From positions 1-61,481 of the IMG/VR virus record IMGVR_UViG_3300040781_000188: DNA of 61,481 bases. One strand, 5' to 3'. Shown in pieces: positions 1-61,481 of the stretch. Made by a program: the position numbers and the translations under genes. Every line of letters begins with the position of its first letter. The stretch's first letter is position 1. The DNA is from a virus (taxonomy: Duplodnaviria > Caudoviricetes). The notes under the pieces are model-generated. The model saw nothing but the letters and a program-made list of their open reading frames with translations, was not told where the DNA came from and did no database searches.

Positions 1-102
1 ACTAGAGATAATGAAAAATTTTCTTGGATATATGATGATTATAAATATGTAGATGATAATTACGGAACTAATTTAGTTGAGTATTATAATTTATCAAAAT
101 AA
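1..102 (+). CDS. 3' end of an upstream gene (partial)
   Basis: Open frame TRDNEKFSWIYDDYKY...LSK ending TAA at 100-102. Confidence 0.55.
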   Translation, partial: TRDNEKFSWIYDDYKYVDDNYGTNLVEYYNLSK

Positions 103-163
103 AAATGAATCATCCACGAAGGTATTATATATTCAAGTAAAATGTTAGAATTAGGAGAATAAA

Positions 164-1081
164 ATGAATCCAAGTGAAATTTGCGCTAAGAGGAAAGGAA
201 CAAATACTGGGAACACTAGCATATTCTTTTTAACAGAACACTGCAATTTAGATTGTGAATATTGTTATGAATCAAAATGTCGTAAAGATCTTAAAACTCA
301 AAAAGATGCAACAGAACAAGAAATTGTTTCTTTCTTAACTAATCTTAAAGAACAAGAACCAGACACAGCTTCTATTATTAGGTTACTTGGTGGAGAACCT
401 TTACTCCGAATGGATTTAGTCGAATTTTTTATCCGTTCTTGTCATGAAATTAAACCTACTGATCATGTAGAAGGTCATTATACAAAACATGGATTTGCTA
501 TTAATTTAATCACTAATGGAACAGTACTATCTGATCCGAAAAAATTAGATCAATTCGAACAAATCTTGTCTCTCATAGAAGAATATAAAATTGGGTTTGC
601 TTTGGATGTTAGTTATGATGGATCAGGAAATCATCGACGTGTATTTAATAATTCCAGATTACCATCTACAGACACAGTTCTTAAAGTTTTAGATTCTCTT
701 CAAGAACGAAGTATTCAATTTGGTGTTAGTTATGCTGTTCACAAAGATAACCATCTAATGACTGTTGAAGATTTTGTATGGTTATGTGAGCGATATAAAG
801 AGTCGATGAGAAATATTAAGATTAATTATGTCTATAAGGAATTGGCCGAAATCTATGGCGGAGAATTTATAACTACTAATTTTCATCGTAACGCTCTTCG
901 TCCTTATGCCCAGTCGATGTTTAAGAAATATGGCATCCCAGTTTGTTCCGGAGTAATTTGTGATGTTTGTGGTAAATGTGAATATGTTGAATCTACTTGG
1001 ACTATAGGTGTTCCTGGTGGGCAAATTTTTGAAAATGAATCGGTTGAAATTCAAGAATGGGATTATTTTAAGTCTAAATAA
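164..1081 (+). CDS. Radical SAM protein
   Basis: CxxxCxxC (HCNLDCEYC), GGEPLL, ITNGT and SYDG motifs; SD GGAG upstream. Confidence 0.9.
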   Translation: MNPSEICAKRKGTNTGNTSIFFLTEHCNLDCEYCYESKCRKDLKTQKDATEQEIVSFLTNLKEQEPDTASIIRLLGGEPLLRMDLVEFFIRSCHEIKPTDHVEGHYTKHGFAINLITNGTVLSDPKKLDQFEQILSLIEEYKIGFALDVSYDGSGNHRRVFNNSRLPSTDTVLKVLDSLQERSIQFGVSYAVHKDNHLMTVEDFVWLCERYKESMRNIKINYVYKELAEIYGGEFITTNFHRNALRPYAQSMFKKYGIPVCSGVICDVCGKCEYVESTWTIGVPGGQIFENESVEIQEWDYFKSK

Positions 1082-1095
1082 TTTAGGATAATAAA

Positions 1096-1830
1096 ATGGC
1101 TTTATATGATTACGAATTCTCAATATCAGATGACTTTACAAGTTTACCAACAGTCAATGATTTAAATATCACAATATTACAGCAACAGATAGATACAGAA
1201 AATTCAATAACTCCTCCCGTACATCATATATTAGCTAATATTGACGATGATAATTGTCTTATCTATTTCGAAACAGAATTAACATCAGAAGAAGAAGATG
1301 TATTAGCAGGAATAATAGCTAATCATACAGGATTGTTTGAGGACGGCACAGATCCTGATGATGTCCAAGAGGAAGATGGTGGCCCTGCGGATATTAATTT
1401 TGTTTTTGCAGATAGTGCAAACGACTATCATTTGAAGTTTAGTTCTTCGAGTTTTAGAATTGGTTGTCAATTTATATTTAGTGGTAAGAATCAAGGAATG
1501 CCCTCAGGTGTTAAATTAATAGCTGAAGGTGATGGGTGTATTAGACTTTATGATAAGACTAATAATAATATAATATTTGAATGGCATAATAAAGATTTTG
1601 GTAATGATTTTAATATATGGTCAAAAGCACCATTAGATTCGAATTTATTACCATCAAACGAAGCTATCTTTGAATTACAAGCAAAGAAAGATGGTAGTGA
1701 TAATGTTTATATATCTTGTTTTCAGTTAACATATTCGCCTTCAATAACTGATAATGAACCACCAGATCAATCTGGTTCTTGTTGTTGTTCTGAGGGCGGA
1801 AGCGATGATGGTGGCGATGATGACGATTAA
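1096..1830 (+). CDS. Acidic hypothetical protein, possibly virion-associated
   Basis: 244-aa ORF with SD; Asp/Glu-rich; no recognised motif. Confidence 0.6.
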   Translation: MALYDYEFSISDDFTSLPTVNDLNITILQQQIDTENSITPPVHHILANIDDDNCLIYFETELTSEEEDVLAGIIANHTGLFEDGTDPDDVQEEDGGPADINFVFADSANDYHLKFSSSSFRIGCQFIFSGKNQGMPSGVKLIAEGDGCIRLYDKTNNNIIFEWHNKDFGNDFNIWSKAPLDSNLLPSNEAIFELQAKKDGSDNVYISCFQLTYSPSITDNEPPDQSGSCCCSEGGSDDGGDDDD

Positions 1831-1841
1831 CGGAGATAAGT

Positions 1842-2759
1842 ATGATAACACTCAATAAGTATAGAATTTGGTGTGAAACAGAGCAGATGTACTACGAGAC
1901 ATGGGGAGAAACAAGCCCTCCTGCTTGTCCTAATAATTCAGGTCATACGATAGATTCAACTAAAACAACTATTGTTAATAGTTTAACTGAAGAAGAATTA
2001 AGAGATATCTCTGGTAAATTAAGAGTCCAACAGTCATCTAGGCCTATTGGTACTAAAATACATTTTACTGGAAAAGGGGATCATCCAGAATATGTATCTG
2101 ATGTTGGTGGCGGACAAGCTATGAAGTTTGATCACCATATAGGAGATTCACTTACTCAAATTATGTATGTAGATTTTAACTTTGTAGAGAATAGAAGTTT
2201 TATTCACGAAGGTTATGTTACTTGGACTGGATGTAAATTTGACACTATATCATTAGAAATAGTACCGACTGTTACACCTACTATTCCGGCAACAAATACT
2301 CCTTATTTTGTTAATCCTGCTATGCCTCATATTGTATTACCAAAAGAACTTGCTGGTGGACTTAGTAATGTTGATATTACTAGTGATCTTACTCAACCTA
2401 GAGGTGGTTTGATTTATATGCCACAGGCAGGTGACGTTCAATTTGGTCGTCCTCCAGCTTATTGGAATGCAGATTATAATAAAACTACTCATCTTTATGA
2501 AAATATTAGCCCAGCTCCCGGTGGAGATGGTAGGTATAATATATTCACTGTTGAATTTGCTATGTCTGTATTTGCTAACGAACTAATTCTTATGGGTGAG
2601 AATGCCTTGCTTCTTAAAACATCAGACACTGAAGAATTAGGACATGGAATGAGAGTAAGAATAACTGCTAACACTCATGTTAATATAGATGATAACGAAC
2701 CCGATCATGACTGGGGCGCCGGATGCATGCTAACTATGCATAGGACAAGAAGCATATAG
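1842..2759 (+). CDS. Hypothetical protein with N-terminal Cys/His module (YRIWCETEQ...CPNNSGHTID)
   Basis: 305-aa ORF with SD GGAG; module shared with 24516..25559. Confidence 0.65.
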   Translation: MITLNKYRIWCETEQMYYETWGETSPPACPNNSGHTIDSTKTTIVNSLTEEELRDISGKLRVQQSSRPIGTKIHFTGKGDHPEYVSDVGGGQAMKFDHHIGDSLTQIMYVDFNFVENRSFIHEGYVTWTGCKFDTISLEIVPTVTPTIPATNTPYFVNPAMPHIVLPKELAGGLSNVDITSDLTQPRGGLIYMPQAGDVQFGRPPAYWNADYNKTTHLYENISPAPGGDGRYNIFTVEFAMSVFANELILMGENALLLKTSDTEELGHGMRVRITANTHVNIDDNEPDHDWGAGCMLTMHRTRSI

Positions 2760-2770
2760 GAGCAATTATT

Positions 2771-3442
2771 ATGTCGAGTTTATTAGACAACTTTTCTAGA
2801 TATGCTCATGATAAACTATGGTGGAAACTATTAGTTAGATTTATAGGTGATATTAGAGTGTATTGGGGTGGAATGGTTTTATGGGGAGGGTCGTCCTATA
2901 AAATCAAAGGTCCTGATATGAGGTCAATTTTAGATACATTGGTTCCTGGTGATGTATTATTGCGAGTATATAATCATTATATTGGTAGTATATTTGTACC
3001 TGGTTATTGGTCTCATGCTGCTATCTATGTAGGAGACAATAGTGTTATACATATGCTTGGTCATGGTATATGTAAAGAAGACATTCTTACATTTATGCGT
3101 TGTGATGGTATCGCTATTCTTCGATGTACTAAACCAGAATTAATTGGTCCGGCCATTGCTAAAGCGGAAGAATATTTATCAAAAGGAACGGATTATGATT
3201 ATGGTTTTATTCGCGGGGATACAAATCTTTATTGTTCTGAATTAATATACCAAATATTTGATCAACCAGAAGAAGTAAAATTTGATAAATATATATTGCC
3301 AGATGATCTTGCTTGCCAACTATTTGAAGTTATGTATATTAAAGACCATCCTAAATATTCTGTAAAATCAAAAGTTATAATTAAAGACGAACAAGGGGAT
3401 TTAGTTATTGATGTAGAAGAAATAGAAGATGAAGCAAAATAA
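2771..3442 (+). CDS. Permuted papain-like (YiiX/YebB, NlpC/P60) amidase
   Basis: PGDVLL, YWSHAAIYVG, YDY, LYCSELI: His before Cys as in the permuted fold. Confidence 0.85.
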   Translation: MSSLLDNFSRYAHDKLWWKLLVRFIGDIRVYWGGMVLWGGSSYKIKGPDMRSILDTLVPGDVLLRVYNHYIGSIFVPGYWSHAAIYVGDNSVIHMLGHGICKEDILTFMRCDGIAILRCTKPELIGPAIAKAEEYLSKGTDYDYGFIRGDTNLYCSELIYQIFDQPEEVKFDKYILPDDLACQLFEVMYIKDHPKYSVKSKVIIKDEQGDLVIDVEEIEDEAK

Positions 3443-3492
3443 ACCTTTAAGAATTGATCGAGGCCGTATGTGGCTTGGAACGAGGATATAAT

Positions 3493-4077
3493 ATGGCAGA
3501 TTTTGAACGTTCGTTTCTAGCAACTATGGGTCATGAGGGTAAATATTCAAATGATCCGGATGATGCTGGTAAAGAAACTTATAGAGGTATTTCTAGAGTA
3601 TATCATCCAAATTGGGTAGGGTGGCGGCTTATTGATGGACTTAAAAGATCTCCTAATTTCCCAAAGAATCTAGAAAGAGAAAAAGCACTACAAGATTTAG
3701 TTCGCGATTTTTATAAATTAGTTTTTTGGGATAGATTTCAAGGAGACAAGATTCCAGATCAAGAACTTGCCGATGAGATGTTTGATACCGGAGTTAATAT
3801 GAATGTGACTCGGGCTGTCAAGTTTCTCCAGAGAAGTTTAAATTACTTAAACAGAAATTCAAAATTATTTCCAGATATGGTTGATGATGGAGTACTAGGA
3901 CCTACTACTCTAAAATGTTTAGATATTTATATGAAAAATGATCGTATTGATTTATTACTTAAAATGATGAATGTATTACAAGCCCAACATTATATGAATT
4001 ATATGAGTAAGAGTCCAACTCAAGAAAAATATTGTCGCGGGTGGTTTAAAAGGGTTACATTTAAAGTTAACCATTAA
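3493..4077 (+). CDS. Glycoside hydrolase family 108 lysozyme/endolysin with C-terminal peptidoglycan-binding domain
   Basis: HEGKYSNDPDDAGKETYRGI, FDTGVNM, DDGVLGPTT, GWFKRV; start moved to ATG 3493 after GAGGA. Confidence 0.9.
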   Translation: MADFERSFLATMGHEGKYSNDPDDAGKETYRGISRVYHPNWVGWRLIDGLKRSPNFPKNLEREKALQDLVRDFYKLVFWDRFQGDKIPDQELADEMFDTGVNMNVTRAVKFLQRSLNYLNRNSKLFPDMVDDGVLGPTTLKCLDIYMKNDRIDLLLKMMNVLQAQHYMNYMSKSPTQEKYCRGWFKRVTFKVNH

Positions 4078-4088
4078 GGATATTTATT

Positions 4089-4457
4089 ATGGAGAAGAAA
4101 GAAGTCACTGTCATTAGAGAAAGAAGAAAACATAAAAGATCGAAAAAAGTAATTAAGTTTAGAATTACGCCTGAAGAGCAACAAGATATAGTTGGCGAAA
4201 CTAACGATCTTAGTTGTGTAGGTGCTAATTGTAAAATGAACAGTTATGTACCAGAGATGACAAAGTTAGAATTGACTCTTTCCCTTCCTGATGGTGAAGA
4301 ATCTTTTGAAGGTATTGTTGTGCGATGTGATAAAGTCAAAGAAGATGAATATGATACAGCTATATATTTTAGTCAAATTAGTAATGATATAAGAAAGAAA
4401 ATTAATGACTTTATTGATCCAAATTCCGAAGAACAAGAATTTAAAATTGATGGTTAA
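4089..4457 (+). CDS. PilZ domain protein 1
   Basis: RxxxR (ERRKHKR) plus DxSxxG (DLSCVG), GIVVRC. Confidence 0.85.
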   Translation: MEKKEVTVIRERRKHKRSKKVIKFRITPEEQQDIVGETNDLSCVGANCKMNSYVPEMTKLELTLSLPDGEESFEGIVVRCDKVKEDEYDTAIYFSQISNDIRKKINDFIDPNSEEQEFKIDG

Positions 4458-4483
4458 ACAACATTATCAAAGGAGTAAATGTT

Positions 4484-4963
4484 ATGGCTAAATTTCGTTT
4501 AAGAATTCTGGAGAAGTTTGATGTTTGGGCTGATGCCGCTACTGCTTTATCTAATATCACCACAGTCCCTAAGTATGTTGTCATCAAGAAACCAACCCCA
4601 AAAATTGTTGAATATTGGGTTTGTGTACCAATGGTTGGTGATCAATTTGACTATGTTCAGGATCAACTTTTCAATGTAGAGTCCGAACTTAAAGGTCAGG
4701 TCGCGGATCTTGACGCTGCTGTTGCAGATAGAGCCAATATTGTTGATGGGCTTATTCTTGAAATGTCTAATCTTGATGGAACAGTTGATGTTTATACTGA
4801 TGATGATTCGTATGAAAATAATATGGGAACTGATGGTGCTCATCGGGCAACTGAAGGATGGACTCCTGCTAATCAAATCAAACCTTCTGGTCAAGCATTT
4901 AATGATTCCCAGTTGGGTGTTGAAGGTGCCGATTCTAAAGGGTTTGGTAATACTTTAAATTAA
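4484..4963 (+). CDS. Hypothetical protein
   Basis: 159-aa ORF with strong SD AAGGAG. Confidence 0.7.
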   Translation: MAKFRLRILEKFDVWADAATALSNITTVPKYVVIKKPTPKIVEYWVCVPMVGDQFDYVQDQLFNVESELKGQVADLDAAVADRANIVDGLILEMSNLDGTVDVYTDDDSYENNMGTDGAHRATEGWTPANQIKPSGQAFNDSQLGVEGADSKGFGNTLN

Positions 4964-4978
4964 TTGTTTGTTGGAGAT

Positions 4979-5004
4979 TTCCCCCTGTGATTAAGCAGGG
5001 GGAA
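4979..5004 (+). promoter_or_regulatory. Hairpin covering the RBS of the next gene (or weak terminator)
   Basis: TTCCCCCTG / CAGGGGGAA inverted repeat, no U-tract, ending just before ATG 5014. Confidence 0.5.
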
Positions 5005-5013
5005 TACCATAAT

Positions 5014-5226
5014 ATGATAGAAAAGAAGAAATATGTTGGACCAGATAGAAGAGATAGTCTGGTCGATCGACGCCATTATGGATTATATGGTAAATATTTA
5101 CAATGGTTATTTAGAAAGAAAAAAAGATTTTATATATTGATTTGGTTGTCTGGTATTGGTTGGGCGTATATATTTATTGAAATCGGAATTTGGTTAGAAA
5201 GACATGGGATAACCCGCGCATGGTAA
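5014..5226 (+). CDS. Small membrane protein with DRR repeat (YVGPDRRDSLVDRR)
   Basis: DRR motifs followed by one hydrophobic helix; start moved to ATG 5014. Confidence 0.65.
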   Translation: MIEKKKYVGPDRRDSLVDRRHYGLYGKYLQWLFRKKKRFYILIWLSGIGWAYIFIEIGIWLERHGITRAW

Positions 5227-5522
5227 CCGACAATAGACAATTCTTAAGATTAAATAAGTCCGTTGATTTATTAATAAATGATTCTGTACCTGGATGGACT
5301 AATAATCTAAGTTTAGGTGGAATATCCGCTTTTATTAAAAATGATGTGCCATTATTTAAAGAGTTAAGTCTATCCTTAAAATTACCTAGTGGAAATGCTG
5401 TTCTTATAGGTCAATGTTTACGTTTAAGCAAACTAGAAGATGAACTTTATAATGTTGCTATAAGTTTTGAAAATTTACCAAAACGTGTAAGATCTGCGAT
5501 GATAGACTTTATTAATTCCTGA
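5220..5522 (+). CDS. PilZ domain protein 2
   Basis: RQFLR plus NLSLGG; ATG 5220. Confidence 0.8.
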   Translation: MVTDNRQFLRLNKSVDLLINDSVPGWTNNLSLGGISAFIKNDVPLFKELSLSLKLPSGNAVLIGQCLRLSKLEDELYNVAISFENLPKRVRSAMIDFINS

Positions 5523-5534
5523 TAAGTGATTGCT

Positions 5535-5876
5535 ATGAACTCACATTTAGGTAACAGACAATATGAACGAGCTACACATCCTGTTCGATTATCTATAAAT
5601 AAACATATATTAGGATCAACTTTAAATATTAGTATTGGTGGAGCATTTGCTATTGTTAATAAAGAAGTACCAGAGATGGATGAACTTGATATTATTTTAG
5701 AATTACCAGATGGAGACTTTGAAGTTAAAGGTACATGTTTAAGGTCTTCTAGTATGGGAGAAGCTTCGTATCATATCGCTTTATTATTTCAAATAGAGAC
5801 TGAAAATGAAGATAATATATTAAGATTAGCTCGATTTATTAATTGCCAGGAGATGCGTTGCCGGGAGATGCGATAA
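5535..5876 (+). CDS. PilZ domain protein 3
   Basis: RQYER plus NISIGG; ATG 5535. Confidence 0.85.
   Translation: MNSHLGNRQYERATHPVRLSINKHILGSTLNISIGGAFAIVNKEVPEMDELDIILELPDGDFEVKGTCLRSSSMGEASYHIALLFQIETENEDNILRLARFINCQEMRCREMR
5843..5872 (+). repeat. 15-bp tandem duplication
   Basis: TTGCCAGGAGATGCG TTGCCGGGAGATGCG, 1 mismatch. Confidence 0.85.
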
Positions 5877-6112
5877 TGATTTCATTACTCGAGAAAAAAG
5901 TTATTAAAGTAGAAAACACTCCTAATTGGCAAGTACATGATTTCAAGAATCCACCGAATAAGGATATTGCAAAAGATTCTAGAGGGAAACCAATATTTCG
6001 TCGATTCCATCCAAAAGGACGACCAGACCGTTTAATAACCGTCGCGATTAAAAAGAATCCAGGCCCTGCAGGAGGGAAGACGGAAGTCACTTCTGTTTGG
6101 AAGAAAAAATAA
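5876..6112 (+). CDS. Small basic protein with N-terminal tag (MISLLE), putative internal head protein
   Basis: TAATG coupling to the previous gene; shares VENTP...KD..G.PI with 9804..10283. Confidence 0.7.
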   Translation: MISLLEKKVIKVENTPNWQVHDFKNPPNKDIAKDSRGKPIFRRFHPKGRPDRLITVAIKKNPGPAGGKTEVTSVWKKK

Positions 6113-6125
6113 ATAGGAGTAATGG

Positions 6126-6443
6126 ATGATTGACGACAGAAGATTTTATTCTAGAGGAATTATTGAACTAGATATTGCTGTTGGTCCTAGAGCCAAAGGT
6201 AAAACTGTTAATATATCTTTAGGTGGTATTCTTTGTAGGCTTGATACATTTATTCAATCTGATGTTTGTATGGATATTATAATTACTAAGAACGGAGATA
6301 CGATTGAAATGAGAGGGTACTGTAATCGTATCGAGAAAATAAAGAAAAGAGATTATTTAGCATCCATCGAATTTAGTAAAGATTGTATTAGTCCATTTAA
6401 TAAGAATAGACTCAAATTAGCTGAATATTTAAGAGGATATTAA
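6126..6443 (+). CDS. PilZ domain protein 4
   Basis: RFYSR plus NISLGG. Confidence 0.85.
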   Translation: MIDDRRFYSRGIIELDIAVGPRAKGKTVNISLGGILCRLDTFIQSDVCMDIIITKNGDTIEMRGYCNRIEKIKKRDYLASIEFSKDCISPFNKNRLKLAEYLRGY

Positions 6444-6445
6444 AT

Positions 6446-7159
6446 ATGATATCTGTGACTAGAATATATGAAACTTTAGAATTAATGGAACTCGAAGATT
6501 ATATCGAGAATTTAACTGTTGCTTGTTGTGAAACATATCAAGATGAATTTGTTGACGCTGCGGTAAAATATTTAGAAGAAGATGATCATTCTATTTTAGA
6601 TGTTTATTTTGAAAGTCATTCCGAAGTATTAAACGAGCTTAAAGTTAATATTTCAAAAGAGGATGTGGAAGCTGCTAAAAAACATGTTAAAGAAAAATTA
6701 AAAGAATCTGCTAAACAACCAGTTAAGAAATCTCTTATTAGAAAATTAACTAGTAAAATGTATAAGAATAGAGTTGGGCGTGCTATTGTTAAAGGTATCC
6801 GTAAAGCGGGATATGGTACTAAACTTGGTCGAAAAGTTATGGGTAAATATGCGGATGTAAAACAAGCTATGGCTAAAGGTCATAGTGAAATGGGTAAGAA
6901 ATTTACAAAATCAGCAGGACAGTATGGGGCTATGGCTAAAGGTCTTGAAAGAGATGTTATAGGTAATGCATTATATGGAGATACAGCTAAAAATGCAAGA
7001 GATTCTTTTGTGAAAGCTGCCGGTGCTGCAGGACAACGTGCTAGGAGTTCAATGAAAGCAGCAAATCAAACTAAACGTAATTTGAAGATGACAGGTAAAA
7101 GAGAACCAAAAGTTAAATTTTCTATGCCTAAACAAAGAGCTTTACCTCATCCCGCATAA
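6446..7159 (+). CDS. Tagged (MISVTRIYE) protein with acidic N-terminus and basic C-terminus, putative internal head protein
   Basis: Charge switch at VLNE-LKV; Lys/Ala-rich tail. Confidence 0.65.
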   Translation: MISVTRIYETLELMELEDYIENLTVACCETYQDEFVDAAVKYLEEDDHSILDVYFESHSEVLNELKVNISKEDVEAAKKHVKEKLKESAKQPVKKSLIRKLTSKMYKNRVGRAIVKGIRKAGYGTKLGRKVMGKYADVKQAMAKGHSEMGKKFTKSAGQYGAMAKGLERDVIGNALYGDTAKNARDSFVKAAGAAGQRARSSMKAANQTKRNLKMTGKREPKVKFSMPKQRALPHPA

Positions 7160-7174
7160 TCCTGGTAGGTGATA

Positions 7175-7564
7175 ATGCCAAAGAAAAGAATATATTATAA
7201 AGGTAAAAAAGTATCTAAAGGTGAAAAGAAAATAATTGATCATTTACTTAAAAGAGAAATTTCTTTTGAACAAGAGAAGACGTTTGATGATTGTAAAACT
7301 AGGAACAATAGAAAACATCTTCGGTTTGATTTCTTTTTGCCGACATTTAAAGTTCTTATTGAATTTGATGGCGAACATCATTATGGTCCTGTTAATAAAC
7401 ATGCTCGTGCTAAATACGTCCATGAACGTACAGTAATAAATGATCAAATAAAAAATAATTATGTAACAACGACAGGATACGGTTTATTACGGATACCGTA
7501 TTGGGAATATGATAAAATAGAAGAGATAATAGACGAGATGATATCAAATCTAGGAAATAAATAA
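7175..7564 (+). CDS. PD-(D/E)xK (Vsr/DUF559-like) endonuclease
   Basis: SKGEKKI, LRFDFFLP, LIEFDGEHH, LLRIPYW. Confidence 0.8.
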   Translation: MPKKRIYYKGKKVSKGEKKIIDHLLKREISFEQEKTFDDCKTRNNRKHLRFDFFLPTFKVLIEFDGEHHYGPVNKHARAKYVHERTVINDQIKNNYVTTTGYGLLRIPYWEYDKIEEIIDEMISNLGNK

Positions 7565-8625
7565 TGAACCCATCAAATATGGCAAGAAAAATTTTAATAT
7601 TAGATGATGAACAATCTATTGTTGATATTATATCTAAATATTTAATTAGGGTTGGTTATCAACCAATAGGGTTTATTAATGTTGAAAAAGCGTTAGAAAA
7701 ATTCGAACGAACAGAAGATATTTTTCTAGTGTTAACAGATATAGACATGCCAGATATTGACGGTATAACTGTACTTAAATCAATAAAATCGATAAGAATG
7801 GATGTGCAAGTAATTATTGTTTCTGGTGCAGGATCGTCGAATCAAATTGTTGAAGCTTTAAGATACGGGGCTTGTGATTATTTAATGAAGCCAGTTAATT
7901 TTGAATTACTTAATCATTCTATATCTAAATGCTTTGAACGATTTGATTATATTAAACATCGAGATGAATATGAAAAAAATCTCGAGGAACAAGTTAAAAG
8001 ACAAACAGAAAGTATATATTCCTTATTTAATGAATCAATTAAATCGTTGTCTAAAATAACAGCGTTACGAGATCCTTATACTGCTGGTCATCAAAAACGA
8101 GTAACCGATTTAGCTTTAGCTATTAGTCAGGAAATGAATTTAAGTGAAGATATCTGTCAAAGTATTAAAATAGCCGGTTTACTCCATGATGTTGGTAAGA
8201 TTTGTGTTCCAACAGAAATCCTTGTTAAACCTGCAAGATTGACAAAAAAAGAAATAGGATTAATGCAAGAGCATGTCACTGCTAGTTATAATATTGTAAA
8301 GAATATTCCTTTTCAAGATGTATTAAATCATGATGTTGCCGAAATAATACTACAACATCATGAACGTCTTGATGGATCAGGTTATCCTAGAAATCTTAAA
8401 GAAAATGAAATATATTTAGAAACAAAAATACTTTCTGTTTGTGATGTTATAGAATCTATGTCATTACATCGTCCTTATCGTCCCGCCTTAGGATTAAAAA
8501 AGACATTGGATGAAATAAGGAGAGGTTGTGGAACAGTTTATGATAATGATGTTTGTCAGACTGCTATAGCAATATTGGAACCTTATGGAGATAGTTTAAT
8601 GAACTATTTTAAGGGTGAATCATGA
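7564..8625 (+). CDS. Response regulator with HD-GYP cyclic-dinucleotide phosphodiesterase domain (RpfG-like)
   Basis: REC (ILDDE, LTDIDMP, KP) plus RDPYTAGHQKRV, LLHDVGK, HHERLDGSGYP, HRPYR. Confidence 0.95.
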   Translation: MNPSNMARKILILDDEQSIVDIISKYLIRVGYQPIGFINVEKALEKFERTEDIFLVLTDIDMPDIDGITVLKSIKSIRMDVQVIIVSGAGSSNQIVEALRYGACDYLMKPVNFELLNHSISKCFERFDYIKHRDEYEKNLEEQVKRQTESIYSLFNESIKSLSKITALRDPYTAGHQKRVTDLALAISQEMNLSEDICQSIKIAGLLHDVGKICVPTEILVKPARLTKKEIGLMQEHVTASYNIVKNIPFQDVLNHDVAEIILQHHERLDGSGYPRNLKENEIYLETKILSVCDVIESMSLHRPYRPALGLKKTLDEIRRGCGTVYDNDVCQTAIAILEPYGDSLMNYFKGES

Positions 8626-8858
8626 TTTCTCTAGTTGAGTATGAAGTGTTGCAATTCACAAAAAGAGCATATACTGATAAATATCCTGCTATATCGTTAC
8701 CACCAAACATTTCAGATAGAGCAGTCAAAGGAATGGCTTCTCATTTATTGAATATAATAAAACTTCGAGAAAAGAATAACAAACCTTCTGAAGTAGATGA
8801 TAGTCAGGATAAATTTGACGGAACAAATTCAAATTATGATGAAAAGACAAGTATTTAA
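8622..8858 (+). CDS. Small tagged protein (MISLVE)
   Basis: ATGA overlap with the HD-GYP stop. Confidence 0.65.
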   Translation: MISLVEYEVLQFTKRAYTDKYPAISLPPNISDRAVKGMASHLLNIIKLREKNNKPSEVDDSQDKFDGTNSNYDEKTSI

Positions 8859-8909
8859 TTAAAGAATATAATAATTGCCATAGTAGTGTATATGGTGTGG
8901 AGAAGACTA

Positions 8910-9266
8910 ATGAGATCAAAAATTATTTTTGGTTGTTTATTAATCTTTATTTCCTTTATTATTATGGGTGTAGGATTTTCTAAAGGAGATAATGTAACTC
9001 ATTATTCGAACTTCATAACAAAACAAATAAATCAATGTGCGGAACGTAGTCAAAATTTTTGTACTGCAGAAATGCCGAAGATAAAGAGAGAATCTGCAAT
9101 TGATTGTTTAAAGGCTTCTTATTTTTCTTTCCATAGAAAACAATTAATAGACATGATGGTTGAGTATAATATTGGAGTAGAAGAACACCAAATGAGCGTG
9201 TTCTTAAACGGAACGTTCTTTGAAATCCTTAGAACAGCGATTGAAGACTATGATACCAATACATAA
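8910..9266 (+). CDS. Secreted or membrane-anchored hypothetical protein
   Basis: N-terminal hydrophobic segment MRSKIIFGCLLIFISFIIMGVG. Confidence 0.65.
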   Translation: MRSKIIFGCLLIFISFIIMGVGFSKGDNVTHYSNFITKQINQCAERSQNFCTAEMPKIKRESAIDCLKASYFSFHRKQLIDMMVEYNIGVEEHQMSVFLNGTFFEILRTAIEDYDTNT

Positions 9267-9804
9267 TCTTTTTGAACGAAAGTTCATAAGTGGTCCAGAT
9301 TATCAATATAATATGGATGCTTGGAATAATAATAAAACTAATATATTATTAGTGTTAGGTTTGAGTGGTAGTGGTAAGACGACAGATGGCATTTTATTAT
9401 CAAAGAAATATAATGTTGGTTATATCTCTTTGGATGAACTGTTTTATAACCCGATACATGATAAATTTAAAGAAAAAACAGGTCGTTATGCGGCGACAAT
9501 TGAAGAGATGTTAGATATAACTAAAAAGATTAATGTTGGTTTTAAAAAGATGTTACCTACTTTGAAAAAACGGTTTGTTATAGAAGGACTATGGCCGTTA
9601 TTTATGGATCCGAAAGAACTAAAAAATTATTCTATAATAATCAAAGGAACATCTAATTTAAAGTCATCATATCAAGTAAAATCAAGGTCTGATCATCTTA
9701 ATTTGAAAAAATCAGTAGAACGATTTTTATGGACCGCTAATTTTAATAGGCACGTTGATACTCGTATTAAAATGTTTATTCGATATTTTGAAGGATTGAA
9801 ATAA
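9250..9804 (+). CDS. Tagged (MIPIHNLFE) P-loop nucleotide kinase-like protein
   Basis: Walker A GLSGSGKTT, ISLDEL, FVIEG; start moved to ATG 9250. Confidence 0.75.
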   Translation: MIPIHNLFERKFISGPDYQYNMDAWNNNKTNILLVLGLSGSGKTTDGILLSKKYNVGYISLDELFYNPIHDKFKEKTGRYAATIEEMLDITKKINVGFKKMLPTLKKRFVIEGLWPLFMDPKELKNYSIIIKGTSNLKSSYQVKSRSDHLNLKKSVERFLWTANFNRHVDTRIKMFIRYFEGLK

Positions 9805-10283
9805 TGATATCTGTATGTAACTATATAACTCCTATATTTGAAGATAAGAAACCTGATCTTAAAGAGGGCGAATACGCTGTAAGAAAGCGTAAACCTAAAA
9901 AGGTTCTAGATTTCAATCCACGAACTAATCGTATGAAGAAATTTAAACGTACTCAATGGTTTGTTACTAAAATCGCTCCTAAAGATCGTACTGTAGAGAA
10001 CACACCTAAAGATGCTAAAGGGTTTCCCATATGCACACATCAAACATGGCTTATGATTAAAGGAGAACGCAGAACTCCCAACAGCTCTGTTGATAGTTTT
10101 GGTAAATCAGAAGCTAATGGTAGATGGTATGGATGGTCACATAGGGCCATTGCTTCTTTTGGAATTGGTGATGTAGTTAAACCTACTACTTCTGGATTTG
10201 AAAGATTGAAAGAACCATTTACTATTAATTCTGAAGAAAAAGCTAGAGAAGTTGCAAAGAGATTTGCGGAATCTGTTAGCTAG
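9804..10283 (+). CDS. Tagged hypothetical protein (MISVCNYITPIFE)
   Basis: TAATG coupling; WYGWSHRA...FAESVS conserved-looking C-terminal domain. Confidence 0.7.
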   Translation: MISVCNYITPIFEDKKPDLKEGEYAVRKRKPKKVLDFNPRTNRMKKFKRTQWFVTKIAPKDRTVENTPKDAKGFPICTHQTWLMIKGERRTPNSSVDSFGKSEANGRWYGWSHRAIASFGIGDVVKPTTSGFERLKEPFTINSEEKAREVAKRFAESVS

Positions 10284-10292
10284 GAGACTCTT

Positions 10293-10487
10293 ATGTTATC
10301 AATTTTTCAATTATTCGAAATACAACCTAATATGCAAAAAGTGTCAAAAGCGTATTTGGATAAAATCAAGACATTACCTAAAAGTATTAAAAGAGATAAA
10401 CTTTCAAAAGGTTGGATGTTAGCTTTACAAAGACAAAATAAAAGGCCTTCTAGAAAACTTTTGAATTTAGATAATAGTATGTATTAA
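10293..10487 (+). CDS. Small basic tagged protein (MLSIFQLFE)
   Basis: SD AGGAG; tag motif. Confidence 0.7.
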   Translation: MLSIFQLFEIQPNMQKVSKAYLDKIKTLPKSIKRDKLSKGWMLALQRQNKRPSRKLLNLDNSMY

Positions 10488-10509
10488 TATTAAAAGAACC
10501 GATGAAATC

Positions 10510-10716
10510 ATGGAACGTAATCCTAATGTTTTAGAAATGGATAGACGATCAGGAGTTGATAGACGCCAATTTTATAGTGTTGTATATTTTGCGAAAGGCG
10601 GACTAGAGCGAAGATCTGAAATTCCAAGAAGAAAAATTAAATTTGAACGACGACAAAATATCCGTCGAAAATTGAAGGATCGAAGAATTGTTACAAATAT
10701 CATAAAACAAGAGTAG
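10510..10716 (+). CDS. Arg-rich DRR/ERR-repeat peptide
   Basis: DRRSGVDRR, ERRSEIPRR, ERRQNIRR, DRR in 68 aa. Confidence 0.75.
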   Translation: MERNPNVLEMDRRSGVDRRQFYSVVYFAKGGLERRSEIPRRKIKFERRQNIRRKLKDRRIVTNIIKQE

Positions 10717-10725
10717 TGAGTAATT

Positions 10726-11034
10726 ATGATAGATACAAGAAAATATGGAAGAGAACTTAGAAACATACCTATTCGTATAGGTGACATTGAATGTGAAACA
10801 TTTAATCTTAGTCTTGGTGGAGCTAAATGTTATTGTGACAATCCTGTTCTTACTTTAAGAGAATTACCTATATGTTTAACATTACCTGATGGGATTCTAA
10901 ATTTTAAAGGTGTTGTTTTACGCTGTGAAGAAACTATTAAAGATCGATTTGAATTAGGGATATTTTTTAAAAATATATCAATGACGGATGACGATAGAAA
11001 TAAATTAGGTTCTTATTTGGGTTATATTTTTTAA
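10726..11034 (+). CDS. PilZ domain protein 5
   Basis: RKYGR plus NLSLGG, GVVLRC, LGIFF. Confidence 0.85.
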   Translation: MIDTRKYGRELRNIPIRIGDIECETFNLSLGGAKCYCDNPVLTLRELPICLTLPDGILNFKGVVLRCEETIKDRFELGIFFKNISMTDDDRNKLGSYLGYIF

Positions 11035-11053
11035 TTAATAAGGAGCATTTATT

Positions 11054-11272
11054 ATGATTGCAATGTATGAAATGTGGCCATTTAGCAAAAAACAAGATGT
11101 TCCACATCCTGATGAAGGAAAAGAAGCATTAGCTAATAAGGCTGGTGGAACAGATGTGAGCGCATTTAATATGGCAAATCGGCTTAGAAAATTACGTGCT
11201 GCAAAAGAAGATATGTTATCTCAAGCTGGTAATATTGGAAGGAAAGCGGTTACGGTAGCTCAAGGAGATTAA
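11054..11272 (+). CDS. Small tagged protein (MIAMYE)
   Basis: SD AAGGAG. Confidence 0.7.
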   Translation: MIAMYEMWPFSKKQDVPHPDEGKEALANKAGGTDVSAFNMANRLRKLRAAKEDMLSQAGNIGRKAVTVAQGD

Positions 11273-11274
11273 GT

Positions 11275-11520
11275 ATGCTATCTATACTTGAAATGACGGT
11301 AAACTTACATCCAGATGTTAAGAAGTATGCAAAAAATACAACACAACTAAATAAAGGTATATCTAAAGATTTAGCAGATATGGTTGGTGGTGGATCTAAA
11401 GTAGCTCATGATTATTACAAAGGGTTACAGAGGAACCTAAGAAGAAAAGTAGCAAAAATGCAAATTGATAAATTTAAAATGTCAAGAAAAAATCTAGGCG
11501 GACCACAATTAGCTGTTTAG
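11275..11520 (+). CDS. Small basic tagged protein (MLSILE)
   Basis: SD AAGGAG; tag motif. Confidence 0.7.
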   Translation: MLSILEMTVNLHPDVKKYAKNTTQLNKGISKDLADMVGGGSKVAHDYYKGLQRNLRRKVAKMQIDKFKMSRKNLGGPQLAV

Positions 11521-11529
11521 GAATTAAGT

Positions 11530-12954
11530 ATGCAAATACATAACTATTACTCAGATCTGTGTTTATCTGTTCGTACATTATTTGATAATTATATTTTTAA
11601 ACCAACTACTATTCGGTCCTATGATTTTAACATTGCGAACAGGACATTCTCTATTGATAAAGAGTTTAAAACACAGTATGAGTTGCCTGCGTGCATTGTG
11701 ACTTTAAATGATGATCATTATATCTTTGGAGAACGTCCCAATGTTATTCAGCACTTTGGACCGGAAAATCAAATGCAGCATAAGGCTCTTATAAATTTTG
11801 AAACTAATGCTGCCATCACGGTTCAAGAAGAACATGTACAAACTAATATTTCTGTTATGATAAATTGTGAAACACAATTACAAGCTAAAGAACTCGAATT
11901 CACAATCAAACGATATTTGCCTTTGAGTAAATATATTCAAATTCTAGAGTTTACTTCCTTTCTAGAAGTCTCATATGAACATCTGAGAACCCTTGACTAT
12001 GAAAATTATGGCCATAAAATAGCTAACTTATTTACGAAATTAAACGAAAATAAGGGCCAAGTAGAGTATTGTTACTCAATGAGATATCGTCCACATATTC
12101 GTCTAGAAAGTATTTCTTCGAATATAGCCGATTCAAGTCAAAGGGCTTTTTCAGTAAATGCAGAAATTAGTTATTTGACTCAAATGCCGATGTTTACATG
12201 TATTGATAATATACCACAATCTATCGAGGCTATTAATGTTATATACAGTCGGCTTGGTAATGACCCAATATCAGATTATCCTGTACAGAAAGTATTAAAT
12301 ATATTTAAAGAGATTAATTTAGAAGAAAAATTAGGGTCACCTATTCCTAAACCAGTCACAGAAAATGGTAAATGGATCATTGATCCTGATACACAAGTTC
12401 TAAGTTGGGTCGATAGATATACCGGTAATATTTTTGAAGTTGCCTCAAAACCAAATGATGGATATTGGGGGTTGGATGGAAATCAGGTGATTTGGATTAG
12501 AGACTCCGATGGGGAAAAATTCTATTTAGATTCTGAGAAAGAAAGTATTCGAAGGGGATCAATATATGGTCCTGTTTTCCTCAAAATTGGCGATGTTAAT
12601 AAACTCTTTTCAAAGCCGAAGACGTTCATTCGACGTACATATTTAATTTATGATGAAACAGATGTTGGTGCAATGTATACGGATAAGAAGGTTACGTTTT
12701 GTGTAAAATTCGATAAGAATGATTTTGTTATTCATAAACAATATAGATATAATTTTGTTGATAGATATGGTGAAATAATTAGAGATTATCCGTATTTATC
12801 TTGTGATCAAGAAGAAAACAAAGTGTGTTTTTCTGTTGAGGTAAGTGATTGGAAATTTAGGTGGAAACCATCTCTAACCTCTCCGTTAATGATACAATTT
12901 ATAGAACCTTCTCCGACAGGTCTAAAATGTTCAGACTTAGTCACAGGAGGATAA
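11530..12954 (+). CDS. Hypothetical protein, probably structural (neck/tail)
   Basis: 474-aa ORF in structural context; function not recognised. Confidence 0.6.
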   Translation: MQIHNYYSDLCLSVRTLFDNYIFKPTTIRSYDFNIANRTFSIDKEFKTQYELPACIVTLNDDHYIFGERPNVIQHFGPENQMQHKALINFETNAAITVQEEHVQTNISVMINCETQLQAKELEFTIKRYLPLSKYIQILEFTSFLEVSYEHLRTLDYENYGHKIANLFTKLNENKGQVEYCYSMRYRPHIRLESISSNIADSSQRAFSVNAEISYLTQMPMFTCIDNIPQSIEAINVIYSRLGNDPISDYPVQKVLNIFKEINLEEKLGSPIPKPVTENGKWIIDPDTQVLSWVDRYTGNIFEVASKPNDGYWGLDGNQVIWIRDSDGEKFYLDSEKESIRRGSIYGPVFLKIGDVNKLFSKPKTFIRRTYLIYDETDVGAMYTDKKVTFCVKFDKNDFVIHKQYRYNFVDRYGEIIRDYPYLSCDQEENKVCFSVEVSDWKFRWKPSLTSPLMIQFIEPSPTGLKCSDLVTGG

Positions 12955-12964
12955 AGGATTACCT

Positions 12965-13189
12965 ATGTTACCAGTATCACATTTATTAACGGAAGAAATA
13001 CCAGCTAGCGCAATTCGTAATGCTTTTAAACAGGCTGCAGTATGGGGTCTAGGTGGAGCAGTTGCTGCCAAAGTAGGTCAGGAAAAAAAGAAGTCTTTAA
13101 CTAAAGAAGAGAAAAAAGCAAGGTGGAAAGATTTGTTAACACAAACTGGTATTGGAGCAGCAGCCGGCGCAGCTGGATCATTGATTTGA
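12965..13189 (+). CDS. Small tagged glycine-zipper protein (MLPVSHLLTEE)
   Basis: GLGGAVAA and GIGAAAGAAG segments. Confidence 0.7.
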   Translation: MLPVSHLLTEEIPASAIRNAFKQAAVWGLGGAVAAKVGQEKKKSLTKEEKKARWKDLLTQTGIGAAAGAAGSLI

Positions 13190-13230
13190 AATATTATTAA
13201 ACTGTTAACGAAAATCATAAGGAGTAGAAG

Positions 13231-13401
13231 ATGAATGCTTTTGAATTATCGGGTATTTCTGCTGGACTTGGTGCTTTAGGTATGGTTAAAAAATTGCGGA
13301 GAGTTGATGAAGGTAAAGAAATCGCTGCATTAAAGAACACGAAAAAAGAACAAAAGGGCGAAACTCCGAAACCTAAATCGGAAGTTGTTAAGAGTTGTTA
13401 A
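13231..13401 (+). CDS. 56-aa protein MNAFELSGISAGLGALGMVKKLRR (missing from ORF track)
   Basis: SD AAGGAG, ATG 13231, TAA 13399-13401; paralog of the next gene. Confidence 0.8.
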   Translation: MNAFELSGISAGLGALGMVKKLRRVDEGKEIAALKNTKKEQKGETPKPKSEVVKSC

Positions 13402-13432
13402 TTTTTTTCCTTTAATTTATGAGGAGAGTGTT

Positions 13433-13630
13433 ATGCAGTTAACTGAAATGGAATACGTAGGGATATCTGCTGGCCTTGGAGCAATGGCGACGACAAAAAG
13501 AATTCGTCGATTGCAAGAAGGAGAAGTTAGAGTTCCGAAAAATCTTATTGATAAAGATCAAGAGATTAAAGTTGGCGAGGTTAACAAGTATTTTGACTCT
13601 ATGAAAACAGAAGTAGCAGACGAGGGCTAA
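13433..13630 (+). CDS. Small protein with GISAGLGA..KRIRR motif
   Basis: SD GAGGAG before ATG 13433. Confidence 0.75.
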   Translation: MQLTEMEYVGISAGLGAMATTKRIRRLQEGEVRVPKNLIDKDQEIKVGEVNKYFDSMKTEVADEG

Positions 13631-13631
13631 T

Positions 13632-14348
13632 ATGTCGAAAGCTTACAGAGATCTTATTATTAGAGAATCGATCGATGATAGCTTCTTTTATCTCGGGGAA
13701 CCAATGACAGAAATTATTAAAATTCCAGATGTCGATAATCAGGGTGAAGAATTCATTATTGAAATTGCAGAAGATGTTGGTGATGTAGTTCTTCCTTTTA
13801 TCGAATCTAATTTGGAAAAATTTGGCCTAGAATATAACGATGTTATTGGTGAAGATGATTTGTTTGATATTATTTCTGATGTGGTTCTTTCTGAACTTAA
13901 AGCTCCAAGCAAAAAAGCTATTAATAGATATGGTACCCGTGGAGCTACTAAACTCATGAAAGCATCTGCTAAAGCAGGAACTTTAGCTAGATCTGCGCGT
14001 ACTATGGGTACTTTATCTGGTAAGATGAGTTCTTTTGGTGATAGACGAATTGCAGCTGCAAAAGAGCTTTCTAGTAGTGGTAAAGATTGGGCAGGTGCTG
14101 GTGGTGCGGTTGGATATGGTAAAGCTGCTTGGAGAGGAACAAAAGCCGCTGCTCATGCTGGTGCTGGACTAGCTGCTAAGATTGGTGCAGGAATGGCCAC
14201 AGCAAGACAAGGATATTTGCGGGGCGCAGCTAGAAGAACAATGGCTTCAGGATTTGGGGCTGCTACACAACAGAAACGATATCAAGATTTAAGAGATAAA
14301 GAAGCTGCACAAAGAGCAGAACGACTCCGACAAGCCGGTATGGGTTAA
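13632..14348 (+). CDS. Protein with acidic N-terminus and Ala/Gly/Lys-rich C-terminus, putative internal head protein
   Basis: Charge switch at VLSE-LKA. Confidence 0.7.
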   Translation: MSKAYRDLIIRESIDDSFFYLGEPMTEIIKIPDVDNQGEEFIIEIAEDVGDVVLPFIESNLEKFGLEYNDVIGEDDLFDIISDVVLSELKAPSKKAINRYGTRGATKLMKASAKAGTLARSARTMGTLSGKMSSFGDRRIAAAKELSSSGKDWAGAGGAVGYGKAAWRGTKAAAHAGAGLAAKIGAGMATARQGYLRGAARRTMASGFGAATQQKRYQDLRDKEAAQRAERLRQAGMG

Positions 14349-14358
14349 GGAGATACTC

Positions 14359-14994
14359 GTGTTAACTTTTATTCTTAATGAATCATTTCGTGATTATGTA
14401 TTTTATGAAAATGAAGAAAATATACTACTATTAAATGAATATTTAGAATTATTAGAAAATAATCAAGTTACTCCAGATTTAGAACATAAAATATTCGAAA
14501 TCTTAGATCAACACATCTATTATAATTTCGAATTTTATGAAGCAGGTAATACGACTCTTGGTGCTAAATTTCGTAAAGCATTTAAAGAAGAAACAGCTAA
14601 AGCAGATTATAATAAATGGTCAAATAATGATCCTAGACAGCCTGGAATATCTGGTTGGGTTAAGGATAAATTAGGTATTGAAAGTTTTAGACAAGAAGGT
14701 AAAAATATTATTAATAAAGCTAAAACTTCATCAACAAATGCGGTTGCTGATACATCTTATGCTAAGAAGATAAAATCTGCCGCAGAAGCCGGTCTTGCTA
14801 ATATTAAAAAAAGAAGAAAAGATGGGAAAACTGTCCAAGCAGTAGCATCTGCAAGATTAGCTGTTTCTGATCCATCATCTAAGGAAGCAAAAACTTTAAG
14901 GAAACAAAGAGTCAAAGGTTATAATTTGTCTAAATCTGGCAAAATTAGAGAGAAGATATACAAGACGACAAGAAATGTATTAACTAAGAAGTAA
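14359..14994 (+). CDS. Acidic-N/basic-C protein, putative internal head protein
   Basis: SD AAGGAG with GTG start; switch at FYE-AG. Confidence 0.7.
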   Translation: MLTFILNESFRDYVFYENEENILLLNEYLELLENNQVTPDLEHKIFEILDQHIYYNFEFYEAGNTTLGAKFRKAFKEETAKADYNKWSNNDPRQPGISGWVKDKLGIESFRQEGKNIINKAKTSSTNAVADTSYAKKIKSAAEAGLANIKKRRKDGKTVQAVASARLAVSDPSSKEAKTLRKQRVKGYNLSKSGKIREKIYKTTRNVLTKK

Positions 14995-15021
14995 ACTATT
15001 AATCTTTTGGAGGATTTAAAA

Positions 15022-15573
15022 ATGTTTAAGGATGAGACTGAATTGATGGAGTTTATTTGTGAAGGTGATGATGTTATTGTTAATATGGTCGTTACTGAAG
15101 CTATAAAGGATGCTTTCCTTTATGAAGACGAGAATTTCGTTAAGGCTATGGATATGTATGTTGAGCAGTTGGAGACTGACAAGATTGATGAAAAATTAGA
15201 AGAACACCTTTCGACAGTCATATCTGCGTATGTTGATAATAACGCTGATATTTTTGAAAGTCTTTTCGAAGCTAAAATGGGACCGACGCCTACTGGGCCA
15301 CGACCTATTCCGAAACCCAAGATGACTTGGACGGGTGTAAAGCAAAGAGTGAAAATGAAGAAAGCTCAATTTACTCGTGATGCCAAACGTGGTAAGAACA
15401 AGCTCCTTGCTACATTAAGAGCTCGTAAGGCTAAAGTTGGAGATATGGTTAAGTCGGCATATGGTAAAGTTGCAAGTAGCATCAAATCTACTCCTGATGC
15501 GATTAAGGCTGGTCTTGCTTGGGCTAAAGGCATGATTCCTAAGCGTAAAGCTGCTGCTGCAGCCGCTGCGTAA
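15022..15573 (+). CDS. Acidic-N/basic-C protein, putative internal head protein
   Basis: SD GGAGG before ATG 15022; switch at LFE-AK; poly-Ala end. Confidence 0.7.
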   Translation: MFKDETELMEFICEGDDVIVNMVVTEAIKDAFLYEDENFVKAMDMYVEQLETDKIDEKLEEHLSTVISAYVDNNADIFESLFEAKMGPTPTGPRPIPKPKMTWTGVKQRVKMKKAQFTRDAKRGKNKLLATLRARKAKVGDMVKSAYGKVASSIKSTPDAIKAGLAWAKGMIPKRKAAAAAAA

Positions 15574-15613
15574 TCTTATTTTTATAATAAACGATTAAAA
15601 TTTAAATCGGAGG

Positions 15614-16224
15614 ATGAATATGAGTTCTTTTGACGTAAATAAGATTATCAACGAATCGCTGAAGTCGACACTTGATAGTGAACCGCCTGAAGTTATCGTT
15701 GAAAATGAAGAAGTTAACGATGATAAGGGAACAACTGTCAAAGAAGGTTTTATTGTCACTGAAGCTGAATATAAAGAAGCTAAAGGTGGTATCGCTGCAT
15801 TCTTGGAAGGAGTATCAGACGAAAAAAAATAGTAGCCCACTTAGTTGAAGGCGCCCCAATTGAGTGGGCCAAATTAGAGGAAGGCTGGTGGGACACTACT
15901 AAACGCTACTGGGGTGATAAAGTTGCTCGAGGAGCAGGCGGTGTATCAAAAATGGATAATCTTGCTGGACGACAAGCATCTTATGGAGCAGGAATGAAGG
16001 CTGGAAGAAAAGCTGCTTTTGATAATGAGACAACTGGTTCATTACAACGTCGTGCTTTTGGCCGTACTGTTGATGCTGCTGGTGAGAAAGTAGGTGCTGC
16101 TGCTAAAGCCTTTCGCAGAGGTATAGAGGATAATCCGGGTGGTATGGGCGTTGCTGCTTTAGGTGCCGGATTAGCCACTGCTGGTTTAACTAAATTATTA
16201 GGTAGAAAACGTCAAGCTGTTTAA
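15614..16224 (+). CDS. Gene with predicted -1 programmed frameshift (72-aa short form ending 15832; ~203-aa fusion ending 16224)
   Basis: A AAA AAA slippery site then TAGTAG; the -1 frame is open from 15829 into the 15952..16224 ORF. Confidence 0.75.
15823..15869 (+). promoter_or_regulatory. -1 ribosomal frameshift signal (slippery heptamer plus stem-loop)
   Basis: AAAAAAA 15823-15829, 5-nt spacer, 13-bp stem GCCCACTTAGTTG / CAATTGAGTGGGC with two G-U pairs. Confidence 0.75.
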
Positions 16225-16256
16225 TTTAACTTTATTTTATTTTTGGAGGATTTACA

Positions 16257-16568
16257 ATGGGTCAGAAAAGTTATGTCGAAGCTTTAATGGAGAACGAGGA
16301 AACTAAACTTTTTGTCGAGAACAACCAAGAACTTATTAATGAAGCTGTTGCGGCAACATATGATTATGGTAAGACTCTGAAGAACTTTGTTCTGGAAAAC
16401 ATTGAAGAATTTATTGGACAGAACTTAGAAGAAACTTACAAAAACATCCGTTTGTTTTCTGAAGTTGCTACGATGACTTTTGTTAACGAAGCCATTCATG
16501 CTCAGGCTGCTTTGGCCGTTGATAAAGAACAACTCGAAGAGTCAGGCGGAATTAACGAATACCTGTAA
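16257..16568 (+). CDS. Acidic hypothetical protein (scaffold/core-like)
   Basis: SD GGAGG; Glu-rich. Confidence 0.7.
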   Translation: MGQKSYVEALMENEETKLFVENNQELINEAVAATYDYGKTLKNFVLENIEEFIGQNLEETYKNIRLFSEVATMTFVNEAIHAQAALAVDKEQLEESGGINEYL

Positions 16569-16604
16569 TCCAATGGATGTCATATGTCCATGGAGGTATA
16601 CGTT

Positions 16605-16787
16605 ATGATTAGAAAAGAATTGCTTGAAGAAGCCATTCGTGCTGGATTTCGCCGGGCTATAAAGAACAGGCGTAATAAGTGGAAGCGTGACAAAATACTA
16701 AAGAAACTTGGTAGGAAAAAAAGGCGAACGCGTACCTTCCCAGGCTTTTCAAATATAGCAGCTGATGCTCTCGATGGTATGATGTAA
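16605..16787 (+). CDS. Small Arg/Lys-rich protein (MIRKELLEE)
   Basis: SD GGAGGT before ATG 16605. Confidence 0.7.
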   Translation: MIRKELLEEAIRAGFRRAIKNRRNKWKRDKILKKLGRKKRRTRTFPGFSNIAADALDGMM

Positions 16788-16802
16788 TAGAGAGGGATTA
16801 TT

Positions 16803-17015
16803 ATGCTTTCTTTGTTTGAATATTCAGTCTTGCGAGGGAACCCCAAGCCATTAATAGGATCTCTCGCAAGGCGACCAGAGTATATGATGAAGCCAACGAA
16901 GTCTAATATACAGAGAGATAGTGACGAAAAAGTAAAAATTATGTCTTCAATAAATAGATCCAAATTACCAAAGGCGAAGAAATTTTCGACTTGGGGATCT
17001 CGTAAGATGAAATAG
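16803..17015 (+). CDS. Small basic tagged protein (MLSLFE)
   Basis: SD GAGGG; tag motif. Confidence 0.7.
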   Translation: MLSLFEYSVLRGNPKPLIGSLARRPEYMMKPTKSNIQRDSDEKVKIMSSINRSKLPKAKKFSTWGSRKMK

Positions 17016-17023
17016 ATACTGAT

Positions 17024-17074
17024 AAAAAAATGTGACTGGCCGAACATCGGAGGTTATCCTAGTTCGGCCAGTCA
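17024..17074 (-). terminator. Intrinsic terminator between convergent units
   Basis: 13-bp stem TGACTGGCCGAAC / GTTCGGCCAGTCA with A7 tract on the left (U-tract on minus strand). Confidence 0.8.
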
Positions 17075-17109
17075 TTACTACTTTGATTTGTTTCTTATAT
17101 ACCCATAGA

Positions 17110-18480
17110 CTATTCGACGTTGATTACTGTTACATTTTCTTGACTTACATTAATTTGATGTCCGCCGAATATTACGAACACAATCGGTATACTCTTACAC
17201 CACTCGTATTTTTTAATCGAACTTTCGATATCAGAGTACCCATCAGTTAAACATATAACGAGTGATATTTCTGCATTGTATTCGTCTGTTTCCCATGCTT
17301 CTTTTTGTATTCTATCAAACACAGGATTATGAGATGTTCCACCTCGCCCTTCATATCCTTCTACTTTAAGGAATGACATGAATTTATGGGCTTCTGTTTT
17401 ATCAAATTCTTTTTTCTGCTTTACATCTACATCATGAACATATAACCAAACATATTTAAAATATTGGAACGATTGATGTACGACAGATGAACATTTTTTA
17501 AGTTCTTCATCTGACATAGATCCAGAGGAGTCGGTTGCATATATAATTAGTCCTACTCCTTCCCGTTCTTCCATCATCGTTTGTCCTGGTAAAAGAATTC
17601 CAAGTGGACGATATATTTTGTTTGGCATTTTCCATGTTCTATCATCAGGTCTCATTTGGACATTTGTTTTTAATGATTTTTCAAGCAGTTTTTCCCAAGG
17701 GATTTCGACCGCTAACATACTATCCAAAAGAGATGTTAAACTTCCTGGTGATGTTCCACGAGATTTCATGATTTCGTGAAGAGCTCTAGCTTCAGCTAAA
17801 ACTTTTTCATTAGTTTGTAAAACTTGAGCGCTATTACCCTTCACTTTTTTAGGATCAGTTCCACCAACCTGCACGTTAATGGTAAACGTATTCCCATTTT
17901 CATCAGTCACTTCAACCATTGAATCTCCGGCTACTAAATGTACTTGAATATTGCCGGCATTAATTTGTTTCACAATCCAATCGTATGCTTGTTCAACACT
18001 ACATGTAGGTTGTTCTTTATGTAGTTTTTCAAAATAATGATATCGATCATCATAAGGGACAACTGAATGTGCAACATCCATAAGATCACGTTCAACAACA
18101 TGGTCACATGCTGCTGCCCATATACCATGGTCCCTTTGTCCTTTACGGAGGCCGTGGCGCCCTAGGATATGTAATAATTCGTGACAGATAATATACGCAA
18201 GATGTATATGCGTATAATCTTTTCTTTTTACGAGGTCATAATTGATGTGAATTGTGCCGTCCTCAATATCTTTAGTGTCTTTATCGAACAGTACATAACC
18301 TTCTGCATTCATGCCAGGCATTGAATGGATGCTCCATGCGTATGAATATGCACAAGCACCAAAGAAGTTTAGCCCGTCTGCTTTTTTAGATAATTTAATT
18401 TGGGCTTTGTTTATTTTCGTGTTAACTACAGCATCACTACATTCCTCATATTCTTCTTGTGCTGCTGACTCATTATACAT
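17110..18480 (-). CDS. DUF2201-like HExxH metallopeptidase plus vWA domain protein
   Basis: HELLH...RH, AACD, MIDAS DSSGS, GRGGT, LTDGY. Confidence 0.85.
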   Translation of the reverse strand: MYNESAAQEEYEECSDAVVNTKINKAQIKLSKKADGLNFFGACAYSYAWSIHSMPGMNAEGYVLFDKDTKDIEDGTIHINYDLVKRKDYTHIHLAYIICHELLHILGRHGLRKGQRDHGIWAAACDHVVERDLMDVAHSVVPYDDRYHYFEKLHKEQPTCSVEQAYDWIVKQINAGNIQVHLVAGDSMVEVTDENGNTFTINVQVGGTDPKKVKGNSAQVLQTNEKVLAEARALHEIMKSRGTSPGSLTSLLDSMLAVEIPWEKLLEKSLKTNVQMRPDDRTWKMPNKIYRPLGILLPGQTMMEEREGVGLIIYATDSSGSMSDEELKKCSSVVHQSFQYFKYVWLYVHDVDVKQKKEFDKTEAHKFMSFLKVEGYEGRGGTSHNPVFDRIQKEAWETDEYNAEISLVICLTDGYSDIESSIKKYEWCKSIPIVFVIFGGHQINVSQENVTVINVE

Positions 18481-19726
18481 TGGATATCTCCTGGATTAAA
18501 TCATACGTCACATCTGGTTGGAGACTGTTCATTGCTTCTGATAGAATACTATAGACTTGTCGTTTCTTCAAACGTTTTTCGATGTCAATAATATTCTGCA
18601 TGATAATAAGTGCTAAATCACGATATTGATTACAATATTTCAGTACGATTTTTGCAATCGGAACAGATATACTTCTTCTGTCTTTATGATTACTGTAGTA
18701 ATTAACTAACGCATATACTAATGCGTAGCGATCTACAGGAGACGAAGGAAGTTGATATTCGTCCGGATGGGAGACAATATACTCCATATCAAATTTCGAA
18801 TATATTCTGTAGTACTTTGCAAAATCTGCCGATGCTTCTTTACCTACATGAGATGTTGCCAAATACATGACAAGATCTTCTCTCATGATGGTATTGTTTG
18901 CTCGTTCATATGCGTACAACCAATTTGAGAAACGAGTCCATGATCGATTCGATCCCCATGCGACATCGACTTGTTCTTCCATGATCCAATATTGACGATA
19001 TAGATCTTGTTCAAGGAACGAAATAACACCAGGATGTACAGAATTGTTTTCATTGGCCAGTTCTGGCAGACGGCTAGGATTGAATGACAAATGCAACTTA
19101 TCGGTGTTTCTGCCGATAGCAAAGTTTGATTTCCAATATTCAAAACTTGGAATCACATTCATCAATGCCATTCGATTGGTGATTGCCGAGCTATGTGTTC
19201 TTGCGCCTGCTTTGTTACTTGTATTTCCAGCGGCACAGAAAGCACATTTTGCTGGTACTTCATAACCTCGAATTGATCTTTCCGAAAACAATTCCTGCAT
19301 TAGTCCTAGGTGTGTTGAGCCACAAAGATGCATATCGTCAAAGAATACAACAACGACAGGAACATTTTTGTTCTCTGCCAATTGATACATTTGACCAACA
19401 ACATCAGGTAAGGACCACGCTGTTGATCGATAGCTTTTGCCACCAATCTCAATAGTGGCAAATTCAGGAATACCACCGAATTCTTCTTGTGGTTTCATTG
19501 CTGCATGAATTGTGATGAGGGCCCAATTGAGTCTCATACACAGATCTCGCATCATCGATGTTTTACCGATTCCTGGTGTTGATAGTAAATACGGCACTGC
19601 AACGTCTGCTCCATCCCAGATAGCGTCTGGATTTTTTGATGCTTGTAAAGCAAGGTTAAAAGCGAGTAACTCATTCATGGCAGTGTGGATGGGCATTGCA
19701 GTTTTCAAAAATTCCGCGTTGATCAT
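18473..19726 (-). CDS. MoxR-like AAA+ ATPase
   Basis: Walker A STPGIGKT, Walker B VVFFDD, AAGN, SNRSW; SD AAGGAG before ATG 19726; paired with the vWA gene. Confidence 0.85.
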   Translation of the reverse strand: MINAEFLKTAMPIHTAMNELLAFNLALQASKNPDAIWDGADVAVPYLLSTPGIGKTSMMRDLCMRLNWALITIHAAMKPQEEFGGIPEFATIEIGGKSYRSTAWSLPDVVGQMYQLAENKNVPVVVVFFDDMHLCGSTHLGLMQELFSERSIRGYEVPAKCAFCAAGNTSNKAGARTHSSAITNRMALMNVIPSFEYWKSNFAIGRNTDKLHLSFNPSRLPELANENNSVHPGVISFLEQDLYRQYWIMEEQVDVAWGSNRSWTRFSNWLYAYERANNTIMREDLVMYLATSHVGKEASADFAKYYRIYSKFDMEYIVSHPDEYQLPSSPVDRYALVYALVNYYSNHKDRRSISVPIAKIVLKYCNQYRDLALIIMQNIIDIEKRLKKRQVYSILSEAMNSLQPDVTYDLIQEISNV

Positions 19727-19759
19727 TCGAACTTCTCCTTTCTTAGGTGGTACATAATT

Positions 19760-20113
19760 ATGGAAATACAAAAGACTGACATGTTAAGTGCATTTAGTCT
19801 TTATCCAACCGATAAGATTAAATTGATTGAAGAATTTTCTAAACCAATACATAATAATGTGTTTTTTAACAATTTAGAAATATTACAACAAGATAGTGAA
19901 TTTATTTTATTTAATGTAGAAAAATGGAGTATGAGACCTGAAGTTTTTTGTCAAGATAAATATAACGAATCTCATTTCTATCAGGTCATTCTTTTGGTAA
20001 ATAACATAAAGTCTATATTTGACTTTATTCCTGATAATTTCGTAGACCGAATTATACTGGCTCCAAAGTATCAACAAATAATAAAGTTATTAGGTCAGAC
20101 CATTTATACATAA
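19760..20113 (+). CDS. Baseplate wedge gp53/LysM-like protein
   Basis: RPEVFCQDKY...YQVILLVNNI pattern; ATG 19760. Confidence 0.55.
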   Translation: MEIQKTDMLSAFSLYPTDKIKLIEEFSKPIHNNVFFNNLEILQQDSEFILFNVEKWSMRPEVFCQDKYNESHFYQVILLVNNIKSIFDFIPDNFVDRIILAPKYQQIIKLLGQTIYT

Positions 20114-20114
20114 T

Positions 20115-20143
20115 ATTTCTTTATAACATTTATAAATATTAAA
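20115..20143 (-). promoter_or_regulatory. Conserved promoter-like motif, copy 1
   Basis: Plus strand ATTTCTTTATA-N9-AATATTAAA, same as 51714 and 52701. Confidence 0.6.
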
Positions 20144-20163
20144 AAACCAAAGGAGTAGACCGA

Positions 20164-21171
20164 ATGTCATCAAATGATAAAATCGATGGGTCTAAAAGAC
20201 TTACGGGCAGTTTCCCGTCTCAAAATTACGCTCCTTCTCCTCTTAGTAATATGCTAGAAAAAGGAGAAGAAAATATTTTATGGTATGATCGGGATCATTC
20301 TAATAAAGATGTATATGATGTATTTAATAATGATTTTAATTTGTTTTTGACAAAACTACCATCAAATAATGTAAAGAAATATGTATCTAATGTATTCAAT
20401 AAATCATTAATTTTTATTGGAGTATCTAAAATTTCATCACCTGTTGTATTTAACAGAATATTAATGACCAAATCATTAGATCAATTAGCTGGTATCGTTT
20501 TAGATTCTGGTGATTTAGAAATCCGTTTAGAGGTTGGAGAATCTGCAAGAATAGATGATTGTGTCTATGCTACCTATTTTGGTCTAATTAGGGCCGCAGT
20601 TATTGCTAATAAAAATGCAATTCAAAAAGAAAAAGATTTGCATAAAACTTTAGTGCTGTTTCTTTTTCAGACATTGCTTCGAGCATTAGGTAAAGGTGCA
20701 GTATATAATGAGAAACATAGACAATTTATAATGCTGTCATGCGCTTATATATTTTATAGACATTATTTCCAACAAAAGCATTTATCTGCTGTTAGTTTTG
20801 TTAAGAGAAATTTTAAGGATAATATTAAACCTGATGTGATGAAGGAGGCAATGGACCAAATTGCTTTATCTTCTAAATATTCAACAATACAAGACATATC
20901 TAAGATTTTGATAGATTTAAAAGTTATTACAAATAATCCTAATCAGATCACTATTTCTTTGATGAAAATGTTATCTAATAAAGGGTATTATTGTGTATCT
21001 GGATCTTTAGATTTTTTTATAAGCTTTGTTATATTATGTAGATATCCAACAGGTCTTTTTCCGAGAACAGCGACTGTTGGAGATAAAGTTCACAAGAATG
21101 TTGAAGATTCGATGACAAAATATCTTAATTCTTTGAAGTATAATACTAAAATTATAACGAAAGAATATTAA
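20164..21171 (+). CDS. Hypothetical protein
   Basis: 335-aa ORF, SD AAGGAG. Confidence 0.7.
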   Translation: MSSNDKIDGSKRLTGSFPSQNYAPSPLSNMLEKGEENILWYDRDHSNKDVYDVFNNDFNLFLTKLPSNNVKKYVSNVFNKSLIFIGVSKISSPVVFNRILMTKSLDQLAGIVLDSGDLEIRLEVGESARIDDCVYATYFGLIRAAVIANKNAIQKEKDLHKTLVLFLFQTLLRALGKGAVYNEKHRQFIMLSCAYIFYRHYFQQKHLSAVSFVKRNFKDNIKPDVMKEAMDQIALSSKYSTIQDISKILIDLKVITNNPNQITISLMKMLSNKGYYCVSGSLDFFISFVILCRYPTGLFPRTATVGDKVHKNVEDSMTKYLNSLKYNTKIITKEY

Positions 21172-21182
21172 GGAGAACAATT

Positions 21183-21761
21183 ATGGATTTCGCAAAAGGT
21201 CGTTGTATCGTGATGAAAAAAGAATATGATAATTGCTTAGTAATTCCCAAAGGTACATTTTCTTCTTCACGAGATGCGTTTATTTCTGAAGAAGGAATAC
21301 TTAAAATTAAAGAATTATCGACTGCTGAAGATGCCAAAGTTAAAGAGAATGCTGTTTGTTGTATGAATCGTCAAGTATATGATAAATGTTTAGTTGTCCC
21401 AACGGGAGTATTGCATCCTAAAGTCTCTATGACTATTTCTTTTGAAGCTATCGATGGTATATTAGGTGCTATTAAAAATAGGCCTGTTGAAGATAAAAAA
21501 GAAAAGGCTCCAAAGAAACCAACTAAGAAAGAATTGGCTGCGGAAAAAGCCGCAGTGGAAAAAGAATCAGCCTTATCTGCTCTTATAGTTGAAAGAGATG
21601 TTATGGAAGAGAATATTATGTTTATTGAAGATTCATTAAAAGAAGCATCTCCAGAAGAAGCTCCGAAACTTCAAGAAGAATTAACTAATACCCAGGATGC
21701 GCTAAAAGAGAAATTACAACAGATTGATGAGTTTAAACAAATTGATCCTTCCAAAGGATAA
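21183..21761 (+). CDS. Hypothetical protein with internal repeat and coiled-coil C-terminus
   Basis: YDNCLVIPKG / YDKCLVVPTG repeat. Confidence 0.7.
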   Translation: MDFAKGRCIVMKKEYDNCLVIPKGTFSSSRDAFISEEGILKIKELSTAEDAKVKENAVCCMNRQVYDKCLVVPTGVLHPKVSMTISFEAIDGILGAIKNRPVEDKKEKAPKKPTKKELAAEKAAVEKESALSALIVERDVMEENIMFIEDSLKEASPEEAPKLQEELTNTQDALKEKLQQIDEFKQIDPSKG

Positions 21762-21766
21762 TTTAT

Positions 21767-21958
21767 ATGTTATCTATTGTTAGATATTTAAATGAAACTT
21801 GGAGCGCAACTCCGATTCAACCGCCTGTTGGATCAGTATCTAGTGGATATCAAAATATCATTGATCGAAATCTAAAAACAGGAAATGGGCAATTTTTATT
21901 ACTAAGGAAAAACAAAGATGATAAGTCTATTAGAATATCCTATGCCCCAAAGAAGTAA
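21767..21958 (+). CDS. Small tagged protein (MLSIVRYLNE)
   Basis: SD AAGGA; tag motif. Confidence 0.65.
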   Translation: MLSIVRYLNETWSATPIQPPVGSVSSGYQNIIDRNLKTGNGQFLLLRKNKDDKSIRISYAPKK

Positions 21959-22250
21959 TTCTGTGGCTCCTATTGGACCGATGACTAATACTTTGCGCCC
22001 AAGATCCCCTATGAATTCACGATTTGTTAGAATGGGAACACCTGTACGGAGAGCAAGTTTAAGTACAAGTGTTCCCTCTGTACCAAGTAAGAATAATTTA
22101 GGTTTGGGGAATATTGATCGTATGAGGAGAAATGTTAGTGTCTCTCCCACTACAGGTACAAAGATGTCATCAACAGGATTAAAATTAGCTGGGAAAAATG
22201 TGCCACCGGGAACAGCTATAATGAATGTCCCAGTTAGGAGATTACGATGA
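21918..22250 (+). CDS. Tagged low-complexity basic protein (MISLLE)
   Basis: SD AAGGA; Pro/Ser/Arg-rich. Confidence 0.65.
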   Translation: MISLLEYPMPQRSNSVAPIGPMTNTLRPRSPMNSRFVRMGTPVRRASLSTSVPSVPSKNNLGLGNIDRMRRNVSVSPTTGTKMSSTGLKLAGKNVPPGTAIMNVPVRRLR

Positions 22251-22729
22251 ATTCAACCCTTTTAAAGGTTGCTGTTAGTAATGAATTAATGTTAGAAAAT
22301 CAAATACCAAGAGATCCTTCATTAAGTAGGATAGTAAAAGATCCATCTGTTGTTAAATTTATCACTTTAAGTAAAAAACTTTTAAATAAAGAATTAACGC
22401 CACAAGAAAAGAAAGAATATCCCAATCTATTAAAAGATCCTAAAGTACAGGCATATATTCAAGCATCAAAGAAAGTAGGTCAAAGAATAGGTTGGATTAA
22501 AGGTGGAATTTCAGGAACAGTTATTGGAGGATTAGCTAGTACAGGACCATCTGCTGCATTAGGTGCCACCGGTATTGGTCTTGCTGCTCTTGCACTTTTA
22601 GGTGCTATCGCTGGTGGATTATCTGTAGGTTATTTGGCTTCTAAGATTTATGGCATATTAAGAAAATGGAAAACTGAAGAAGAACTTACTAAGGGCGGAT
22701 TAGATAGTGGCGCATTAGTAAGATTGTAA
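22247..22729 (+). CDS. Glycine-zipper membrane-like protein
   Basis: Long Gly/Ala hydrophobic stretch. Confidence 0.7.
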   Translation: MNSTLLKVAVSNELMLENQIPRDPSLSRIVKDPSVVKFITLSKKLLNKELTPQEKKEYPNLLKDPKVQAYIQASKKVGQRIGWIKGGISGTVIGGLASTGPSAALGATGIGLAALALLGAIAGGLSVGYLASKIYGILRKWKTEEELTKGGLDSGALVRL

Positions 22730-22806
22730 AGGGAGGCGAACATGATATATTTAAATCTGTTTAGGATATCTTTACGATTTAAACTCCCTCTGTGTAAAGG
22801 AATATT

Positions 22807-23082
22807 GTGACACAAGAAGAAATATTAAGTAAAAATCGATCTATAATAGGTAATATTGAAGTTGAAGTCGAAATTCGTGTTGGTTCGACTAAGATGTTAA
22901 TTGAGGATATATTAAAATTAGGACCTCAAGCAATTATTAAATTAAATAAATCAAAATATGATCCATTAGATGTATTCGTTAATGGAGTATTATTTGCAAG
23001 AGGGACAGTCGTGAAGATCTCTGGGAGGGATACCTATGGGATCAAAATTACTGAATTCATATCCCCAGACCAACGGATGTAA
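22807..23082 (+). CDS. fliN: Flagellar motor switch FliN-like (SpoA domain) protein
   Basis: IEVEVEIRVG.TKM.I.DILKL...IIKLNK...PLDVFVNG.LFARG.VV...YGIKITE is the SpoA/FliN signature. Confidence 0.85.
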   Translation: MTQEEILSKNRSIIGNIEVEVEIRVGSTKMLIEDILKLGPQAIIKLNKSKYDPLDVFVNGVLFARGTVVKISGRDTYGIKITEFISPDQRM

Positions 23083-23098
23083 AGTAAGGATATCTGAC

Positions 23099-23443
23099 AT
23101 GTACAAAAACCGCCGAGATAATAATCGTATTGAAGTAGGGATAGATGTAACATATATTCTAGCCGATGGATCTGAAGTTAGAGTGTGTCGGACTGTTGAT
23201 GTAAGTCCAGGAGGAATGGCTATTTATGCAGATCAAATATTCCATGCGAAGACACCTTTAAAGTTTTATTTTAATACTAAACCTAAAGAAGTGTTTGATT
23301 GTGAAGTTGTATGGTGTCATAAAATCCCAGTTGTTGCAGGAGACATTCCTAAACCTTGTGAGTATAAAGTTGGACTTAAATATGGTGACGCTATTCTTGA
23401 AAGAGTAAGCGAAATCTTAAATGAAATAGAGGCAAGGAAATAA
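23099..23443 (+). CDS. PilZ domain protein 6
   Basis: RDNNR plus DVSPGG, EVVWC, KVGLKY; ATG 23099 after AAGGA. Confidence 0.85.
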   Translation: MYKNRRDNNRIEVGIDVTYILADGSEVRVCRTVDVSPGGMAIYADQIFHAKTPLKFYFNTKPKEVFDCEVVWCHKIPVVAGDIPKPCEYKVGLKYGDAILERVSEILNEIEARK

Positions 23444-23445
23444 CA

Positions 23446-24513
23446 ATGCCGTTAGGATTCGAATCAAATTCGTTGATTGAACATGAATTTATTGGAACTG
23501 TTTTACCAGATTTAGATCCTTTACAAAAAGGCAGATATAGAGTACATATCCCAGAATTGATGCAACATATATCAGAACAAAATGGTATATGGTGTAAGAA
23601 TCATGTGCATGCGTGGAGAATAACTCCTTCCGCTGATGGTGAGTATGGGAGTTATTTTCCACTTCATGCGGATACTAAAGTCATTATTAAATTTTATAGT
23701 AACGATATAAACACTGGGTATATTTGTCGAATAATATCTGATGCCTTAGATCAGACAGATAAAGAAGGACAAGATGCAGTAACCGTTAAACCATCATTGA
23801 AAGATAGAGATGAACAATATATAATCTTTAAAACGCCGAAAAAATTCAATGTATTTTATGCAAATGAAGAAACTGAAAACGAACCGAACACAATTTACTT
23901 AGTATATAATCGAGACGGTAATCCGGAGAGGAGAACGGTTTATCGTATTGATGAATCGGGTATCCATCTTTGGACTCGTGATAATAGAAGGGTCAGAATA
24001 TTATTAGATGAAAATAGACAAATTGATGGAAACCAAACCGAATATATTAAACTTTCTAGAAAGCGAAATATTGGAGAGCATGATAGTCTAGCAGTACGTG
24101 GAAATAAGATAACTAATGTGATAGAAAATGAAGACCGTACTGTTTATAAGACTAGAACAACTAATATACACGAGAATGAAGATAAGACTATTAAGAAAGA
24201 CCAAATTGAAAATGTAGAAGGTAATAAAGATAATCTCATCAAAGGAAATCTTACAATTCAAGTGCAAGGTGAATGTTCGATATCTGTTGATGGAAAATGT
24301 AATATATGGAGTGGATCGGAAATTAATGCTGTTGCTCCTATGATTAATTTAAATTGTGGTACAGCTTCTAAAGTACCATCCAAGACGTCTAAACCTGCAG
24401 AACCTGCGTTACCAAAAACAACAGTGCGTGATCTTGGACCTGGGGAAACTGAGGAATATGATCTTGAAGATTCTGTTGGTGATAAATGTGATGACGCAAC
24501 TAAGAGGGTTTAA
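23446..24513 (+). CDS. Baseplate hub/central spike (T4 gp5/VgrG-like)
   Basis: DLDPLQKGRYRVHIP OB-fold start; 8-residue VxGNxxxx beta-helix repeats; INLN end. Confidence 0.8.
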   Translation: MPLGFESNSLIEHEFIGTVLPDLDPLQKGRYRVHIPELMQHISEQNGIWCKNHVHAWRITPSADGEYGSYFPLHADTKVIIKFYSNDINTGYICRIISDALDQTDKEGQDAVTVKPSLKDRDEQYIIFKTPKKFNVFYANEETENEPNTIYLVYNRDGNPERRTVYRIDESGIHLWTRDNRRVRILLDENRQIDGNQTEYIKLSRKRNIGEHDSLAVRGNKITNVIENEDRTVYKTRTTNIHENEDKTIKKDQIENVEGNKDNLIKGNLTIQVQGECSISVDGKCNIWSGSEINAVAPMINLNCGTASKVPSKTSKPAEPALPKTTVRDLGPGETEEYDLEDSVGDKCDDATKRV

Positions 24514-24515
24514 TA

Positions 24516-25559
24516 ATGGATATAAGTTTAACAGAAGGTATTAAGTTTGGTAAAGAAGATCTTTGTAAGGATACTGGAGATCAGATTACGGATCTACAAA
24601 GAGGATTTGAAACAACAATCTCGATGGGCAGAGGATTTGGAACTAAAGGGCTCACTGAAGGAATATCTGGTATAATTGATGCTGGTGGAGAATCTGCTTT
24701 AGGAGATTTAGATCTAGGAATTGCCGGACTTAAAGATAAATCTAATGGAATGTTTAGTTCTATTGATACTTTTAAAAATGATATAGCTAGTGGGAGTATT
24801 GTTGATGGATTAAATGTTAATGTAGGTTCTATTGTTGATTGTTTAACAGGTTTCGATTTATCAAAATTCGGAATAGGTGATGATGGTGACACTTCTAAAG
24901 TAAATATAAGTAGCACTAATAAGATTTTAGAAGAAACTATGTCTACTATGTCTACTTCTATAATGAATGAATTAAGTCAATTGATGGGGCCTGCCGAAAA
25001 AGCTCTTATGGACGGTGTAGATAAATTAAGAAACTTACTTGATATAGATGCTTTAGATAAGTTGTTCCAATTAACTGGATGTTTACAGAATTGTCCTGGA
25101 GCAGAAAGTTATCAAGGAACAGACACTTCTATTAATTCATATACTGTTTATTGTTTAACAGAACAAAAAGAATTTATAGTTTATTCTTCAACACCACCAG
25201 TCGGACCGTATGTTTGTCCAACAGATTCAAATCATGTGTGTGATGAAGAATTAACAAAAATAAAACAAAAAAATATTCCTTCTCATTTAGGAATAGAATC
25301 TAAATTATCTGCTATAGGACTAACTATAAATGGTGAAGTGGATTGGGAATCTCCGGCTCTAGAAGGTTTAGAAATTCCTACTAAATTAATAGATAATGTG
25401 AATATAGTGACGGAATTTAAAAAAGATATTGAAAATAAAGTGTCATTAGCGAAAAAATTTTCACCTTTGCCGGAATTACCTACTTTACCTAAATTACCAA
25501 CATTGAATAACCCAATTAAAGATTTGGATATGTCTGGAAAGATTGCAGCATTATTTTAA
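24516..25559 (+). CDS. Hypothetical virion protein with Cys/His module
   Basis: Follows the spike gene; YTVYCLTEQ...CPTDSNHVCD. Confidence 0.65.
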   Translation: MDISLTEGIKFGKEDLCKDTGDQITDLQRGFETTISMGRGFGTKGLTEGISGIIDAGGESALGDLDLGIAGLKDKSNGMFSSIDTFKNDIASGSIVDGLNVNVGSIVDCLTGFDLSKFGIGDDGDTSKVNISSTNKILEETMSTMSTSIMNELSQLMGPAEKALMDGVDKLRNLLDIDALDKLFQLTGCLQNCPGAESYQGTDTSINSYTVYCLTEQKEFIVYSSTPPVGPYVCPTDSNHVCDEELTKIKQKNIPSHLGIESKLSAIGLTINGEVDWESPALEGLEIPTKLIDNVNIVTEFKKDIENKVSLAKKFSPLPELPTLPKLPTLNNPIKDLDMSGKIAALF

Positions 25560-25577
25560 ATAATTAAAGAGGCAATC

Positions 25578-25949
25578 ATGTCTAATAAATTAAAAACATT
25601 TGTTATTGATGATGATGATTCTGTTATGCGTGTTTTTGTGTTGTTATTAGAAAAACTAGGTTGCGAGTCTAATATGGCATTATCTACTAAACATGCGATT
25701 AAATTAAATAACAAAGAATTATTAGATTCTGATCTTGTATTTTTAGATATAGGAATACCAGGTGAATCTTTTAAATCTAATCTTGATGATTTATTTAGTT
25801 TAAAAAAAGATATGAAAATAATTGTAATGTCTGGTGCAATTTATGATGACGAACGAACTCTAATGAAAGATCGAGGAGTTTATAAAATTATAAGTAAGCC
25901 TGTGTCCTTAGAAGAGTTAAAAGAAATTATAGGTCTCATAGGAGAATAA
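25578..25949 (+). CDS. Single-domain response regulator (REC)
   Basis: VIDDD, VFLDIGIPG, VMSG, SKP. Confidence 0.9.
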   Translation: MSNKLKTFVIDDDDSVMRVFVLLLEKLGCESNMALSTKHAIKLNNKELLDSDLVFLDIGIPGESFKSNLDDLFSLKKDMKIIVMSGAIYDDERTLMKDRGVYKIISKPVSLEELKEIIGLIGE

Positions 25950-25954
25950 TCGTT

Positions 25955-28900
25955 GTGCAAAAAAATGTTTGTAGGATATTATTGGTTATATTATTATTAA
26001 TAATACCAACACTTTCTAATGCTAATTTTAAACTTAGAGTTGGCGTTTACGAAAATTATCCAGTTATTTTTATGGATGGTGATACACCGAAAGGTTTATT
26101 CATTGATATATTAGAGCATGTTGCTAAGGGTGAAGGTTGGACTCTTGAATATGTTAAATGTGATAGCTGGATAGAGTGTTTCCAAAAAGTAAGATTTGGT
26201 GGTATTGATATTCATGTAGGTGTCGCGTATTCAATTGAAAGAGACGATTATTTAGATTATAATAAAGAATCAATTCTTACATATTGGACAACAATATATC
26301 AGAGACCTTTAGGTGGAATCAACAATATTTTAGATTTGGATGGTAAAACTGTCGCTGTTATGGAAGGTGATTATAATGCTGAAGAATTTATAAATTTAAC
26401 TGAAGAATTCGACATTAATTGTGAGTATGTATGGGTAAAACAACCAATAGAAGTTTTTGATAAATTAGTGAATAATGAAGTTTCTGCGGCTATTATAAAT
26501 AGTATTAGTGGTATGGTTAATAGTGTCGATTATGATGTAAGACAGACATCTATTGTATTTAATCCTTTTGGATCTTTTTTTGTAACACGAGAAGGTAAAT
26601 TCCCTTTAGTGTTACAAGCTATTGATGATCATATTAAAATTGAAAAGAAAGATAAATTGTCATATTATCATTCTCGATTAAATTATTGGATTTCCAAAAT
26701 TAATCCAAGTTATAAAATTGACTTGATATTTATTTATTTATTTTGTGGAGCATTAGGTTTAGTTTTTATATTTTTATATTTTAAAGAAAAGGAAACTAAA
26801 GCTCCAATTAGAATAAGTTTAGTATATTTAATTATAGGAACTATTTGGATTGTTGTTAGTGATAATCTTATGTTTGGGATCACTGATCCAGAAAATTACA
26901 GGCAGTTTCAAACGTTAAAAGGTATATTGTATGTTATATTAACTACATGTCTAATATTTGTTCTTATTAGACATAGTATTCAAAGAATAAGAGATAATGA
27001 AACGAGATATAGTAAAGTAATACAGACTGTTCCACATGGAATGTTAGAACTAGATAAATATGGTGTGATTAAGTTAGCGAACACTACATTTTTTGAAATG
27101 ATTGGATATGGTAATGGTGAATTAATAGGTCAGAAAGTTCAAAGTTTTGTTGATTCTAAATCTATTAAAGATATTAATGAAATGCTTGGTAGTATACGTC
27201 AAGGTTATCCTAATAAAAACACTAATTGGTTTGGTAAAGCGGTAACTAAACGTGGAAGGACTATTGATATTGAGGTAAATTGGAGTTATTTGTATGGAGA
27301 TGATCATATATCTGGTATAGTTGCTGTTGTTACCGACAACACAGAAAAGAATAAAATTCAGATTAGATCTCAAGTAGCTAATGAGATATTAAATTTACTT
27401 AACAGAACTATCGAAATAGATGAAACTATACAGCAGTGTTTAGATTTATTAAAAGATAAACTTTTTATATCTGCTGTCGCTGTGAGATTGACTAAAGATG
27501 GAGATTACCCGTATTTTAAATCTCAGGGGTTCGATGAAGTTTTCACAGAAAAAGAAAAGTGCCTTTTAGCAGTGAAAGAAGTAATTTGTGTTGATCCACA
27601 TGATGAAGACTGTGAACATGTTTTAGATTGTCTTTGTGGTTGTGTTATTGAATACGATGAAGAAATATCTCCTACTCATTTCACAGAAAAGGGATCTTTT
27701 TGGTCGAATAATCTTTGTCAATTCTTCCAGAATTTGTCTATTGAAGATAAAGAACGATATCATATAAGAGGTTCTTGCGAAGTTGCAGGTTTTAAATCTA
27801 TTTGTCTTATTCCTCTTCGTTTTGGGAATAGAACAATTGGTTTGTTACAATTAAATGACAGACGCGTAGGTGTATTTACTAAAGATGTTATTAATTTCTT
27901 TGAAGGAATTGCTGATAGTTTAGGTATAGCTTTATATCGAAAAGTAACAGAATTAGAATTAACGAAAAGTGAACGTACTCTAAATGCTATATTTAATGCG
28001 GCTCCTATTGGTATGGGTATAATTAATAACAGGATTTTTGGAGTAACAAATAAGCATCTTCATAAAATGATAGGTCGTGGGCCAGAAGAACTTTTTGGTA
28101 AAAGTGCAAGAATACTTTATCCTACTCAAGAAGAATATGAAAGAGTTGGTCGAGAAAAACATCCTCAAGTCGAAAAATATGGTATAGGATGGGTCGAAAC
28201 CAAATTCAAACATAAAGACGGTACAATTAAGGATATTATTCTTAGTTCTTCAAGTATTGGTGAAGATGGTGAAATGGTTTTTACTAGTGTTGATATAACA
28301 GAACGTAAAAATGCTGAAGAAAAGATTATAAGAAGTGAAGTGAAGTATAGAGGATTATTTGAAAACATGTTAGATGGTTTCGCTTTACATGAAATAATAG
28401 TTAATGGTCACGGGGTACCTATTGATTATAGATATTTAACTGTTAATCCTGCATTTGAAAGAATAACAGGGTTTAAAAAAGATTATGTTGAAGGAAAAAC
28501 TGTTAAAACTGTGTTACCTAAAATAGAGGATCATTGGATTCAAAGATTTGGTAATGTTGCTTTAACAGGGGAATCTGATAATTTCGAAGAAGAAGTTATG
28601 AGTATGGATAATAGAGTTTTTGAGGTAACAGCATATAGCCCTAAAACAAATCAATTTGCGGTTTTATTTCAAGACATAACTGATCGTAAAAGGGCAGAAA
28701 ACGATCTAAAAGAGAAAAATGATCAATTTGATAAGTTAATATCAGGGTTATTTGATGGGTTTGTTAGAGTGTCATTAGACAGAATTGTTATTTCTGCTAA
28801 TCGTGCTTTTTGTGAAATGATTGGTTACACTGAAGATGAATTAAAAGCTATTACATTTGAGAATTTTACACATCCTGATGATTGGGTGTGGGAGAAACCT

Positions 28901-30283
28901 ATTGTTGAAAAATTAGTAAATGGCGAGCAAATACCCCCTTATGAAAAAAGATATATCCATAAAGATGGGAGTGTTATAGATATTGAACTTGCTCCTTATC
29001 CTATTTCTGATGATTCTGGTAATGTTGTTGAATTATGGGGTATTGCAAAGAATTTAACGCCAGTTAGAAATGTTCAATTAGAAATAATAGAAAAAGAAAA
29101 ACAATTACGTCGGGCTTCTAAAATGGAAGCTGTTGGTACTTTAGCTGGTGGATTAGCTCATGACTTTAATAATATTATTCAAATAGTAAGTGGTAATGTT
29201 CAATTAATGCGTATGGATTTGGATTCTGACGGAAAAACTTCTGATTGGAGTAAAATGTTAAATGATATGTTAGAAGCTTCTGAGAGAGGAGCTGCTATTG
29301 CAAAACGTCTTTTAACTTTTAGTCGTCAAGTCGAAAGCCATCTTGTACCAATTGATATCAATGATGAAATTATTATTGCTCATAAATTATTAGACAGAAC
29401 TGCAACGTGGCCGGTTTTAGTTAATATTAAATTAGATCTTGATGAAGATATTTGTTTAATTTTAGCGGACTCTACACAGATTAATCAGATCGTTACAAAT
29501 CTATGTATTAATGCTAAAGATGCAATGCCTTCTGGTGGATCAATAACAATTAAAACTAGAGTTGCAGAATTAGATGAATTATATTGTCGTTCTCAACCTG
29601 AAGCTGTCCCGGGAAGATACGTTTGTATGGTAGTTGCTGATGATGGTATAGGTATGAAAGCTTCTATTCTTGAAAGAATATTTGAACCATTTTTCACAAC
29701 TAAAAGTACAGGAAAAGGAACAGGATTAGGTTTAGCTGTTGTTTATGGTATTGTTAAAAATCATAATGGTTTTATAACTGTATATAGCGAAGAAAATATC
29801 GGAACGGAGTTCAAAGTGTATGTGCCATGTACAGATCAAACTCTTAGAGAAAATAATAGTTCTTCTGTTTGTGATTTATCTCAAGGTAATAAAGAATTAA
29901 TACTTATTGTAGATGATGAGTCTAGTATACGGTTTATTCTTAAAGATATATTAAGAAGGTATAATTTTAAAGTTCTCGAAGCTAATAATGGAACTACTTG
30001 TTTAGATTTATATAGTAAATATATGGATAAAATAGAACTTGTTATTTTAGATCTAGTTATGCCTGGAATAAGCGGAACAGAAACATTAAAAGAAATTTTA
30101 AAGATTAATCCTGATGCTAAAGTTATTATTTCTAGTGGGTATTCGTCTAATGGTCCAGTTAAAGATTCAATTGAAAATGGAGCATATTCTTTTATAAATA
30201 AACCATATACATTAAATAATCTTATTAGTGTCATTAAGAGAGTTCTTAGTGGCAAAAGAGATGGAGTAGATGAGATATGTTAA
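25955..30283 (+). CDS. Membrane hybrid histidine kinase (periplasmic solute-binding domain, TM helices, PAS, GAF, 3 PAS, HisKA, HATPase, REC)
   Basis: [60 protein letters not shown]. Confidence 0.95.
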
Positions 30284-30519
30284 GCATTCACCATTTATTG
30301 GAAAGTAACATACTTCAGATTGGGCCGAATGCAGAAAGCGATGTTGAAGAACTTTCTCCAGAAGGCGATAAATTAGATAAACAAATTATTAAAAATGCGT
30401 TTACTGGTGGGGATCGTACTCATGGAGAAGTCGATCCAAAAGCATCGCCTCCGAATCCTGATGCAGCATATAAATATGTAAATACACCACTTGAAAGAAT
30501 TACTAAGACACGAATATAA
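30277..30519 (+). CDS. Small tagged protein (MLSIHHLLE)
   Basis: Overlaps the kinase stop; tag motif. Confidence 0.7.
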   Translation: MLSIHHLLESNILQIGPNAESDVEELSPEGDKLDKQIIKNAFTGGDRTHGEVDPKASPPNPDAAYKYVNTPLERITKTRI

Positions 30520-30649
30520 TTCTTGGGTGGCTAACAATCACTGGTTCTAATGTTTAATATATTAGGTAATGATATTATTATTATTAAAAATTATTTCTCC
30601 TAATTGCTTTGTTTATTTGTTAGTCACCCAATTTATTTTGGAGAGAATT

Positions 30650-31111
30650 ATGATAAGTTTATTTGACCAAGGATTCTTAAACAGAAACTGGGGCAAATTA
30701 GCTCTTGGTGGTGGAGCTCTTGCTGTAGGCTCGATGGTTGGTGATGACCCAGAGAATTTTAAAAGTGTTACAAAAAAAGCAATGACCTCTACTAAAAACA
30801 CGATACAAGACACCCCTAAATCGATTCCTAGAGTAATAAAAAATAACTCTAATTATAATGATTTTGGTAAAGCAACAACCGCTTGGAAAGAAAAAGGTGG
30901 TAAAGCTGTTATGCAAGTGAGGCAGAGACTTTCCAATATAGATCCGGATGCCGCCGTTCAAAAGGGAGCTAGAAAAATAGGACAAATAGCAAGAACAACT
31001 AAAGACTATACAGATCGAACTGCAGGTAGTTTTAGAAGTGGTTATTCTGCTAATATTCCTAAATTGCCTAGCGAAAAATACGATGCTCGAGGAAGGATTA
31101 CTGGCTTATAA
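30650..31111 (+). CDS. Tagged basic protein (MISLFDQ) with Gly-rich helix
   Basis: SD GGAG before ATG 30650. Confidence 0.7.
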   Translation: MISLFDQGFLNRNWGKLALGGGALAVGSMVGDDPENFKSVTKKAMTSTKNTIQDTPKSIPRVIKNNSNYNDFGKATTAWKEKGGKAVMQVRQRLSNIDPDAAVQKGARKIGQIARTTKDYTDRTAGSFRSGYSANIPKLPSEKYDARGRITGL

Positions 31112-31191
31112 TTAGGGTGAATTTAACTCTATTATAAGACTGGAAGGTTTCTTGAGTGTGAACTCTACCTTCCTTTATATTCCCTTGTAAC

Positions 31192-31222
31192 GGCGGGGGA
31201 GAAATAATCTCCCTCGCCTTCT
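31192..31222 (+). terminator. GC-rich hairpin, probable terminator
   Basis: GGCGGGGGAGA / TCTCCCTCGCC; weak U-tract. Confidence 0.55.
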
Positions 31223-31237
31223 CATTAGGAAGATAAT

Positions 31238-31870
31238 ATGTATGTAAAATTAAAAAACACATATAAAATACTACATGAAGCAGATTCAGATATCCGATTA
31301 GATATTACTAAAGATGCTGCTAGTATTTCTAATAAATTTAAAATAAAGCCTCAAGGGTTTATTTTACAAGATACATACAATAATCCTTTCCTCCCTGTTA
31401 GACCAAGACCTAGAGTCGATACATCTAAAATGGATCTTGTTGAAGTCTTTAAAAGAGTTCGTGAATTGTATGGAAGATTTTCGATGAGCTTTCTTCCATG
31501 GCATTATGTTTGTGAACTTGTTGGTGATAGGTATTATGTTTTTAATACTAGACCAATAGACTTACAATTTCCAATGACGACTAATGATGTTTTGAGGTTT
31601 AAGGAAAGAAAGAAAACTTGGGATAATGTGACTAATATTTTTATGAATGATAGAGTTTTTGATATTAGTGAAGCTATTCATATATGCATTATCGGAGATA
31701 CTAATTTAGATGTTTATCCAAAAAAGATTTATGAACAAATAGGCAGAACGTGCATGGTCCCTTTTGTTAGGTATTTTAAATTACCAGAAGGGTTATTTCA
31801 GCGCACGTTTCCATTTAATATTGGCAAACGATTTAATATGAACTTATTGACTAAATTTGTGAGACGGTAA
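31238..31870 (+). CDS. Hypothetical protein, possibly a degenerate amidase_2 fold
   Basis: LPWHYV and AIHICIIGD resemble N-acetylmuramoyl-L-alanine amidase motifs. Confidence 0.45.
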   Translation: MYVKLKNTYKILHEADSDIRLDITKDAASISNKFKIKPQGFILQDTYNNPFLPVRPRPRVDTSKMDLVEVFKRVRELYGRFSMSFLPWHYVCELVGDRYYVFNTRPIDLQFPMTTNDVLRFKERKKTWDNVTNIFMNDRVFDISEAIHICIIGDTNLDVYPKKIYEQIGRTCMVPFVRYFKLPEGLFQRTFPFNIGKRFNMNLLTKFVRR

Positions 31871-32103
31871 TGAAAGACTTATTTCTTTTATCATTGCTAT
31901 TTATTTCATTTCTTTTTTCGTCTTGTACTTATTGTAAATCACGAAAATATATTTCGTATCAAGATAAATTAAAAATTGACAAACAAATTCAATTAATAAA
32001 AGAATTAGCAACCGATTGTAGATATGGAGATTTTATAAAATGTTACCAAATTAACCCGGAAATTGAGAATTTAGAATCGATGTTAGAATCCAATGATTTA
32101 TAA
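31870..32103 (+). CDS. Small putative lipoprotein
   Basis: Hydrophobic leader ending FSSC. Confidence 0.55.
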   Translation: MKDLFLLSLLFISFLFSSCTYCKSRKYISYQDKLKIDKQIQLIKELATDCRYGDFIKCYQINPEIENLESMLESNDL

Positions 32104-32172
32104 CAAATTCTAAGTTTGTATAGAAATTTTATAAGTGGTGTCAATTACTTATAATTTCCGAGGAGAAATGAA

Positions 32173-33459
32173 GTGACAACTGTTTGTGCAGAAGTGAGAC
32201 CTGAGTCCCAATCTTTATGTGAAAACAGTTTAAGGACAGATTCAGTGCAAGATAATTCATACATCATACTTAAAAATTATTTAGGTGGGGAATTAAAAAA
32301 TTTCAGTAAAGAGAACTCAAGACCTGTTATAGGTTGTTTGAGATCAAGGACATTAAAGAAGTATGTTGAGAAACTTAGGAGTGTGCATTGTCAGTCTTTA
32401 GTAAATAGATCTGCGGTTGTCGAAGATTTATTTATTTTACAACAAACCGTCTTGTGTCTTTATAGGTATAATACTGAATTTTTAAATCTCTCTTATCCCG
32501 AATATCGCTCTAAAGTTTTATATCCTAATGTGATATATATTTTGCTACGATTATTGACAAATGGGCATAAATTTTTACAAACCGCGATTAGGAGTGTGTA
32601 TAACGAAATATGTAGAAAGTCCTACAGTGTCGTTTATTCACACATTAATACATTTTATCTAGATCATGATGTTATTAAAACAGATGTATTGTATGAATTT
32701 CTTGGTAATGGATTAAAGAAATTTAACCCACTAGATGTTGATGATATAACTGTGTTTTATAAGTGTGTATTTAGAAATATTTTTCAATATTATTTTAGAA
32801 AAGAGAAGAGAATAAATACTGTGTATGATTCTGTTTGGGAAATAGAACAATCTGTCGATAGTATAGTTTCTATTCCGGTCAGATTAGGATTATATCGTGA
32901 TGTATTATATGATTTACAAACTCTAAAATTTTATGAAAAATCGCCGACTATGTTACAATTAAGTTATAACTATAAAGTGTTTAAGAATGTTATAACTTCT
33001 AACGAATTTCAAGGTGTTTATTTTGGTTGCGAAAGAGATAGTTCTATCATTAATAATGATGAATATAAATTAATGAAGTTTTATGATGATGATATTGAAA
33101 GTAATGGAGTATTAGAGAAAATAAAAAAGTTACCAACAATCTATAAATTATTAAAGTGTGTTCATATAATTAATCCGAACAGTAGACCATATAATGAAAT
33201 GTTAATAAAACCAAAGGTCGTACAAACTGCGGTTTTAGAAGAACTAGCATATCCTTTCAGAAATATGTTCAATGAAGACTATATCTATGGTATACTTGAT
33301 AAAATTGCAGAAAATTTTACAAAGACAATACTCTCTGGTGAATATGTAAATTTGTTTACTCTTTCAAATGTTAAAATAGATCAAATAACCTTTACACAAC
33401 AATTGAAAAAATTTATAGGTATATGTTTAACAGAATCAGGGAGAAGGAATGACGAATGA
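32173..33459 (+). CDS. Hypothetical protein
   Basis: 428-aa ORF, SD GAGGAG, GTG start. Confidence 0.7.
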   Translation: MTTVCAEVRPESQSLCENSLRTDSVQDNSYIILKNYLGGELKNFSKENSRPVIGCLRSRTLKKYVEKLRSVHCQSLVNRSAVVEDLFILQQTVLCLYRYNTEFLNLSYPEYRSKVLYPNVIYILLRLLTNGHKFLQTAIRSVYNEICRKSYSVVYSHINTFYLDHDVIKTDVLYEFLGNGLKKFNPLDVDDITVFYKCVFRNIFQYYFRKEKRINTVYDSVWEIEQSVDSIVSIPVRLGLYRDVLYDLQTLKFYEKSPTMLQLSYNYKVFKNVITSNEFQGVYFGCERDSSIINNDEYKLMKFYDDDIESNGVLEKIKKLPTIYKLLKCVHIINPNSRPYNEMLIKPKVVQTAVLEELAYPFRNMFNEDYIYGILDKIAENFTKTILSGEYVNLFTLSNVKIDQITFTQQLKKFIGICLTESGRRNDE

Positions 33460-33988
33460 TGAATTAAAAAATGCAGATGCTTCGACATCAGATACTTATG
33501 ATTATATTGGTGATGATTTTTCTAAACAAAAGAGTGAATTAGAAAAACAAATTATTGTCATGACGACAAGACAATCTGAAATTCAAAATCATATTCTTGC
33601 AATAGAACAAAATATTTCGTTTCTTAATAGCTATATAGCTAAGAATAAAGAGGATCAAGAGAAACAAAGAGTTGGGCGAGGAGCAATATCAAAGAATATT
33701 GAATTACTTGCAAAATTATATCAAGTGTACAGAGAATTCGAAGATACAAAGGTTCGTTATTATAAGAATATTTCTGATGACACATATAGATTTCATCATT
33801 TAATCTCTGTTGATATTAGGAGAATAGATGAAAAATTTTCAGCTGTTGAAGGTGGAGATTTCTTTGGTGTTATAAAAGAAATGATGAATTTAATTCAACA
33901 TGTTCAAAATGAACATGGTGGAAAGATTCCCTTGACAGAGGATCTTCAAGGAGATTTAGTAAAAACAAATCCGGAGTATGACTTATGA
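33449..33988 (+). CDS. Coiled-coil hypothetical protein
   Basis: 179-aa ORF coupled to neighbours. Confidence 0.7.
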   Translation: MTNDELKNADASTSDTYDYIGDDFSKQKSELEKQIIVMTTRQSEIQNHILAIEQNISFLNSYIAKNKEDQEKQRVGRGAISKNIELLAKLYQVYREFEDTKVRYYKNISDDTYRFHHLISVDIRRIDEKFSAVEGGDFFGVIKEMMNLIQHVQNEHGGKIPLTEDLQGDLVKTNPEYDL

Positions 33989-34230
33989 TTTCTATTCGAT
34001 ATTTATTTGAAACGTCAAAATATAAGCCTTGGATGGTAGGCACACCTGTACAAATAGGTGGTCCTGGGTATCCAACTGGGGATTTAAGACTAACTAAGGC
34101 GCCACCGGGTCAAATGTTGGCTTTACAAAAAAATGCAGAGCAGTTAACTAATGTTCAAAATGCTGAAATGAAAAAAGAATTAAGAAGGAAAAGGAATCTT
34201 ACTCCAGCAGAACTTGCTAGCGGAGCATAG
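33985..34230 (+). CDS. Small tagged protein (MISIRYLFE)
   Basis: ATGA overlap; tag motif. Confidence 0.7.
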   Translation: MISIRYLFETSKYKPWMVGTPVQIGGPGYPTGDLRLTKAPPGQMLALQKNAEQLTNVQNAEMKKELRRKRNLTPAELASGA

Positions 34231-34239
34231 GAGATTATA

Positions 34240-34473
34240 ATGTTATCTCTGTCTAAATATTACAACAAAATAGAAGAACGGGATATGGTTGTGATAAGAA
34301 GAATTGAACGAAAAGAATCTTATCCTCCAAAACCCGATGATGGTGAAGATGAAGTAGAAACTGTTTCAACTCCAGAAGAGGATGTTTCTGTTGTAAAAGG
34401 TAAAGAAATAAATAAAACAACTGGTGAAGAGATAGAAAAAGAACCTGTCGTAATAAGGCGAATGAAGAAATAA
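34240..34473 (+). CDS. Small tagged protein (MLSLSKYYNKIEE)
   Basis: SD GGAG; VVIRR at both ends. Confidence 0.7.
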   Translation: MLSLSKYYNKIEERDMVVIRRIERKESYPPKPDDGEDEVETVSTPEEDVSVVKGKEINKTTGEEIEKEPVVIRRMKK

Positions 34474-34494
34474 CAGTTTTGGAGGCGAACTATA

Positions 34495-35948
34495 ATGGCA
34501 AGAAAGAATCAAACTGTAAATACACAAGACTTATCGACCCTAGAATTAGCAGATCAAAACCTTACAGATAAACTAGGGGAAGCATTTGATAAAATTATTG
34601 AAAGAGATTTTGGACATTTGATGGCTCCAGAACCTATTGTAACACCATTCGGAGTGCAACATTTAGATGCACTCTTAGGTGGCGGTATAGTATCATCTGA
34701 CCCTATTCTCTTCAGCAGTACACCAGAAACAGGTAAGTCCACTTTAGCTTTTCAATTTAGTAAAGCTTTTCAAATGTTATATCCTAACTCGGTTGTTGTG
34801 TATTTAGATATTGAAGGATCTGGAAATAAGAAAGAAAGTGAATTCAGACAATCTAGACAAGAAATCTTTGATTAGACTTAAATCGTTTTAAGCATGAACC
34901 TATCGTAGTAACTGTTGATGGTGTTTTTGAATTAATGGAACGTTTGATTCAAATTAAACAACAGTTTGAAGAAAAACTAAACAAACAGTTTTATATTGCT
35001 TTTATTTGGGATAGTATTGCGTCGACTCCTATCCCTAAAACTTTAGAAGCTGAAAATCCAAATTCTATTATTGGAGCTAAGGCTAGACAAGTTAGTTTTC
35101 TTTTGGACAAATATACTCCTCTAATTAAATTTAACAAGGTTACTTTAATTTGTATAGATCAGATTAGAGCTAATATTAAAATTGATGGCCCATATGTTCA
35201 ACAAGAGAAATCTGTTGGTACATTTAAAGATTATAAATCCGCAACTAATATTTATGCATTACAACATAGAACTCAGCAGTGGATTTTTCTAAGTAAAAAG
35301 AAAGTTTTGCCACCATCTGAAGGACTAGGTATTGATGGATGGTATATGGATATTTATACTGAGAAGAATAAACTTGCTCCGAGTCAACATGCTGTTACTT
35401 GTGTATTTGATAAAAAGACAGGCATTCATAAGTTTTGGTCTGAGTTTACATTTCTTATGGAACCTACTCCGAGTGAGAAAAAGATTTATAAGAGCTCTCC
35501 TCCTGCTTCATTATTTATGATGAAGAAAGTATCTCCAAGGGTTAAACTTGTCGTAACAGATGAACATGGAACTAAAATGTGGGAGAGTGAACCGTTCTAC
35601 AGAAAAAACGCAAATGAAAAATATGAATCAGATCCTGAATTTGCAAAATGGTTTGATTATGCTGTTCAAGTGAGTGTGTATAATAGAATTACTCAAGGTA
35701 TATTCAAATGTGATCAAGGTCAATATGATGCCGTTTCTGATGAATGTACTATTGACCCAACAGTCCATAATGTCTTAGTAGATACTTTGGGTGATGAAGA
35801 TACTGTCGGTGCAGCTCCGGAAATACAGAATGAAACGCAAGAGCCTCAGGAAGAAGTAGAACAAGTTGGTGAGGAATTTTTCCTCGGACAACCAGCTGTT
35901 GAAGCAAAATCTGGGTATAAATCTGTATTTGAATCAGATACGCCGTAA
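34495..35948 (+). pseudogene. uvsX: RecA/UvsX-like recombinase interrupted by a 1-nt frameshift near 34870 (real or sequence error)
   Basis: LDALLGGG, PETGKST, YLDIE in the first ORF; IWDSIA, IDQIR, EKNK in the second; adding one G gives IFGLDLNRF. Confidence 0.8.
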
Positions 35949-35955
35949 CCAAATT

Positions 35956-36022
35956 GAGTCGGGAAGGATTGATAGTCGTGTGTCTGACAACTCCTTCATT
36001 CTATTCTTTCCGACTCTTTTTT
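35956..36022 (+). terminator. Long-loop intrinsic terminator
   Basis: GAGTCGGGAAGGA / TTCTTTCCGACTC followed by T6. Confidence 0.7.
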
Positions 36023-36036
36023 AATGGGAGACCACA

Positions 36037-36924
36037 ATGGATGTGCCGTTTCTGAAAACCACTATCGAAGCATATATTGCAAAAAATAGAATGCGCGAAA
36101 GATTAAATAGCAATGATGTTTTTGAAGAAGTTTATTCTCTCGTTACTCTTATTCGAGAACAAGATATAGAACTATACCATAAATTATATGATACTGGTCG
36201 AATGACACAAGTGTCAATTATTGATGATTATTTAAATATGACATACCGAGAAGATGAATTAGATTCAATTAAAGAATCTATTGGGTTAGGAATTGGTTTA
36301 ACTCTTAGTGCTATTGTAATGTATTTAAAAGGCGAACCTCTTACTAGAGCAGGGTTTAAGATTTTAGATAAAATCGCTTCTGGATTTGAGAAGTTGGGGG
36401 CATTTCTATCAAGACGTGGCAGATATTGGAAATTTAGTTATGCTATTATTAGACAAAACGCTGATAAGTGTTATAAAAAATGTGGCATTAAAGAAGAAGA
36501 TATAACGAGTATGATGTATTTTTCAACAAGATCTAATACTCATAGTAAAATGCCAGCGTCTGGTAAATCCTTAGAAAAAGGAAACTGTTTGGCTGAATGT
36601 TATGTTAATTCCACTATTGAAGTTATTGTATTAACCACTAAAAGTTATTTTGTTTGTTTGAAGAAGACTGGTGATTTTTCGGTAGTTGAAAAGTTAAGAC
36701 CGGATGATACTATAAAAATTATTTCTGGGTTAAAGCTTTCTTCTGCATGTGATGAATATTACAAAGAAATGCAATATCTTTTTAAAGAATTTAATCAATT
36801 ATTAGATCATGTGTATGGAAATAATCGTGACGAGAAACAGAAGGCCCTTATTAGATTAAGAAACTCTCTTATTGAAGCCAGAAATCAAATTTCAAAAACT
36901 AACGATGTTAGACGATTTAATTAG
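36037..36924 (+). CDS. Hypothetical protein
   Basis: 295-aa ORF, SD GGGAG. Confidence 0.7.
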   Translation: MDVPFLKTTIEAYIAKNRMRERLNSNDVFEEVYSLVTLIREQDIELYHKLYDTGRMTQVSIIDDYLNMTYREDELDSIKESIGLGIGLTLSAIVMYLKGEPLTRAGFKILDKIASGFEKLGAFLSRRGRYWKFSYAIIRQNADKCYKKCGIKEEDITSMMYFSTRSNTHSKMPASGKSLEKGNCLAECYVNSTIEVIVLTTKSYFVCLKKTGDFSVVEKLRPDDTIKIISGLKLSSACDEYYKEMQYLFKEFNQLLDHVYGNNRDEKQKALIRLRNSLIEARNQISKTNDVRRFN

Positions 36925-36937
36925 GAGATTTTGACAA

Positions 36938-37261
36938 ATGGAAAAGGAAGACATTAATTTTTTTGACGGACTAAGCGATGAAGAATTGATGAAGGAAAGT
37001 ATTAGTCTTATTGATTTTATGGAACCTGATGAGATTGATGAGAGTCTTCGTATGTCTATTACTAAAATAGATCGCAAGGATAAGCTTGCTCGTCTTGGCG
37101 GATCTATGGCTGCTAAATTAGCCAAGGAAAGAAACGACCCCGATTACAAAAAGATGATTAAATTTAAAAAATTATGGATTAAATACAAAGAAAAAGTAAT
37201 GAGAAAATATGGAATGCGTGGTAAGCAAGCTGCTCGTAAAGCTGCGATGAAAACTAAATAG
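36938..37261 (+). CDS. Acidic-N/basic-C small protein, putative virion protein
   Basis: Charge switch at IDE-SLR. Confidence 0.7.
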   Translation: MEKEDINFFDGLSDEELMKESISLIDFMEPDEIDESLRMSITKIDRKDKLARLGGSMAAKLAKERNDPDYKKMIKFKKLWIKYKEKVMRKYGMRGKQAARKAAMKTK

Positions 37262-37285
37262 TTTTTAATTTTAAGGGAGAGTATT

Positions 37286-37702
37286 ATGTCATATCAAACG
37301 TTTGTGGAGAAGAATAAGGTTAATGGTGTAGAGAAAGTAACTATCGAAGAAGCTGTTGAAAATTGGAACGCATTATCTCTTGAAGAACGTGCAGAATTAA
37401 TTCAAGAAGTGAAAGAAGAAAACGATCCCGAGCAAATTAAATTTCTTAGAGAAGTTTCTGAAAAAGCCAAAACAAAACCGGGAACTGAAGTTGGTGGATC
37501 TGGTGATGTTACAGGTGATGACCTTACAGTTAAAAAAGGTGGTAAAGGCGAAGACATTGTTGATGATCCTAATGCTTCCACATCGAATGTATTAAAGGTT
37601 GCACAAGCTGCCGGTATTGGTGCTGGAGTTGGTGCTATGTCTTTAGCTAAGAAACTTCGTAGAGAGCAGGCTTCCGAATCTAAAACTTCTGGGAATGAAT
37701 AA
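37286..37702 (+). CDS. Putative internal head protein (MSYQTFVE), paralog A
   Basis: LSLEERAELI.EVKE and AGVGAMSLAKKLRR shared with the next gene. Confidence 0.75.
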   Translation: MSYQTFVEKNKVNGVEKVTIEEAVENWNALSLEERAELIQEVKEENDPEQIKFLREVSEKAKTKPGTEVGGSGDVTGDDLTVKKGGKGEDIVDDPNASTSNVLKVAQAAGIGAGVGAMSLAKKLRREQASESKTSGNE

Positions 37703-37729
37703 TTTATAACAAATTATTATGGGGGAATT

Positions 37730-38503
37730 ATGTCATATCAAACATTATTGGAAAATTTGAAAACTGGTGAAGAAGTTGTTACTGAAGAAGTTGAAATTAA
37801 CGAACTTACTTTAGGTTGGTTATGTCTCTCTCTCGAAGAGCGTGCAGAACTGATTAAAGAAGTAAAAGAAAAAGGCACAGATTTTACAAAGCAACTTCTT
37901 AGAGAAATTGTTGAAGATGCTAAAGCTAATCAAGAAGTTTACGAAGCACGTTATATGCCAGCTGAAGAATGGGATAAACTAGAGGCTGCTGCCAGAGACA
38001 CTGCTAAACGTATTCCAAAAGAAGAATGGGGTAAAACTTTAAAGAAGGTAGATGATAGAATTGATGCTGATCAAGCCCTAACTAAAAAACTTAGTAATGT
38101 CCCGCTTATAGGTAAAACAGCGAAAAACTTCGGAAGTGGCGCAGGTTCGGCAGAGGCTGGAATTAAAGCAGCTAGGGCGACTAATGCTCTTGGTGCTTCT
38201 CCGGAAACAAGTACTAGGGTTGGTATAAAAGTTGCACGTGGAGTCGAAGGTGCAAAAGAAGCCGCAGATGCTGTGAAAGGTGCTGCTGGTAAAGTGGGAT
38301 CAGCTATTTCTGGCGCTGCTAGTAAAGCTGCTAGTAAAGCTGAAGATGTTGGTGAGAAACTTGCTGATTTTGCTAAAGAAAAAGGTGGTAAAACGGGAGC
38401 CATTATTGGGGCATCCACTGCTGCCGGATTAGGTGCTCTTGCTTTAGCTAAGAAACTTCGTGCTAAGAAGGCGGAAAGTTCTCCCGCTGCAGCTGCGAAA
38501 TAG
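37730..38503 (+). CDS. Putative internal head protein (MSYQTLLE), paralog B
   Basis: LSLEERAELI.EVKE and AGLGALALAKKLR; Ala/Lys-rich. Confidence 0.75.
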   Translation: MSYQTLLENLKTGEEVVTEEVEINELTLGWLCLSLEERAELIKEVKEKGTDFTKQLLREIVEDAKANQEVYEARYMPAEEWDKLEAAARDTAKRIPKEEWGKTLKKVDDRIDADQALTKKLSNVPLIGKTAKNFGSGAGSAEAGIKAARATNALGASPETSTRVGIKVARGVEGAKEAADAVKGAAGKVGSAISGAASKAASKAEDVGEKLADFAKEKGGKTGAIIGASTAAGLGALALAKKLRAKKAESSPAAAAK

Positions 38504-38516
38504 ATTGATTTTAATA

Positions 38517-38536
38517 GGGGAGGTTAACGCCTCCCC
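38517..38536 (+). terminator. GC hairpin after paralog pair
   Basis: GGGGAGG TTAACG CCTCCCC. Confidence 0.55.
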
Positions 38537-38612
38537 GATAAAATTAAATTCAAAAGTTATATAGAAATAGTTTTATTATACTTATAATATAATAAAACTT
38601 AAACAGGAGGTC

Positions 38613-39596
38613 TTGTTTGTGCCGAATGAATTTAGTGATGTAGTCAAAATAATCAGTGGAGAGAATGACGATAATATTGCAAGTAAAATTAGTGGTAATC
38701 AACCACCGGTAAAACATGATGAACCTATTGAAGTGGAAGAAAAAATTATTGTTGATGAGCGACGAATGCCATTTGATGTTGCCACATTTGCTAGAGAAGT
38801 TGCGGATAAATCAGAAAATAAAAATCGAGTGTATGCACAAGTCGCGTCCAATATTAATGCCTATGACGTTTCAGATAATTGTATCCGAAAGATTGTTTAT
38901 AAATTATTAAAAACTCCCGTTCAATCATTTGGCGATAAATGGCTACCTGTTCTTTTTAGGGCCACGTTAGGTTCTGCTTGTCATGATTTTATACAAGGTA
39001 TAAGTAAACAATTTACTGAAAGTGAAATATCATTAAAAATACCTTCTATAAGATTTAGTGGACGATTAGATAATTTAATCGGAAATAATGTACTTGTTGA
39101 AATAAAAAGTTGTACGTTTGAAGATTATAATAAAATTATAAAGAATCAAAGACCAAGAGTTTCTGATTTTAATCAGGTGATGACATATAAATATATTTTA
39201 GAAAATCATTTAGAAGAAGCTAAAGATAAATCTATTAAAGTAAGATCAAATAAACCTTCTCTTGATAAGTATAAGATAGACACTATACAATTTCTTTATT
39301 TAGCACATGATTTAACGACTAGCGATATTGAAGATTTATCCACTGCCTTGAAACTTATTAAGTCTGTTAAGAAGTTGTTAAATTCTAAACGTAATCCATT
39401 TTATTTCATAACAAGCTTAGTTGTCGATACTAATTGTTTTGATGAAACTCCATATATTAATTATATTAAAGATAAAATATCTCAAATTAATCATTATGTT
39501 GATACTAATAAATTGCCGCCTGCCGAAGATAAATATGTGAATAGATCTCAATGTTTCTTTTGCATCTATTCCCCTATATGTGACATTAAAAAGTGA
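38613..39596 (+). CDS. Cas4-like PD-(D/E)xK exonuclease with Fe-S cysteines
   Basis: NCIRK, GSACH, GRLD, VEIKS, QVMTY, C-terminal CFFCIYSPIC. Confidence 0.8.
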   Translation: MFVPNEFSDVVKIISGENDDNIASKISGNQPPVKHDEPIEVEEKIIVDERRMPFDVATFAREVADKSENKNRVYAQVASNINAYDVSDNCIRKIVYKLLKTPVQSFGDKWLPVLFRATLGSACHDFIQGISKQFTESEISLKIPSIRFSGRLDNLIGNNVLVEIKSCTFEDYNKIIKNQRPRVSDFNQVMTYKYILENHLEEAKDKSIKVRSNKPSLDKYKIDTIQFLYLAHDLTTSDIEDLSTALKLIKSVKKLLNSKRNPFYFITSLVVDTNCFDETPYINYIKDKISQINHYVDTNKLPPAEDKYVNRSQCFFCIYSPICDIKK

Positions 39597-39608
39597 TGTG
39601 GTGATATA

Positions 39609-40499
39609 ATGAATATAGATAGATTGTGTGAACATCTTGAAAAGAATTTAGATCTTACTGAGTTTATTTTTGAAGTTTCACCAAGTCGTTCCCCATTACT
39701 TAAAGAGATAGAAACCAATTTTGATATTATAAGAAAAAGTTTAGTGTCTAATAATGAATCAAACAGAAGAGTTATTTTAAAACAAGTAACATTGTTAAGA
39801 AAGAATATCAAAGCTTTCACAGGTATTAATGCTGTGTATTTTTCGATTAAACCTGATTTATTTAACGCATATGTCCATACTAAATATAAAAACATTCTTC
39901 CTAAGTTATTCTCCAAAGAAAATGTTTCTAAATTTAGTGGTATAAAAGCTGAAGAATCTCCAAAATATATTGAAGGAGTATATATTGTCTTTGGTGATAA
40001 ATTAATCAAAGAAATATCACCAAGACAGTCGACATCTATATTGTTACATGAAATTGGGCACATCTATCAATATACATCAAAGATGTCATATATCACTCCA
40101 TGGATATTAAAAAATACAAGTCAATTTGCTATACTTGGGACTCTTATAAATCCAGTTACTATACCTGTCGCATTATTGTTATTTGGTTTTGCTAGAACTC
40201 TTACATTTTTTGATCATGTTGGTGAATTTAAAAGTGACGAATACGCTGTCAAATATGGGTACGGTGATGAGATGGCGAAAGTAATGTATAAATTTAGTCA
40301 ATATTATAAGAAACCCAAAGAATCATCTTGGTTAAGATCAACTGTTGCATTTATTAAAAATATATTTTCTCTTTCAACGCATCCAGAAGAAACAAAAAGA
40401 GTTTGTGCTATTATAGATAAAATGAAAAAAGATTATAAGAAGAAATACCCAAAGATGTCCAAGGAGATATCGACGATTTATGCAGATATTAAGTGCTAA
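39609..40499 (+). CDS. M48-like zinc metallopeptidase
   Basis: LLHEIGH, EFKSD.YA.KYGYG, STHP. Confidence 0.8.
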   Translation: MNIDRLCEHLEKNLDLTEFIFEVSPSRSPLLKEIETNFDIIRKSLVSNNESNRRVILKQVTLLRKNIKAFTGINAVYFSIKPDLFNAYVHTKYKNILPKLFSKENVSKFSGIKAEESPKYIEGVYIVFGDKLIKEISPRQSTSILLHEIGHIYQYTSKMSYITPWILKNTSQFAILGTLINPVTIPVALLLFGFARTLTFFDHVGEFKSDEYAVKYGYGDEMAKVMYKFSQYYKKPKESSWLRSTVAFIKNIFSLSTHPEETKRVCAIIDKMKKDYKKKYPKMSKEISTIYADIKC

Positions 40500-40517
40500 T
40501 TTCTAAGGGGTAAAATA

Positions 40518-42695
40518 ATGAATTTGACAGGAAACCTACTGTATTCTAAAGCTACTGCTGGATTGAGAGATCCTAAAAATATTATAAAGGATAACCAGTT
40601 TAAATTAGTTTATATATACCCCATGTTGATAGATAGTAAGTTACAAGGAGAATATGGTAACATGTTGCGGGATTTCATGGCCGTCTCAATGTTGAAAGAG
40701 ATATTTGTAAGTAATGCTCTTAACATTGTTGCTATGGCGTCTAATGATTATCCTCTATCTGATGAGCGTGGGAATAAAATCGATACTCATGCGATGATTA
40801 GTAAAACTGTCGCAACTGGTTATCCTGGAATGGATAAGGACACTGAACGGCAGACTTTAGAAATACCAAGCAATCGTCCAAAAGTAGACCCGTATGAATT
40901 GAAGCAAAGAATACAAGAAAAAACAGCAATGATTAAAAAGTATTTAGCAACAGAACCTCGAATGAAAACTCTTAATCCTTATGTTGAATTAATTACTTTG
41001 GAAAATATGATTGATGTACCAGTTATTGTTGGAACAAAAGCTTATCCATCGGATACATTATCTCTAGCATTTTTAATATCTGTTGCTTTAGCTCATGGTA
41101 GACGTCTTGATAATAGAAATGATATAGATTATATTTTTAGAGTTATGAGAAATATAGATCCTGCAGATTCTTCTTCTCTTTTTGTTGGAATGGTAAATAA
41201 AACTCAGAAGAAACAAACAGGAGCTATTCTTAATTGGATTGAAAACTCTAATAGTAAAGTTGCCGGGATTACTAGAGCTGCTGATAAATATTTATTGAAA
41301 CCAATGGCTAGATTTACAGGATTAAGTAAACCAGAACCTACTGCCATATATGTTAAAGATAGAACAAATGCTAGAGAACAGACTTTTAAAGATTTTGTCA
41401 CAGCTTCGGCTGATCAATCTAGAAGGGGTCAATTTGATATATTGAATGTACTGAAATCAGATATTGATGATTTACAATTATATTTCAAATTTATGACTGA
41501 ACCTGCTCTTTTAGCTAATCAGTTTGGGTTAAAGAAAGATTATTCTCAATTAAAAACTGCTACACAAAAAATTTCTGTAACTGCGCGAGGAATCTTTGAA
41601 GAAATGGAGCATACATTTGCTTCATATATGAGTACGATTGGTAACGCGTATATGCAATCTTGCGCGATGTTAATGTGGCCGCATCAAACAGATTTAGATT
41701 ATGTGTCACTTAAAGGTGCTATAATAGATAATGAGATGTTTTCTGATTTATTTAAAGCGACAGAAGAAGTCGCAAAATCAGTTGAACAACATTTTCATCA
41801 AGGTACACCACAAGAAAGAGAAAATGATGTTAAAGTACTATCTAAAATTTGTTCTAAGACCTTAGGTGATGTACAAAAGAGGATACAACGATTAGGTGAA
41901 AGTGTAGCAGAAAATAGAATTGTTAGTCCATATTATACTCTTGAAGATTTTAATAATTTTGCTGAAAAAGCATTAGATGCTATGAGTGAATTTTCAACTC
42001 AAATATCTATAATGCAAAAACAAGTTACTAAAGTAATGAACGCATCAGAAGAAATATTAGGACCGAAAGGAATAGATGGTATTATAACTTCTCATGTTGA
42101 TGAATTTTTCACAAAAGTTCAATCTAAAGTATGGCCAGATCGAAATAACAGTTCATTTAAGATTAATAAATATGATACGGGAGAAGATTATCCTAATGAT
42201 AAGGCTTCTATAATTGATGATGATAATGTCATTACTAATACAGTGAATCGATTTCGAGAAGGAACTGCTAATTGGTTTAAAATGTTATATATGTATTCCT
42301 TAATGGAAGCAATTTGTAAATTTTCAACAGTGATTGATATATCCTTAGAAACTGTCAAGAATGATGCGTTAGATTTGCCTAACTATTCATTAGTCATTCC
42401 GCTAGAGACAGTAGCTATGTTACACGCTGCTGTTATTGCAAAGAATTGGCGAACTATGATAAAAAGTGAAGAATCACAAAATACTAACTTGACAGACAAT
42501 TATATTAAGGGTATAGTAAAATTTGTAACTAAGAGATTAGATATCCCGAACCTTTTTGTGATAGACACAAAAAAGAATCAAATCTTTTATAAGTTACAAT
42601 ACATGAGTGTAGTACATAAATCAAATTTGAATACTTTTAAGACATTTGTAGCAACAATGACATCAACAGAATTAGAGAATAGGAACTCATATTAA
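40518..42695 (+). CDS. Large hypothetical protein, probably virion
   Basis: 725-aa ORF with SD. Confidence 0.7.
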   Translation: MNLTGNLLYSKATAGLRDPKNIIKDNQFKLVYIYPMLIDSKLQGEYGNMLRDFMAVSMLKEIFVSNALNIVAMASNDYPLSDERGNKIDTHAMISKTVATGYPGMDKDTERQTLEIPSNRPKVDPYELKQRIQEKTAMIKKYLATEPRMKTLNPYVELITLENMIDVPVIVGTKAYPSDTLSLAFLISVALAHGRRLDNRNDIDYIFRVMRNIDPADSSSLFVGMVNKTQKKQTGAILNWIENSNSKVAGITRAADKYLLKPMARFTGLSKPEPTAIYVKDRTNAREQTFKDFVTASADQSRRGQFDILNVLKSDIDDLQLYFKFMTEPALLANQFGLKKDYSQLKTATQKISVTARGIFEEMEHTFASYMSTIGNAYMQSCAMLMWPHQTDLDYVSLKGAIIDNEMFSDLFKATEEVAKSVEQHFHQGTPQERENDVKVLSKICSKTLGDVQKRIQRLGESVAENRIVSPYYTLEDFNNFAEKALDAMSEFSTQISIMQKQVTKVMNASEEILGPKGIDGIITSHVDEFFTKVQSKVWPDRNNSSFKINKYDTGEDYPNDKASIIDDDNVITNTVNRFREGTANWFKMLYMYSLMEAICKFSTVIDISLETVKNDALDLPNYSLVIPLETVAMLHAAVIAKNWRTMIKSEESQNTNLTDNYIKGIVKFVTKRLDIPNLFVIDTKKNQIFYKLQYMSVVHKSNLNTFKTFVATMTSTELENRNSY

Positions 42696-42707
42696 GGGAG
42701 TCAAACC

Positions 42708-43430
42708 ATGTTTAATAATGAAGATCAGTTAAGTATTATGACTGAAGCCAGAAGCGTATTAAGTCGAATTGATGATGATAGATCTAAAAACATTAGCGCA
42801 TTAGAAGAAGCCCGTCGTGTTGCAAAACATAAAGATATGGGACGAGCGATGTATGAAATTTATGACCCTGTTATTTTCGAAGGCAAAATTAGAGTTGATA
42901 TGATGTATTACGAACAACTGTTTCAGAAATTAGAGCCTGAAGTTAAAGAGAAATTGCAAGAATCTATGGCGCATTTATTTACTAATATCCGTAAAATCTA
43001 TGAATGTATTAATATCAAACCAGAAATTTATGGTAAGGGTATAAACGAAGAAATTATTGATGAATCGATTGAACACGCTCAGCGTAAATTATCTAAAGCT
43101 ATTTATGAAAATCTTGATAAAAATTTCTATCGTCTTAATGAGGAACAAAGACAATCTAAATATTATGAAATTTGTAAGGGAACAATTAAAGATCTTATGG
43201 CTGAAGGAATGGAATCCGATTCTGCTGTTTCTTTCAGTATAAAGACTGCCGTTATTCAAGAATTGTTGAAAAGTATAGCATTCCCATTTTCTGCTTGGAC
43301 TCGTACTAAGCATTTAATGGAGAGTGTACAGTATGCAAAGGTATTTGACCAGGATAGATTAATTAATCTTGTAGAAAGCTTCGAAAAGAAGATCTTTAAT
43401 ATTTCCAAAATAATTGCTACCTGTGTTTAA
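42708..43430 (+). CDS. Hypothetical protein
   Basis: 240-aa ORF, SD GGGAG. Confidence 0.7.
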   Translation: MFNNEDQLSIMTEARSVLSRIDDDRSKNISALEEARRVAKHKDMGRAMYEIYDPVIFEGKIRVDMMYYEQLFQKLEPEVKEKLQESMAHLFTNIRKIYECINIKPEIYGKGINEEIIDESIEHAQRKLSKAIYENLDKNFYRLNEEQRQSKYYEICKGTIKDLMAEGMESDSAVSFSIKTAVIQELLKSIAFPFSAWTRTKHLMESVQYAKVFDQDRLINLVESFEKKIFNISKIIATCV

Positions 43431-43457
43431 AAATCCCACCCCTAAGGAGCATACAAA

Positions 43458-44726
43458 GTGTCTGAAATAGCAAAACTTTATCAGATAATGAGACAACAGT
43501 TCCATTCTAATCCTAGAATAGAACGTCAGGTTTATCAAGACATTTCAAGATTTGTAAGCACAGCATTTACGCAATCCATGCAATCTGACGAAGGATATTG
43601 TTTTAAATTTAGTCTTCCTAATACGGAAGTAATGAAACTATATAAAACGATAGGGTTTGAGATTAAAGAGGTGTTTGACGCATACAAAAAAGATTGGGGC
43701 GCTCCTGCGATGACTAATCAGATGCATAGCGACCCTTACTATCAAATTCTCCTTTTGATTACTTATTACGGAATACTGGAGAAAAAAGAACACCTTTATA
43801 ACCATGCCATGATGCTTTGTTTGATGCGTATATGGAATGGTCGAAAAGTAAGATATATTAAATTTTGCGATAAAAAGATCATGAAGTATGTTACTACTCA
43901 TATGGTAACTAAAAAACATAATGTCGCAAAATACGATACCCCTATTAGTCTATTGCATGATTATTATATTCCTACACTTTATAAGAAATATGGTCCTGAA
44001 ATTAAAAGGAATCCTGCGAAGTTACAACAGTTATTCCAGCAAATGTGGTCTCGTATTAATCAGTTATTTGTATATAATATGAGAACCAGTTTATCGACTG
44101 GAAAAAAAGAAGCACAAGGCGGGATATTACATTTATACATGAAAGCCAAGAAAGATGGAATGTCTCTTTCTAATCCGATTATTGGAATGGGAGATGATAA
44201 TCAACCTCCTGGCTTTGATGAATATTCTACAGTACATGTCCGTGATGAAATGACAAATGACATCACAGACTATATTACAATGAATCCGAATCCGACGTAT
44301 CCTCCTAGTTTAATTAGATATTTTAACGAAAGATTTAACGTTAAAGAAGCAACTATTGGGGCCATATTAAAGGCCATGCATAATCATCAGTATCAAGCGA
44401 TTTTGCAGGATTTAGTTAGTGTTATTCTATCACGGACAAATGTTCTCGAAAAAGTTGATGTCTGTAAAACTAATTATTCAACCGTTGTTAAACGAAATAT
44501 TATATCAAGTAAAAATAATCCAGATACAAAAAAGATTCAAAAACTTTGTAATATTCTTCTTAAAAAGATTTTCGATAATGATTTAAAAGACGATACTGGT
44601 AAACCTCTCACGAAGGTATACGAGAAATATAGTGATGTCTATCAGATCCAAATTAGGAATGTGTTAGTCTATGGAATTGTTCACAATATTAAGAAGACAA
44701 TTTGCCGTGGCAATTTCTCTTCATAA
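43458..44726 (+). CDS. Hypothetical protein
   Basis: 422-aa ORF, SD AAGGAG, GTG start. Confidence 0.7.
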   Translation: MSEIAKLYQIMRQQFHSNPRIERQVYQDISRFVSTAFTQSMQSDEGYCFKFSLPNTEVMKLYKTIGFEIKEVFDAYKKDWGAPAMTNQMHSDPYYQILLLITYYGILEKKEHLYNHAMMLCLMRIWNGRKVRYIKFCDKKIMKYVTTHMVTKKHNVAKYDTPISLLHDYYIPTLYKKYGPEIKRNPAKLQQLFQQMWSRINQLFVYNMRTSLSTGKKEAQGGILHLYMKAKKDGMSLSNPIIGMGDDNQPPGFDEYSTVHVRDEMTNDITDYITMNPNPTYPPSLIRYFNERFNVKEATIGAILKAMHNHQYQAILQDLVSVILSRTNVLEKVDVCKTNYSTVVKRNIISSKNNPDTKKIQKLCNILLKKIFDNDLKDDTGKPLTKVYEKYSDVYQIQIRNVLVYGIVHNIKKTICRGNFSS

Positions 44727-44733
44727 GAAACCG

Positions 44734-44767
44734 ATTAGGCCTAATGTGATAATGCATTAGGCCTAAT
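44734..44767. repeat. Twin 12-bp palindromes (operator-like or hairpin)
   Basis: ATTAGGCCTAAT at 44734-44745 and 44756-44767. Confidence 0.85.
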
Positions 44768-44786
44768 TAGTCATTGGAGTTGTATT

Positions 44787-45596
44787 ATGACAAGCTCTTT
44801 GGCAACAGTTGATATTATGGATATAATAAAGCATGATGGTGATTCACATGCTCATTTAGATTTTTTTCAAGAAATGTTGTTGAAGAATTTTAATCCAGAT
44901 ATAAATGGATATACTCTTTTATTTTTTGTGCCTCCCCCTCTTAGTGGTTTAAAATTTACTCAACACAGCCCTATCGATGGAGCTATAATATCTGAAGGTA
45001 ATAAGCAACAAATAGAAGAGAGTTTATTAACCATTGCTAAATTTATTACTTTCGCGGCTGTAGATTTTTCAACACCACAAGAACAATTAAACACTGAAAG
45101 AGTATCATCAAGAAGTGGCGGTATTCCTTATGCAACTGAATATTCGACGTCAGAACAAATGTCAGTTTCATATCTCGATGACGCAAATTTAACAATTTAT
45201 AATTTTCATCAAGTTTGGATGCATTATATATGGGATTTATTAGAAGGTAAATTAGCTCCAGATGATCAATATTTAAAACCAAGATATGAGAAGATTAATA
45301 ACGTAGGTAATTTTGATTATGGTGATTTTTATGCTGCAATTGATTATGCTTCTTCATTTTATGTTGCTAAATATAAACCAGATCTTAAAACAATTACATA
45401 TATTGGTAAATGTATTGGTTGTTTTCCTCAATCATTACCTTCTAAAGAATTAATAGGGCAAAGAACCACTAATGAATTGACTATGTTGCCTTTCCAATAT
45501 TTTTGCGCTGCGTATCGTGGTGAAGTTATAGTAAACGGTCATTCAAATTGGATATTGGAAGAATTTAGAACAAATGTGTTATCTACTTTTGGATAA
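44787..45596 (+). CDS. Structural protein, possibly tail tube-like
   Basis: Precedes the baseplate wedge gene; size and beta-rich pattern only. Confidence 0.45.
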   Translation: MTSSLATVDIMDIIKHDGDSHAHLDFFQEMLLKNFNPDINGYTLLFFVPPPLSGLKFTQHSPIDGAIISEGNKQQIEESLLTIAKFITFAAVDFSTPQEQLNTERVSSRSGGIPYATEYSTSEQMSVSYLDDANLTIYNFHQVWMHYIWDLLEGKLAPDDQYLKPRYEKINNVGNFDYGDFYAAIDYASSFYVAKYKPDLKTITYIGKCIGCFPQSLPSKELIGQRTTNELTMLPFQYFCAAYRGEVIVNGHSNWILEEFRTNVLSTFG

Positions 45597-45608
45597 ATGG
45601 AGTATGTT

Positions 45609-48497
45609 ATGGCAGAGAGCTCTGTTGTGAATTTTAGAACTCCTCAAGAATTCATAGAATACTATTCAACACAAATGAAGCTTGAATTGTCTGTTTATGA
45701 TTTACAGGTTAATAAATTAGGTTTCATTGGGTTTTTTCTTAATTTACTAGGATATACTAATTATGATGCCAAGCAATATTATGATTCTCTTTTTAAAGAA
45801 TCTTTTATTGCTACATCACAGGAGACAGAGAATTTATATTTCCATTCTGCAACATATGGATACTTGCCGACTTTTGCTACACCTTCTAATGCGTTTGGCG
45901 ATGTTATTTTTGATTTTGCTCTTCTTCCTAAAATGCCAGCGGGTGTAGTTAAAAGAGAAGCAATTATAGGGGCTGATGAAGTTATAAATTTCGAACAAGA
46001 TGGATATAACTTTATTAGCGAATCAAAATATAAGTTTATAGAATCTGTCGACGGTTATAGTTCTATTGTTACAACCAAAGAAGGCCGAGTTAATCAGATA
46101 CCATCTGCTAATTCTGAAGTGCATGCACCTTTTCAGGATTTTAATCAGTATAAGATAGAAGAATTTACACTAACTTTGCCTAATTATAGTTTCGGTACAT
46201 ATTACCCATATGTTGTTGAAATTGATGATGGGCATATTAGCGACATCACTGTTAGTATTAAAACGAAAAACAGTAGCACCGAAGAAGAGTATCAAGTTAA
46301 GTATGTTAAATATTTTGAAGAGAGTTTTTCTAAAACTGTTTTTCTTAGAAAATTAACATCGAAGAAATTTGTAGTTGAATTTGGGTCTGGTGTAAGAGGT
46401 GCATATATTCCTTCGGCAACTGTTAATATTTCAGTCAAGATAACAAAAGGTGAACAAGGTAATATTTCTAAAGAATCATATATTGGTCCAAAAAATTATG
46501 TTGTAATTGTTAATTATTATAGTGCAGCATATAATAATAAAATAGAGACTTTAGCAGCTCAAAGTGCTCAGAAATTTATTAAGATGCATTTTCAATACTC
46601 TAAAGATGGGGAAAACCCTCTTACTGGAGATGAATTAAGAAATCAAATTGTTTCACATATCCAAAGTTATGATATGTTAGTTTCTGAGCGCGACTTTTAT
46701 AATATAGCTCAGAAGTATATAAACGATTTTAAATTCTTGTTCAAGAAAACTAACGTACAAGAAAATATATTTTATTTGTGTAGATCGTTTAGAGACAAAT
46801 ACCAGTTAGTTTGTCCGACAACAAACTTAACCATTCCAGAGATTGATAATACATTATTTACGACAAATGAAACATCCTCAATTCTTGATGTTGGTGAAGT
46901 TGAGGCTGGTAATATTACTTATAATATTTTACCATCCGATGGATTCAATAATGCTGTAGAGACAGTTATAGTTGTAGATGCTATTTCTAGAGAATCATTA
47001 ATATCTGGTGATTATTCTTTTGTTTTCGAATCAAATGAAGTTCTTTGTTCCAACCAGACTGACTATGATAATATTAATGTTAGTGATTGGATTTACCCGC
47101 AAGATAATTTCGATAATAGATTACAGGTACTAAGTAAAGATGACACAGATGGGTATAAATTAATTCTTTCGGGATTGTATCAAGGAATTGATTCTACTGG
47201 AGATTTAGTAGTTTATTCTCCAACATCTATTCAGTTAGATTGGGATGCAGTTCCTGGAGCAGTTAAATATAAAATTTTTAAATCATATGATAATATAGAT
47301 TATCAATGTATAAACGTTTATACAAATCAAGTTATAGATGACGGTACTAATTTTGTAGATTGTTCATATTACACTAGTCAAGAATTAGTATTTAATCCTA
47401 TTTTTGATATTGCTGGTAAAACAATGATTAGCCCATTCCTTTATAAGTTTAATAGTTTTATGGGATGGTATGATGGGTATCTTCTTTATGATAGTTTAAT
47501 TGTCCATTTTTCAGAAACTAAGAACACTGGTCTTTCTAACTATGATATTCCTGTTTTATATTTCTTTATAAGGTATGATATTAATCAAGCTAAAACTATT
47601 ATAGAATTAAAATCACATCAAGACATATCACAATATCAATTTAGCATCACAATAAGTGAGAAAAGTATATATAATCAATTACTCACTAATATTAATACAA
47701 CAACATTTCGATATGAATATGATGTTGATGATGGTCTCTTTTGGGAAGAATTTCAGATTCAATTATTTGCCACAACAACATATGACCATTCTTTTGAAGG
47801 TATGACGAATTCTATTTATCAAGTTAATGATATAAAAGATCAATTAGTTGTTCATAAGCATAAAGAATTTGTCTATGTTGGAGAAACAATAGATTCTATT
47901 AACAATTTTATTATTAATATTCCTCTTATTGGTTATGATGAATTTATTGATGATGAAGAATTCTATCAGAATAAAATTAAACAGTACATTATAGATAACG
48001 ATATTCCTGGTAATAGAATGGTATCAGATGATTTACAATTTAGATTTCTTGATACTATACAGGTATCTTCATATTATCTAGAGAATTTTACGACCCAAAA
48101 ATATAATAGTTTTGAAATTAAATTCCCACTCAATCTTTCTATTGAAATCCTTGTAGATAGCGATCTTGTTATCAAGAGAAAAATAAACCTTGCAGAGAAA
48201 ACTTCAGACTTCAATTTGATGGTTGCTGATTGGTTACAAAAGAATCATACTGGAACCAGTATAGCGTTTTACAATAGTCAAGTTGTAGATCTAATACATA
48301 CTGATCAAGAATGGATTAAACAAGTAGTTGTTGAATTAACAGATTCAGTGGGGACAGTTATTCCTAATGGTATAGAAACTCTTTCTGACCGTCAAGGACT
48401 GAAAAATATTAAAGATGATAAGTTAGGAATTATTAAGTACACGTCTTGGTTTTGGCATTGGAATGTTGATAATATTGATATTAAAATGACGCTTTAA
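45609..48497 (+). CDS. Baseplate wedge subunit (T4 gp6-like)
   Basis: ESFIATSQ, VEFGSGVRG, GENPLTGDELR...LVSERDF motifs; ATG 45597 or 45609. Confidence 0.7.
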   Translation: MAESSVVNFRTPQEFIEYYSTQMKLELSVYDLQVNKLGFIGFFLNLLGYTNYDAKQYYDSLFKESFIATSQETENLYFHSATYGYLPTFATPSNAFGDVIFDFALLPKMPAGVVKREAIIGADEVINFEQDGYNFISESKYKFIESVDGYSSIVTTKEGRVNQIPSANSEVHAPFQDFNQYKIEEFTLTLPNYSFGTYYPYVVEIDDGHISDITVSIKTKNSSTEEEYQVKYVKYFEESFSKTVFLRKLTSKKFVVEFGSGVRGAYIPSATVNISVKITKGEQGNISKESYIGPKNYVVIVNYYSAAYNNKIETLAAQSAQKFIKMHFQYSKDGENPLTGDELRNQIVSHIQSYDMLVSERDFYNIAQKYINDFKFLFKKTNVQENIFYLCRSFRDKYQLVCPTTNLTIPEIDNTLFTTNETSSILDVGEVEAGNITYNILPSDGFNNAVETVIVVDAISRESLISGDYSFVFESNEVLCSNQTDYDNINVSDWIYPQDNFDNRLQVLSKDDTDGYKLILSGLYQGIDSTGDLVVYSPTSIQLDWDAVPGAVKYKIFKSYDNIDYQCINVYTNQVIDDGTNFVDCSYYTSQELVFNPIFDIAGKTMISPFLYKFNSFMGWYDGYLLYDSLIVHFSETKNTGLSNYDIPVLYFFIRYDINQAKTIIELKSHQDISQYQFSITISEKSIYNQLLTNINTTTFRYEYDVDDGLFWEEFQIQLFATTTYDHSFEGMTNSIYQVNDIKDQLVVHKHKEFVYVGETIDSINNFIINIPLIGYDEFIDDEEFYQNKIKQYIIDNDIPGNRMVSDDLQFRFLDTIQVSSYYLENFTTQKYNSFEIKFPLNLSIEILVDSDLVIKRKINLAEKTSDFNLMVADWLQKNHTGTSIAFYNSQVVDLIHTDQEWIKQVVVELTDSVGTVIPNGIETLSDRQGLKNIKDDKLGIIKYTSWFWHWNVDNIDIKMTL

Positions 48498-48502
48498 ATA
48501 AA

Positions 48503-48529
48503 GGTCCTCCTCTGTATAAGGGGAGGACC
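48503..48529 (+). terminator. Hairpin after baseplate gene
   Basis: GGTCCTCCT / GGGGAGGACC; no clear U-tract. Confidence 0.5.
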
Positions 48530-48544
48530 AGTAGGTTAGATATT

Positions 48545-48616
48545 ATGAAAGACGTAGGAACATATATAATCCTATTTCTATTAGCTATATGTGTTATGTA
48601 TATGATTTTTCATTAA
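48545..48616 (+). CDS. 23-aa hydrophobic peptide MKDVGTYIILFLLAICVMYMIFH
   Basis: Fills the intergenic gap; AGGT upstream; single TM-like helix. Confidence 0.4.
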   Translation: MKDVGTYIILFLLAICVMYMIFH

Positions 48617-48631
48617 ATATATGAGGGAATT

Positions 48632-48817
48632 ATGTTATCTATATCTAGATTATTTGAAGAAATATCATCATTTCCGCTTTCAAGGAAACTACAGAAAACC
48701 GCATCTAAATTATATATGCGTGGTACCCCAGAATATAACACTATTGCTCAAAGAATTGCGGAAAAGGCTAAAACAGTTTCTCCAAAATATCAAGCAATGA
48801 AAAGGAAGCTTTCGTAA
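48632..48817 (+). CDS. Small basic tagged protein (MLSISRLFEE)
   Basis: SD GAGGG; tag motif. Confidence 0.7.
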   Translation: MLSISRLFEEISSFPLSRKLQKTASKLYMRGTPEYNTIAQRIAEKAKTVSPKYQAMKRKLS

Positions 48818-49176
48818 TGCTATACACATACAAAGCCAAATATTTATCTAATTATGATGGGGACACTATCGACTTCTTAGTTGATTTAGGTTTTGGTATT
48901 TCTTATAAAATAAGAGTAAGGTTATTAGGGGTTAATACTCTAGAAATAAGATCTAAGATTGAAGAAGAAAGAGTTAAGGCAAGATTAGCAAGAGATGTTG
49001 TAAAAATTGAATTGTCTAATGCTGAAGAAATTATAATCAAAACAAAAAAAGATAAGACCGGCAAATATGGTCGATATTTGGCCGATATATTATATAAGCG
49101 CGATAAAATGGCAGAGATGCCAACTAGTTTGGCTCAATTACTTTTAGAACGAGAATTAGCTGTTCCGTATGAATAA
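48817..49176 (+). CDS. Thermonuclease (SNase-like)
   Basis: YDGDTI, VRLLGVNTLE, GKYGRYLA. Confidence 0.9.
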   Translation: MLYTYKAKYLSNYDGDTIDFLVDLGFGISYKIRVRLLGVNTLEIRSKIEEERVKARLARDVVKIELSNAEEIIIKTKKDKTGKYGRYLADILYKRDKMAEMPTSLAQLLLERELAVPYE

Positions 49177-49537
49177 AGAAAGACTTGCTATGATAACTGT
49201 CGAAAGAAGAAAACACAATAGAATTAAAACACCTAAAATTTCATTTGCTGCTATTACCGGTAAAGAACTTTCTATGATAGTAAATAAGAAAGTTGTATTT
49301 GGTAGAGTGTACGATATAGATCCTGATGGGTTATGTGTAACATCTGATACGTTATTACCCGAGGGTAAAAATATTGAATTAATATTAAGACTATTTAAAA
49401 AAGATGTGAAATTTAATGGTAATATTATTCGAGCTAATAAAGAACACGACACTACATTTCTGGCGTTTCTATTTAATTGGAAAAATACACCAGAACAGAG
49501 TAAAGAATTTCTTCAAAAATTCTTAGAGACTATATGA
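49169..49537 (+). CDS. PilZ domain protein 7
   Basis: ERRKHNR plus variant DIDPDG, GNIIR. Confidence 0.75.
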   Translation: MNKERLAMITVERRKHNRIKTPKISFAAITGKELSMIVNKKVVFGRVYDIDPDGLCVTSDTLLPEGKNIELILRLFKKDVKFNGNIIRANKEHDTTFLAFLFNWKNTPEQSKEFLQKFLETI

Positions 49538-49544
49538 GGATAAA

Positions 49545-50075
49545 ATGTTATCATTACTAAAACTATTTGAACTACAAGATTTACCTTGGAGATACAAACG
49601 TGGTGGCAGAGTACCTTTTGGTGCAGATAAAGTTAACGCTGCTATGTTTGCTTGGTTTGTTTTCCATGATGGAGAAAAACCTCCTTTTATACCAGGTAGA
49701 GTAGTTAATCATCCAGAGAAGAACTGGAAAGGTATGGGCGTAGATAAAGTTATACCTACTAAAGCTCTAGATGATTTATATGCTATTAAACAAATTCAAG
49801 GTAGAGCAAGTTGTCAAGGTACTCTTACGGATGCAAATGGTGAATTAGAAGTTCCTACTTACTATATATTTAGACCTCTTAATCAAGATAAACGATATGT
49901 TGAAACTATAGTAAACAAACTAAATAAATATTCAGATGTTAAATCTAATTACGATATAGGATTAGGTAATGAATTTCGTATAGGTGTTGTTGGGAATATG
50001 TCTTATGAAACTAATCCTAAAAGTTTTACTAAATGGTGGAATGAGTTACCAATTAAGATTAAGAAATCATTATAA
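49545..50075 (+). CDS. Tagged hypothetical protein (MLSLLKLFE)
   Basis: SD GAGGA; contains RASCQG. Confidence 0.7.
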   Translation: MLSLLKLFELQDLPWRYKRGGRVPFGADKVNAAMFAWFVFHDGEKPPFIPGRVVNHPEKNWKGMGVDKVIPTKALDDLYAIKQIQGRASCQGTLTDANGELEVPTYYIFRPLNQDKRYVETIVNKLNKYSDVKSNYDIGLGNEFRIGVVGNMSYETNPKSFTKWWNELPIKIKKSL

Positions 50076-50084
50076 ATAAAAATT

Positions 50085-50254
50085 ATCCTTCCCCATGGGT
50101 ATAGGGGAAGGTGTATCTAAAGTGTCGCCCAGACACTCTATTCCCTTTGGTCGCTATCCTGGATTTTGTCCATGTCGCGGGATAGTTTTTGCCGAGAAAG
50201 TACGAATCTTTCGATTCGAATGGACACCTAAGGGACAAGGTGTCTTACTCCCCG
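50085..50254 (-). ncRNA. Candidate structured non-coding RNA of unknown class
   Basis: Five hairpins including a GAAA tetraloop on the minus strand, terminal hairpin, promoter-like motif directly upstream. Confidence 0.6.
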
Positions 50255-50262
50255 TTAATATA

Positions 50263-50291
50263 ATTTCTATATATCTAAAGAGAATATAAAA
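50263..50291 (-). promoter_or_regulatory. Conserved promoter-like motif, copy 2
   Basis: ATTTCTATATA-N9-AATATAAAA, 2 mismatches to the consensus. Confidence 0.55.
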
Positions 50292-50824
50292 TGATATCTA
50301 TATCTCAACTTTTAGAACAAGAAAATCAAGTCCAAATCTATTGTGATATGGATGGAGTGCTTACGGATTTTAACGAGTCTGCTAAAAAGATTGGATGGAA
50401 AGGTCCACTTCCAGCGGTTACAAAAGAGGATAAATCAGCACTCTGGAAAATGGTAGTAGGAAATGCCGAAAAATTTTGGGGCGATATGCCTTGGAAAGAA
50501 GACGGTAAAATACTTTGGGAATTCATTAAGCCATATGATCCTATACTTTTGACATCTGTCGCTAATAGTCTAAGTTCAAAGTTGGGCTCAGGCGGAAAAC
50601 GTGGAAAAGAACGTTGGGTTGGGAGAGAGTTAGGTCGGGATTATGTCAAAAACAATCTGATCGTTGTAGCTTCGCATGGAAAAACTAAATATGCAAAGAA
50701 GGGTTCTATTTTAATCGACGATTTTGAAAAAAATATAATTCCTTGGGAATCTGCTGGTGGGATTGGTATTTTACATACGTCAGCTGATAGAACTATAGAT
50801 GAGTTAAAGAAACTATTGCAATAA
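50291..50824 (+). CDS. Tagged (MISISQLLE) HAD-family 5'(3')-deoxyribonucleotidase-like phosphatase
   Basis: IYCDMDGVL, ILLTS, K, ILIDD motifs. Confidence 0.88.
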   Translation: MISISQLLEQENQVQIYCDMDGVLTDFNESAKKIGWKGPLPAVTKEDKSALWKMVVGNAEKFWGDMPWKEDGKILWEFIKPYDPILLTSVANSLSSKLGSGGKRGKERWVGRELGRDYVKNNLIVVASHGKTKYAKKGSILIDDFEKNIIPWESAGGIGILHTSADRTIDELKKLLQ

Positions 50825-50844
50825 AAAAGACGGGTTACGTCTTT
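50822..50844 (-). terminator. Terminator between convergent genes
   Basis: AAAGACG GGTTA CGTCTTT with A-tract on the left. Confidence 0.55.
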
Positions 50845-51065
50845 CCTCCATAAACGGGGCATTCGCCTTCGTCATATGGGTTCATCTCTACGGCCTCGCG
50901 AATAATGTACTCCGCAACGCTTTCGAGGGCTATGCGGATACTACTCACTGGAATCTCTTCCAGGTTCTTCTCCGCATAGGTTAAGGTTACTGGGAAAGCT
51001 ATTCCCAGTACTCGGACGAGCTCATAAAGCTCATCCTGCCCCAGGCCTTCCAGCTGTTTGATCAT
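50835..51065 (-). CDS. Small hypothetical protein (MIKQLEGLG...); minus strand, ORF-track label is wrong
   Basis: Reverse complement reads AAGGAGGCCCAT ATG ATC AAA CAG. Confidence 0.75.
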   Translation of the reverse strand: MIKQLEGLGQDELYELVRVLGIAFPVTLTYAEKNLEEIPVSSIRIALESVAEYIIREAVEMNPYDEGECPVYGGKT

Positions 51066-51110
51066 ATGGGCCTCCTTTGTTGTGGTTTGAGGTGCATTCG
51101 CCTTCGTCAT
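50859..51110. repeat. 17-bp direct repeat pair
   Basis: GCATTCGCCTTCGTCAT at 50859-50875 and 51094-51110. Confidence 0.9.
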
Positions 51111-51273
51111 GGGTTTATTTTTACAAACTTTTTGTTCGTTTTATCTTATGATATTTCTTGTGCATAATCGAACAATTACGCACTCCCAAGCACCCTCATA
51201 AGTAGGGTCCGCGCCAGCACCACAATGGTGACTGGAATTAGGAATCTCGCGGGCGCAGCTATAACGATTCGCT

Positions 51274-51654
51274 TTACCTTGCTAGAGCAAGGCATCCGAC
51301 GATACTACCGTCGGACTTACGAACCATCCTTGCAACGGTCAACAGATCGGTTCTACCCGTCTGTCGAGCAGCGTTGGCAGTGATAGCTGAGACGATGTAG
51401 AATACACCTTTTTCAGGTGCAGGGAGATTTTCAACCTCCCCATATTCCAACCCAATAGTTGGAATATTTTCTATCGCCTCTGCATCTACCTCGACTACTG
51501 AGCAACGTGGAACGTTGCCCGAGGTTGCAGGGATCTCGCAAACGACGACAGGGTCGCCCACGAGGTTATAACTCCGAGTACGTTTGTTGTACTCGGCACA
51601 CACTGGCGACAGAATTGTCACCGCATGTGGCGTCATATTGATGACGCTGGTCAT
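51274..51654 (-). CDS. Conserved phage hypothetical protein (NxTPH...LPAP...YIVS...RxDL...G.IVGC family); minus strand, ORF-track label is wrong
   Basis: Reverse complement reads AAGGAGAAAGGGTT ATG ACC AGC GTC. Confidence 0.8.
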   Translation of the reverse strand: MTSVINMTPHAVTILSPVCAEYNKRTRSYNLVGDPVVVCEIPATSGNVPRCSVVEVDAEAIENIPTIGLEYGEVENLPAPEKGVFYIVSAITANAARQTGRTDLLTVARMVRKSDGSIVGCLALAR

Positions 51655-51713
51655 AACCCTTTCTCCTTACAAGAGAAAGTCATTTAATTGCCCAGCGTTG
51701 GGGCTTAATTCTA

Positions 51714-51742
51714 ATTTCTTTATATGATTTTTGAATATTAAA
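51714..51742 (-). promoter_or_regulatory. Conserved promoter-like motif, copy 3
   Basis: ATTTCTTTATA-N9-AATATTAAA(GGATAAA). Confidence 0.65.
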
Positions 51743-51743
51743 G

Positions 51744-51762
51744 GATAAAGCCCCGAAGGGCT
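51744..51762 (-). terminator. UUCG-tetraloop terminator-like hairpin
   Basis: Minus strand AGCCC TTCG GGGCT TTAT right after the stop of 51761..52243. Confidence 0.7.
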
Positions 51763-52243
51763 ACTCCTTAAATTCGTTAATAATGACTGTTTTACATTTC
51801 TCTAGATATGCTATAACCCCATCAATCACTATATCTTCATCTTCATCGTGTTCTTCTAAATGTTTATGTATCATATCTAGCAGATATATATGCAGAAACA
51901 TATTATTATAAAAAGGTTTAAGATCATTGAAGTGGTTAGCATAATCAGATACATCGTGTGTTAACTTAAATTTTCCTTCCTTATCATAACCAACAAATTG
52001 ATTAGGTAATGCATACATCAATGTATCATCTGAATCTATAATAGTGGCGAATTTATCGAATACAAAAGCTCTACCCATCATTTTTGTTATGTCACTATCT
52101 AGGTGATCATCTAGAGTTCTTATCATTTCTTCCATTAATTCTTCACTGAACTCATCAATTAGTCTTTGCGATAAATAAAGTTCTAACCGGTCTGTGAAAA
52201 CTTTAATAAGTGATTTTTTCATTACCTCTAACCATTCAGCCAT
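51761..52243 (-). CDS. Hypothetical protein
   Basis: 160-aa acidic ORF, SD AAGGA. Confidence 0.75.
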   Translation of the reverse strand: MAEWLEVMKKSLIKVFTDRLELYLSQRLIDEFSEELMEEMIRTLDDHLDSDITKMMGRAFVFDKFATIIDSDDTLMYALPNQFVGYDKEGKFKLTHDVSDYANHFNDLKPFYNNMFLHIYLLDMIHKHLEEHDEDEDIVIDGVIAYLEKCKTVIINEFKE

Positions 52244-52273
52244 TTTAATCCTTTCATCTTTTTTTGATAGAGA

Positions 52274-52663
52274 TTAATAATAGACATATATGTGAGTCGA
52301 ATTAGCAGTTTCCAAAACTCTATTTAATTCTCTTTCCCATGTTTTTGCATCAAGATTACTGGGTAATTCTGTTATTGTTGCTCCAAGAAATATTCTTAAT
52401 TTACAAGATAAATTTGGATGTATTAATGTGCCGTCTTTACGTTTATCACAAATTGGTATTATTTCTAAATTTATATCTGATGTGTAATATTCTTTATTGT
52501 GATGTATTAGAATTGATTTTGGTTCATCTTTGATTACATTAATCATATGCCCTAATATCTCACCATTAAATAGAACATCCCAATTACTTCGATTTATTCT
52601 TGGCATTTGTTTAATTAAAGATTTGGTCATTCGACGTTTCATTGTTACGATTTCAATTTCCAT
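52274..52663 (-). CDS. Hypothetical protein
   Basis: SD GGAG before ATG 52663. Confidence 0.7.
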   Translation of the reverse strand: MEIEIVTMKRRMTKSLIKQMPRINRSNWDVLFNGEILGHMINVIKDEPKSILIHHNKEYYTSDINLEIIPICDKRKDGTLIHPNLSCKLRIFLGATITELPSNLDAKTWERELNRVLETANSTHIYVYY

Positions 52664-52700
52664 TTTTGTCTCCATAATAAAAGTTAATGTTAGAAGAATC

Positions 52701-52729
52701 ATTTCTTTATATAATTGTTAAATATTAAA
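52701..52729 (-). promoter_or_regulatory. Conserved promoter-like motif, copy 4
   Basis: ATTTCTTTATA-N9-AATATTAAA(GGATAAA). Confidence 0.65.
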
Positions 52730-52739
52730 GGATAAAAGT

Positions 52740-53243
52740 ATGGCAAAATTTCGTCATTTTGAGGAAAGTAGAATCCAACTTGGTGTTGGGGAAGTACACA
52801 TTCAAGAAGTAAGTGATGGTGTACATCTTACTATTAGCGAAGAAATAGAACACAGTATTCGATTAGGTATTCCAAATGAACATGGAACTACTTATAATTA
52901 TTGGCGCGATATTGTTAATATATTAAAAGATGATGAAGACTCAATTAAATTAGCTTCTGCTATAGTTGAATTAGAAGACTCTGATCTAAATCAAGAAGAA
53001 TTGCCTAAACCATTAAGACCAGAATTTGTTAATTTCTCTGATAATAATATTGATTGGATTGGAATAAAATTATTGACTTCGAATGGAGATCCTATTCTTG
53101 TCTGTTGGGAAAAAGGATCAGGCATTCCTATACCAACTATTTCATTTAATTTAGATTGGATAAAGAAAGCGACTAAAATTGGACAGTCTGTATTTTATCA
53201 AGAACTCGCCAAAGTTTGTTCGAAAGTGTTAGACGAAGTATGA
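52740..53243 (+). CDS. Hypothetical protein
   Basis: 167-aa ORF, SD AAGGA. Confidence 0.7.
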   Translation: MAKFRHFEESRIQLGVGEVHIQEVSDGVHLTISEEIEHSIRLGIPNEHGTTYNYWRDIVNILKDDEDSIKLASAIVELEDSDLNQEELPKPLRPEFVNFSDNNIDWIGIKLLTSNGDPILVCWEKGSGIPIPTISFNLDWIKKATKIGQSVFYQELAKVCSKVLDEV

Positions 53244-53407
53244 AAACTAAAATTATAAATCAATGTGATCTAAAACATTTAGAGCAATTGATTACTTGTC
53301 CATATTATGAATGGAGATTATCTCCATTTAAATGTAATTGGAAATCATTATCTGATGAATGCTTGAATAAAAAAGCACAAGAATATTGGCTTAATAAAAG
53401 GGACTGA
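53240..53407 (+). CDS. Small four-Cys protein
   Basis: ATGA overlap at 53240. Confidence 0.55.
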   Translation: MKTKIINQCDLKHLEQLITCPYYEWRLSPFKCNWKSLSDECLNKKAQEYWLNKRD

Positions 53408-53409
53408 TT

Positions 53410-54072
53410 ATGATACCTATTTCATATTTATTTGAAGTAAGTAGATTAAAAAAAGAAATCAGATTAGGGAAACTGTCTGATGAAGGTATAATGAAAGCTC
53501 GAATGGCAGGACAAATCAAGCCTTTTCATAAATGGAGAAAAGGTATCGATAAAGGGACTAATGAACTTATTCGAAAATCAGGAGCAAAGAAATTAGTTTC
53601 TTCTGATTCATTTGGTGTTCATAAAGACAGAATTTATTCAAATGTACCACAGATGATGACAAGAGATGGAGAGAGACTTGTTGTTCTTCCAAAAACGTCC
53701 TCATCATTTTATAAAGACAAAAATCTTAGTCCTCGTGATGCTACTATTATAAATAGACATGAAGCGGACGAATCTCGGTATGGTAAAGAATATAAAAATA
53801 AATTTGGAGTTAATTTAGCAGGGAGATTTTCAAAACGGGAAGGGACAGGAGAGAAACATGTTTCTGCAAGAGTTACAAAGAGGGAATCAGAAAATCTCAA
53901 TACTGGAAAAGCATATGGACTAGGGTCTTTCCTCAGGTCTCATCGTGAAAAAACTGGAGAATCTAATTTAGTAAAGAAATCAGATAAAGAACTCAAAAAA
54001 ATTGAGAGTAGAAGAATTAAAGATTTTTTGAAGAAAAGTAATCAAATCTCTCCTGAACTGAATTTATATTAA
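53410..54072 (+). CDS. Tagged basic protein (MIPISYLFE)
   Basis: Tag identical to that of the next gene; contains RHEADE. Confidence 0.75.
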   Translation: MIPISYLFEVSRLKKEIRLGKLSDEGIMKARMAGQIKPFHKWRKGIDKGTNELIRKSGAKKLVSSDSFGVHKDRIYSNVPQMMTRDGERLVVLPKTSSSFYKDKNLSPRDATIINRHEADESRYGKEYKNKFGVNLAGRFSKREGTGEKHVSARVTKRESENLNTGKAYGLGSFLRSHREKTGESNLVKKSDKELKKIESRRIKDFLKKSNQISPELNLY

Positions 54073-54083
54073 AGGATTGTAAA

Positions 54084-54497
54084 ATGATACCTATTTCATA
54101 TTTATTCGAACAACCACAAGAATTACCTCCAGAAGAACAGGGTAATCTTGCTGATCGTATTTATGTTAGAGCGTTAGAAAGAGTACCTACTCCCGAACAA
54201 GATGAAGAAGCAGCAATTAGTGATGAAGCTGCTGCAAAAATAGAACAAGAAAAACAGGCAGCGAAAGTTGCTGCAGCTACTGCAGAAATGCGGAATAGAG
54301 ATCCAGAATTAAAACAATTAAAAGCCGCAGAAGCTATTCATAATAAACAAGCTGCTGAAGATGTTAAATCACTAGAACAGGGCGCAGTTCCTCCTAATGT
54401 AGAGCAAGATAAGGCCGAACAAGCCGCTGCTATGCAAGGCCCGCCCGAGGGTAATTCCCAAGGGCAAGTCCAAGAGAATTTATTTCAATATATTTAA
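54084..54497 (+). CDS. Tagged acidic Gln/Glu/Ala-rich protein (MIPISYLFE)
   Basis: SD AAGGA; tag motif. Confidence 0.75.
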   Translation: MIPISYLFEQPQELPPEEQGNLADRIYVRALERVPTPEQDEEAAISDEAAAKIEQEKQAAKVAAATAEMRNRDPELKQLKAAEAIHNKQAAEDVKSLEQGAVPPNVEQDKAEQAAAMQGPPEGNSQGQVQENLFQYI

Positions 54498-54511
54498 GGA
54501 GTCTCGAAGAC

Positions 54512-55270
54512 ATGAGTAATAATTTGGTTATTGATCCTATAATTCATAATTTACCAGTTGCTATATTAGTTGTTGATAAAGAGCGAAAAGTAATGTTGTC
54601 TAATAAAGCTGCTGAGTTCCTTGCAAATAAATCAGAGTCACAATTATTTGATTTATATGGCGGACAAGCTTTAGGCTGTATTCATGCAGATTCTGAAGAA
54701 GGTTGTGGATTTACAGAACATTGTGATGCTTGTGATGTTAAAAATGCAGTTTTAGAAACATTCTTATCAAAGAAAGATAGAGAGTCGTTTGATACAAAAA
54801 TTAATTTAAAATTATACGGGTCTAGAGATATAAAAGTATCTGCAACATATTTAAATTTAGATGAAATTAGAGATGAAATTGTTAGTGTTGAAAGAAGAAT
54901 AAGTCGTGGTAGAAGAGAGAGTGATTTGCGTAAAGAAATGGTTATAGTTGCTATGGAAGATGTGACTGAGTTTAAAAAGAAAGAACGAATGTCTGCAACA
55001 TTAGAAACTGTTGGTGCATTATGTCATGAAATGAATCAACCATTGCAAGTTCTAGAAGGATCTCTTTCTCTTATTAAACTTGATTTGGATAGTCCGAAAG
55101 ATAAAAATAAAGAAATAAATGAAAATCTTAAAATTGCATATGAAGCACAAGTTAAATTAGCTAAAATTATATCGGATCTTAAACAATTAAAAGAATACGA
55201 AACGAAACAATATTTATCTGGTCGAATATTAGATATTGAAAAATCTGCAAATAGTGGTGAATTGTCATGA
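54512..55270 (+). CDS. PAS plus HisKA-only (no ATPase domain) signalling protein
   Basis: PAS start LPVAILVVD...SNKAA, Cys cluster GCIH...GCG.TEHC..C, H-box ALCHEMNQPL; no HATPase motifs. Confidence 0.8.
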   Translation: MSNNLVIDPIIHNLPVAILVVDKERKVMLSNKAAEFLANKSESQLFDLYGGQALGCIHADSEEGCGFTEHCDACDVKNAVLETFLSKKDRESFDTKINLKLYGSRDIKVSATYLNLDEIRDEIVSVERRISRGRRESDLRKEMVIVAMEDVTEFKKKERMSATLETVGALCHEMNQPLQVLEGSLSLIKLDLDSPKDKNKEINENLKIAYEAQVKLAKIISDLKQLKEYETKQYLSGRILDIEKSANSGELS

Positions 55271-55286
55271 AGAAAATGAGGAACTA

Positions 55287-57411
55287 ATGTTTCAAAGATC
55301 TGCATCTATAAGCAAGATGGTAAGGGCGAAAAAAATTAATCAAGTTTCTCCCGCTGAGAAAAAACGCAGAGCTTTAGAAATATGGAAGTGCAGAACTAAT
55401 CCTTTCTATTTTATTCATAATTATTGTTTTCTTGATGAAGGTGGAGGTCAAACTCTTTATAAGAAAGAGTTAATGCATAATAAAATGCGAAGAGTTGTTA
55501 GATCAATTTTTCGTTATAAAAAATGCATATTGATGGCTTCTCGTCAGTTAGGAAAATCTACTATTGCTGCTTGTTTAGTTGCATGGTCTATGGTATTTTT
55601 TCCGAGAAATAAAGCAGTCATATTGAACATGAAACAAGATGCTGGTAAACGGAATCTAAGAACAATTAAATTCATAATAAAGAATTTGCCGGTTTGGATG
55701 GTTTCAGAAAGACCATTCAAGAATAAGAGTGATGCGGTAACATATTGTGAATTGTTTAATGATAGTAGAATCGATTAATTATTAGTCGCCTCATACGGTA
55801 ACGTATGTTGAATAACTCTGTGAATTCAGGGGAAGCCTAAGTCATAACAGATATGGTAATCCTGAGCCAAGCTTGTGTCCGCTAACACAGGAAGGTGCAA
55901 CGACTATCCCGAGAGGGAGTACACTGGAAGCCCAGTGGAAGCGCAGAGCATCCTAGTTTAAAGATGGACTCTAGGATGATGATATAGTCTAGACTATATG
56001 GAAACATATAGCAGTCCACAAAAGGACGCCTAGAATTTAGCGAATTCTAGGGAATGAATCGGTATTCTACCCAGCAACGACCCATGACCCTTCAACATTA
56101 GCACGTTCTTTGACTGTTGCAGTATTGTATATTGACGAATCTGCTTTTATCAAGTATATGGATGAAATTTATGGTTCAGCACAACAAACATTATCTAAGG
56201 CAAGGGAGCAAGCTAAGAAGTACAATTATCCATACTTTATGTTGGTGACAAGTACTCCTAACGGTACTCAAGGTGATGGTGAGTGGTTTTATAATCGTTG
56301 GGGAAATGCTGTTGAATCTGATGAATTGTTTGTTCCTAATGACCATGGTCTTGAAGATTGGAATCCAGATATTGATATCGATGAAACAGTAAAAGATATG
56401 TCAAGAAATACTTTTATTCGTGTTAGATATCACTGGAGTGAAGATCCAACTAAAGATGAACAATGGTATTTGGAACAATGTCAGGAACTTGGGGATCAAC
56501 GTAAAGTTAACCAGGAACTTGATTTACTTTTTGTCGGTACAACACAATGTATTTTTGAGGATGAGACATTAGCTGCATTCGAAGCTAAAACTCCAGTCAC
56601 GACTTTACCCTGCCCACACCATTCTAAATTAGACATTTTTGTCAACGAATTAGATAAAAACGATTGGTACATTATTGGATGTGATACTGCACAATCCCTA
56701 ACAGGTGCATTTTGTGCTATTCAAATATATGGATTTAGAGAATTTAATCAAATTGCCGAACTAAGTAATAAGTACGGGTCGTACCATAATTTTGGTGAAG
56801 CCATTCATTATGTGTTCCAATGGCTTTATTCTCAAGTTGGTCCAAGAATTATTTTAGCAATAGAGAATAATACGATTGGACAAGCTCCAATTGAATATTT
56901 AACTAAAAGTGTTACGACATTTGATTATATGCCTTTCTTAGAAAGAGATGTTGATAAAACTGGAAATTTAAAGCATGAGTTAGGGATTAAGACAACCGGA
57001 TTAACAAAACCGTTAATGGTAGGATGTCTTGTTGAATGTATCAACGAAAATATATTAGGATTTAAATCTAGAAATTTAATTAATCAATTTGGGACTATTG
57101 AAAAAACAAATTCAGGAACTATTCGATCAAATTCAGTAACTGATTTATTTATGGCATCTTGTTTCTGTGCTTTTACAAGAAAACGTAGAGCTATGGAGAT
57201 TATGCCACAGATTCAATTTACAAATCAACAAATTCAAGTTCAAATATTAAAAACTGTTCAAACAGCAGCATCAATTGCTGGAACAAAAGACTATATTAAA
57301 TTCACAGAAAAGAAAGATGATATATCTCATATTGTTGGTATTGATGATGATTATAATTTTGAAAAAACAGATGATATAGATTCTGCATTTTTGCCATTTA
57401 TTAATATGTGA
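55287..57411 (+). CDS. terL: Terminase large subunit, two exons (55287-55775 and 56062-57411, 612 aa spliced)
   Basis: Walker A ASRQLGKS, Walker B VLYIDE, TSTPNG, QEL, nuclease IGCDTA; exons join in frame as DSRID-VFYP. Confidence 0.92.
55776..56061 (+). ncRNA. Group I self-splicing intron (286 nt, no ORF)
   Basis: P1 CGAT/GTCG with U-G at the splice site; P AATTCAGGGGAA, Q AATCCTGAGC, R GCAACGACTA, S GATATAGTC; terminal G 56061. Confidence 0.92.
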
Positions 57412-57422
57412 TAGAGGTGTAT

Positions 57423-60400
57423 ATGGCTAATTATGGAACTTCTCCAGAAGTGATGAGAGTTGCGGCAATGTTAGAAGCCCAACGAACTCAGCAACCCCGT
57501 GCCGGACAAACTACAACTGGTGCAGGGGACATGACTGATTATATGCGATCAGAATTGGATGCTGAAAGAAATAGTAGAGTAGGAGCTACTATTCGTAAAT
57601 ATACAATGTATCCTGGTATGGCATTGTCTACTCTCGCTCGTATGGGACCACAGCTTGATTTAGAAAAGAAAATTGCAGCTTTATCAAAGACCATATCAGC
57701 ATCAAGAAAAGGTGTTAGTGGTGGAATGGATCCTGCCGCAATTTCTGATCTTATTACTAAAATTGGTGGAGTTGGTTATTTAGGTAGTATGGCTCCGCTC
57801 AATGTTATGAAACAAAAACGTATGGCTTATGAGCGTGGATTTAAAGGTCAATTAGGAGCAACAGGAACTGCTTCTAGTGCTTTAGATTCATTAAGTATGT
57901 TAAATAGAACTCTTGCCATGCCTAGAGTAGCAAGTATGATTTATGGTGGTGGAATGCCTAGTAGTTTACAAGGATCATTAGGTATGTATGGTGCTGGTGT
58001 TCCGATGGCCAAAGGTCTTGCAAAAATGACAGGAGCTTCATTACCAGCTGGAATGACGACTGGATTTGGTGGAGCAATGACTGGCATGTTACCAATGATA
58101 GCCGCTCAAATGGGGTTATCAATAATGAAACAGAAAAAGATACAAGCTATTACTGCTCAACGATCTTCAGGAGCAAAAGAAGCTAATAAATTTTCTATTT
58201 CACAACAAATTGATTCACAAATTAATATGCTTGCTGCTAGAGGTCAAATACAACCTGCGGATCAATTAAAACTTACATTATTGAAGTGGATTGAACATCA
58301 CACTTCTGTTATGCCCGAAATATATGCAGAACAAATGTATATTCGTGAAGAGAAAGAAAAGGGCGGAACAGGAGCAGGTAAATCTTATAATAGGTCGTTA
58401 ACAACTGATGATAGTATGGGTGCGATCGCCACTCTTATTGATAAAGTAGAAGGTGGCGCTTCTAAATTCATTGCTAAATATGATCCGTTTAGTCAGTTGT
58501 TTAATTTCTTATCGACTGGAAAATTGCCGAAAGCATTTCAAGATGAATTAGAGCAAGTATATCAAGGTAGTACAAGAGAAGAAGATATTAAATTAGCTCG
58601 TGCTAGAGGAATATCTATTGCCCATTCTAGGTTATTAGATTTAACTTCTAGACAACTTGTTGATTTAGCTCCTAACCATGAAGCAAAAATGATTACGCTA
58701 CTTAGTGGTTCGTATGATTTACAAAGGTTAATGGGTAGCGAATTACTTACAATAAGAAGAACTGGTTATGGTATATCAGATACTATGGCCAAAAGCGATG
58801 ATGTTACTAAAACTGGTTTAGGAAAACTTTTAGATGGATTGAAATCTATACCTGCATCGTTAGGTAATATTCCTGGTGTGAATGCTCTCTTAAATGTTGC
58901 TAAAATGCCTTTTACGATGGGACGTAAAGTAAGAGGGGCTGTTAGTAGCGTTTGGGGTGGTGCTAGAGATTTCTTGTTAGGTGGCGAAGATACTTCTAGA
59001 CTTCTTGGAAGTGAAGAAGAACTCAGAAAGAAAGCTGGTGTTTATAAGTCTCCACAAGATATGGCAACGGATTACATGGGCAGAGGATTGCCTGATGTAA
59101 TGGAAGAAATGAGATCTGTTGCGTGGAGACAGTTAACTGAATTAACAAATATTTATGTTGTGCTAGGACAAATTCTTCATGGATCAACAGGTATTAAACC
59201 AAAACGGATTGAACCGTTTTCCACAGAATCCAAAAAAGGCATATGGAGTTATACTGCTGGTAAATACCTTGATGAAAAAGGTTACGCGGATCAAACAAAA
59301 CAAGATAGAGAAAGAATGCAGTTTGCTCTTGAAGATGCATTCCGAGGTTCTAGTATAGATCGTCTATCTTGGTTTTTTGATCAAGGATCAAGTATAGACC
59401 AACGACTTAATAAGGCAACTGAACGTATTAGAAAAATACAGAGTATGCCTTTAGAGGCCGCAAAAAGAATAAATGCAGGAGAAGGTACTGGTCTTAGAGA
59501 TACTTTACAAATGGCATTATTTGCTCCATTTTTGGATATTGAAGATGTAACACTTACACCTGAAGAAACTATTGAAGCTGCAATGTTTAGACAAAGAGGT
59601 GTAAGACAAAGAGGTAGAGCTCGTCCAGTACCTGGTTGGTTTGGATTAGAAACTGAAAGAGAACGAGCGGCCTATGAAACTGATATCAGTGCTAAATATG
59701 AACGTTTTATGGCAATGATGAAAGGTGGTGGATTAGCCACTGCTGGAGGTATTGGATTAGGTGGTGCGGCATCTGTATTATCTGGTGGTGCATTATTTCC
59801 GCTCTTGATGGGTATGATGGGCGGTGGTGCCATGGGTATGATTCCTGAAGCCAAACTTCAAATGCAACAAATGGGGTTAGGTGATATAAATCAGGAAGAA
59901 CTTGCTAGAGTTATGTTTGGTATTCCGAAAGGAACAATACCAAATGAAGATAAAGGAAGAATAAGAGACAATCTTAAGAAAATATTACCGTCTAAATTAT
60001 ATGATCAATTGAATGTTAAAGATGATAAGTTCTTTGATACATTATCTAATATGCCATATATTCAGATGGGTATGCATGGGAGTACTGTTATTCCGGATTG
60101 GTCTGATTTAACAGGTGGCGGAGGTAAATCTCCTACCAGTGGACCGGGTATGTTGATTAAGTTTCCAGATTCAGAGATTATGAAAAGGGAACCTTTGCCA
60201 GTAATGATTGCTGCTATATCTAGAGATCTTTCAGGTCCATATGGTGCTCTTAGAGTAATTGAAGGCGGTAAAAAGAAATCTATTGCAGATATGAATCAAA
60301 TGTCATTGCCGGGTTTCGGAATAGCAAAAACAGATCGGGCGAAACAAAAAACAGGTGCTGTTGGTGCTAAAATTAAGGAAGATGGGTGGTTATATGTTCA

Positions 60401-61481
60401 TAAGGGTGAAGAAGTTGTCACCGCATCTAAAACAAGTACTCGAACAACAGCACAAGAATTAGAAGAAATTGAAAAGAAACGAATGTCTAATAGAATTCTT
60501 GGATCATTAGATAGATTCGATAATTATCTAAAAGAACTTGTCGAAAATACTGAATCGCTCGATGATGATGGTAAGGGTACAAAAACTGGTAAACCAAAAG
60601 CTAACTTGTTTAAGAAAATGTTAGGTGGTATGAGTATGCCTGGTATGAGTACGTTATTACCTCTTCTTATGATGGGTGGAAGTTTAGGAATGGGTGGAGG
60701 ATTATTACCAGGACTAATGGCTGCAGGAATGTTTGCTCCACGAGCATTAGGAAGTTTAGTGTCAGGAGCTGGAGGACTTGCTTGGAAAGGTATGAAAGGC
60801 GTTGGTGGCATGTTTATGGAAAGTGGTACGGATAAATCTGTAAAAGGTGCTGGTAAAGGATCATTTGACCTTTTTGGAAAAGCTATGCCAAAAGTAGGTA
60901 GTATTGGTAAATCTGGATTAAAACTTGCTGGTAAAGCTGCAGGTAAACTTGCGTTACCTTTAACATTACTCATGGGTGCGTATGAACTCATAACTGATGC
61001 TATGAAAGGTTGGAAAGAAGGTGGAATTGTTGGCGCTCTTAAACAAGCGTTTATGGGAGACAAAGAAGGTGGTATCTCATCTATGTTTAAAGGTATGGGT
61101 AAATACGCTGCTATTGGTGCAGGCATTGGCCTCATTGGTGGTCCTCCAGGAGCTTTAGCCGGTGGCCTTATTGGTACAGCAGTTGGTGGTATAATTGGGT
61201 TCTTAGGTCAAGATAAAATGGCAAGTTTATATGATAAATTTGCCGAATTTACTGGTGCGAAAATGGTTGCTGATTTATTCCCAGGAACCTATGGTAAGAA
61301 ATTTGCTTATGCTGGTGCTATTGTACCTATCATGGGACCTCTTGCTGGTGGTATAGTAGGATCGATTGTTGATGTATTTAGAACTATATTTAGTGACGAT
61401 CCAATGGGCAGAATAACGGATGGGCTTATTGGTTGGTTACCGGCATGGGCTCTTAAATTATTAGGTATAGAGAAAAAAGTA
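57423..61481 (+). CDS. Tape measure-like protein, partial (>1353 aa, runs off the window; missing from ORF track)
   Basis: SD GAGGTG, ATG 57423; the same frame still reads as protein at the window end and the track reports no stop; Gly/Ala/Met-rich helices, VHKGEEVV motif. Confidence 0.7.
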   Translation, partial: MANYGTSPEVMRVAAMLEAQRTQQPRAGQTTTGAGDMTDYMRSELDAERNSRVGATIRKYTMYPGMALSTLARMGPQLDLEKKIAALSKTISASRKGVSGGMDPAAISDLITKIGGVGYLGSMAPLNVMKQKRMAYERGFKGQLGATGTASSALDSLSMLNRTLAMPRVASMIYGGGMPSSLQGSLGMYGAGVPMAKGLAKMTGASLPAGMTTGFGGAMTGMLPMIAAQMGLSIMKQKKIQAITAQRSSGAKEANKFSISQQIDSQINMLAARGQIQPADQLKLTLLKWIEHHTSVMPEIYAEQMYIREEKEKGGTGAGKSYNRSLTTDDSMGAIATLIDKVEGGASKFIAKYDPFSQLFNFLSTGKLPKAFQDELEQVYQGSTREEDIKLARARGISIAHSRLLDLTSRQLVDLAPNHEAKMITLLSGSYDLQRLMGSELLTIRRTGYGISDTMAKSDDVTKTGLGKLLDGLKSIPASLGNIPGVNALLNVAKMPFTMGRKVRGAVSSVWGGARDFLLGGEDTSRLLGSEEELRKKAGVYKSPQDMATDYMGRGLPDVMEEMRSVAWRQLTELTNIYVVLGQILHGSTGIKPKRIEPFSTESKKGIWSYTAGKYLDEKGYADQTKQDRERMQFALEDAFRGSSIDRLSWFFDQGSSIDQRLNKATERIRKIQSMPLEAAKRINAGEGTGLRDTLQMALFAPFLDIEDVTLTPEETIEAAMFRQRGVRQRGRARPVPGWFGLETERERAAYETDISAKYERFMAMMKGGGLATAGGIGLGGAASVLSGGALFPLLMGMMGGGAMGMIPEAKLQMQQMGLGDINQEELARVMFGIPKGTIPNEDKGRIRDNLKKILPSKLYDQLNVKDDKFFDTLSNMPYIQMGMHGSTVIPDWSDLTGGGGKSPTSGPGMLIKFPDSEIMKREPLPVMIAAISRDLSGPYGALRVIEGGKKKSIADMNQMSLPGFGIAKTDRAKQKTGAVGAKIKEDGWLYVHKGEEVVTASKTSTRTTAQELEEIEKKRMSNRILGSLDRFDNYLKELVENTESLDDDGKGTKTGKPKANLFKKMLGGMSMPGMSTLLPLLMMGGSLGMGGGLLPGLMAAGMFAPRALGSLVSGAGGLAWKGMKGVGGMFMESGTDKSVKGAGKGSFDLFGKAMPKVGSIGKSGLKLAGKAAGKLALPLTLLMGAYELITDAMKGWKEGGIVGALKQAFMGDKEGGISSMFKGMGKYAAIGAGIGLIGGPPGALAGGLIGTAVGGIIGFLGQDKMASLYDKFAEFTGAKMVADLFPGTYGKKFAYAGAIVPIMGPLAGGIVGSIVDVFRTIFSDDPMGRITDGLIGWLPAWALKLLGIEKKV

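Follow-up and report, generated by a model that had tools for sequence, protein, structure and literature searches.

A putative stand-alone gene for a structured non-coding RNA on the minus strand of a large uncultivated phage

The stretch of DNA analysed here (the window) is an IMG/VR virus record of 61,481 nt, estimated to be 22% complete, with a GC content of 33% (0.333). Its source is an uncultivated, AT-rich, large phage. The RNA element described below lies on the minus strand of a gap between two plus-strand genes, and the immediate surroundings comprise the following features.

48817-49537, plus strand: genes of a 119-aa staphylococcal-nuclease homologue and a 122-aa PilZ-domain protein, immediately ahead of the gene of the 176-aa protein
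49545..50075, plus strand: gene of a 176-aa protein without known family, the upstream flank; stop codon at 50073-50075
50076-50290, between the two plus-strand genes: 215-nt gap that houses the RNA element on the minus strand
50083-50238, minus strand: 51-aa open reading frame, product not conserved
50095..50289, plus strand: 64-aa open reading frame, judged not to be a gene
50291..50824, plus strand: gene of a 177-aa 5'-3' deoxyribonucleotidase (phrog_2643, E = 3.8e-28), the downstream flank

The genes upstream of the gap are ordered as the staphylococcal nuclease (SNase)-like gene, the PilZ gene, which is two genes away, and the 176-aa gene. PilZ domains usually bind c-di-GMP. An AlphaFold model of the 176-aa protein had a pLDDT of 67.5, and a Foldseek search against the PDB gave no match at E <= 0.001. 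Other genes of the window encode a UvsX-like recombinase and many proteins of unknown function. The large-terminase gene (55236-57411), whose N-terminal part matches terminase PHROGs, is interrupted by a group I intron at 55766-56011 (Rfam, 111.8 bits). The product of a plus-strand gene at 25955-30283 is a hybrid sensor histidine kinase of 1,442 aa; its domains are of the solute-binding, PAS, GAF, HisKA, HATPase and receiver types. Beyond the deoxyribonucleotidase gene, 50835-51654 (minus strand) forms an island of about 50% GC in the 33% GC genome and contains two minus-strand genes without assigned function. Together with 51761..52702, the island genes form a minus-strand block converging on the deoxyribonucleotidase gene, with stop codons 10 nt apart.

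The element occupies 50076-50273 of the minus strand and consists of a promoter-like motif, TATATAGAAAT, followed by about 178 nt of folded RNA. It had originally been predicted, from the letters of the window, as a highly structured RNA that is GC-richer than its surroundings. Indeed, the GC content is 0.488 in 50085-50254 and 0.318 and 0.358 in the 500-nt flanks. The minus-strand fold (181 nt) has an energy of -57.6 kcal/mol (z = -3.28), and none of 200 shuffled sequences folded as well.

The only diverged homologue found lies at 478-661 of the minus strand of a 1,340-nt metagenome contig (L011). It was reached by a search with the 176-aa protein, which gave three relatives; their alignment (A1) was used to scan metagenome contigs and yielded two loci. 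In L011, the homologue of the 176-aa protein shares 79% amino acid identity, and the element follows directly after its gene. At the second locus (L012, 38% amino acid identity), there is neither a gap after the homologous gene nor an element. A 61-aa gene lies between the element and the deoxyribonucleotidase gene in L011; therefore, the element is linked to the 3' end of the 176-aa gene and to the promoter/start cassette opposite it. The 680 nt upstream of the L011 element on the minus strand hold plus-strand genes only, so the element is not a 3' untranslated region.

In an alignment of 184 columns, the minus-strand cores of the two copies (window 50076-50256 and L011 478-661) differ by 24 substitutions and 3 indel columns, an identity of 85.3%. 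The DNA of the flanking gene is 83.2% identical, with 43 of the 80 differences at third codon positions, as is usual for coding sequence; thus, the spacer is no less conserved than coding DNA. The divergence of the element amounts to 14.7% of columns, compared with 27% (43/159) of the third codon positions of its neighbour. About 90 nt across the end of the 176-aa gene and the last hairpin of the element (P7) are 100% identical in both copies, and recent recombination instead of selection may explain some of the conservation. DNA runs also carry the element nearly unchanged, with 1 differing letter over 48971-50367 (X2 record 7) and none over 50154-50326 (X5 record 16). Because these copies are near-identical, they add no covariation. 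The single RNA run (X9) aligns with 51787-52648 and not with the element; it was kept as contigs, which do not show the ends, strand or level of a transcript, and thus speaks neither for nor against expression of the element.

All of the pairings listed in the original prediction were located in the minus-strand sequence. The structural parts of the element and their changes in L011 are as follows.

50193..50254, minus strand: 5' three-way junction P1-P2-P3, from single-sequence and consensus folds
50254-50248 with 50199-50193, minus strand: P1, 7 bp; one change to G.U in L011
50244-50238 with 50229-50223, minus strand: P2, 7 bp, GACACC(U)/(A)GGUGUC, with an 8-nt loop (L2); one compensatory change and one to G.U
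50230..50235, minus strand: 5' strand of the pseudoknot, UCCCUU in L2, pairing with AAGGGA
50218-50213 with 50208-50203, minus strand: P3, 6 bp, CGAAUC-GAAA-GAUUCG, with a GAAA tetraloop; two compensatory changes and one to G.U
50185-50180 with 50159-50154, minus strand: P4, 6 bp, CUAUCC/GGAUAG, with a 7-nt bulge (CGCGACA); one compensatory pair
50172-50169 with 50163-50160, minus strand: P4a, apical helix within P4, 4-5 bp, UGGA-CAAAA-UCCA; one compensatory pair
50142..50147, minus strand: 3' strand of the pseudoknot, AAGGGA in the P4-P6 linker, pairing with UCCCUU of L2
50138-50132 with 50126-50120, minus strand: P6 hairpin, 7 bp, GAGUGUC/GACACUU, loop UGGGC; stem invariant, loop C>U in L011
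50111-50104 with 50094-50087, minus strand: P7, 8 bp with a 9-nt loop, CCUUCCCC/GGGGAAGG, then AUAAUUUUUAUUU; the same in L011
50076..50111, minus strand: terminator-like region (P7 and U-tract), abutting the stop codon of the 176-aa gene

Every helix is retained in L011. Thirteen of the 24 substitutions fall in paired columns and no pair is broken, whereas 24 randomly placed substitutions break 7.1 +/- 2.0 pairs and leave all of them intact in only about 5e-5 of trials. Five pairs are changed on both sides in a compensatory manner (two in P3 and one each in P2, P4 and P4a), and three one-sided changes, one each in P1, P2 and P3, lead to G.U. A 2-nt insertion in L011 provides P4a with a fifth pair. 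Since the consensus structure had been derived from both sequences, the test was rerun with the fold of the window sequence only. L011 then breaks 2 of 51 pairs, both outermost in extended helices, against an expectation of 7.8 +/- 2.1 (P = 0.003). These figures come from a comparison of two distinct sequences that are about 85% identical, with 0-3 informative changes per helix; P6, P7 and six of the seven P1 pairs do not vary between the copies.

The pseudoknot adds a further double change. The L2 loop had been predicted to have two perfect 6-nt partners, and both are present in the window. AAGGGA covaries with the loop, from UCCCUU/AAGGGA in the window to UCCUUU/AAAGGA in L011, by compensatory C>U and G>A changes, which is the sixth double change. 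The other partner, GGACAA, is replaced by GGAGCAA in L011, where its pairing with L2 is lost. Because the AAGGGA pairing had been proposed before the homologue was known, its covariation is a genuine test, if a modest one; we estimate that it would be passed by chance with a probability of about 0.05. Once the pseudoknot is counted, all of the 102 cells are paired (100%) and six pairs are changed on both sides. As a control, the 3' partners were slid by 1-3 columns, which left 39-57% of cells paired and no double-changed pairs. The comparison thus gives strong support to a real structured RNA on the minus strand.

Two smaller sequence features were also compared. The pentamer GCGAC occurs three times in the window copy, as had been noticed. 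However, all three occurrences are altered in L011, to GCGAA, GCGGC and GUGAC, so the repeat looks like chance. The loop of P6, UGGG(C/U) at 50127-50131 (minus strand), is complementary to CCCA of the invariant 9-nt P7 loop at 50095-50103 (minus strand), and the C>U change in L011 would give a fifth pair between the two loops. A loop-loop contact between P6 and P7 is possible on this complementarity.

Both flanking genes are on the plus strand, and the structure might therefore belong to their polycistronic mRNA, either as the leader of the deoxyribonucleotidase gene or as an element for processing or stability. Most of the hairpins form on the plus strand too (z = -2.90), and four of the compensatory pairs count for either strand. 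Because the plus strand folds nearly as well, a single sequence cannot decide the strand. The homologue is more informative. When the shared helices are read on the plus strand, four pairs in the window and seven in L011 become A.C or C.A non-pairs; all three one-sided changes, which give G.U on the minus strand, would give A.C; and P1, with its three invariant G.U pairs, cannot form. These mismatches indicate that the RNA is a minus-strand one. The consensus energies are -61.55 (minus) and -48.4 (plus) kcal/mol for the 219-column alignments and -56.25 (minus) and -50.65 (plus) for the core, so that the minus strand is favoured by 6-13 kcal/mol overall. P3 ends in the GNRA loop GAAA when read on the minus strand and in UUUC when read on the plus strand. 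Beyond the last hairpin, the minus strand continues with AUAAUUUUUAUUU and the plus strand with UGUAUCUAAAG, and a U-run is thus found in the minus orientation only. An element of the plus-strand mRNA is quite improbable.

A protein-coding function of the gap is far less probable again, whether in the 64-aa plus-strand frame or in the 51-aa minus-strand frame. Both frames are open in both copies, the plus-strand one over 65 aa in L011. However, a 2-nt indel shifts the frame; the plus-strand products agree over residues 1-23 and the last few only, and their middle (about residues 24-56) is unrelated. The minus-strand products are alike over only 26 residues, of which 16 are identical. Since both frames are shifted between the copies, the region is not coding, and a conserved 64-aa product, which would have spoken against the RNA, is not found. 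The plus-strand frame also lacks a Shine-Dalgarno sequence, a search of its product against 5.8 billion proteins returned only the query itself, and there was no Pfam match.

The motif TATATAGAAAT had been recognised as promoter-like and shortly upstream of the RNA. Its pattern, TATAWAGAAAT, has six exact sites in the window against 0.71 expected, and none of 100 shuffles reached six. The sites are as follows.

20115, minus strand: divergent gap ahead of the other minus-strand block
38558, plus strand: 44 nt ahead of the plus-strand gene 38613
47560, minus strand: inside a plus-strand gene
50263..50273, minus strand: promoter-like motif TATATAGAAAT of the element, correctly oriented, ending 8 nt upstream of P1
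51714, minus strand: 59 nt ahead of the minus-strand gene 51274..51654
52701, minus strand: head of a minus-strand block; the open reading frame matches its family only from residue 14 on, and the true start may thus lie further downstream

L011 keeps the motif at 669-679 of the minus strand, 9 nt ahead of P1. A search with a 966-aa protein gave one IMG/VR relative (G001, 60% amino acid identity), which has nine motif sites compared with two for a reversed-pattern control. Eight of the nine are directed towards a gene or unit on the same strand that starts within about 130 nt; the ninth (L121) is ambiguous. From the enrichment, the retention in L011 and the consistent orientation in G001, we consider the motif to be a real, oriented, promoter-like signal of this phage group, positioned to drive the minus-strand RNA. 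It is unlike a sigma-70 promoter with standard spacing. A scan for the sigma-70 consensus showed no enrichment in the window (12 found, 19.5 expected), and a single 9-of-12 match at 50308-50281 (minus strand) does not discriminate. The plus-strand gene 50291 likewise has the motif 18-28 nt upstream of it, and the motif may have a role for this gene.

In G001, two motif copies stand about 90 nt apart at L005 1502-1611 (G001:C1:10781-10890). The segment between them forms two strong hairpins (-35 kcal/mol, z = -5.5), and a search of G001 with the RNA model R1 gave no match. The motif may thus drive a further short RNA unit here.

The predicted terminal hairpin is the 8-bp P7, with six G-C pairs, followed by AUAAUUUUUAUUU; it is identical in L011. 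P7 is absent from our terminator scan because its 9-nt loop is outside the 3-8 nt that the scan allows, and the terminator call comes from direct reading of the sequence. Downstream of P7, no credible minus-strand gene was found, in agreement with the original prediction.

The RNA also proved to be of an unrecognised class, as had been proposed. At the gathering threshold, the 4227 models of Rfam 15 matched the whole window only at the group I intron. With E-values up to 10, the element of the window and that of L011 gave chance hits of 9-22 bits, compared with thresholds of 32-100 bits. ARAGORN found no tRNA or tmRNA gene in the window. The c-di-GMP riboswitches GEMM-I and c-di-GMP-II (RF01051 and RF01786) were unmatched at E up to 10, and no minus-strand open reading frame lies downstream. 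Self-cleaving ribozymes (hammerhead, twister, twister-sister, pistol, hatchet and HDV-like) were likewise not among the Rfam matches at E up to 10. A phi29-type pRNA has no Rfam match either; the large-terminase gene of the phage contains an intron, and we take the phage to be far larger than phi29-like phages.

Further copies were sought widely. As DNA queries against the phage collection, 1601 nt that include the element remained without a match, and the 215-nt spacer was matched only by Staphylococcus phages, four times and over about 33 nt of its AT-rich end (E = 0.7). Neither the single flanking proteins nor the alignment A1 of the 176-aa protein led to a further homologue of the element in the viral contigs. 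Three pattern scans of the viral contigs gave no hit, one chance hit, which lay inside a gene of a GC-rich phage, and six hits, none matching R1. An 18-mer scan of genome contigs gave 19 hits against about 17 expected by chance, none of which matches R1 at the pattern site. At E up to 1, R1 had no match in 792 kb of sequence from 80 loci that surround deoxyribonucleotidase homologues; it also detected no second copy within the window and had no match in L012. G001 has homologues of both flanking genes, at other places and without a gap next to either, and the element is absent from both syntenic places, by BLAST, and by R1 over 109 kb. The absence from distant relatives that have flanking-gene homologues (G001 and L012) suggests that the element is dispensable and confined to a narrow lineage.

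The region is a mosaic among related phages. Contigs of run X10 match only a cassette of about 35 nt (50259-50298), which comprises the promoter motif, a ribosome site and the start codon, and they are unrelated on either side. At 52400-52481, runs X9 and X5 have 71 other letters in place of 80 nt. Six otherwise unrelated plus-strand genes of the window (6446, 48632, 49545, 50291, 53410 and 54084) share a nonapeptide start, M-[ILV]-[SP]-[ILVM]-[SLT]-x-[LIV]-[FLY]-E (e.g. MIPISYLFE), which also occurs in L011 at 697 and 879. The internal proteins of phage T4 carry a capsid-targeting sequence that is cleaved after L/I-x-E. By analogy, the nonapeptide-start proteins may be packaged into the head. 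The RNA element sits inside this cassette-like, variable set of genes.

In such surroundings, the element could have no function of its own: it could be a group of hairpins by which converging transcription is only terminated or insulated, or an undecayed remnant of foreign, GC-richer DNA. This would fit its absence from more distant relatives, the gene order that differs among the window, L011 and G001, the adjoining GC-rich island, and the complete identity of the P7 stretch, which may mean recent exchange. However, a decaying remnant would not hold 51 of 51 pairs through 13 stem substitutions, nor the pseudoknot pair, and the element has diverged less than the third codon positions of the neighbouring gene. 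For a terminator, one hairpin suffices, and no junction with a pseudoknot is needed. We regard an element without its own function as improbable.

The evidence of homologue, strand, motif, reading frames and Rfam together supports the original view of a stand-alone structured RNA on the minus strand. The best explanation, to which we assign a probability of roughly 0.7, is a stand-alone gene between the two plus-strand genes for a structured non-coding RNA of about 175-180 nt. As read from the DNA, transcription would start a few bases past TATATAGAAAT (50273-50263), at about 50254-50258, and would stop at the GC hairpin and U-run, with a 3' end at about 50076-50082. The RNA would fold into a three-way junction of P1, P2 and P3, the last with a GNRA loop; the pseudoknot would tie L2 to the linker after P4, and P4/P4a, P6 and the terminator hairpin would complete the fold. 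A decoy, a ribozyme or a ligand binder had originally been suggested. Such an RNA may act in trans through its three-dimensional structure by binding a protein or a small ligand, for example, by sequestering or recruiting a host or phage factor. This fold-dependent binding is the likeliest mode of action, at somewhat less than even odds. It is suggested by the retention of the helices and the pseudoknot, and not of a single-stranded seed, and by the fact that no coding sequence lies opposite the RNA; simple antisense pairing is less probable. Multi-helix junction and pseudoknot folds are typical of ligand- or protein-binding or catalytic RNAs.

The same parts could also be assembled into a riboswitch-like or protein-responsive transcription attenuator on the minus strand. 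With P1 and the pseudoknot formed through a bound ligand or protein, the P7 terminator would form and a short RNA would result. Otherwise, the 5' GGGGAG would pair with the 5' arm of P7 (CUUCCCC), and transcription would read through antisense into the converging genes of the 176-aa, PilZ and SNase-like proteins. P1 is weak, with G.U at three of its seven pairs in both copies, and the alternative GGGGAG:CUUCCC pairing has four G-C pairs. Before the 3' arm of P7 is made, the nascent window RNA reaches its energy minimum (-49.8 kcal/mol) in the antiterminator fold; for L011, this fold misses the minimum by 0.6 kcal/mol. Once the RNA is complete, the terminator fold is the more stable one by 5.6 to 7 kcal/mol. 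In general terms, a junction of three helices combined with a pseudoknot resembles an aptamer, and the PilZ-domain gene is close by. However, no minus-strand open reading frame lies downstream, so the only possible output of an attenuator is antisense transcription. GGGGAG and CUUCCCC are invariant in both copies, which leaves no covariation test of their pairing, and purine-rich and pyrimidine-rich tracts pair readily by chance. In addition, two hairpins (P4 and P6) stand between P1 and the terminator, and no known riboswitch model matches. We therefore consider an attenuator unlikely. Equally doubtful is the proposal that the element represents a new class of sensing RNA, with a junction-pseudoknot aptamer, a weak P1 competing with the antiterminator, and antisense transcription as its sole output. 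If this were true, a ligand or protein would choose between a short RNA and the antisense silencing of the converging cassette, which probably encodes packaged proteins.

To our knowledge, the non-coding RNAs of large, uncultivated phages are almost unknown. For the present element, the comparative support is clean, the strand is defined, and both a promoter and a terminator are likely. The promoter-like motif, which is common to the phage group, helps to read the transcription units of this group. Its narrow distribution and its two sequence variants limit its significance.

Aptamers of the c-di-GMP-I (GEMM-I) and SAM-I classes contain a three-way junction with a GNRA loop or a pseudoknot. 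The element resembles them in its P1-closed junction, its GNRA arm, its long-range tertiary pairing and a terminator arm able to pair with P1. It differs in having no match to an Rfam riboswitch at E up to 10 and no same-strand gene to control downstream. Listeria and Clostridium possess riboswitch-controlled antisense RNAs with known aptamer classes (B12 and SAM). If the element were an attenuator, its output would likewise be antisense transcription into converging genes, whereas the putative sensor would be of a new class and encoded by a phage.

Closer counterparts are found among phage RNAs. Thousands of candidate structured RNAs (csRNAs) have been predicted in IMG/VR phages, with reported lengths of 29-151 nt and a requirement for matches to at least three unique IMG/VR regions (PMC10690425). 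Like these csRNAs, the element is an intergenic, conserved, covarying structure in an uncultivated phage contig, and it appears to contain a Rho-independent terminator, as many of them do (PMC10690425). Unlike them, it is about 178 nt long, and no other copy was found in the viral-contig scans, the 80 deoxyribonucleotidase loci or G001, compared with the at least three regions specified there (PMC10690425). Non-coding RNAs have reportedly also been mapped in phage phiKZ (PMC8244752), an example of stand-alone phage small RNAs with a promoter and an intrinsic terminator of their own. The element shares with RNAs of this type a short non-coding unit with a promoter motif, no open reading frame and a U-run hairpin, but the evidence for it is comparative and not transcriptomic. 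Its junction and pseudoknot are more elaborate than a typical base-pairing small RNA, and it has no sequence or structure relation to any family in Rfam. We rate the element as an orphan family within a known kind, the small structured RNAs encoded by phages, one that can be made and tested directly.
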